A stretch of 62,850 bases of DNA, counting the filler, from Dugesia japonica (lineage: Eukaryota), in NCBI GenBank assembly GCA_001938525.1. It is 5 parts of 5 records of this genome, joined end to end, with 100 filler letters (N's around TTAATTAATTAA, not from the genome) between each part and the next. Parts side by side here need not be neighbours in the genome. Positions count along the whole stretch, not along the records: positions 28,170 to 41,681 come from MQRL01590048.1; 4 more parts are not named here. One strand, written 5' to 3'. Position numbers and translations under genes: made by a program. The notes beneath the pieces were generated by a model. The model made no database searches, was not told the DNA's origin, and saw only the letters and a list, made by a program, of their open reading frames with translations. Shown in pieces: positions 1 through 62,850 of this stretch. Within the stretch, counting starts at the first letter, position 1. Each line of letters starts with the position of its first letter.

Positions 1-1560
1 CGACCAAACGTTTAGTAATTCGTAAGCGCAAACCCCCTATAAAACTTTGAAGACTCACTTTAATTTCATGCGTGAATCTCGTCATAAGTAATACTGCTAG
101 ATATAATATTTAAACATATCGGTTTAAATATTGCTGATTTATTTAAATTTTAATAAACTTTGATAATGTCTACTTTTGAAATACAAAATCTAAATGGCTG
201 CAAACCTTGATCAATTTGTAGCAAAATGTAATATAAATGTTGTCAACGAAAGTTATGCAAGTGCAGTTAAGAAATCAGCTTTTGAACCAAAATAAAATAA
301 AATGAGAAATGATTACCGAGGACAATATTTTCATCACAAAGAAAATACTCCAAATTATTTTAGTATTTCTAGAAAACCGACAAACAATTCAAGGATTGGA
401 AATAATATGCAACAATTAAGAGATGTAAATGAAGACCAAAGAGGAAAATTTCCAAAACATTCTCTGAAATATGTAGCAACAAAATTTTATAATATATGGC
501 ATGGTAAAGCAAATCCAAAAGTAGACTTCCTACAGCCTGGTGCTTGTTTTTACTGTGGAGAAATAAATTTTAGAAGAAAAATCTAGAGTTAGAAGAATAA
601 ATATTGTAGAAAGATCAAATTATGATAAAGAAATTATCATAAAAATTCAAAGTAATGATCAAATCACCAAAGAGATAATGGACTATATTAAAGATGCAAG
701 TTTTCAAGTTAGTAAAAATTTAAATAAAAGTAAATACTTTAGAAATATTGATAAATTAGTTATGAAAGAAGATAAATTGCTGTTTGTTGATAAAAATACG
801 AAGAAGATTGTTGCAGCAGGTAAATCGGTGGTTGATTTAATAAATTACATCTATGAAGAATTATGTCACGTGAAAACGAAAAAATTAACTGACTTTATTC
901 AAACAACTTATTTTTGGCCAGATTTGTTCAGAACAATTGAACATGAGTTTAACAAATGCTTCATTTATAATCAAAGAAAAATATATACAGGCAAAACAAA
1001 ATGATTTTTATTGCCTTGAACCGAATTTGGAGCGTTAGAACAGATTGTCATTGATATAGCTCATTTTGACGAATCAAAGTTTAAAAAGTATATTTTAGTA
1101 CTTATAGATCAAGACAGCAAGCTTGTTAGACATGGCTAAACAAGACAAAAAGTCTGTAGTTGAATCAATAAAGAGAACTAAATTTATAGATTGGGCAACC
1201 CCACATCCATACTAACAGATAGAAGCAAGATATTTGAAGGAAAATTGATAAAAGGAATAACTCATAAATTTGAAATTACACACGGATTTTTGTCTCCATA
1301 CCAACATCAATCAAATGAGTAGACAGAAATAATGATCAGGACTCTACATTCTTTGATTGTCACTACAATAAAAATTGGAAATTTTCAAAATAATGCAACC
1401 CAACAAAAGAAAACTGGAGTATTACCATTTGAAATAATTTATGGAAGAAAAATTATTATTCATAGACTATTACTAAATTACAATACAAGTATTGGTGGAG
1501 TTAGATAATTAGTTGATAAAAATTTTAAAAATGGGAATTTGTCGGAATATTTGAGATAAA
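1..1560 (+). mobile_element. Ty3/Gypsy remnant (gag fragment, integrase, PPT; RT/RH deleted)
   Basis: ORF 302-586 ends in a knuckle-like CFYCGE. ORF 678-1004 is an integrase H2C2 zinc region (LCHVKTKK..YFWPDL). Broken core follows (IVIDIAH, ILTDRSKIFEG, SPYQHQSN). Purine tract aaaaatgggaa then TGT near 1527-1540. Confidence 0.85.
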
Positions 1561-3066
1561 AATATAAATTTTAATAGTTATATAAATTATATTTATATAT
1601 AATTATATATTTATTTAAATATAATTATATATTTATTTATATATAAATATATATATTAATAACTAGTGTATTTTTTGAAACCATAGTGGAATTTTTAAAC
1701 TCTAAAATTTCCCTAACAAACCATTATTTCAGTTGGTGGATAGTTCAGTTATAATTAATTTTACAAATATTAATACTGCAAAAATATTACAAAAACACAA
1801 TTAAATTATTTATTATGTTTACGATATATTTTTTACACAGTTAAAGTAACAATGAAAATTTCTAACTTTGGATTACTGCTAAATTACACAACATTAGTTT
1901 CCACTACACTATTAACCGAATTTCTCTCAATTTGATATTTAAACTACCGCTTCAAAATTTCTGCAACCTTTTCTTATTTACTTTATTTAAACACATTAAT
2001 TCTTTAATTAATTTTTTTTAAGTTTTTCATTAATATTTTATTTCTTCCTTACAATTATTNNNNNNNNNNNNNNNNNNNNNNNNNNNNNNNNNNNNNNNNN
2101 NNNNNNNNNNNNNNNNNNNNNNNNNNNNNNATTATTATTATTATTATTATTTGATTGTAACTCATTTTACATAAAGATATACAATTTAAAACATTTCCAA
2201 ATTATAATATTATTGTATAAATCTTTATTCATTTATTTAATTCATGATAATTTTTATAATTCTCAAATTTCAACAAATAATTGTGTTAGTAATTGTCTGA
2301 TATGTGAATTTCGTGACCTGAATATATTTATTTATATAAAATGAACTTAAATAAATAGTTTTTATTTCATCAATCATTATTGGGGAGAAAATTATTTTAA
2401 ATAAAATGAAATTCAATATTTTCAGGAAGAAATATTATTATGGAATATATAGAACTTAATAATAAAAAGCATAATAATTAATGAATTTCTTCAAAAGATT
2501 TAAGAATAAAATAATAAAAATAATAAGAAAATTATCCTGATTTAAAATATAGTGCCATTTTCCAAATTAAAGAAATACTGTCTTGATCTGATTTATATTT
2601 ATCATTAATTATTATCAAAAAAAATAATGTATTATTAATTATATTAGTTGATCGAAGTCGTGAATGATATGAGATTAATATTAGAAATTATAGATATTTT
2701 TGTTTTGGCAATTTTCAGTTTAAGAGAATATTATTTAAATTGAAAAATTAGAAATAATATTTTACAAAATAAATTACAATAGTTAGATTATTATTATTAT
2801 AATTATAATAATTAGAAGATTGGTAGTGTTTATATGTTTCAAAAGAATTTTCTTAGATTAAAGTTTTATATTTTTTTATATGAAATTATCCTGAAAAATG
2901 TTTCTAAAATTTTGCTTTATGTCATTAAAATTTATTTTCATAGATTTCGTTGTCATGAGCTCGATGAATTTTTTATCATTAATATTAAGTACGGCTTTTA
3001 ATGATATTTCACCAAGATACGATATTGCATCAACTATATTTAAATTACTTATTAATTCATTTAGAT

Positions 3067-3369
3067 TAGTGGTGCACAACCAGTTTTCTAGACGAACCGC
3101 ATCATCAGTTTAAATTAATTTCGCGGCCATTTATTCAAAGTTTTCGGACCGAAGGTTGGGTATCACTGGTATTATAGGTACTATACTATACTATATAATT
3201 TTAAATATACATATATAGCACTGTTAAATTGTCATTTTGCAGCTAGTATTTTGGAGAAGATCGTTGTAAATCCGTGAAATATTGATTCTGAAGAATTATA
3301 TTTCTATAAATAAATAAATTTTGAATTATTCATGGATTTGGGTCGTTGGTCATATGTTGTGCACTTCTG
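3067..3369. mobile_element. Non-autonomous hAT (Buster/Charlie-like) MITE
   Basis: Ends TAGTGGTGCACAAC / GTTGTGCACTTCTG. Flanks ATTTAGAT / ATTTAAAT (8-bp TSD, 1 mismatch). Interior is homologous in reverse orientation to 14115-14319. Confidence 0.7.
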
Positions 3370-4439
3370 ATTTAAATTATATGCTTTGGTTAAAGTAATA
3401 TCTATAAGTTTACATCCCACAGGAATAATAATTTTTTCTCTAATTTTCATTGTATCAAGACTATTTTTATTAGCTCACTAACTAATCGGAGTAATATAAA
3501 ACATACTAATTATATCTTTACGCTCATTTCCAAAGTATGTTATAATGTTCTTACTAGTAGTAATATAAGTAAATGCCAATTGATTGAAACCTATTAAAAT
3601 CCAGGTTGTAATAATTTCTGTCTCATTTGAAAAAGTAAAATATCTAAAGCAAAGTTTTTATCTTCTAAAAATTTTAATTTTGATTGATCTCCTTTACAAG
3701 TAAATTTGTANCCAGATAAATCCGCCATTTTTTATTATCACCAAATGGAAAATTTACTGATAACCCGAATTTCAATACATGAAGCATTATACTCTCATGA
3801 TATAATTTATTATATTTAATTAAAATAAAACCTCATTTTCAGCAAATGTGGTGTGTATAACTTAACAGATTTTGATCCAAAATATATGGAAAATCGATGT
3901 ATCATTCAATCGTACCATACACCAATACAGATTTACAGTTGTAAATACTAACAAGATTATTTCGAGTGATTCGATTACAGCAACACTCAATCAGAACAAT
4001 GTGTTGATCTTATTTAATTGCAGTAAATAACTGAAATATTTTACCAGATATTGAAACCCTAAAAATCGGCTTCGGATTTAGGTGCGGGTTATCAAAATAA
4101 AAATCCAAGTTCAGAGTTCGTGATTACACGTGGTACAAAGTATAAATGTGTTTTCGTAAAAAATCTTTAACTTATTTATTTTTCATAATAATTTTCGGTT
4201 AATTTAAAATATTTTTTTAAGTTTTCTTTTAGATCTTTGTGATGATAATATAAATTTCGGAGCTGAAAAGGAACTGCAAAAATGATCTGAGCAGCTTGAT
4301 ATAATAATTGTGTTTGCATTTTATTGTAGTAAACCACTATTTACTATTAGTAATTGACTCTTTTGTTGTTATTTTTTAGTTTTATGTGCACAGCAGAAAT
4401 CTTTTTTTTATATTTATGAACCTGAAGAAATCAACATAC

Positions 4440-6085
4440 CTCAATACGCAAACAAGCATCGCCTTGTTAACTATTTTACCATTTTCAAATTTAGTTATTA
4501 TTTATTATATCTCTTTTTAATTATTATTCCTGGGCCTTCGTACCTATTTTTGTCTTTATTAATAGCGATAATTTTACCACAACTTTGTCTCCAATTTGTA
4601 AATGTCTTTTCGTAATTCCATACATCCTATGACTAATTTCATCTTGATCAATGAGATGTTTTCATTCTATTTCCATGTTTCTCTTCTACATTTTCATGAG
4701 TGTTCCATTCTTGTGAAATTTTCTTTCCAAAAACAATTTCATGCTGGGCTCAATTTTAATGGACTTTGATATGTAGAATTTATCATAAATTCTACTTCTG
4801 AGAGTATATATTTTCAATCTTTATTTGTTTTATCTTGTAATTTTGTAGTTCGAAATTGTCTTTCGATTTGTCCATTACTAGAATGATAATATGGACATGA
4901 GAAGTTTAACTCTATTTCATGTTTTTCTGTCAATTCTCTAATCAAATTCGATTTAAATGATCTTCTTCTATTACAAGTAATAATTTTAGGTACCCCGAAT
5001 TTCAAAGACCACTTATTTTTTAATGTATTTGCTACAGTTTTTTCGGTTTGATCAATTACCGATGTTAATGATATATACTTGCTAAATTGATCTATAATAG
5101 CTAATATATATATATATATTTTTACTATTTCTAGCGGTTTTAAACGGTACACAGAAATTAATATGGATAATTTCAAATATATCTGTAGGTAACGTTTTAA
5201 TTATGTCTTCTTTTGTTTTTGAAGTTACAGTTTTCCTTTTTTGATATTTTTCACAGCTTTGTAGAGTCCCATATATTATATCAGTTTTATTTTCCATGTC
5301 AAATTGTCTCGAAATATATTTGAAAACTTTTTTTGATCTAGCATGACATAATAATTGATGAGTGTAATCAATGAATTTGATTCTCATTTCTTTTGGGATC
5401 CAAATTTTATTGTCAATTGTATAAACAATATTTTCAATAAATTTAAATTTTTTCAATTCAAATTTTTTTCAATTAAAATGCTTTCATTAATTCAGCTTTC
5501 AAATTTTTAAAATAAATTTTGCACTCATCTGTCCAGTATATTTTTTACTGGTTACTATCACATAGATTTTCTAAACATTTTGAATACTTTGTGTAATCCT
5601 TTATAAATTTCCTATAATAATTTGCTAGGCCTAAAATACTTCTCAACTTTTTAACACATTTTTGGGTTTCAAAATAAAAAATTCCCTCAATTTTTTTATT
5701 ATCAGTATAAATTCTTTTTGAGTTAAAAATATGACCCAGAAATTTTATCTCGTTTTTCATGAAATGACATTAAGCGGGACGTATTTTTAAACCGGTTTCT
5801 TTTATACATTTAAAAACATTATCAATTCTCTTATAGTGTTCTTTAATATTCTTTAAAAGTTTTGGAAAAAATTAAAAATATCCTGTAAGTAAACCACTGC
5901 TTCCTTCCAATTTAGGGAACCTGAACCCTTATTGATCAATTTCTGATAATTAGAAGGAGCAGCTGCAATTCCAAAAGGCATTCTATTAAAATAATATTGT
6001 GCACCTTTTGTTGAAAATGCAGTTTTACATTTTGAGTCATACAAACTAATTGAACTCATAGTCAAATATAAATTATGCAACATCC
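4440..6085 (-). mobile_element. Ty3/Gypsy pol remnant (RT, RT-RH connection, integrase)
   Basis: KTAFSTKGAQYYFNRMPFGIAAAP; IKFLGH..LRSILGLANYYRKFIKDY; H2C2 (HQLLCH); core IIDQFSKY..PYYHSSNGQIERQFRT; YEGP motif. Many frameshifts. Confidence 0.92.
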
Positions 6086-6559
6086 AATTTTAATAATGAT
6101 TTATAATAAAAATAAAATATCCTCACAATTATTATTTAGTTTATTTATTCCAACAAGTATATTATTGTTGTTAAAGATAAATCATCAAAGTATATGCCGA
6201 AATTTCATTAGTTTATGTCTCAATGGATTAATAATTGAAATTTTTCGGATATAATTTATTTTAATAATATTCTATTTTTTATAATGATTGAATAATTATA
6301 AATAATGATGATGAAATATCAAATTATTTAAATAAATTCTTCTAATGGATTTTTTGGAATATAGACATTAATCTTTTGAAAAAATTATGCTTTTTTAGAT
6401 AATTTTAATTTTTACACTATTTTTTGATTTGCAAATTAATTTCAATAATATTTTAATTTAAAATATTTAAATTTATTCAGTTTTGAGTAAACCTTTCTCT
6501 GAAAATCAATTAGCATTTATTATTATAAATATTCTTATTATTACATAATTACATTATTA

Positions 6560-6700
6560 TATTATGATTATAATTATATTAATTGCTTATTATATTATGA
6601 TTATAATTATATTAATTGTTTATTATACTATGATTATAATTATATTAATTGTTTATTATACTATGATTATAATTATATTAATTGTTTATTATATTATTCT
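6560..6700. repeat. AT-rich minisatellite, about 33-bp unit, about 4 copies
   Basis: Repeated unit attatactatgattataattatattaattgttt. Confidence 0.8.
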
Positions 6701-7778
6701 TATTCTTAATGTATAATTATTAAATTATACTGTTATTATAATATTATATTATAATAATATATTATATAAATGTTACTATAAAATATTTTTGATTTATAAA
6801 ATCATTAGTATGTAACAAATCTAACTACATACATGTATCCCTAGTATAACGCGGAGGTTATTTCTCGTTATGTAAATCACGTTATGTAAGACTTATTTTT
6901 AAAATTAAGTAGAGGGTCAGATTCCAATTATTTTTTCCAAAATAAAATACTAAATTATACATGTATATTTCAAGTCAAAACTATGATTTAAACTTTATTT
7001 TAAAAAATATGTGAATCACATATATTAATTAAATATGATAACTGGAAATTTTAATCAATGAAACGATTAATTATAAAATATCATGTTTACATTTTCATTA
7101 ATAGTCACATAATGTGATAAATTTTATGATACAGTTAATATATTTTTAGGTGAATTAAAACGCATCCTTATAAATCCGTAAGATAAAATGTGAACTTTAA
7201 AAAAAACATAATTACTACAATGAAAAATACTAACCTTCAATACAATTTGATGATGGATTTGAATTTTATTTATCATCATATTCTGCAATTTTGTAAAATC
7301 AATTGATTTTTAATTAACATGAAACAAATTTTTACAAATTATCGATCATATTTACTGATCGATTTGTAAAATAAATATTATATTTTTTCCACAACGAACT
7401 TCCAACAAAAAAAGGAAAATCGTATAGAAATCGTATTTTTTTTAATTTACATAAACCCCCATTGAATTAATAATCAGACATTTTTTGATCATCATCAATC
7501 AAATATATAAAGAGATTTATTTCATAAATAAACAAAAGCATTCTTTAACTTTACCAATTTTAATTAAAGGATAATGAGGAAAAATTTCGAAAGGAATAGA
7601 AATTCTAAAAGAGAAATATTTTTTTTATGAATTCTTATTTTTTTTAATTAAATGTAAAATGAAAATATGATTTTAATTTATTATAGTTGTTTAAAAATAT
7701 TTTTAATAAAATTATTAATATTTTATATAAATACTAGAAGAAATAGAATATATTAATATAAACAGAATATATTAATTC

Positions 7779-8070
7779 TTACAATTGCAATTATTGCGAA
7801 AATAATTGGTGAATGTAACCATTGATCGTTTTTTAGAATTCTTTTAAAATAAAAACATCGATAAAATTTGTTTTTTATTGATTTCTTGAGATTGATTCGG
7901 ATATTTCAACTTTGTTTTCGTCAGTAATTGACTTAAAAAAGAATTGAATTTTAAAAAGTATTGAAAAAGTCAATTCCTGACGAAGACAAAGTCGAAATAT
8001 CGAATAAATCTAAAAAAAAACAATAAAAAAAATTTTTTGATAGAAGCTTTTATTTTAAATGAAATATTAA
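7779..8070. mobile_element. Penelope-like element terminal repeat (pLTR) in inverted, hairpin arrangement
   Basis: Arms about 7837-7935 and 7966-8068 are imperfect reverse complements, and each carries a hammerhead core. The leading block ttacaattgcaattattgcga..aaccattgatcg recurs near 12373, 18633 and 44248. Confidence 0.7.
7973..8005 (+). ncRNA. Minimal type I hammerhead ribozyme (PLE-type)
   Basis: ATTC-CTGACGA-A-GAC aaa GTC-GAAA-TA-TC-GAAT: helix I ATTC/GAAT, CUGANGA and GAAA cores, 3-bp helix II, palindromic helix III ATAT, UC cleavage site. Confidence 0.72.
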
Positions 8071-8074
8071 TTCT

Positions 8075-8545
8075 TGTCAAGAATTTTAAATATTTTGTCT
8101 GAAAAATTTCTAAATAAGTAGGAGAGANTATTACACAAAGCGTTAATGATTAGATTTCATAATCTAAGCATTAATGTACAGATAACTTTCAACTAAATTT
8201 ATAAAAAAAACTTTGGATGAAGTTTTTGAATTTTTTTATAGGTTTTTAACTTTCATAAAATTTCAAAAATAAACTGAAAACTACGAATTTTTAATTATAC
8301 GTTTCTGGAAATTTAATACAAATTTGAATTTATTAATTATAATTATTAGAAAATGTTTTATTATATCCATCTTTTATTCAGTATAATTCAGTATAATAAT
8401 TCTGGATAATAAAGACTGAACAATCTAGTATTTTTCATTTTATCTGATGATGACGAATGTTAATCCGCCAAAATATATCAAAATAAAGTTTTACTTTAAA
8501 AGGCATTATTTATTTTTCATCAATAATTTGCAATTGTTTATTACA
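8075..8545 (+). mobile_element. Penelope-like element 3' fragment (GIY-YIG C-terminus and 3' UTR)
   Basis: FNILSEK..ALMIRFHNLSINVQ is homologous to 16020-16100. Degenerate hammerhead CTGATGATGAC..(G)AAATATATC followed by AATAAA near 8444-8490. Confidence 0.7.
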
Positions 8546-9813
8546 AGTTTAATGAAATTGAAAAAAATTTTAAATTAATTTTAAATTTAATTAGCATTTA
8601 TTATTGTTAATATTCTAATATATTCTATTATATTATCATTTAAATTATATTATTTTTATTATTAATTTAAAATTTTTAAATAATACTGTTATTATTTGTT
8701 ATATTAAAAGAAATTTTATTATTATTATTACTTGTTAAATACATTAAAATATTATTATAATTTGATTTTTTTTTGAGTAATCAATCTATGAATTTTATAA
8801 TTTCCTTTAATTTTGTTAGTGTAAATTATCAAATGAATTACATAGATTTTGCTTGGTTAAATATATGTTGACAAAATATGTTAACCAAAAATGTTAACTA
8901 GATATGCTAACAAATATTTTCAATAGTCAGAATATTTTAAATATCATAAATACTTTGTTTTTATATTTCCTTGTCATTTTAAAACTTTAAAAACTCAAAA
9001 CATTTTAAAGGAATATAAGTTTTTTGTTTGACTTACACTTAACTNACCTTTAAAAAATTCTAGGTATTTTATTATTGTTAACAAACATTATCCTACTATA
9101 TAATTACTTACTTTTACAGTTAGAAAAATAAACTACAATAAAATTTCGAAACATTTAAAAAGCTCTCTCAAATGAATTTCAATAAACTGAAAAAAATATT
9201 CCCAAAAATCTAATATCCCACAAATCTGAATTTATAAATAATAAAAGAAAAAATATTAAAAAAAAATATAATTTTTAGGAAAACAAATTAGTATCTAAAA
9301 GGGGAGTTAAAATCTATTCAGATAATCTAAGAAGAAATTTTAAAAAATTGTTTTAATAAACGGTTTTAAATTTTGATTTAGATTTTAAATTTAATCAGTG
9401 GTTTAAAAAAAGTGGTTGTTATACAAATAAATAATTATAATTACAAAGAAATCAAATTAGCGTTACGAAGAAATTATTTAAAATAAATTTAAAATTGTTA
9501 AGATAAAANNNNNNNNNNNNNNNNNNNNNNNNNNNNNNNNNNNNNNNNNNNNNNNNNNNNNNNNNNNNNNNNNNNNNNNNNNNNNNNNNNNNNNNNNNNN
9601 NNNNNNNNNNNNNNNNNNNNNNNNNNNNNNNNNNNNNNNNNNNNNNNNNNNNNNNNNNNNNNNNNNCAATAACACTGAAAATATCAATAATAGTTGATGA
9701 TTATCTCCTAAATTCATCATTGAAATCTCATAGGTGAAACAAATATGGAATTCGATAAAATCAATCGAACTAGAGTAATGCATTTGGTAAATTGAAACAC
9801 GAAAAATATTTAC

Positions 9814-9849
<36 letters not shown>

Positions 9850-9949
9850 NNNNNNNNNNNNNNNNNNNNNNNNNNNNNNNNNNNNNNNNNNNNTTAATTA
9901 ATTAANNNNNNNNNNNNNNNNNNNNNNNNNNNNNNNNNNNNNNNNNNNN
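9850..9949. other. Artificial scaffold linker
   Basis: N44 + TTAATTAATTAA (9894-9905) + N44; identical at four places. Confidence 0.97.
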
Positions 9950-10229
9950 CGACGGATGTGCCTTCGTGCAATATCCCGATGGTTTGTAGTTCACCATTGG
10001 AATCTAGGTGTGTGAAGGTAACCGCATTATAAACGGCTCGTGCCCTATTAGGCCCCTTCCAGTCATAGAAAGCGTGGCGCTCGGTAGCGTCCCACTGCCT
10101 TTCCTTCTCGGCTTCTTACAACAGGTAAGTTAGAACGTTCTGCGAAGACTCCCGCATCTGTACTGTAGGGGTTCTTATAGCGTTTGAATATAGTGCGGCC
10201 AGTTCTTCGATCAAGCACGACTTCCCATT

Positions 10230-10953
10230 TATGATTCACTTCAAAAATTAAAACAGTTCTTACTGATTATTAATACAATAACAAAAGAAAAAAATTTAAT
10301 ATAGATTACAAAGCGACTAAATTCCAACTGTAAATATTAAGCTTTATCAGGTTATCATTTATTTAAAAAAAACTATAATGATCAGAAATGGGGAGTCTCA
10401 AATATCGAGCCTATTTTTAGAGCACCATGTGATTTTACTTCTTTGTTCTTCGTTTCTTTTCTGGTCCCATATTGGCCCATTCTTCCAATTCTTGTAGGAG
10501 TCCTCCTGATAATGATAGAATTTACTATTGCCCAGTTACTTTCTCCTTCCAGTTTTTCTTATTACAGGTCTCTGTGATTTTCCTGAGCTGAGATAATCGA
10601 CCAAAACTGATTTTTGCCTAATTTTAATTCTTTTTTGTCTAAAATTAATTAAAATTTTTCTGCTAATTAATTATTTTTCCAAAAATACTTTTCTTGTTTT
10701 TTCTTAATAACTTATAACTTTTCTTTAATTATTGAAGTTGATCGAGGTTGAATTTATTCATCTAATGTCTTCTTTCTGTCGTTTACCTTTCTTCCGATCC
10801 TTTTATTCTCTTTATTAGTATATTTTTTATAATGTTAGCGGATTGATACGTATTCCTAATTAATTTTCTCTTCAACCCCTTTTCTTCATTATTTTTATAA
10901 TTTGGGCCCCTAGCTCTGTTTTCTTTCTTCTAAAACTAGGTGTTTCACCCCAA
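10230..10953 (-). mobile_element. Truncated LTR related to the solo LTR at 56055-57473
   Basis: Minus strand starts TGTTGGGGTGAAACACC versus TGTTGGGGGTGATACACC, with the same purine-rich U3-like composition. Confidence 0.6.
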
Positions 10954-10989
10954 CAAAATTATCAATATTACATAATCTTTAGACACAAC

Positions 10990-12360
10990 ATGTGACACTA
11001 AATTCTAATCTAACATAAAAATATGAAATCCATCATAGAAAATATTAACCCAACATATAAAAGTTACATAAATCCCATGATAAATTATAATTTAACATAC
11101 AAAAATTCCAAACCAACTTATACAGTCAATACATTCAATAAAAGTGACACTTTCAATTATTTGATACAATTAAGACCTATAATATACTCAATATATTTAA
11201 TACATTCAATATAATCTATCGATTTATTAAATTTAATATATTTAACCTATTTATTTCATCAAGATTACTTAATTATTCTATTCAGTACAATCATAAAGCC
11301 AATGAACATTGCAAGCATAATACAATTTATCGTTTAAGTCAAATATACTTAATAAACTAAAAAACATTCAAAAATCTAAATAAACCAAATTTAATGCATT
11401 CATAAAGCTAGATATAACAACCACGGAAGAAATATAAACAGGGGGAAAAATTTGACAAATCAAACAGGGACAAAACTCTAAAATACTACTACGGTAAAAT
11501 TTAAATATATACAAGGACAAAACTTTTAAGAACAACCTTGTAAAAATTAACTATTAACCGAAATAAAAATTAAATACTACAAAGGAAAATTAACCGATGA
11601 AAAATTGCTACCAGAGCAAAACTTTAAAATATCACTAGAAGTAAAAGTTAAAAAACCTAACAGATGTAAAACTCAAAAACAATATCAAAGTAAAATTTTA
11701 AAATACTAACAGAGTCAAAATTCAAAATCAATATACTAAAAATTAACCTATGTGAAAATTCTAAAATGAATAGATAGAAAATTAAATACCGCCGGAATGA
11801 AAATTTAAGAATAAGCCTATGAAAAATCTTATATAAAAATTAAATACCACTTTAGAAAAAATTTTAAAATACCAACAAGTCAAAAATATCACTTGTGCAA
11901 AATCCATATATAAAAAATTAAATACTACTGAGAAAACTTCTAAAATAAACCGTTGAAAATCATTTATAAAAATTTAACTACTTAAAAATTAACTGCATAA
12001 ACTTAACAGATAATACTGGTGAAAAATTTTAAAATATTAACAGTTAAAATTAAAAACAAATACACTAAAAAACTAACCTATGTGAAAATAATACCGGGTA
12101 AAATTAATATATATAAAAGAAAAATTTGAAAATTAATTCCAGAATAAACCTATGAAAAAATACTATATTTGTACTATACTATATATATAACATTAAAATT
12201 CATATATAAATCTATGAAAAATTTTACATAAAAAAATAATTAAATACCACCTGTGAAAAATTCTAAAATAACTACTTAAAAATTAATCCATGAAAAATTA
12301 CTCTATCTTAACATTCTAAAATATTCCCCATGAAAAATTATAGATTAAAAATTTAACCTA
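10990..12360. repeat. A-skewed dispersed repeat with degenerate internal units, copy 1
   Basis: Collinear with 42860-44230 (shared taatatactcaat..caatataatctatcgatt, ttaagtcaaatatacttaataaactaaaaa, aaatactaacagagtcaaaattc). Recurrent aaattaaataccac and aaatactac units. Confidence 0.85.
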
Positions 12361-12372
12361 ATTAAAATCATT

Positions 12373-12560
12373 TTACAATTGCAATTATTGCGAGAATAAT
12401 TGTTGGACATAACCATTGATCGTTTTAAGAATTCATTTAAAATAAAAGCTTCGATCAAAATTTGTTTTTTGGTTTTTGATAACAAGTCGAAATATAGAAA
12501 TGTTATCAAAAACCAAAAGAATTAATTCTGATCGAAGCTTTTATTTTAAATTAATTAATT
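12373..12560. mobile_element. PLE terminal-repeat fragment with inverted arms
   Basis: Same leading block as 7779; aaaataaaagcttcgatca / tgatcgaagcttttatttt inverted pair. Confidence 0.65.
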
Positions 12561-13124
12561 GAAATCAATCAAAAATTAAATACCACTGGGTAAAATTCAA
12601 GAATAAACCTATCAAAATATACTACCGAGTAAAATTCTTATATAATAATAAATGAAATCGTCTGCAACACTCATCTCAAAAAATTACTCATTCATTTAAA
12701 ATTGTTTTGAGCAGATGTAGAGATAATTCATTGGAAATGGATCCATATTTGGAAATGTTTTAGAAACAATATTTGAATCAATAAATTTGTTGTTAAATTT
12801 GAATAAATATCGAGTAAAATAATTCGTTGGAAAAATATCTTATTTGAAAATTTATTTCCAATCCGACCAAGTACCAGGAAGATTAAAGTAAAATTTAGTC
12901 AAATAAATCTTACCAAAAGCCAAATGGCGGACAAGGTGACGAATTTTCAGCTACTAATTGAGAAATTTTTTTTTTGATAAACATAAAATGAAAACTGGTT
13001 TGTGGATATTTAAACCTAGTGAAATTTCACTCAAAAACAACTAATTAAATCAAAATTTAATAATTAATTAAATTATCAGTGTGCACAAAGTATTTAAATT
13101 GAAATTAAATTAAACAAAGTATTT

Positions 13125-13400
13125 CAATTGGAGATGACAACTTAAAAAATGATAAATTAGGAGATGATAAAGTCAGAGATAATAAATTGGAAGACGATGA
13201 ATTAAATGATGAGAAATTGCAAGCTGATAAAGTCAGATGATAAATTATATAAGACGATTAATTTTTTAACAACTTTTAATAAAAAGATGATAAATTAGCA
13301 GGTGATAAACCAGTTACTGATAATTTAGGAGATGGTATATTCAAGGATAATGAATAAGAAAATGATAAACGAAAACATGGCAACATGAATTTAATAAAAA
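13125..13400 (+). repeat. Degenerate 15-nt coding-like repeat (DKLxD)
   Basis: gatgataaattagga-like units translate GDDNLKNDKLGDDKVRDNKLEDDELNDEKLQADK. Confidence 0.55.
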
Positions 13401-14114
13401 CAATATTGAAAAACTTAATAAACTTCACTAAAAAAATGAAGAAAAAATAAAACTCATGTAACATTATTTTAGTCATTTGAAAAACTTGAGAAATCCGATT
13501 CAATAAAAAAGCATTTTGAAATGGTTGATTATGTTACTAGGGGTCATGCGAAAGTGATTGACAAAATTGAATAAAGCTCATTTGAAAATTGTCAATAGCT
13601 GAACTTATTGAAGTTGCTATGATTATATAAGCTAAAAAAGTGATGTGAGATTAAATATTTACGTGATTGCAAAAAAACAATCGATTATATAGATATTGGT
13701 AGAAGTATTGATAATTGAACAATGGTGAGAAGTGTGATGGATCGACAATGTAAGTAAACTGGAAAACTATCAAATTAAGTTATTGAAAATGAATAGACGG
13801 TGGTTATGCAGAGAGATGGTCATAATAATGATGAAAAAAAATTTTTTTTAACCTTTTTGTCTTAATTTTCCATATTTTGTTATTACTCAATTATAAATCG
13901 AGTAAATTATTGACTTTGATACTTATTTTTAGCAAAATGTTATTAATTAACTGTAAGCCAATTGATCATTTTAATCCCTCAGGTTCCTGTAGATAAATTC
14001 TAATAATGGAAATTGGAAATTGTTCCACAAGTTAAACCTAAATATATTTGTTATTTATCACAACTATTAAATTAAATATAAAACAGTTAAACTGAATCGA
14101 TGGTTGGTCTAAAG

Positions 14115-14319
14115 CAGTTTGCCGTGACCAAAGTCCACGAAAAATCCAAAGTGCAAGCTGCAAAATGACACTAACAGTACTATATTAAATTTTCGAAGTT
14201 AGACAGTATAGTATTTATAATATCAGTGATGCACAACCTGCGGCCCGCAAATTTGCATGCATGGTCCGCAACTTTGATTTAAAATGATGATGCCTACAAA
14301 AAAACGTTGATCACTATTG
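14115..14319. mobile_element. hAT (Buster-type) MITE
   Basis: Perfect 8-bp TSD GTCTAAAG (14107-14114, 14320-14327) with central TA. Internal cagtgatgcacaacctgcggcccgc hAT-type end. Confidence 0.75.
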
Positions 14320-14864
14320 GTCTAAAGAGGAAGTCGACTAATGGATTCAGGCTTCATCTCATCATAAACAGGCTATATTCTGAATTTGAATTATAACAAG
14401 CCTCATGACTGAAGACAGTTAATAACGAATTGTGCAATTACAACTGTCGGTGATTTTAAAGCAAAATGCGAATTAAAATGAGGTTAGTTTTAGTGAAAAG
14501 ATTTGTGTGACATTGGTAAAGTCAATGAACCAAACTAATAAAAATATAAATATCATATCATATTTACACGCAAAATTATTTTTATAAGAATATTTTTATC
14601 ATTTAGTTTCACAAATTCAAATTTAAATAATTGTCATGATCAATACCAATCATGAAAAATGTGAATCTTATTTTAAATTAAGTTTAACAAAATTTTCGAA
14701 TTAAAATTCTTAAATACATTCTGAGTTTATGCATATATTGCTTGTGGAAAAATAAGAAAATAAAACTAAATTTATTGTTCATTCTTGNNNNNNNNNNNNN
14801 NNNNNNNNNNNNNNNNNNNNNNNNNNNNNNNNNNNNNNNNNNNNNNNNNNNNNNNNNNNNNNNN

Positions 14865-17800
14865 TAGATTTTTTCGTCAAATTCATCTTCACTTTCAGAG
14901 TTATTTTTGATAAAAGGACGTCTTTGATCGATCATTAAAGATAAATCATTGGAAAAGGTGTTGGAATTTTTCTTTTGTTGCACTTGTTTATCGATATCTG
15001 TGCCTTGAAATTCTAATAAGATTTAACATTAATAAATTATCAATCTATGAATACTTCTCGCAGACATTTTATTCTTAAGTTCAGAAAGGAAATCTATATA
15101 TAAATATGACAATAATTAATGATAAATAAACAAATAACCATTGGTCACAACTCCATCTTTCGAATCTGAAATTAAATTTATTTTTATTGCTTTCTTTTGT
15201 CCTCTTATGACATATTTAATTTTCTTCAATAAATAGAAACAATTTCAGAACTTATAAATTATGTAAAAAAAGATGGCAAATATTTGATAAAAAATAAATA
15301 ATAATTTAAAATAAAATTTTATTGTTATATATTTCAACGGATCAACAGTNNNNNNNNNNNNNNNNNNNNNNNNNNNNNNNNNNNNNNNNNNNNNNNNNNN
15401 NNNNNNNNNNNNNNNNNNNNNNNNNNNNCTGAATATAAGATGGCTATAATTCTTTATTTTTAAATTTTAACAATTTTTCAACATAAACTCATTATAATTA
15501 CTTACAACAGAATTTGAGATAAAAATTAACAAACTCAAAACAGTCCTCACACTCAAAACTAGAATTCATTGATGATTTAAATTTAGAATCCAAATATTTC
15601 GCCATCTTATACTGGGCTGTGCAAACCATAGATAAAACTGGTCGCATAGGAACTCCAGTTTTATGAACTTTAGGTAAACCATAGTTTGCTGGCTGAGATC
15701 CTTTAGAATGTAGACTTTTAACGATTTTTTAGAAATATGTCCATGTAAGATTAGATTATTAATCAATTTATTTAAATATTCCTCATCTTTCATTGGTGGT
15801 AATTATAAGATTGGTAATAACCTTGTTAATAAATCCCATACACCAATTTGTTTATGTTCTAACCTTGTTTATCAATTTAAATGTAATGGATGTGATTCCA
15901 CATACATTGGAGAGACTGCCGGTCATCTCTGTACAAGGGTTCATGAGCATGATCGTTTTGGTGGTGGTAGTAATATTGCTGAGCATAAAAAACAATATAA
16001 TGTGAATGTTGAAATTTCAAATTTTAAAATTTTATCTAAAGAGTTCGAGAAGCGTTAAGGATTAAATTTCATAATTAATTATAGCATTAATGTACAGACA
16101 ACTCTTTCAACTTTTTAGATTTAAAATTTTAAAATTTTTGAATTTTTATAGGTTTTAATAGGTTTGTAAAAGTTTTTTTCATTTTATATGCTCGTAATTT
16201 TTAAAATAATTTAGCAATTTTATTTTTTATGGGTCTTTTGAAAATATTAATACATTTGAAATTTAAAAAATTTAAAATTTTTGAAAAATATTTTTTGATT
16301 TTTATAAGTTTTAAAATTGTAAAAATATGTTTAATAAAATTGTTATAGAAAAATTTTTTTAGAATAAATATTTTAAATTAAGAATTATGATTATAGCCAT
16401 AGTAAAGTTGATTGAATCTTTTGAATAGTAGAAATATATAACAATATGGTTGAATAGTAGAAATATATAACAATATGGTTGAATAGTAGAAATATATAAC
16501 AATATGATTGAATAGTAGAAATATATAAAAATAAAATTTTATTTTAAATGCCTTTATTTATTTTTTATCAAACATTTGCCATTGTTTTTTGTATATTTAA
16601 AAAGTAATGTAATATAGAGAAAATAATCATGAGGAAACTATTAAGAAATTAGATGGTTGACGACCTGATGGATATAAATTAAAACTAACTNNNNNNNNNN
16701 NNNNNNNNNNNNNNNNNNNNNNNNNNNNNNNNNNNNNNNNNNNNNNNNNNNNNNNNNNNNNNNNNNNNNNNNCGAGTCTACTATTAAATGTAAAAAATGT
16801 AGTTACAAAACTTAACGAAAATATTTTACTTATTTTTTGATCAAAGCAAATTATTCTCAATTTATTTTAAAAAATTAAATTGAAAACAAAGATATTAGGC
16901 GTCGGTGACGAATTTCATTGTTAAGGTTTTTAATCTGTTCATTAAAATTAAAAGAAGTTGTCAATCAAAATTATTTAAGTAGGTATGTTTACAAAAGTGC
17001 TTATAAAGCATCTGAAAAGTCTTTTCGGAAAACAATTTACGTAAATTTCGATTGTTTCACGATTTTTACTATTTTACAATATTTGAAAAGACATTAAAAA
17101 GGCATTAAAATATTGACATTAAAAAGACAGGTTATCCAGAAAAATAGAAAAATTAATATCCAAAATTAATGAAAGATACGATTAAAAAATTGGGATCATT
17201 GAATATGAAGTGTGAAAGTTATATACATCTCCAAAGATATCGAAATTTGAATACCAAGAAGGATAAAATAAGAATAATTAATATAATTAAATAAAAGCAA
17301 ACTTAAAAATTACAGAACTTTTTATTTTGCTATCTTACCTGGTTTTATATTTATTAATGTTAATTTTGTTTTATGTTTTCTAATTTTACGAAGTGCGATA
17401 ACCATCAAATCTGAATACGTAAGTTTATTCAGAAATGAAGTTGCAAAAATTAAACTTCATATGTTTCATCAACAATTGATAAAATAAATATTCAAAATGT
17501 AAGGGGCTAAAAACTTTACCAAAAGCTCTCAATTGAAACTCAGTTCGACTATCAGAAAACCAATTAAATATAAAAAGCAGCATTTAAAATAAATTTTATA
17601 TGCAATACAAAATGGTAGGAAAGTTTAATTTTAAGGCATACATACCTTGGAATTATTTAAATTCATATTAAGCACAATGACAAATTATTTTTCATATTTA
17701 TTTAACAACAATTGTTAAGAATTTGTAAATTACTGATTTACTAAAGATTTTACAATTTAAAATTTTTCAAATTACAATTTACCTAATACAAATTGTTTAT

Positions 17801-18498
17801 TGAAAACTAAAAATTACTACACAAATTTAACAATTTCTAAATTTATAAATTACAATTTATTAAATACAAATTGCTTTTAAAAATTAAAATAGAATAAAAA
17901 TAACTTAAAAAATAATAAATTGTGGAATAAAATTATGTTAATTTAAATTTTCCACTTTCTAAAATCTCTCACTAACATAAATCTTACAATTAAAACAATA
18001 CAAAATTTCCTTAATTATTAGTTTTCCTCACAATAATAATTCATTTTAGTTGTATTTTTGAATAAATTTAAAACTATACAAAAGCTGTATAAAAAAGCTG
18101 ACATTGAAGAGTTATAAATAAATAAAGAGTTAAAAATTATTAACAAATAAACATTCATCAGAGATTATTTTATATGACAATTATTTATATAATTTATTTT
18201 ATATGACCATCTCAGTTGTTGGTTACGGGACCATCTAAATTAATTATATAAAAATAAATAATAAAAGCTTACTTTTAGTATCAGGACTTAGTTTCACTGT
18301 TCTTTTAAATTGTGGTGGTTGTGATGGTTGCATTATTGGAGGTAATGGAGGAGGAGGAAGTGGAGGGGGAGGAGGTGGTGGTAACGGTAATTGGATAATG
18401 GTAGCAGGATAAGATGGTACATCAATTGCAGAAATATTTGATAAAGGGTCAATAATCTTTCGCTTTGTAATTTTTTCCGGAATTATTCCCAGTTTTCT
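14865..18498 (-). CDS. 3' part of a spliced proline-rich, WASP/WAVE/WASH-like protein (polyPro, WH2-like, C, acidic)
   Basis: GT-AG exons in compatible phase: 18498-18273 (LPLPPPPPPPLPPPPLPP), 17410-17339 (LMVIALRKIRKHKTKL), 15165-15139, 15093-15055 (DFLSELKNKMSAR), 15012-14865 (NDLSLMIDQRRPFIKNNSESEDEFDEKI). Introns of 45 and 42 nt. Optional exons 18234-18208 and 16664 to about 16639. Family assignment is inference. Confidence 0.65.
15480..15793 (-). mobile_element. Penelope-like RT N-terminal fragment (inverted segment)
   Basis: KGSQPANYGLPKVHKTGVPMRPVLSMVCTAQYKMAKYLD matches the PLE YGLPKxHK..PxRP motif. Confidence 0.9.
15795..16600 (+). mobile_element. Penelope-like GIY-YIG endonuclease fragment plus 3' UTR
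   Basis: NLVYQFKCNGCDSTYIGETAGHLCTRVHEH..SNIAEH..NFKILSK..SINVQ. Confidence 0.9.
16421..16530. repeat. 29-bp tandem repeat, about 4 copies
   Basis: Unit tgaatagtagaaatatataacaatatggt. Confidence 0.9.
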
Positions 18499-18632
18499 CT
18501 GTATATGAAAATAAATCAGAAATTAAATAAACATTAAATAATAATTTACAGTTGAAATAATTCAAGTTTATTGCTTGTTTCTTTAAATAAGATCAGAGGC
18601 GAATCAAGTTAAAATGTGCTCTGATTCATGAG

Positions 18633-18770
18633 TAATTGCAATTATTGCGAGAATAATTGTTGGATGTAACCATTGATCGTATTTTAGAATTCATTTAAAA
18701 TAAAAACTTCGATCAAAATTTTTTTTATTGTTTTTTAGAGTTTTATAACATGCACTATTAGTCGAAAAAA
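18633..18770. mobile_element. PLE terminal-repeat fragment
   Basis: aattgcaattattgcgagaataattgttggatgtaaccattgatcg block as at 7779 and 12373. Confidence 0.65.
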
Positions 18771-18815
18771 ATTAAATAATTAAAATTTAATAAAAATAAA
18801 TTAATTCAAAATTTA

Positions 18816-18915
18816 NNNNNNNNNNNNNNNNNNNNNNNNNNNNNNNNNNNNNNNNNNNNTTAATTAATTAANNNNNNNNNNNNNNNNNNNNNNNNNNNNN
18901 NNNNNNNNNNNNNNN
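18816..18915. other. Artificial scaffold linker
   Basis: N44-TTAATTAATTAA-N44. Confidence 0.97.
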
Positions 18916-19180
18916 GAACACCTGGGAAAAAGAAATTATGAATGACGTCACCCCAATAATCATTTGGTATGAGGACACCTAAATAGGACGTCAAAATCGT
19001 AACAGGACTAGAAGTCACGCGCTGTCCCCTTATCATACGTGGTCTGTTTAAGAAGGAACAGAGAATGGAGAAAATCGCACATCGAAGATTACAAGCTGAA
19101 TTCGGAATGGATCGCCCAAACATTTGGAGATTTATTGACGGAATTCGAATTGTTCAAAAAGGGCGTGATTTAATACATAG
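18916..19180 (+). mobile_element. MULE transposase C-terminal remnant (in RecQ5 intron 2)
   Basis: WYEDT*IGR..WSV*EGTENGENRT and HRRLQAEFGMDRPNIWRFIDGIRIVQKGRD resemble the MULE C-terminal RTNN..H..HPxIW region. Confidence 0.75.
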
Positions 19181-19451
19181 AATATAATAGAATACAACTA
19201 GCAAACCGAAGGGGTGCGCAGCAAAATTTTAATCTAATCACTATTACCAAAGAATTTTCTCATTAAAAATCATTCTTAAATATAAATTTCATTAAAATAG
19301 TAATTAATTATTAGAAAATATTAAAAAAATCAAGTTAAATGTTTATAAAAGCTTTAATAATTAATTTAATTAATTAATTTAATTATCATTAATTAATAAT
19401 TATAAAATTCAAAATTTAATAAATAAAATTATTGAAATATATCCAACTCAC

Positions 19452-20270
19452 CCAATTGGANACAGTTGAAGTTGGATTACCTAAACATTTATAAATGAAA
19501 TCGGATAAATGTTTCCTCGAATCAGTAAGTAAATCAGTAAATTGTACATCATAGAAAATATTATCACGGAAAACTGGCATACGAAAATTTTTATAATCTT
19601 GGAAATTTAAACATTTTATAATATCTTCGGCAACCTTTTTATTGGCTGTTGCTGTCAATGCTATACAAGGAATATTGTTGAGAATTGTGTTTCTTAATGA
19701 GCCCAGTTTCAAGTAATCCGGCCGAAAATCATGGCCCCATTCTGATACACAATGAGCTTCATCAATAACAAAGTAGTTAAGTAAATTTTGACTGCTTAAA
19801 GTTTTAGCAATGTTCTGAAAAGTATTTGTTTGACATTGCTCAGGGGTTACATATAATAGTCGAATACTAGTTTTATTTTTAAAGCAATTAAACGTTGTCA
19901 AATCGGAAATAATCTCATTTCGATCAGAAGTTTTAGTTTTAGAATTTATTGTTCGAGCACAAATATTTCTTTTCGATAAATGTAATATTTGATCATGAAT
20001 TAAAGCTAATAATGGACTAATAATAATAGAAACTCCTGTTTCATGATAAATAGCAGGAAACTGATAACATAGAGATTTTCCAGAACCTGTAGGCATTGAA
20101 ATAAAAACATCATTTTTAGCTAAAAAGTTAAAATTATTTTCAATGAATTTAATCTTTTAATAAAAATAACAATTTATAATATTTACAATAGCTTCTTTTT
20201 GTAACTGGCTTTTGAACTCATTAAACCCGAAAATTTCTTTTAAAACTTTATATAGTTTATTTTCTTCCAT
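19452..20270 (-). CDS. RECQL5: ATP-dependent DNA helicase RecQ5, exons 1-2 (partial)
   Basis: Exon 1 20270-20171 (MEENKLYKVLKEIFGFNEFKSQLQKEA), 51-nt GT-AG intron, exon 2 20119-19452 with MPTGSGKSLCYQ, DEAHCVSEWGHDFRPDY, ALTATA and RecQ5-like FRDNIFYDVQF. Donor GTGAGT at 19451. The rest lies beyond the scaffold end. Confidence 0.92.
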
Positions 20271-20978
20271 TCAAATATTGCCTCATAAAATTCTAATTAT
20301 TTAAACTAGATTATGAAATTTTACTTTTGAAAAAATTATTGAACGAATTTTCATTTTAAAATCATAAATTNNNNNNNNNNNNNNNNNNNNNNNNNNNNNN
20401 NNNNNNNNNNNNNNNNNNNNNNNNNNNNNNNNNNNNNNNNNNNNNNNNNNNNNNNNNNNNNNTATAAATTTTGCAAATTTGTATTAAATTTCACAGAAAA
20501 ATTTAAAATTCTCGATAATAAATTGTACTCTGAGTTTCCGTCCATGGAAAAAAATTTTATTTTACATGTAGTTTTAAAAAACAATGATCAAAACATTTTT
20601 GTNNNNNNNNNNNNNNNNNNNNNNNNNNNNNNNNNNNNNNNNNNNNNNNNNNATTTCCTTATCGTTTATAAATAAAACGTATTGCTTAAATTAATTTTTT
20701 AATCTAAATAATGTGAACATATTACATTGAATATTGCTAAATTTCAAATAGTAAAGGTTTTATTTGTTTAATTTTGACAGTTTTATTCTATTTGTAAAAA
20801 TTAAATGTTTAAGACTATAAATTTCAGAAATATTCTATCGGAATATCTTAGAATATAGGAGAAGTATTCAAACTTACATAAATTATAAAAATCATNNNNN
20901 NNNNNNNNNNNNNNNNNNNNNNNNNNNNNNNNNNNNNNNNNNNNNNNNNNNNNNNNNNNNNGGTGTATTCAAAATTTC

Positions 20979-21223
20979 AGATCTTATTTATAAAATGACG
21001 TCAAAGGTGCACAATTAAAATAAATGACTCTAAAATTACATGTTAAAAGAATGACCCTAAAATTAAACATGTTAAAAATTGATCCTAAAATAATACATAT
21101 TAAAAGTTGGACCTTAAAATAAAACATGTTAAAAATATGACCCAAAATTTTAACATTAAAAAAATGACCCTAAAAATATACATGTTAAAAATCCGTCTTG
21201 GTGTCATTTTATTAAAATAATCT
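20979..21223. mobile_element. Foldback/MITE-like element with internal ~31-bp tandem repeats
   Basis: Inverted ends attttataaaatgacgtcaa / ttggtgtcattttattaaaat enclose about 5 units of aaaatgaccctaaaattaaacatgtt. Confidence 0.6.
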
Positions 21224-21439
21224 ATAATTTCTTTGGTTATAAACAATTTTTGACCCTACCGTCAATTTAATATATGATGAATTAAATTTCATAAATGATG
21301 GTGCAATTATGGAATGTTTAATACAAATTTAAATAACCACAAATTTAAAAAGTTAAATCTGCTAAAATTACTAAAACGAGGCTATACAAGAGTGAATTTA
21401 TGTTTAGCATAAAGTAATATTGTTGAAAAAAATTATTCG

Positions 21440-21710
21440 TTTCAAAGGTTTTTAAATAACTTGGCTTTCCAAAGTTTTGTAGGACCTCAATTTTAAATCG
21501 GTTATGCAGTACTTCTTCTTTATTGATCAAGTGTCCTAATAACTTGATATCTTTTGTAATTATTGACACTTTAGATTAATCTTTAGACTTGATTATCCCA
21601 TTTCCTTTAACAATATTTATTCATTACACAATATTTTGTTTTCGAATAAATCATATTGTCATTTAAATATACTACTGTTCCTTTTATTTTATCGATAAAT
21701 TTTGTCATCA
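21440..21710 (-). mobile_element. Gypsy RT fragment
   Basis: DIKLLGHLINKE..KIEVLQNFGKP. Confidence 0.65.
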
Positions 21711-21759
21711 TTTCTGAGATAAATGATTAATTAGCTAATAGAAGAAAATATTATACACA

Positions 21760-22400
21760 GAAATGAAAAGTGTTAGGTATAAATGTAAAGATGCACGAAA
21801 CACAACTTTTCCAAGAATTTTTAATCAGAAAAAACAAAGAGAAAAGAAAATATTTTTATATCGTGTTTGGGAAAGATTTTGCACATGTCTTTAGTAGTGT
21901 GTTNTTAGAACTAATAACTGAAGTTTAGAGAAAGATGACATGACGAAAAATTCCATTAGACTCTTTAAGTTCTTTACCACGAATATAATCATAAATCATT
22001 ATTAACTGGAAAATGGGACTGATTCTGATGAGAAAAAGAATAAGGCAAAGATTTCCACTCCTGATACTTTTATTTAATAAATTATAAATACAGTGCTATG
22101 AGAAAATGATAAAAATTGATATGGGTAATAAATTTAATACGTTGGAATATGCCGATGACTTAGACCTCAAGAATTATTATAATAAGATACTACAAATTGT
22201 ATCAAAATCAATAGAAAATAGAAAAATGAAATAATAAAAATTGGTGGAATGAAAGTCTTACCAAGTAAATTTGCAAATCCCATGATTACTTGTAAATATT
22301 AAGAACGTATTTAGAATAAATGTTTTTAAAATTTGACTTGATAATGTCTTGTACAAAATATTAATACATATGACATAAGTACGCCAAATATATGTCATAC
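21760..22400 (+). mobile_element. Non-LTR retrotransposon RT remnant (R2/R4-like)
   Basis: DFAHVFSSV; RIRQRFPLLILLFNKIIN (degenerate QGxPLSPLLFN); TLEYADDL near 22140. Confidence 0.65.
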
Positions 22401-22709
22401 GCAATCAATGCCCATGGTATACTGATGTACTTTTCAAAGAAACTATTCTTCAATACGACTTCATTTAAACAAAATAAATCGATACTAATCTTTAAAACAA
22501 TGTATAGACAAAATTTTATTCTCTATCCACTAGTATAAAAAATTTTATTTTTAGAATTGGAAAATTTCTGCACTTTTTTTTTGATAATTATTATTTTATA
22601 TTATTTTATCGATTTAACAAATATCATAGAAATATCTGTCTTTCTCATGAAAGAAAAAAACATTATTAAATCAAGACTAGAAAAGAGGATTTTTTTCTCC
22701 AAGCCAACT

Positions 22710-23315
22710 TCTTCCAACATTTTCGAGAATAACCGTTGGTACTCAATTATCTACAGCCATTAAATTTCTCTGGTATTCCAGGGATGAGCTAGACATTGGT
22801 GTTGATGAACTTAATAGATCCCATAGAGTTGCCAACATGTACACTTTCTTTGAAGGTGGAATCAGAGCAGGTCTCACATTTGCCAATAAACATTATGTCA
22901 CTAGTGATAAAAACACAGAGTTGTACATTGATATTAATAATTTATATGACTACAAATTGAGTTGGAAATTGCATTACTCTGATTTGAAGTGAATCCATAT
23001 TGGATTTAAAAACACTACTGTACGGCTATGCGATGGAAGTAAATATAGTAAATTTGGATGAAATTCATGATTTTTTGAGCAATTCTTAGATACAACGGAA
23101 CTACAAACAGTTCCAAACAGTAAAGTCAAATATATAAAGCTGACGCACCACTGAAAACAGAATTATGTAGTGCACTGGAGATTGCTCCAAATGTATTTAA
23201 AGTTGGGTGTTTAAGTTACAAAAGTGCATAGTGCAATCGAATTTACTCAGACTTTAATTTTCAAGGACTATACAAATGTAAACAATGAATTAAGAGTAGA
23301 GAGCAAAACCGATCT
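22710..23315 (+). pseudogene. Polinton/Maverick protein-primed DNA polymerase B fragment
   Basis: FQHFRE..PGMS*; MYTFFEGGIRAGLTFANKHY..LYIDINNLY; NYVVHWRLLQMYLKLGV*VTKVHSAIEFTQ..KDYTNVNNELR match pPolB GIRGG, YxDxNNLY and YVxHY..L motifs. Confidence 0.88.
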
Positions 23316-23319
23316 ATTT

Positions 23320-25035
23320 TAAGTTATTTAAAAATTTTACTTTATTATTCAATCGTCATCTTAAAATTTACAACCAAATTTGTTTTAGTAAAAATTTTAA
23401 TTTTTTACTTAATTGTCATTCCAAATTTTAAATCAAATATTCATTTATTAAATTTTTTTTATCTATAATGTAAATCTTTTTTGAAATAAAAAATGATCAC
23501 CAATCACACAAAAATTTCAAGTCACCTTTTAAAACACACTCACATCCCCATTTTTAAGAAATATTTTGATCTTCTCTACATTTCTTTTGACATGTTTTCC
23601 ATTTGTATCTTCCTGGATATAACGTCTAATATGAATCTTTCCTTTGATCTTATAGGGTCCTTCAAAACGAGCTTGGTTTTTTGTTTCAACTTGCACTCCA
23701 TCACCAACTTTGACTTGTCTTTTGGTCAATATCTCTTTATCTTGTTCTTTGTGCTCTCTTTGAGAATCTTTTTTGTACAATTTTTCTCTGCTTATTTTCT
23801 TTACAAATACGATTTTAGCATGGCTTTTCCAGATAGTCTCCTGTTTTGTAGCATTCAAGGTAAATTTGATCTCTGGCATTACATCGGCCTAACCTGAGGT
23901 TTTCTTTTCTTTACGTGTCGCATTTATCATATCTTGCATGGTCCTAAACTGCCTCTCGATTTGACCATTTATGTTATCATGATATTGACTTAAAAACCTG
24001 AGGGTAATTCCATGTTCAGCTACGAAATCGTTCATTTACCGTTTTTTACCGTCTTTTTTGTTTCTTCCTTCGTTTTTGTTGTTAACACCTTTGCTTTCTG
24101 GCATATTTTACAGCTTTGGACAACCTGTTGTACATTGCTCCACAATTTTTTCATGTTATATTTATACTTCATATACGCTGCAATCTATTCTGATCCAGCA
24201 TGACACATAAGATTGTGTATATTCTTTATAACTTCCTCTATTTTATCATCAAGTATCCATGTACCTCATAATTTTCTCCAAAATAGCCTTGTTTTTCTTG
24301 AATATCTACTGTATTTAACATCCTTGTTTTAATTTTTCATTTTTGGGATCTTCATATGACATCAGACATTGTTCACATGTATTGCATTTACTCCTTGACA
24401 ACATATCCAGATTTGTATGAAGCCATCATTTTCTATATTCCAATTTTATATCTAAACTGCTCAAATAATTATTCCAAGTTTGAAACTGTGATGTGATCGG
24501 CTTCTTGGTATTTAGTATAAAAGTGATAGCTTTATGGCCTGTTCTAAAGATAAATCACTTCCCATATAAGTAATATTTGAAATGAATGCAAAAGTAATAA
24601 ATTGTGAGTAATTCGTTTGCATAGTACAATATCCTTTCTCATGATTCGTTATTACATGTGACCTATATTCAATAACTCTTTCTTGCCCATCGTTGTCCCT
24701 TTGAGATAGTACTGCCCCAATCGTATCGAAACTCGCATCCATGTCCAAAATAAATCATCCATTTATGTCAGTAAAACATAATATTGGAGACATCATTAGT
24801 GCTTCTTTCATTCCATTAAAACTTCTTCTAATTCATTCACCTATTCAATTTTCTTGTTATTCGATCTACTACAAAGTTGTTCCAGAAATCTAGCGTTTTT
24901 CGAAAAATCTTTAATAAACGTGCGATAGTAATTGCAAATTCCCAGAAAGCTTCTCATCGTCTTAACGCATTTTGGTTTACCAAAGTTTTTAATTGCTTCT
25001 ATTTTAGTTGGATCTGGTTTGACACCTTCTTTACT
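23320..25035 (-). mobile_element. Ty3/Gypsy 3' half (RH, integrase, PPT, 3' LTR)
   Basis: GVKPDPTKIEA..SFLGICNYY; DASFDTIGAVLSQ; NGQIERQFRT; FEGPYKI; PPT aaaaatgggga then TGTGAG near 23553. Same family as 49500-50800. Confidence 0.9.
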
Positions 25036-35345: not shown

Positions 35346-38300
35346 TTCGGTGGCTGTTTTGATCTCAAAGGATATCTATGATTCTCCATAACTTTTTGTT
35401 GATCTGGATTTTTCTGTATCTTTTTGGCTTTTATATGTTTATCTTCAACCATTTCCGTGTTTGCTGGTATAGATTTCTAGCATCGATTAGCATGCACAAG
35501 TATTGGTTCATGATTTAGCTTACTTTTTAGCTGTAACAGTACATTAGTCTTTGTAGTTTTTACAATTTCATATGGTCCTTTAAACGGTCTTATCAACTTT
35601 GGTGGCAATACTTTTTTATTCGAATGTCCTTCCAGCATTACTAAATCTCTGACTATAAATGAATTTTATTTAGTTGCCTGTCATATCTTTCTTTCATTGA
35701 TTCTTGATTGAATTTAATGTTTAATCCGGCTCTGGCCCACACCTCTTGTAACCTTTCTCTCAATTCTATTGCATAATCTTTTTCATTCATGTATTGTAAA
35801 ACCTTGGAACAGAAGATTAAATAAACTGGCATATTTGCATGTCCTCGATACATCATAAAGAATGGTGATTGTCCTATACTTGGTTGAATCGCGTTTCTGT
35901 ATTCAAATAAACATGAAAGAATATGTAAATTCCAGTCGGTTTGATTTGCATTGACATATGATGTGAGCATATTAGAAAGTTACATCATATTACATCATCG
36001 ATATACACGATGGCGTGATCTACATATATTATGTAAAGTTCATCACTCTCTGAAAAATGGCTGGTGCTTCGGTTAAACCGAAAGGTATTACATTATACTC
36101 AAACAGTCCTTTATCTGTAGCAAATGCTGTGATTGCTTTATCCTTTTTTTCCATCTCTACTTGATGAAATCCCAAATTTGCGTCTAAGATTGAAAGTTTT
36201 TTGGTGTTTCGTATCATTTCCTCTATTAACGGTAGAGGGAAAGCATTCTTTATAAATACTTCATTAACTGCTCTGTAATCGATACATAAACGTATTCATC
36301 CTCCTTTTTTCTTAACAACAATTAATGGTGTACACCAGGGTGATTTACTTGGTCTGATTAGATTATATTTGCGTAGTAGTTCAACTCTTTCATTAACAGA
36401 TTTTAGTAATTGCTCCAGTATTGGATATGGACGTTCTTTGATTGGAGCAGAATTTGTTAATTTGATATCGTGTTTTAAAATATTGCATATTCCTAAATTA
36501 AATTCATGTTTAGAGAAAATATCTCCGTATTTTCTCAGTAAATTCAGGAAATCCATTTTTTCTTCCATTGACAGATCTGAGTTCATTACTGAAGGTGGAT
36601 CCTACGTTTCTATCTCCTCAACATCAAGTCATGATGTCTTCTAAATATAAGATGCTTTGCTATAAATGAACAGCATCCAAATATTAATTTCCAAATGCAT
36701 CCAATCATTTTATAGATGCCTGCTATTGATAATGTCTGTTCAGCTGGTACTTTGATTATTACTAGTATACTATTTAATTTAATAGTATACCTGAAATTCC
36801 TGCCATGGTTGTTCCAAAAGCAGTGAAGCCTTCCAATATGCATCCCCATATTTAAAGTGCTACACTTTTAGCTACATGCTTACAATGTTCTATTCCGAAC
36901 AATAGATTATAATCTGGGATTTGAATCCCATTCCGATAGATAGTTTTTATAATTTCTAAAATTCCTCATTCTCTCACTTGGGGAAATAATATCGTTTTTA
37001 ATGCCTCGTCTATATCTAGATTTATATGTCGATTATAGATTTCGTGTCGTTCAATTTTAAGGAGGTAAAAGAAGGGTTGGAACAGAATATACTCTGATAA
37101 TGTCATTAGTTAAATTTTTATGCGATGTCAAACATTTTTTTGTTTGTTATATAAAATTTGAATTTAAAATGCTTTATTTTTAATTATTTATTTTTGGATT
37201 GTTCTTGATTAACAAGTTAGGGAAATTCAGTTAAAATAAAGTTAATTAATAACTCTAATTTTTTATTTAAAGATAATCTAAATTCAGTTAAACTAAATTA
37301 TGTAAACTAATTTATTGGTTTTAAATCGATTGATTTTGTTTTAATTAAATTTTTTTAATTAAATAAAAACAATTTTTAATAAATAATCACGTTCTTGAAA
37401 CTACTTTGTTTCTTTTTTAATTAACTGAATTCATTTAATTTAATGATTTAATTTCAATTGAGTTTGAATACTTTTGTTTAAATTACATTCTTTGGTTCCA
37501 AATATTTAGGAAATTCTCATTAATAGTTCATTTTATTTAACATTTCATTAAATTTGCATGAGTAATAATTTTACTGCGATTAATGTAATAAAGCTATGCC
37601 GCAATTAGGGACCAAAATAACGTCATTTCGTTTTTCTTTATTGTCTATTTGAAAGAAACAATAAGTTTGTGCCAACGAATCGACTCACATTCAATAGGAC
37701 ACTAACGAAAATAATTTAAATAACAAATTAAACTAAAAATGTAGTATCATTGAATTTATTAAAAGATTTTACTTTAAATGAGAAACTTTTTTTTATGGGT
37801 CTGGTCCGTTGGACCAAAATAAAAGGGTGAACTCTTGCATTCATATTAAATGGGAAGTTACCGGAGCGATCCCGAAGATGATCTTAGAACAACCATTAAA
37901 ATGCTTGCGGTTTTCATGAGCATACCCCTAAGTGATTATTTTGAATATCAAACTCATGAAAATTCAACAAAGACTTGAATCAACAATTTGCTACCAGAGT
38001 ACTACTAATAATGATTCTGTTCGAACGTTAACGTTATAATTTAATGAAAATTTAGTTTAACTATTTGACATGAGATGATACCCTGACTTTAATTAATGGT
38101 TTAATTAGAAACTTTAATAAGGATTAGGTAAATTAGGTAAGGTAAAATCCTCATTTTAGTAATAATTTTGAATTAATGTTTGAATAACTGCTTGTGATTA
38201 CTACTGATAGTCTAATAATAATTGAATAGCGTAATAATACATAATTTAATAACCAGTTTTGTTAATGACTTTATTTGATTTCGATGCTAATTTGGTTCCG

Positions 38301-38692
38301 ATGCTTAACGTATGAATATTCATAATGATTTCTAGTAAAACCATACTTTCAGAAATGAATTTTATTTAATATTTAATTGATAAATTATTATAATGCTTTA
38401 AATAATAATTATTTTCCTAAATTTTAGTCTTCATTTCATTGGTTTTATCTTTAATTTCGAATTTTGAATGACTATTGCTAATAAGAATTTCATATATTAG
38501 TTAGTAGAATGTTTTAATTAAAAATAGTGTTTGGTATCACATAATTATAATATAGGATTTAGATACAATGATAAAGTGCTTCAACTCAGACTTTAATCAT
38601 AACTTTAATCATAAGAACGTTATAACATTTTGTACTCAGTAGTTTAATAGGATACATATTGGTTTCATTTTCTTAATTAATAACATCTCAAT

Positions 38693-40304
38693 TAGGGTTT
38701 TTCATAAACAGTGGTTTTCAAAAAACAGCTGTTACTGTTTTTAATTTTAGAAAAAACAGCTGTTTTTACTGTTTTTTATTTTTCTCAAATTTCTTAAGGT
38801 AAAAGATAACATTTTATCGCTAACTAACATTTCATTTTATCATATATAAAAAAAACCATTTAACAATTATATTTCTACTTCTTATAATAGTATTTTAAAC
38901 ACACAAGATCTTGAAGTGATCTATCAGAAAGACTCGATCTTATTTTGGTGCAAAAGTTACTGCACACTGAAAATACGCGTACCACATCTGAAGATGTTGG
39001 TTTAATGTAAAGAATTGCGTTATATAATTTTTGTTGGTTTTCAGTTCACTGACCTGTATTTTTGAATAATGTAAATTCTGATTTGATCCACTTAAACACT
39101 GATTCTAATCTTGAGAAATGTTATGATAATTCATCTTTTTGGAGCATAAACATAATTTTCCAATCTTTTTCGGTGCTTACTAATGTTACTTTTTCGCGAC
39201 TAAGATTATCGACAGTTAATTTTACAGGTTTCATTGCTCTGTTTAAAATCAAAATTTTCAATCATGGTTAATGCTGGAAATCAATTAATGTCTCAAAAAC
39301 CGCTTAATATCGAGATACAGTTCTATCTCGTGGACTATTTCCTCATACTTTGCCAAGAAACACATTATTGTTAACAGGAGATTTTTTGATAAAGCTAATA
39401 AGTTTCCTTGACTTCTCTAATAGATCGTGATAATACATTTTTTGCTCTATTGCATCATTATTTAAAATTTCTATATCCATTCCATCATCAAATGTGTCAA
39501 TTTAATCAATTCCATTACTATCCATAATCTGATCATCATCATCCTCTTGAATTTTTCTTTTATATGATGTATTAAAATTGTCCGATTACATCAATACATC
39601 GAATATATTTTTTATTGACAGCAGCACCATTCTACGTTGATCCAACAATATCTTTAGCTAAATTAATGTTAAATCCAACTAAATGATTTCCTATTGCCTC
39701 AAACATATCAAGAGTAGAGCATGAACCAAGGATACGCACAAGACCAGTTTTAATTGTTGCTCTATCATCACTGCTATGAATATTAACGCCAAAATGTTGT
39801 CTTCCTCGATTAGTTATGTACTCATCAACACATGTTAAATTTTACTCCATTTTCAAGCTTTTCTTTTATGTTTGCAATTATTTTATTTCTCTTTTCTTCA
39901 TAATTTGTGGCATATTCCTATATCAATGACATCGCTGATAGCAATAATTATGTATTAATATCAAAATTATTTAATCTATATTTTCACTTACTTTTGTAAT
40001 TATTTGAACAGTATTTTTATTTAAAATTTTCATCGATAAGATAAACAAAATCACTAATACAATGAAAAGTTTTCCGTTTTTCCGTTACATTCTGATGTAA
40101 GTGCTTTCAAATCTGAAGATTTTAAAAAGATATTTGAAATTTTATCATTACAAAAATACATTTATTTTGATACATAAATTTATTTAAATAATAAATTATT
40201 TGCATTGAGAATTTATTTTGAAAAAAACCGATATTTACTGTTTTTAGATTTTCGCAAAAAACAGTGGTTTTACTGTTACTGTTTAACAGTTTTGAAAAAC
40301 CCTA
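38693..40304 (-). mobile_element. hAT transposon, internally deleted and decayed
   Basis: TIR TAGGGTTTTTCA / TGAAAAACCCTA; perfect 8-bp TSD ATCTCAAT (38685-38692, 40305-40312); transposase pieces CVDEYITNRGR, NGAAVN and dimerization motif KPTSSDVVRVFSV..RSSLSDRSL. Confidence 0.93.
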
Positions 40305-40409
40305 ATCTCAATCAAAATAGTATGATAGGCATGGAAAATATAAAATCGAATAAATATGATTATCATTGTGTTTTACGTATTAATAAAAAAGTAACTTGTA
40401 ATTTGTCCA

Positions 40410-41357
40410 GGAATATCGGGAAATTTCTCACTGAAAGAGGCGTAACAGTCCTTGCAAAGATCGAGCTTTGTCGCACCGCTAACTAACCAGATGGCGATCC
40501 TGTACAATTCGTGAACTAGTGAAGGAACCGATCATGATTCGTGGTGGATGTACCGAAAAATCTCCGGCTACGAGAATTGGAGATCCAGGACTAACAAGCC
40601 GAGATAACGAAGTTGAAAACCCACAACAAACTGTTAAAAGATCAGATCCAGCTACATGAACAGAACAGGGATCAATTTCGAAACCTCTCAGGAACTCACC
40701 AACCATCAGGAATCGAGACACCATCTGGAAAACGTCTGGATCAATGTATTGAGTGAGCAATCCCAGTGCTCACCGTGCATCTAGAACCGCTCGAGACAGA
40801 AGTATAAAATGAGTTAAAATTGATTTTATGCTGTTTTCTTGTAACAATCGAATAAATAATAAAAAATGATAATATAAAGTAAATGCCTCTGAGGATTATA
40901 AACTTAATTAAACTCGTGATAATTAAAATCTAAGTTACATATGATGAGTCTGAATTAAAGCTATTGTCAATTTATTTAAACTTGCTAATGTCAGAACTTA
41001 TATTGCTCACGAAATTGTTTAATTTAGAAAATGCCAATTCGCAGTTCGAAACCATCACAGGAGAAAGTATTGTTAGAACAGCAAAAGTTACGGAAGAAAG
41101 TCAAAGAACTGAATGATACGATCAGCTTTACCCAAAAAATGTGGGCGGTATTACGAAAACGGTTGAGTGTGAGTCGACGGAGGAAACTCACACTCATCAC
41201 CAACAACAGAATGCTAGCAGATGTCATCAAATCGTATGCCGACCGCGAGGCTTCAATTCTTGCAAATTTCAAACTATTGTGGAAAGATTATGGAAATAAA
41301 GATCGAACTGATTCTAATTGTGTCATTACTGAGGACACGATATTTGGTTCTCCGTGA
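40410..41357 (+). pseudogene. Unknown two-block coiled-coil module, copy 2
   Basis: Block A: EGTDHDSWW plus AEITKLKTHNKLLKDQI. Block B: intact 108-aa ORF 41031-41357 with NNRMLADVIKSYADRE. Confidence 0.55.
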
Positions 41358-41681
41358 AGTGTAAAATATAGCGATAACTAGATTCTTTTTCATTCATTTG
41401 ACAAAAACAGATATTTCACGAGATTGAACTGAGCAAGAACTAACATCTGAAGGACTTTCTCAAAACGGAATACAGCATAGTCCCGCATGAACCATGGGGT
41501 AGATAATTAACACAGGTGGTTGATCAAATTTCTGCCGGTTTTTAAGTAACTACCCATAGTAAAGAAATGCAAGAAAAAACGAGATAGCGAACGAGAAAAA
41601 TTCTGGAAATATCGAAAACCTAGAAACGCAACATTTTTATGAAAAAATTTTAACCGGATTTGTGTAAAGTTTTTAGTTAAT

Positions 41682-41781
41682 NNNNNNNNNNNNNNNNNNN
41701 NNNNNNNNNNNNNNNNNNNNNNNNNTTAATTAATTAANNNNNNNNNNNNNNNNNNNNNNNNNNNNNNNNNNNNNNNNNNNN
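41682..41781. other. Artificial scaffold linker
   Basis: N44-TTAATTAATTAA-N44. Confidence 0.97.
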
Positions 41782-42493
41782 ACTTTTTAAAAAAAATTTT
41801 CAAAAAAAAAAAAAAATTCTCGTCAAAAAAAAATTCTCCTCAAAAAAAAATTCTCGTCAAAAAATTCTCGTCAAAAAAAATTCTCGTCAAAAAAATTCTC
41901 GTCAAAAAAAATTCTCGTCAAAAAAAATTCTCGTCAAAAAATTCTCGTCAAAAAAAATTCTCGTCAAAAAAAAATTCTCGTCAAAAAATTCTCGTCAAAA
42001 AAAATTCTCGTCAAAAAATTCTCTACCCCCCCCCGGGGGGCGTGATCTATGAAATAAGTTCTTTGTTTAAATGGACTTAAAAAATTTTTCGATAAAAGTA
42101 TGACTCCCGATCTATGATTTTCGTTCTTTGTTAATTGGACATAGAAAAAATTTTGAAAAAAAGTATGACTCCTGATCTATGANNNNNNNNNNNNNNNNNN
42201 NNNNNNNNNNNNNNNNNNNNNNNNNNNNNNNNNNNNNNNNNNNNNNNNNNNNNNNNNNNNNNNNNNNNNNNNNNNNNNNNNNNNNNNNNNNNNNNNNNNN
42301 NNNNNNNNNNNNNNNNNNNNNNNNNNNNNNNNNNNNNNNNNNNNNNNNNNNNNNNGCCTTCCATGAGTCATACCGATGACTCATCGTCTTTGTCTCGAGT
42401 CAACAATGACTCACACCTATGACTCATCACCACAGCTCTATTTTTCCTTCGTCAGCGGGGGGGGGTGATCTAGTGCGCTACTATCTACCTACT
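41782..42493 (-). mobile_element. Probable Polinton/Maverick terminal inverted repeat arm
   Basis: Terminus (minus strand) AGTAGGTAGATAGTAGCGCACTAGATCACCCCCCCC; internal atgactc repeats and a tandem array. Confidence 0.55.
41805..42022. repeat. Tandem repeat A(6-10)TTCTCGTC, about 13 copies
   Basis: Read directly; the A-run length varies. Confidence 0.95.
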
Positions 42494-42859
42494 ATCATAT
42501 ACACTATTTTCATTAGATTTTGTACAAAACTACTTAAATTTCATGAATAATACAACAATTTCAATTAATAGTTAAATAAATTGTTGTTTACATTTACGTT
42601 AAATTTTAATACATTTACTATTTTCAATTTATTTACAATAAAAATAGTATTCAATTGTCAAGATCAGATAAGTAAAATAAAATAATAATAATTGTTAGGG
42701 TCAAAAATTAAATATAATTAATTGTCATGATTAATTATCAGCAAAATAAGATATAATTTATTGTCAAGATTAATTGTCAGGATCAAAATTAAAAATTGAT
42801 TATTATGATCGAAACGATTTTGGATTGATCGCCGTATTTCTTATATTGACTTGGTAGCT

Positions 42860-44230
42860 TTGGTTTAAGACCTATAATATACTCAATCTACTTAATATAT
42901 TCAATATAATCTATCGATTCATCAAATTTAATAAAACCATTCAATACATTTGATATATTTATTTCATCGAGATTTCTTGATTACTCTACTCAATACAGTC
43001 ATACAGCCAATGATCACTGAAAGCATGGGACACCTTATAATTTAAGTCAAATATACTTAATAAACTAAAAAGCACTCAAAAATATAAATAAACCATATAA
43101 CATAATAAACTCATAAAGCTAATACAATGTATCTACTAATCTAATCATCATAGTCACTTAATTAAAAATGCTAACTTCATTAAAAACAACTAATTCATAA
43201 ATTAATTAAATAATTAATTAAAAAAATCAGATCCTATACCAATTATATTGAACCCTAATGTAACAAATGGACTAAAAATTTAAATAGATATAAAAACCAC
43301 TGAAATATAAACAGGGACAAAACTTTAAAATATTACTAAGAGCAAATATATTAAGAACAACCTAGTAAAAACTAACTATTAACCTAAATAAAATTTAAAT
43401 ATTACAGGGAAAAGTAATCGAATAAAATTAAATACCGTAAGGGAAAATTTTAAAAACGAAACAGAGGTAAAATTAAAATACTAACCTGAAACAAAATTAA
43501 ATACTATCGAAGCAAAATTTACAACCAAACAATTCTAAAACTCTAAAATACTACCAATGTAAAAATTAAAAATACTAACAGAGTCAAAATTCCAAACTAA
43601 TACACTAGAAATTAACCTATATTAAAATTCTAAAATAAACACATGAAAAATCTGATATAGAAAAGTAAATGCCATTGGAAAATGAAATTTAAGAATAAAC
43701 CCATGAAATATCTTATATAAAAAACTAAATATCACTGTGGAAATATTTTCAAATACTGACAGAGTCAAAAATATCACTGTTTAAAATCGATGAATTAAAT
43801 ACCACTGAGAAAACGTCTAAAATAAGCCGGTGAAAATCTTATATACAAATTTAACTACTTCAAAATTAACGACATAAAATTAGCAGATTAAAATACTACT
43901 TGTGAAAGTCTTATATGAAAAATTAAATTATAAAATCAACTGCTAAAAATAAACATTTTAAAATTTACAGTCACAAATTACTTTATCTTAAAATTCTAAA
44001 ATATACTACTAAAATCTTATTTAGAAAATTAAATGCCACTGAAAAATTCATTTATAAAATATTAAATACCATTGAAAAAAAATTATATAGTAAAACTTTA
44101 ACCTAATTAAAATTCTTAAAATTAACTGTTTAAGATATTACCCGTAAAAATTTTGCATAAAAAATTTGATTCTTAATTTAACTGCTGAAAACCAATCGAG
44201 TAATATTTTTAAATAACATTAAATTAAAAT
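42860..44230. repeat. A-skewed dispersed repeat, copy 2
   Basis: Collinear with 10990-12360. Confidence 0.85.
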
Positions 44231-44354
44231 TTCTTATTTCTTTTATAATTACAATTATTGTGAGAATAATTGTTGGACTTAACTATTGATCGCATTTGAG
44301 ATTTCATTAAAATAAGATAAAGCTTCGATCAAAATAAAATTTATTTCTAAAAAA

Positions 44355-44388
44355 GTTCAAATTTTCGACAATAGTCTTCTTCAGGAAC
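44355..44388 (-). ncRNA. Minimal type I hammerhead ribozyme (PLE-type)
   Basis: GTTC-CTGAAGA-A-GAC tatt GTC-GAAA-AT-TT-GAAC: helix I GTTC/GAAC, palindromic helix III AATT. Lies in a PLE terminal fragment starting near 44248. Confidence 0.72.
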
Positions 44389-44999
44389 AATTTGGCTTCT
44401 TGAGATATTCAATACAATAGATCTTTGTTACTAAATTCTTTAAATTTTATCAAAGTTTTATTGGTTTATTTTTTTTAAATTTAATGATTTTAATTTTTAA
44501 AAAAAAATTTAAAATCATTAAATTTAAAAAAAAATAAACCAATAAAATTTTGATAAAATTTAAAGAATTTAGTAACNNNNNNNNNNNNNNNNNNNNNNNN
44601 NNNNNNNNNNNNNNNNNNNNNNNNNNNNNNNNNNNNNNNNNNNNNNNNNNNNNNNNNNNNNNNNNNNNNNNNNNNNNNNNNNNNNNNNNNNNNNNNNNNN
44701 NNNNNNNNNNGAAATCTTCTTATTTCTTATTATTGTATTATTATTTTGTATTTGTAATTATTATTATTATTGTATTTAAACTATACATGTGTTATATGTA
44801 TAATTTATTATGTGTTTCTGATTATGTATGCATTATATGTTTAATTTATTATTTACCTATAATTATGTTTGTATTTATAATTTATAATTATTATTTGCTA
44901 TTTATAATAAATTTTTTAAGATTTAAAATATTAATGCTTACAATAAATTAAATTGAAATATTAAAACAAGGAAAAATTCTGGATATAAATTGAAATAAT

Positions 45000-45292
45000 T
45001 TTAAAATTAATTTCAAATAAAAACGCGCAAAATTGGAATTGTGAAAAAATCCAAATATTTCGAAACATCTAAAAATTTTGAAAAAATTCGAACAAGGCAC
45101 ACAAAAGTACAAGCAAAAGTTATGAAATCACACAAATTTTGCTCATCGCCTATTTACATTGCGAATTTTTCAAATCACTTAAATAATCACACACCAATGT
45201 GTGTCGTCGCCAATTTACATTGGAAAATAGCAGATCACTTTTTACAAACAAGATTGGAAGGGGGTGATCTCGTGCCCTCATATCCTGCTACT
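45000..45292 (-). mobile_element. Polinton-like terminus abutting the ATPase fragment
   Basis: Minus-strand AGTAGCAGGATATGAGGGCACGAGATCACCCCC resembles the 42493 terminus. Confidence 0.5.
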
Positions 45293-45540
45293 TTGATTCT
45301 ATTTAAAAATCAATATATCAAACAGTTGTCGAGTTTTTAGTAAGGCAGGGTTGTCTTAATAATAGACAGTTTCTTATTGAATCATTTCAAGATGCAACAA
45401 TAAATCCGCATGATTATATTTTTCTCGACTTTACAAAATAATGTGCAGACAAACTAAAGATCAGAACCGATATTTTCAATCCTGATGGCGTTATCGTGTA
45501 TAAGCAAACTAAGCATCTATTATATTTTAAAAATGTTTAA
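45293..45540 (+). pseudogene. Polinton packaging ATPase (A32/FtsK-like) C-terminus
   Basis: LILFKN..EFLVRQ..QFLIESFQDATINPHDYIFLDF..KLKIRTDIFNPDGVIVY matches the LFKNPRD..LARQ..AYxDAT..PxGYLLxD..LRxRTxIF pattern. Confidence 0.85.
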
Positions 45541-45766
45541 ATTTAAAAAAATTATAGTTGATCAGATAATAATTATTCCTAAAATGAACAAACGCAAACG
45601 AACAAAAAGGCGTATTGTAAAAAACAAAAATGATAAAAGAGGAAACAAAGTAAACAGTTGAACATGTTTAAGAAGCTATCGAAACTGTATGGTAAGAAAT
45701 GTTTAACGTTAACAGAAAATGGAAGTCATTATAAATTAATACGGGTAAGTAATATCAAAATATAAA

Positions 45767-46085
45767 ATGAAAATACAATGGAGTGTTCCATTTTTAACGT
45801 CATTAATTAAATCTTCAAAATCAGCGAGAATTCAAATTTTGAAATTATTTAAAACATTTTTTATGGATAATTTAATTGAAAATATTATAAATATTGTTCT
45901 CGGAAATGTAAATGTGAGCAAAGCTAAGAAAGAAGTATTGTAAAACATAAAGAACGCTATTAACACTTAAAAATAAAAAACATAAGAAATTGAGGCGAGT
46001 AATTCGCAATAATCAAAGAAGTGGCTTTATAGTAGTATTTCTACCAATTGCATTAGCAGCACTAGGATTAACCAATTTCAAATGA
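45767..46085 (+). pseudogene. Polinton small basic protein typically found downstream of the ATPase
   Basis: PFLTSLIKSSKSARIQILK..NIVLGNVNVSKAKKEVL..NQRSGFIVVFLPIAL resembles the NxLxGNV..QxGGFL..L family. One stop and a frameshift. Confidence 0.65.
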
Positions 46086-46093
46086 ACAATGGT

Positions 46094-47700
46094 AGTAGTG
46101 GGATAGTGGCGAACAGTCACAATTTAAAATGGTCACACTTTGAAGTGGACCCCCAATCCCCTCCCTCTGGGGGGGCTCGACAACTGCTTACGATTGTGAC
46201 AGAATTTTTGTGACCATATTTATGGGGTGGAATAGATGGTTTTTCCTAGAACTATGATAGCGCACTGTCACAGTCGTATGAGTTATCATGGCGTGTTTTT
46301 TGGGAGGGTTTATTTTTGTATGTAGTTAATGAACTTTGTTGGTTGATGTATTGTTGGAAAGGTAATGTGATAGGAAATATTTTAAATGTTGATTGTGCTT
46401 TGTTTTTTTGATTTTAAGAGCTTGAATTTGATTGGTTAGTTTTTGTAAGTAGTATAAGTATGTTGAAAATTTTTTTCTGGATAAGGCGAGTGGTATGTGT
46501 AGAAAGAGAATTAATTATCAGATTTTGAAAGATTTATTTCTAATTTTTCTGCTGAGAGGTTATGGCGCCATAATTTGTGGAAATCTTTATTTTGGTTAAA
46601 AATGCTGTGTTTTGCTTAAAATGATGAACTATCAAATGGTATTTTTGATTATTTGATGTATTTTTGAGTATTTCTTGAGTATTTTTGATATTTTTGAGTG
46701 TAAAGGGTTGTTTCTTAATGGAGGAAGATGGGAGTCATGATATGTTTTGAATTTTTGCGGGAAATTTAAAATATTTTTTTTTGGCGGGAAATTAAAAAAA
46801 TTAGTTTTGGCAGGAAATTTAAAATTTTATATTTCAATGGGAGGAAATTTTTTTTAACTTAATTAAATTAATTGGAATTAAATTTAATTTAATTAAATTA
46901 AATTAAATTAATTTTTTTTGAGAAGACTTTATATTTTTGTTTGAGTTGGGACAGTCTTGATATTTTACATGGTATGAGTGAGTCTCTTTATTTAGCATGG
47001 GATGAGGGAAGTCTCTATGTTTAGTATGGGAAGAAGGGAGTCTCTATTTTTAGCATGGGGAGACTTTATATTTAACATGATGCAGACTTAATATTTGGCA
47101 AGGAATGGAGCAGTCTAAAATTCATAGTCATGTAGTTTTGATTGTATGTGTGTTGCATGTGAGTTGCATGCCTATTGCATTTATTAGAAAATCAATAAAA
47201 ATTAATAAAAATTCAAAATAATGGCTATGTCAAGTTTTAAAAATCCAAATGGCGACTATGTTGAGTTTAAAAAATTTCTTTTTGGTGGGAAATTTATAAC
47301 AAATTTTCATACGTGTAAATTTTAAGTCTATGTGTGTTGCATCTGAGTTGCATTCTTATTGCATTTATTTAAAATTTTTTTAAAAATATTTAAAATCAAT
47401 AAAACTTCAAAATGGTGGTTATGTTGAGTTTTAAAATTTTCTTTTTGGTGCGAAATTCATTTAAAATTCTAAGACGCGAGATTTTTAGTGTACGTGCGTT
47501 GCATCTGATTTGCATACCTATTGCACTAATCAATAAAAATTCCCACTCAAATGATTTTCAGTCTATGTTTTTTGCAGCTGTGTTTCATCTGAGTTAGATT
47601 TATTACAATTAATCTATCAAAAACCTTCAATGAGTGTAGTCTCTGTGATATTTATATGATAAAATATATATATCAAAAAACATGAAAGAAAAAGAAACTT
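46094..47700 (+). mobile_element. Probable Polinton/Maverick TIR arm with sub-terminal repeats
   Basis: Starts AGTAGTGGGATAGTGGCG; repeated ttggcgggaaatt, agtctctatttttagcatggga, gtgttgcatctgagttgcat and aaatggcgactatg units. Confidence 0.55.
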
Positions 47701-47949
47701 TGTTATATTTACATAATAAAATATTCAAATTAAAACTTTTCTTAACAAAATGATAAAAACATAGAATTTTTTCATACAAAAAACATATAGCTAGGTATTT
47801 GTTTTATAAAAAACATTACTAGTTCGAAATTTCTATACAAAACATATTATTCATGCAATGTTTTTTTAAAAAACCTATTAGTCATGTAATTCTTCTATAA
47901 ACAACATATTAGTCATGTAATTTTTCTATAAAAAACAAATAATAATTTA

Positions 47950-49500
47950 ATGGATACTACTGAAAGTTTTAACAATTTATGTATTAAAAATACAAAAATT
48001 TCAAAGAATTCTGATAAAAAAAATGAATAAATACCAGATATAAGTTTCAAAAATAAAGTTTAAAATAATACTGAAAATTTAATTTATCTAAATTGGATAA
48101 AAAATGAATTTTTAGTGACAAAAATTATCAATAAAAATGAAAAAGTCATATATTTAGTCTATTACGAGTACAATAGCCTCGTGTATTTAAAAATCATTAA
48201 TATAGAAAGGAATTCAAAATATATAGATGGTGATATGAATATAAAACTTTCAAGCATCATTAGCACCAAAAAAGAAGAAGAATCTAATGATGATTCGTAT
48301 ACTGAATCTCTGACGAACAAGAACGGAAGTACTGATATAGAGAACAACAGGTATCACTTATTGTCTAAGCAAAAAGACATAGATATAGATGATATTAAAT
48401 TTTCTGAATCAACGGACAATAAGAACTTGTCTGATAATCTCATCTTTAGAAGCAAAATATCTGAATCAGGCATACAAACTCCTAACAGATTACTTAGAGA
48501 TAGAGAAGAGTCATTACATTATTTTCCGAATAAAACGAGTGAGACCTCTTTAAAAACTAAAACTGATAAGGCAATCAACTCACGAGTCCCTCGCCACACA
48601 ATGGAACTGATTCTTTTAAAATATCATCATCCAAGAGTACTGAATCTATATACCTTGATGAAGATCTTCTACTAGTTCTTCTGTTCACTTTCAAGAGCAA
48701 AAGCCTATCATCACCTAGCTTATCTGCAAAAATAAACAATAGCGTCTGTTTTTCAGGCACAAGTTTTAATGATTTATCAGATCAGATATAAACTTCACCT
48801 ACACTAGAAACAGGTGGTGATAAAAAAATCAATATTTTCAACGCTACTAACAATAAGCAGTCCCTTCTCATAGAAGGCCTTGAGGATCACCTTGATCCAA
48901 AAAAGATCAGCAGACAATCATCGGCTCAAGAAGTAGTTGAAGCAAATGATCGACTTACAAATGCATTACAAAATACCTTGTTCACAGAAAAATGTAACAA
49001 AAACGCTTCAATTGGAACCAAGCCTACATACAATGAAAAACTTCGCTCCAAAAAAAACATGGAAGCCGACATCTTACGATGTGAAAACACTAAGAACTAT
49101 CTATCCTAACAAACTTATTGCATGTCAACTAAGCATAAAAAAACAATTAAAATGCACACGTCCAGGACCATACAGATATCAGAAAAGGAGGGAAAACATT
49201 GTATGTCATAACAGAAAAGTTTTGATATGAAAATATTAGCGAGCTTTGGATTAAGATTTCAGGGTCACAAAAAGGACGAATTTTCAAATCTATTGACCAC
49301 AAGATAAAATTAAAAAATGAATTATTATTCAGTGAGATATATGTACAAAAAATAATGGATCTAAAAGAAACTTATACTTTTCAGATCTTAAAACCACGAT
49401 GTAGTATTTCACAGCTCTACTCTACCCAGAATGCAAGTTAGGAACGAGAACATTGCGAAAAGAAGGGGACTCCTGGTCTCTGGAAACACTTGGCACCAAA
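47950..49500 (+). pseudogene. Decayed long ORF of unknown function next to the TIR arm
   Basis: Overlapping open frames (48115-48675, about 48630-49110, 48937-49230), S/T/K/E-rich. Preceded by ~30-bp tandem repeats 47760-47935. Confidence 0.4.
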
Positions 49501-50800
49501 TTTTAGAAATAAACTGCTATCATATATAAAATTGGAATATATAAAAGGATTGGTTCATACAAATGCGGATTTGTTGTCAAGAAGTAAATGCGATACATGT
49601 GTACAGTGTTTAATGTTACATAAAGATACCAAACAAGGATGTTAAATACAATATATATCCAAGAGAAGCAAGGCAATTTTGGAGAAAATAATGAAGAAAA
49701 TTAGATACCTGATGATAAAGTAGGTTATTATGACGATACGCCATTTATTATGTCATGCTGAAGCAGACAAAATGTAGCAGCGTATATAAAGCATAAATAT
49801 AACGCAAAGAATTTGTGAATCTAAATACAAGAGTTTGTCCAAAGCTGTATAACATGCCATAAATCTAAAATGTTAACAACAAAAACGAAGGAAGACACGA
49901 AAATGACACAGCATGCCGGAAATTTTGAATCGATATGTATAGATGTGCGTGGACCATTGCCAGAGACAAGAAGTCGAATAAAATATGTTCTTGGTATAAT
50001 AGATCGATGTAGTAAGAATGAAGCTTTGACAGCAATGGCAAGACAAAATGAAGATACCATAAGGAAAGCAATAATGGAAAAGTTGATATTTAACTTTAAG
50101 TGTCCAAGAGAAATTAGAGTTGATTGTGGAAGAGCATTTGAGTCTAAGCCAATGAAATAATTTGCAGCTGAACATGGCATTACTCTCACGTTTTTGAGTC
50201 CATATTATCATAACACAAATTGACAATTTGAGAGACAGATTAGAACTATACAAGATATAATAAATGCGACACTTAAAGAAATGAAAACCTCAGATTAGGC
50301 TGATATTGCCAAAGATATAATTTATTTTTAATGCTACAAAACAGAAGACAACTAGAAAAAGCCCTGCTGAAATTGTATTTGGGAAGACAATAATCAGAGA
50401 AAAATGGTACGCCATAGATTTTCAAAGAGAGCACAAAGAACAATTGAATTGATGTCAATTAAAAGACAATTTAAGGTTCGAGATGAAGTCTTAGTGAAAG
50501 TTGAAACAAGAACTAAGATCGTTATGGAGGGCCCTATAAGATCAAAGGGAAGGTTCATGACAGAAGTTACATCCTAGAAGATACAAACCTCTACAAAGAA
50601 ACGTAGAGAAGAGCAAAAATCTTCTTAAAAATGTATGTAAGTATGTTTCGAAAAGCTAGTTGAAATTTTTATGTATGGTTAGAAATCATTTTTCTATAAA
50701 AATTGAAAGCTAAGAATTAAATTAGAAATTAAAGTAAATTAAATTAAATGTTTTGTATAAAAATAATGAACAGTTTAAGGATTAGTTTAAATAGTTTTAT
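49500..50800 (+). mobile_element. Ty3/Gypsy integrase remnant plus 3' LTR
   Basis: HTNADLLSR; ICIDVRGPLP..IIDRCSK..RVDCGRAFES; SPYYHNTN; YGGPYKI. Homologous to 23320-24500. Confidence 0.9.
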
Positions 50801-51209
50801 ACACAATTTATTGTAGATTTTTAGTAATTACTATTTTATTTAAAATTTTGGAAATATTTTGGTGGATTCCTATAAAAATTTGAATTATTTTTAAAAGATT
50901 TGAAAATTTAAACAAAAAAAATGTAAAATTTTGACCAATTTCGTTACAACTATTATTATGATTATTTATTATTATTATAACTATGATTATTTTTAATATT
51001 GTGGTTATTATTTTTATTAGTATTATTATTTTCATTATTAATATTAATTTTATTATTATTATTTATTATTTTTGTAACTAATATTGATTAATCCACGTCA
51101 GATTCTCAGCTGTTTGGTACAAAACATTTTGAAATTTTATCTTGTTTAAAAAATTTTAAATTTTGGTTGGATTCCATTTTAAACATTTAAACATTATTTG
51201 TAAGGAAAA

Positions 51210-52070
51210 ACCTTTTTGCGAGAACGGATCACAAAGGGATAGCATAAAAGAGACAAACAAGCCAATTACTCCGCAATTTAAGAATTAGATAAATTTTCTC
51301 AGTAGCTAGGATATGCGTTGGTATTTAAAAAAGGTGTGAAGCATACAAATGCAGATATACTGTCGAGAATGAATTGTGATACGTTTGTACGAAAGGAAAA
51401 CTCAAAGTTTCAAAGAAATGAATAATGTATTGTTACACGCATGCACGGAAAAGTCCTAAATTATTTGAAAAATGAATATGATATGGAAGATTTTTGTGAA
51501 ATTGTGTCAAAAGTAATAAAAGAATGCACAGCGTGCCAGTTGAACAAAGTAACAACCGTTAGAACAAAGGAGGAAATTATATTTATTTTAGAGTATTTAT
51601 ATTGATATCTGTGGTCCATTCCAAGAAGCCCTAGGAAGAAAAAATATATATGTGCCATAATAGATAAATCTAGCAGATACATATGGTTAACAGCCATAGT
51701 TAAACACGACGAGGAATCAATAAAGGAAACGATTATGGATAAATGGATACTGAGATTTAGTGTTCCAAAAGAGAAACATGTATATTGTGGGAAGATCTTC
51801 GAATCAAAAGCCTGCATAGAGATAACAGATTCAATGAATATAACAATTTACTTTTCAAGTCCATATCATCATAATACAAACAAAATAGTAGACCCTCAGT
51901 TCAGAACGATCAGAGATTACATCAATGCAACATTAAAAGATAAAAAGAATAAACATTGTCAGAGTAAATAGCAAAAATTGAATATACACTAAATGAAACA
52001 AGCCATAAGACTTTGGAGAGAAATCCAGCAAAAGGGATATTTAGTAAGAAAATAAAAAGAGGAAGATAGT
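51210..52070 (+). mobile_element. Ty3/Gypsy RH end and integrase fragment
   Basis: TDHKGI; HTNADILSR; DICGP; SSPYHHNTN..QFRTIRD. Confidence 0.88.
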
Positions 52071-52224
52071 TCAATAATGGAGAAAGAATGGAGAATATGA
52101 AATATTTTAAGAAAATAATTAAAAATAATTATTGCGTATATTTGTTTTAATATTAAAACTATTCTAATTCAGTTTTTTCAATTTATAAATAAATAAATGA
52201 ATAAACTTTGTCATAAATAAATGT

Positions 52225-55200
52225 TGGATGAGGAAAGCGTTTTTCTTGCTTATTTGACAACCACGTCAGGCTTCAACTTAGTAACAGATTTTTTACGCCA
52301 AAGATCTTTCAAGTAAGGCAAAAATCTTGATAGATTCTTGCGGAAGGTCGGTCGATTTTTCAAAGCGGCCAAATTTCCCAAAGATTTACAAGCGATTGTA
52401 ATCGGTAAGATGATTGACCCGAATCTTAGGCAAAAATATGAAGCATCAGAGAACAAAGTAAAGGTTTATGAAGCTAGGCTACGACTACTAGTGGAAAGAC
52501 CAAGAGACGTTTTTGAAGACCTGGAAGAATTCATTCGTTACAATCAGGGTGATACCGATAATGGGGTATTCTTCCACGATGTAGAAAAACTGGCAGATAA
52601 ACTGCTTAACCATAATCTGTCAAAAGAGTCGTTAATATCAGCACTCTTGATAAACGTAACTAGAAAGAAGAAGGCAAAGAAAGAGATTCTGATGAAAAAG
52701 TTTCTGAACCGAAAGAAATTATTATTATTAAAGAAATAATCAGAGAAGTTTCAAAAATCGCGAAAAAGACAGAAAGAATAACTGTGTGCGTAACTGCAAT
52801 AAGGCATTATACACGGTACCAAGGATGCATGAATCAACCTACAAAGGGACAAATACTAAAATAGAGTTCAGAACAGAGAAACTAGAATGTTGGAGCTGTC
52901 AAAAATTTGAACATATAAGTCGGGAGTGCCTAGACAGAAAGCCTCCTACATGCTACGCATGTGAAAATAAAGGGCATATAAGAAGACATTGCAACAAGGT
53001 AAAGTGCGGAAAATTCAACAAGAATGGTCATAAAACCATAGACTACTTCACAAAGATGGAGTACAAGAGATGGATCATGAATCCTTCTGAATATAAGAAA
53101 TTTGAGGTAAAAGAGCTTCCATGTTAACATCAATGCAGTGTAAAATGATGAAACAAGTATCAAAGAATATGAGTACGACATATATCAAAACATTAAATAT
53201 AGCAACAGCAGATATGATGCCAACGTATATGAATCAAGGAGAAACCCAAACGGAGAGGTTCCATCAACAGGTGAGATGGTATTAGCTTAGCAACCTAAAA
53301 TCTAAATGGGGGATCCACAAAACTTTGATAGTAAAAGTAAAAAAATATAGAGGATGATGTTAAGAAACGCATTTATAAGTTTTTAAAGAAAGAGATATCA
53401 GTAATCAAGGGAGAAACATCGGTGGAACCAACAATCACAACAGTGGAAGAATGAAGAAAAGGTGTGCTTAGATATGATATAATGCAAGGTAGACAAAGTA
53501 TTCCGATAATGATCCAAACATGGAGTTTGAATGCCTAGTGGATACCGGAGCAAGAATTAATGTGATGGGTATGGATGTGTTTAACAAATTTAATGATATT
53601 CCGTTATTATTAACCAAGGACAGACTATGGTGCGCTTATGACAGTTCATTAAGTACCAAAGGGATATTTTAGGTGAAATTGAGGATCGGCAATACAACTG
53701 GATGGATAAATTTCATAGTTGTAAAAAATGTAATCCCTAGCATAATTGGTTGTATTGAGTTCCATACCAGTTTTTGATTAGAACTACATTGGATAGATAA
53801 AGCAGAAAAAGCTAATCAAGATCGAATTTGCAATATCGAGCCGCATTTTGGAAGGATTATTACAGATGAAGAAAGATGTCAAAAAGCCTTGAGTTAAATA
53901 AATACATTTGAAAATGGCATAATCAAAGAGTTGATAAGAAAACATTCAAATATCTTTATGGCAGATAAATGGAACATAGGATGCGTAAAAATGGCAAAGC
54001 ATAAAATAGTAGCAAAATGAGGACCTATAAATGTTAAGCCATGGAGAACACTTATGAACCTAGAAGATAAGATAAACGAAGAAGTACGTTAACATTTTAA
54101 AAATGGAATTATCCAAAAGTGCAATTCAACATGGAACCCCATGTTGATAGATACCTGGAAAAAAGGAAGACATTCGTCTCTGTCTCAATTTTCGACAGCT
54201 GAATGCTATTACGGAAAGGCATGCATTCCCAAAGCCAAATGTAAAAGAGATTCTAGATAGATTAGCTGGGTTCAATTTCTTCAGCTCATTAGATTTAGGT
54301 AATATTTACTATCAAATAGAGTTAGAAGAGGAGTCAAAAGATAAAACAGCCTTTTCAACAAAGTCAGGTCAATACTGCTTCAATATAATGTCGTTTTGTA
54401 AAGCTGCAGCGCCGAGGACATTCCAAGAACTCATGACAAAAGAACAAAAGAAACAACAATGAATCTAGACGATATTCTAATATATTCAGAAAAATTGGAA
54501 GAGTATTACAAAACACTGAATGAAATATTTAGTAAAATACATCAAGCTGGACTACGTTTGATCCCGTCAAAATATCAATTGTTAAGAAAGAGATAAAATT
54601 TTTGGGACACATCATAAGTGATAAAGGAGTTCAGACCAATCCAGCAAAATTATTTGAAATACAGACATATTAAAGGCCAAAATGCGTGAAAGCATTGAGG
54701 AGTTTCTTGGGGATATGTTGCTATTACAGAAGATTCATAAAAGATTACGCAAAACAAGCTAGAAAACTAGAAAAACTGTGCAGTGTAAATAATAAGAAGT
54801 TAATATTAACAAATAGCTGCGAACAATCATTCAGGAATATGAAAGAATCGTTAACGAAGCAATCAATTTTAATGTTTTCGGATGTCATAAGAGAATTCAT
54901 ACTTTATACCGATACAAGCGACAATACTATTGTTGCTGTATTATCACAAATTTACAACAATGGACAAGAACAGGTGATAGTGTATGGATCACACGCAATG
55001 AATAACCACAAATTGGGGTATTGTATAGCGAGAAAGGCAATATTCTATTTTTGCAACTATTAATTTATTACTTATATGGGCGAAAATGCACTCTACGAAC
55101 AGACAATAAAGCGAATACGTTTATGTTAACTACGAAAAACTTTTAACCAATCGTTTCAAAATCGGATCAATTATCTAAGTGCCAAATATAATAATGCGGA

Positions 55201-57500
55201 TTTTCTCTTAAGGCAGGCTTGTGGCACATGTGCAAAATGCATAATATCACACGAAGACCCCATTAGGAACAAATTAAAAAGTAAACGATTGAATACAATA
55301 ACGAAAACATCAAAATGGAAAAGAGATAATGAAGAGATACGGATAATATGAGACCATATCAAAGATGGTAAGGAAGAGAGATTCCAATGAATGGATGGTC
55401 AGATTTTACCACAAAATGAAAGATTTTCGGATAGAAAATCAGACATGATCAGAGAAATGCATCAGTTTCTAGCACACGCAGGAACAGAAAAAGTTTCCAA
55501 ATACATTAGAGAACATTATGATATGACTAGATTGTGGGAAGGTGTAAAGGAAATTGTGAACAGATGCAAAGTATGTCAGCGTGTGAAGGTGGTAACAACT
55601 AAAACTAAAGAAGAAACTATAAAACCTGAGTTGGCGAGGCCGTTTGACAGAATATCTATTGATATTGCTGGACCATGGCCAGAAACCTTCCAAAAAATGA
55701 AATATATCGTGGCTATTATCGATCAGAATAGTAAATATATATCATTGACTGCAACAGCAAAACTAGATGAAGAGTCAATAACTTGTGTATTGAAGGTTAA
55801 CTGGATATTAAAGGTAGAAGCTCAGAGATATATTCTCACAGATTGTAGTAAGATATTTGAATCATAAAAAATGAAGAAATTTGCCAATTAGATGAATATT
55901 AAGCTATATTTATCAAGTCCTTATCACCATAATACGAATGGACAAGTAAAAAGGCAATTTTGGACTATCAGAGACTGAATCAGGGCATCAATAACAGACA
56001 GAAACGCAAAAAAGTGGGCAGAAATTCTAACAGAGATTGTATTTGAGTTGAATGTGTTGGGGATTTACTAAGGTGGGTTAATCTTTTGAAAAATTTAGTC
56101 TAGGGCCTAGTAAAACCCCAAAAGAAATTTAATCTGGTGTCCCCAAAAATCCAAATCTTCGGAATGGAGCCGTTGACTCGGAATCTGAGTACAGATTCGC
56201 ACTCCTTTGATTTTGGTTCTTATTTCCTAATACTTGCTTGATTCTTAGACTACTTAATCTCTATTGGTCAATGGTGTCAGTTTAACAAAAGAATTTACAT
56301 AAAATAAAATCATATTAAATAAAATAACTCTGGCTATAGAAAGTTATATTATTGTTACTTCCATCCATTACAAATTAAATTAAAATAACATCAATAAAAC
56401 TAAAAAGTAACATAGACTGTATCTCGATCTGGAGCAAGCACTCAGGAATTATTTGGCTTATTATGACTACTAATTGTTTTCCACTTAACCATCATGTTGG
56501 GTCCAATAATTTCTGTTATCCATCAAGTTGGAAACCGTTATAAATCCCCAATTTTAAAACGATTAATACTTCTTGAGGTAAATTCTGATCCAAAATTTGC
56601 TTGAGTAAATTTTTTGATTGTTTTTTAGCTGCCTTTTGATGAAAATTACATCGGTATTTATACTGGTTTCTTTTCACACCCTCGTTCCTTTCATTGGTTA
56701 TTTGACATCAGACGATTTTTCTAATGCTTCTATTGGCTTGATCGTCACATGAGTTCTTCTTATTGGTTGATATTTTGGATTAAAAAACAATTGGTCAATC
56801 TTCAAACCCTTGTATCTTCTTTCTTAGTCTTGCTATGATTTGTTAACTTAGATCTTCGAAATCTCCGATTTTGTCTCGACCATAATTGTCTTATTTGCTA
56901 ATTTTTTCACCCTGGAAAGTCGTCGTCTTTGCCATATTTCACGAAATATTTAATTTTCTTTAAAAAGAAATCATTTTAATTAGTATGATTTATTTTATTT
57001 AAATAAATAAATTATTTATTTTCTTATTAAATATAAATTATATGTTCATTTCTTTGTTTTTCTGATCTACATTTAATTTAATTTCGTCGTTGTTTCTTTC
57101 ATTAATTAATTTAATTAATTTCTTTAATTTATTTTCTCTTTCACCAATTATTAGTTCAATATGATTTTCTTAGTTTTGTCTAATAAACTAATTGTTATTC
57201 GTTATTTTCTTTATTCCGGCTGATATCTTCTACTTCTTCTTTTTTGGCTTTCTTGTTTCTGAGTTATTTCTCGCTGTAATTTTAGATTTTGCTGGTTCTT
57301 ACGTTGGTTTTAACTGCCACTCTTGGTTTCTCCTTTAATTATTTCTTTCTTTCACTGAACTATGACTTTCCTTTTTCTGGATTCTTTGTTTCCTCATTTG
57401 GTGACTATCTTTTCATTTTCTGCTTTACTTACTGCCATTTTTATTCTCCGTACCAGGTGTATCACCCCCAACAAATGCAACAGTTTATAAAACAACAAGT
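52225..57500 (+). mobile_element. Near-complete decayed Ty3/Gypsy gag-pol, interrupted by a solo LTR
   Basis: gag with CWSCQKFEHISREC and CYACENKGHIRRHC; protease CLVDTGARINV near 53535; RT (LDDIL); RH; integrase. The frame ELN|ATVYKTT resumes after the insertion. Confidence 0.93.
56055..57473 (-). mobile_element. Solo LTR (1419 bp) with 4-bp TSD
   Basis: TGTTGGGG...CCCCAACA ends; TSD AATG at 56051-56054 and 57474-57477; TATAAATA on the minus strand near 56655-56662. Confidence 0.88.
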
Positions 57501-58507
57501 TAAAATTTCTCAGTTTATTTGTTTGAATACATTTAATTAATCTTCATTTTCTTCATTTTTAATAATAAATAAAAACTTGTGGATAGTTGCGAGGTTTTGA
57601 ATTTAACAATAAAAATAATTTATTGTCTCAAAATCAATTGAAAATGTTTGATATTTATTAAAATATAAAATAATGCAGCTTGTTTTTAAATTATTAGAAA
57701 AACGTAGGTTGAAATAATTTTCAATTAAAATTATTATCGTTGTTACAGTTTGTTTTAACAGATCAATATTGACTTCTAATAATAATTCGTTTTACGAAGA
57801 ATTTATGATTGTAATTAATTTCAATAAATTCTTATTTATACATTTTTTATTTTTCATTGATTTTTTTCATTGTGAAAATCCTAGAAAAAATCCATTTACA
57901 TTATTCGATTCAATTTGTAATAATTTTGAAGAAGTTTGTGTAAAAAATGGTTGTAATATTATAAAATCAGTTTATTATTAATTGAAACTTTTGTAGGAGA
58001 TGTACAATGCGATAATATTATTAATGCTTGTCAACGTAGTATAAAAAATATTGATTTTTGCATTATTCTAAAATGTCCGTCATCGAATTACACATTGCCT
58101 AGTTAGTTATCAATTAATTTAATATTATTAAATCAATATTTTCATAATTAATCAATGTTGATGGATATTTTAAAGATACTGCAAAGTACTATTTATTTTG
58201 ATTTTACTTTATAATATTTTAATTTTTTTAAATTAATTGATAAAATACAATAAATACTTATTAAATTAAATTAAAATTTTCAGTCAAAATGTTTTTTTTC
58301 TTAGTTGTTAACTGTTCAAATTTTTGATTATTGTCTTAATTAAAATAATTTTTGGTCATTAACGGGTAAAAGTTGTATTTTCTATTAAGTTTATTTTATT
58401 TTGTTTATTATGAAAATTACACTTACTTTCCCAAAAAACGTTTTTTATTTTTTCCAAATTTTCGAATTTATCTTCACAATTCCTAAAGAATTCCTAAAAG
58501 TCATGAT

Positions 58508-58615
58508 TATTTATACATATATAATTTATACATATATAATTTATACATATATAATTTATACATATATAATTTATACATATATAATTTATACATATATAAT
58601 TTATACATATACAAT
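58508..58615. repeat. 15-bp tandem repeat, about 7 copies
   Basis: Unit atttatacatatata. Confidence 0.95.
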
Positions 58616-58927
58616 TTTTATGTTCAGCTAGAACGCATAAAAATTTAAGTAATAAAGTTTTCGAAAAAATAAATGACAAACGCGAAAAACGAGCAGAAAA
58701 TTAAGAAATTAGTGCTGGACCAGAAAGTTGATTATCATAATAATTATTATCATTATTATTATGTAATTATTATAATTAAAATTGTTGGAAGATTATTATA
58801 AAAAAAACAAAAAATGAAAATTGAGCGTAAAGGACCCTAATTTGGAAACAGTAAATATATTTTGCGAAAAAGAAGAATATAATGTTTAAATAAATAATAA
58901 AATATTATACAATACTATAATGATATA

Positions 58928-60227
58928 CAGGGTGTTATTGAAACATGTGGCAAAAAGTTAAGGAATTATTCCTTGCCTTATTTTTTGAACAATTATATAG
59001 TAATACTTTTTTCTAGGTCGTCTCGTTTCAAAGAATACATTTAAAGATTTAAAAAAACACAAAAAATTCACGAGAAAAGACCCACGAGCAAGTCTACTAA
59101 AATGCGCCGGTGCTCCATCATGCACAAACCACATTACTTTTCTCATTGCTAATGGTATATCCTCAAGCAACTCAGGTAGCCTTTCGTCCGAAAAATTGTG
59201 GTATACCTCAGCGGTAAGCGTTCCTGGTAGGATCACCGGTTCAATTAAAAAACATTCACAATTCCAACCCAAACGTTTAATGAGAACTGATATAAGAAAC
59301 GATCTTCACGTATCTCATGTGGATTTTCTTCCGCCCATACATGATTATTATGGAAATTCGTTATGGCATTTTTTGAGTAACTTGCTTCATCGGTAAACAG
59401 AATTAGGCTCAGTAGTTTAGAATTTTGAGACAATGTTTGTTTCAGCCATTGACAAAATGCGGTTCGTGGAGAAATTTTTCTGTTAGGAAGTGCTTGAACG
59501 CGTTGAATGTGGTATGGGAAAAGCTTTAGTGGTCTCAATATTTTCCACACAGTGTAATTACTTACATTCAATGCGTTTGCTATTATTTTAGTTTAAATAT
59601 GTGGATATTCCTCTAACAAATCACACACATATCCATCAATTTATATTATTCTTCCTATTTTTGGTCTTCCTGGTCCACTGATGTGTTTAAACGGGCCTGT
59701 TTCATGAAGATACGGATGAATTCTTTCAAAATTTTTCCTATCAGGAAAATGACGTTTTGGAATTCGTTCGGCGTACAACTGCTTAGCCTTTAATGAATTT
59801 CCATTAGCAAACTCATACATAAAACCTATGTCCGTCTTTCGGCGTTTTTATATTGATTCGTGATAAGAGATTTAAGCTATTTTTAATATTTATTTTATAG
59901 AGATCTATATTAATTTTAAAAAGGCTTACTTTTTAGAATGCTTAAACAAAAATATTTTAATTAATGTTGACTGATAATAAAGATATTATGTATAATAAAT
60001 ACATTGCAACAAAGTTTATTTAATTTTACTGATATTGTTATTGGTATTTGTGTTATTTTGAAAGTAAAGTTGAAATTTTTTATAAAAAATATTCGTGTTT
60101 TTAAAATCTTTATCAGCATGTATTTTTAAAACAAAAACATTTTGAAAGATATAATGATATATTTATATGTATAAACATCCAAGGAATAATCCCTTAAATT
60201 TATTCCCCATGTTTAACTAACATCCTG
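58928..60227 (-). mobile_element. Tc1/mariner-superfamily transposon, decayed
   Basis: TA-flanked ~50-bp imperfect TIRs (CAGGGTGTT..ggaattattccttg / caaggaataatccc..AACATCCTG); HTH N-terminus, ILFTDEASY, WFVHDGAPAHF. The third catalytic motif is deleted. Confidence 0.93.
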
Positions 60228-60288
60228 TATATTAAAGGGGTTTCTACGACACTTTTTCTTTACTATAATCACGCTTTTTAGCGTTTGA

Positions 60289-60289
<1 letters not shown>

Positions 60290-60351
<62 letters not shown>

Positions 60352-60428
60352 NNNNNNNNNNNNNNNNNNNNNNNNNNNNNNNNNNNNNNNNNNNNNNNNN
60401 NNNNNNNNNNNNNNNNNNNNNNNNNNNN

Positions 60429-60492
<64 letters not shown>
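60290..60492. repeat. (TTA)n microsatellite spanning a gap
   Basis: Read directly. Confidence 0.95.
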
Positions 60493-60493
<1 letters not shown>

Positions 60494-61710
60494 TCATTGA
60501 TTAATCTGGTCCAGTCACCAGTGTTTTGTCTGTCTGAGGTAAAATAAATTCGGAATTAGAAACAAAATAACTTAGTCACTTCAAGTCAGACAAAGACTTA
60601 TCATAGTAACAAGGCCAATAATCAGAAGTCATACGATGTGACCGACTAAAATTCCAACACCAACTAGTTCCATTGTTCAAAACTGATAACACCTGAGAGA
60701 GAAGAGAGAGCACACCGAATAATGATAGATGGTCATTTAATCAGAAGGTCGGATTTTAAAATGTTCGATCAGGATTAGTTGGTTATTAAACAGCATCAAT
60801 CTTGTGATGGAAAAACAAAATAAAACCGAAGACACGAAAAAAATAGAAACTCTTTTGAAAGCAATTTTTAAATTCTCGTTAAAACAAATTTTTTAAGCAC
60901 TTAAAAACAATTCTTACATTTGGATTGATTTTTATACTACTAAAATTTTGCTGACTTAAAGAATTTCCTGCCATTACAATTTCAATCGAAGGAGAAATAA
61001 TTTAAAAGTAGATATTATTATTAATAATAACAATAATTGATGCCATTCATACTTTTGATCCGAGTGCACCCTAAAAATTCGATGATTGAGCTCTCAAGAA
61101 ACAGAATTACGAAATATGTTAATGCGATGTCCTAATTGAGGAACGGAATGTCATTACATCAAATTGAGAATGTTTTAAGGGATATCATATCATTTTTTAT
61201 GCTACTTTTCTCTTGACTTGATCGGATTTTGTAGTATAGATACAGTTTTTTAATTCCCGTTAAAATATAATGATTTTTTTGAATTCAATATATTTACGTA
61301 TCGTTAATGAAATGTTTCTTAATTAATTAGAAATTTAGGATTCATCTATTAGATTGTAAAGCAATATTAGTGAAACTTTAAGCAAATTGATAATTAAATA
61401 TAGAATTTTTCGTGAACGTTTTATATGTTCTATAAATCTAATTTTTATTTTTTTTATATTATTGAGCATTACGTACGAAATGAGTTGTTAAGGAAATTGT
61501 TGTTAGAGATTTGTACTAGCAAGGACAAAGACAAATATCTGCTTTAGTGATTATTTTCTGTAGTCCGCGTTACAGAAACGGGACGAAGACCTGATAGTCC
61601 ACAGGCCGAAGAAATTGCTTTACTGATATAGAGTTCATTTTATTTATTTTATAAATTTCTTTTAAACCTAAGGATTTTTATAAAACTATTAATTTAATGT
61701 AACATAGAAA

Positions 61711-62645
61711 ATGACGGAATACTATGATGCCGCTAGTACTTACAAACGGCACAGTTGATGGGACGTTTTGTATCCTGTGGTGGTGTACAGTGGACTTACT
61801 TGATGAGAAAAAATCTATTTATGAGAAGGATAAAGCAGAGATTAAAAGTTAACAAGTATTTATCAATAAGAACTGCGAGATAAAGCAGCAAATCAAGGAG
61901 TTTTACTTGAAAGTAAATTATCCCAGAGACAAATGATGATGCGTGCGATGACAGAGGATGTTAATGAGGCCACCTGCCACCTCATGAAACATCGGGAGTT
62001 GATGAGAAGTATAGAGGACTGATTATTGATGCGAATGTTGGACGATACCAAGGATTAGAAAGAGATTCAGGATCTGGTAATCGTAAATGTGGAATCCTTA
62101 AATCAAAAAAATGTCTCCATTGTAACTTTGTTGTTCATTATACTAATGAATTCATGTGATACGTATTTCACAATGTGATTTTATTGTTTTGATAATGGGC
62201 TGCAGAGATGGCGAATAGTTAATTAACAATAGTGGACTTAGTTTCTTTGGTTAAAGAAAGAATAGTTTCTAGAATTGATAAAATTTAAAATATTAGGCTT
62301 TAGCTTCTAATATCATCTAAGCGAGTTTATCGTCAATTTATTATAATCATTGTCTAATAACTATTCATCCTAAACTATTTTAATGAGTAAAGCCAATGAT
62401 GAAACATCAGTCAAGATAGAGTTGCTAGATAATCAAACAAGATGGAAAGAAAAGCGGTGGCAATGAAACAATCATTTAAATATGCGCACTTGAAAGAAAA
62501 TGATTTATCCCTCCAACATACTAACAGAATGATGGCGGACATAATAAAATTCTATGCAGACAGAGCGGCAATTGTTTTCAATAATCTTTTGGCTGAGTTA
62601 TCGACCGGCAGAGAACGAAAAAATTATCAAGGAAAGTTCAGTTGA
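61711..62645 (+). pseudogene. Unknown two-block coiled-coil module, copy 3
   Basis: Block A: VDGTFCILWW..KAEIKS..EIKQQIKEF. Block B: 62383-62645 with LSLQHTNRMMADIIKFYADR. Confidence 0.55.
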
Positions 62646-62748
62646 TCTGGACTTGTAATCGGCCGGCAATTGTAAATAAACAATACATGTTCAACGGCAA
62701 TGTTTAGATCAATTTCTTTGGTTATGTACGACCAGTTTTATGTATATT

Positions 62749-62850
62749 AGTAGAGGGATAGTAGCGGTCTGGTGCACACACATTCAGTAACCCCCCCACC
62801 GTGACGTAACGAAACGAAACATAATCCTAATGTATTTAGTCGACGATTTG
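62749..62850 (+). mobile_element. Polinton-like terminus
   Basis: AGTAGAGGGATAGTAGCGG..AACCCCCCCACC resembles the termini at 42493, 45292 and 46094. Confidence 0.5.

Follow-up and report, generated by a model that had tools for sequence, protein, structure and literature searches.

A conserved family of small, predicted coiled-coil proteins encoded in three decayed, repeat-associated loci of the planarian Dugesia japonica

Introduction

The Burro/GYPSM1 elements of planarians are giant Ty3/gypsy elements that occur in thousands of copies and carry accessory ORFs; a review describing them reports decayed fragments from one species and a SUMO-like domain from the polyprotein (PMC6431247). The same review attributes small coiled-coil ORFs to the Terminon/Athena retroelements (PMC6431247). 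On the host side, gypsy and Burro elements are held in check by PIWI in planarians (PMC8532177), and in Drosophila the SUMO-dependent recruitment of SetDB1, which uses a SUMO-interacting motif (PMC13108219), is required for piRNA silencing (10.1101/533091). The catalogue of accessory genes carried by transposons in animals is poor, and a mechanism has been assigned to few of them. In plants, the VANC proteins of VANDAL elements are transposon-encoded, DNA-binding anti-silencing proteins.

An unannotated module of two coding blocks, an upstream block A and a downstream block B separated by an AT-rich spacer, had been predicted from sequence in three diverged copies in D. japonica. Here, the module is analysed within the window, i.e. 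the whole stretch of 62,850 nt in which the copies were noticed. The conserved part is most likely a stand-alone small gene, termed ORF B, and on balance a very abundant mobile element probably carried the module as an accessory cassette, of which the three loci would be old copies in decay.

Materials and methods

Block B of copy 2 was used as the query in a phmmer search of 1.84 billion representative sequences, which returned six matches at E values of up to 0.001; a second search and a cluster look-up raised the number of relatives to at least 14. Seven public sequencing runs contain the stretch or part of it, three of them with more than half of its words; no RNA run was listed among those containing it. 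Reads and contigs were placed at 80% likeness and depth was summed over contigs, a quantity that does not represent copy number. Three RNA runs were sampled in part (approximately 25, 25 and 6 in 100).

The mark applied to models of paired chains was calibrated on proteins of known state. Of the microbial proteins, 21 of 30 whose structures had been solved as pairs attained it, as against none of 23 solved alone; among eukaryotic proteins, it was reached by 17 of 29 pairs (seven of 16 in animals) and by none of 30 single chains.

Setting of the window

The window is AT-rich (GC mostly 0.15–0.36 in 1-kb bins), consists of five scaffolds with N-flanked linkers between them at 9850, 18816, 28070 and 41682, and contains many decayed fragments of Ty3/gypsy pol and gag. 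One small gypsy family is represented by two copies with 76–77% DNA identity, at 23442–24451 (minus strand) and 49524–50750 (plus strand). A large decayed gypsy element at 32550–37110 (minus strand) comprises a protease-like start, a reverse transcriptase (Pfam RVT_1, E = 1.6e-14) and a deletion into the integrase end, together with approximately 3 kb of extra coding sequence containing signal-like and transmembrane-like stretches; no gag adjoins it. A segment of this extra sequence at 33270–33656, without a Pfam match, is taken by us to resemble a DEDDh exonuclease.

Several further features were observed. An intact RecQ-like helicase exon of 246 residues at 19419–20156 (minus strand; Pfam DEAD, E = 3.2e-25) is probably part of a host gene amid the repeats. 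An AT-rich repeat of 1 kb, in which no coding match was noticed, is present at 11496–12461 and 43320–44335 (69% identity), and a short piece of it recurs at 7783 and 18634. A decayed transposase without a Pfam match, presumably Tc1/mariner-like, is situated at 58900–60230 (minus strand) between inverted repeats of about 135 nt (58923–59056 and 60098–60232). Reverse-transcriptase and GIY-YIG fragments on opposite strands at 15500–16050, again without a Pfam match, are presumably Penelope-like. A near-perfect AT-rich hairpin of 140 nt at 44431–44572 is probably a miniature element or an assembly palindrome; the two Rfam matches obtained in the window at E values of up to 1 both fall on this hairpin, no Rfam family was identified, and a tRNA search of the sequence was negative.

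Arrangement of the three copies

The copies are located at about 25080–26105 (copy 1, minus strand), 40410–41357 (copy 2, plus strand) and 61711–62645 (copy 3, plus strand) on three scaffolds separated by linkers, with their blocks in the same order, and all six peptide motifs quoted in the original prediction were recovered at the positions and on the strands given there. The succession of a GC-rich block, an AT-rich spacer and a second GC-rich block is present in each of them, the distance from the WW motif to block B being 850 nt in copy 1, 675 nt in copy 2 and 757 nt in copy 3. The copies are broken and are nested among gypsy and hAT remnants. Conservation of the motifs at the protein level, which had been proposed for both blocks, held for block B in all three copies; for block A it was unsupported in copy 3 and borderline between copies 1 and 2.

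Block B as a coding sequence

In copy 2, ORF B (41031–41357, plus strand) is open from ATG to TGA and encodes 108 residues of the coiled-coil family, lacking the acidic C-terminal motif. In copy 1 (25040–25324, minus strand) a GTG occupies the start position, six in-frame stops are present and the C-terminus is truncated at the junction with a gypsy pol. Copy 3 (62383–62658, plus strand) begins with ATG and changes frame near 62440 and near 62585; the family C-terminal motif is found in another frame and is followed by AATAAA. The ATG of copies 2 and 3 and the GTG of copy 1 match the start site of the outside relatives.

The pairwise protein similarity claimed for block B exceeded that of shuffled sequences for copies 2 and 3 (score 76 versus a shuffled maximum of 51); plain alignment did not separate copies 1 and 2 (48 versus 47) or copies 1 and 3 (43 versus 56) from the shuffles. 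When the window was searched in six frames with a profile built from five outside relatives alone, block B of all three copies was matched and nothing else, with 68.8 bits for copy 2, 43.6 bits for copy 3 and 37.9 bits for copy 1; the next match reached 3.9 bits and the best among 20 shuffled windows 9.4 bits. Copy 2 was the query by which the relatives had been found, so that an independent test of the profile is provided by copies 1 and 3 only. A profile of 14 sequences gave 70.6, 45.6 and 42.5 bits for the three copies. At the level of sequence comparison, the homology of block B in all three copies is confirmed.

A codon-position bias was observed in the copy 2–3 core, where the differences over 29 codons (12, 8 and 19 at the first, second and third positions, respectively; pS 0.76, pN 0.36) fall mostly at third positions; because the core was picked for protein similarity and its synonymous sites are saturated, these values indicate coding ancestry and are not a clean dN/dS. 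Of six listed variant sites inside ORF B, five were uninformative and one clearly favoured the family residue (present in 13 of 14 relatives), which is carried by other genomic copies and is absent from copy 2.

Relatives of ORF B in other samples

Five of the six phmmer matches are short proteins with a common core; P0001, an Enterococcus Cna B repeat surface protein, was a chance repeat match and was excluded. The 14 relatives are intact proteins of 83–112 residues with identities ranging from 27 to 100%, none of them named, and each is derived from a single contig of 0.5–2 kb (ENA, JGI and Logan); none of the 14 is present in NCBI or UniRef. In 11 of the 14 the first residues are MS or MA, and the distance from this start to the core is similar; gene callers write methionine for any start, so the common first methionine alone proves little.

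Longer relatives (197–2,000 residues) were absent from 7,999 scored candidates, a result that the tool's own warning makes weak evidence, and a word-based search with copy 2 ORF B gave none from two candidates. Pattern searches gave 93 and 22 matches in viral contigs and 363 and 42 in metagenome contigs, none of which was confirmed as a locus with flanks, and block A was not confirmed among ten pattern matches in viral contigs. The original statement that the module contains no known domain agrees with searches of Pfam (for block B, weak coiled-coil matches below the cut-offs), PDB sequences (block B, best E = 0.13, no family match), BFVD viral structures (a single match, E = 7.1) and PHROGs (nothing convincing; four single-member matches with E values of 0.004–0.008). 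In the Atlas comparison the best value for copy 2 was 0.79; P0005 reached 0.92 to unnamed clusters with low shared-feature counts, and these serve as leads only.

ORF B is a conserved, previously unnamed family of about 100 residues with intact natural members. A literature search found no description of the protein or its core peptide; an earlier listing in the primary Burro paper or its supplement is possible, and a repeat library may already include the DNA of ORF B with no name given to the ORF.

Block A

Block A of copy 2 (40410–40807, plus strand) is GC-rich, contains stops and frame changes as well as the motif DHDSWW, and ends in ETEV followed by a stop. Block A of copy 1 (25620–26108, minus strand) is in a single frame with two in-frame stops, contains DPDLWW and a long predicted C-terminal helix, and ends in ETAV followed by a stop. 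The candidate in copy 3 (61709–62125, plus strand) has a raised GC content, a WW motif and many stops. The spacer of copy 2 (40808–41030, plus strand) is AT-rich (GC 0.21–0.24) and is partly common to another genomic copy. A further segment that had escaped the original prediction lies 690 nt farther upstream in copy 1 (26660–27120, minus strand); it is GC-raised and internally repetitive, carries a second D-x-D-x-W-W at 26689, and its score against copy 2 block A was reached by none of 200 shuffles.

Between copies 1 and 2, the frameshift-aware score of block A was reached by one of 100 shuffles, and that of another part by four of 200 at the protein level and six of 200 at the DNA level. Copy 3 was not significant (11 and 46 of 100 shuffles; 29 of 200 twice). 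The homology of block A between copies 1 and 2 is accordingly graded as borderline from these alignments. D-x-D-x-W-W occurs three times against 0.01 expected, a count in which the pattern was drawn from two of the matches and the third alone is independent.

Pfam searches of the block A frames gave no gag or ORF1 domain and weak coiled-coil matches below the cut-offs. A single-sequence model was poor (pLDDT 59, pTM 0.28), with the C-terminal half as one helix. ETxV is a class I PDZ-binding tail motif, and the ends of block A (ETAV and ETEV, two cases) fit a putative tail of this class. Probably, block A represents the final coding portion of a second gene, which lies upstream and evolves faster.

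Abundance and expression

In DNA contigs, the bin covering the ORF B core had a depth of 8,196, and at one site a depth of 33,178 was contributed by 75 contigs. Block A was not deep (16–34), and contigs with 0–2 differences from the copy 2 locus had depths of 3.7–14.9. The depth of the ORF B core is far above that of the single locus, so ORF B belongs to a very abundant repeat; the high copy number that had been proposed is borne out in this qualitative sense, which is not specific to LTR elements. Downstream of copy 2 (41358–41575), repeat DNA has a depth of 1,104 at 41404–41546 and then of 74, and contigs of other copies join ORF B to this downstream DNA (41107–41505 and 41196–41516); the drop after 41546 is possibly the end of the element. 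Upstream, high-depth repeat DNA (37400–37971) has depths of 610–2,259 and of 32,592 at 37829–37971, and no homologue of it was found near copy 1 or copy 3.

The segment at 37829–37971 was the deepest examined, and some RNA reads map nearby in all three runs. It can be read as a short open frame starting with the ATG at 37850. The segment matched nothing in Pfam or Rfam and does not recur in the window; the predicted RNA fold of 37780–37980 is not unusual (z = −0.59).

Across the three partially sampled RNA runs, block A received no reads. The ORF B core received a handful in one of the three runs, mostly diverged and partial and derived from other copies.

Carrier and alternative explanations

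The 1.6 kb preceding block A of copy 2 is a hAT-type insertion (38693–40304, minus strand) with an 8-bp target duplication, a 12-bp perfect terminal inverted repeat and a decayed transposase (Pfam Dimer_Tnp_hAT, E = 0.0095, under the curated cut-off), and it is therefore not the carrier. This insert, which ends approximately 100 nt ahead of block A, is internally deleted with intact ends and is unrelated to the module; its depth in DNA contigs is 466–2,690. The family to which it belongs is multi-copy, and RNA reads were obtained from its other copies.

Copy 1 adjoins, in sense, the middle of a small decayed Ty3/gypsy pol (23530–25039, minus strand; reverse-transcriptase end, RNase H and integrase) of the same family as 49524–50750. 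Copy 2 is located upstream of a different, larger gypsy element without gag on the opposite strand, and copy 3 has neither type alongside. The gypsy pieces beside the copies are consistent with nesting. The window yielded neither a carrier terminus nor a target duplication, a primer-binding site, a flank common to the copies or a long direct repeat around the cassette; the scaffolds stop 324 and 192 nt past copies 2 and 3, respectively. Comparison of the three copies outside their blocks, in the upstream, spacer and downstream sequences, revealed no convincing similarity. As a tentative first guess, to which we give somewhat less than even weight, the cassette lies in the long terminal region, or in an accessory region, of a large Ty3/gypsy element.

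The best surviving alternative, which is nonetheless unlikely, is a DNA element of the cut-and-paste or Helitron-like type of approximately 2.1 kb plus the hAT insert, bounded by 37833–37861 and 41546–41574 and carrying the cassette as cargo or as a second gene. These two 29-nt arms are 76% complementary, each falls within a high-depth segment or borders one, and their score was reached by 14 of 1,000 shuffles; intron-like spacers, moreover, would survive DNA transposition. The arms were, however, chosen after the fact out of 172 inverted pairs, neither recurs near copy 1 or copy 3 with up to eight mismatches allowed, and no target duplication or linked transposase was found.

In the original prediction most blocks followed splice-acceptor-like AG dinucleotides, which would suit a single spliced gene in which blocks A and B are exons of a longer coiled-coil protein. 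AG does precede several blocks, the spacers are AT-rich and intron-like, and the short contigs of the relatives are of a kind from which gene callers could excise an exon. Copy 3 block B, however, has no AG ahead of its ATG, and in copy 1 the final G of the proposed acceptor 'gacag' already belongs to the start-position codon, as its first base. No joint was listed among the three RNA runs at their low coverage. A stop codon ends the GC-rich stretch of block A in copies 1 and 2, and the shared MS/MA start of the relatives, together with the lack of longer relatives among the scored candidates, also speaks against an exon. Block B, which looks like a complete small gene, is most likely a whole gene of about 90–110 residues, and the reading as one spliced two-exon gene has little probability.

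An expanded, lineage-restricted host family of small leucine-zipper-like regulators with many pseudogenes is held to be just as improbable. The relatives in other samples are intact and conserved across their whole range of identities, and host zipper-only inhibitors exist; against this, the core is deeper than the neighbouring transposon family, two of the three copies are broken, none of the 14 relatives is in NCBI or UniRef, and RNA reads are lacking on block A and confined to one run in three on the block B core. Least probable of all is a gene of another repeated element, either a Penelope/Terminon-like retroelement, in which coiled-coil ORFs and retained introns occur, or an endogenous Polinton-like DNA virus: neither a hammerhead ribozyme nor any other Rfam match was found (decay could hide such a motif), no relative was found in viral contigs or BFVD, and no Penelope-type reverse transcriptase lies beside any copy.

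Predicted structure and possible function

AlphaFold2 predictions on 12 relatives gave a single helix spanning residues 7–88 (pLDDT 90.5). When two P0012 chains were modelled together, a parallel coiled coil was obtained in which the invariant asparagine touches its partner (score 0.52 versus 0.00 for the best of three controls; contact agreement of at least 98% between runs; pLDDT of at least 83). Of the seven eukaryotic pairs that had no older solved relative, only one attained the mark, so this pass may reflect resemblance to known leucine zippers. The ORF B protein is accordingly modelled as one helix of 80 residues forming a parallel two-stranded coiled coil; neither an enzyme nor a basic DNA-binding part was recognized in it.

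A SUMO-interacting motif consists of a short hydrophobic core with an acidic flank. By a pattern fitted by hand, 11 of the 14 relatives have a hydrophobic–acidic tail resembling such a motif within their last 12 residues, and it also occurs in copy 3; copy 2 and three of the 14 relatives are without it. The tail is regarded as a putative SUMO-binding motif on the strength of this resemblance.

On the dimer model, the ORF B protein would form a parallel pair through its helix with self-pairing of the invariant asparagine; every step beyond this model is one that we infer. The dimer may act as an adaptor or decoy displaying two acidic hydrophobic tails, which would most likely bind SUMO or a SUMO-like domain, and could in this way help the element to assemble or to evade host silencing. 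A more specific and rather improbable proposal is that countering silencing is the dedicated task of ORF B in an animal mobile element: the protein would be a rod-shaped dimer bearing a pair of SUMO-binding tails, encoded in a terminal region and so multiplied with solo LTRs. It would titrate the SUMO-dependent step of piRNA-guided chromatin silencing or dock on the SUMO-like domain of Burro polyproteins, and the upstream gene with its PDZ-binding-like tail would be a second host-interaction factor.

The intact natural members of the family make direct testing feasible. If the repeat marked by ORF B is among the most abundant in its host, the family provides a protein handle by which the repeat can be classified and is a candidate for how the element became so numerous; should ORF B be no more than a structural or vestigial ORF of an element already catalogued, the gain is one of annotation.

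Comparison with known systems

Like the ORFs of Terminon/Athena elements, ORF B is a small coiled-coil accessory ORF in a repeated element (PMC6431247); unlike there, a ribozyme motif, a Penelope-type reverse transcriptase and a telomeric repeat are absent beside its copies. With VANC it would share the role of a mobile-element accessory protein that counters silencing, a likeness of proposed function in which no sequence link was found.

ORF B is reminiscent of bZIP proteins and GCN4 in that two parallel strands are predicted to form a coiled coil in which an invariant asparagine pairs across the interface; weak matches to GCN4 peptides were obtained (E = 0.33–0.41). The basic region of a bZIP protein has Asn-x7-Arg before the zipper, and by eye the family alignment of ORF B lacks it. 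No bZIP family reached the curated Pfam cut-off, bZIP_1 being matched in one of seven members at E = 0.049, and a bZIP factor was rejected on these two grounds. A gag protein or non-LTR ORF1, a match to which had been named as evidence against the original prediction, was also rejected: no Pfam gag or ORF1 family was matched, and capsid, zinc-knuckle, RRM and esterase parts are absent (Pfam and PDB for block B, Pfam for block A). By analogy, ORF B would act like a zipper-only adaptor rather than a bZIP factor, gag or ORF1.

The MATH, BIR, BCL2, ankyrin and env domains of Burro are unmatched here, and the available part of the review names no coiled-coil ORF of about 100 residues (PMC6431247). 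The AT-rich, gypsy-rich genome context described in that part of the source is nevertheless the same as that of the present loci (PMC6431247), and by this comparison the Burro elements appear to be the nearest context for ORF B.
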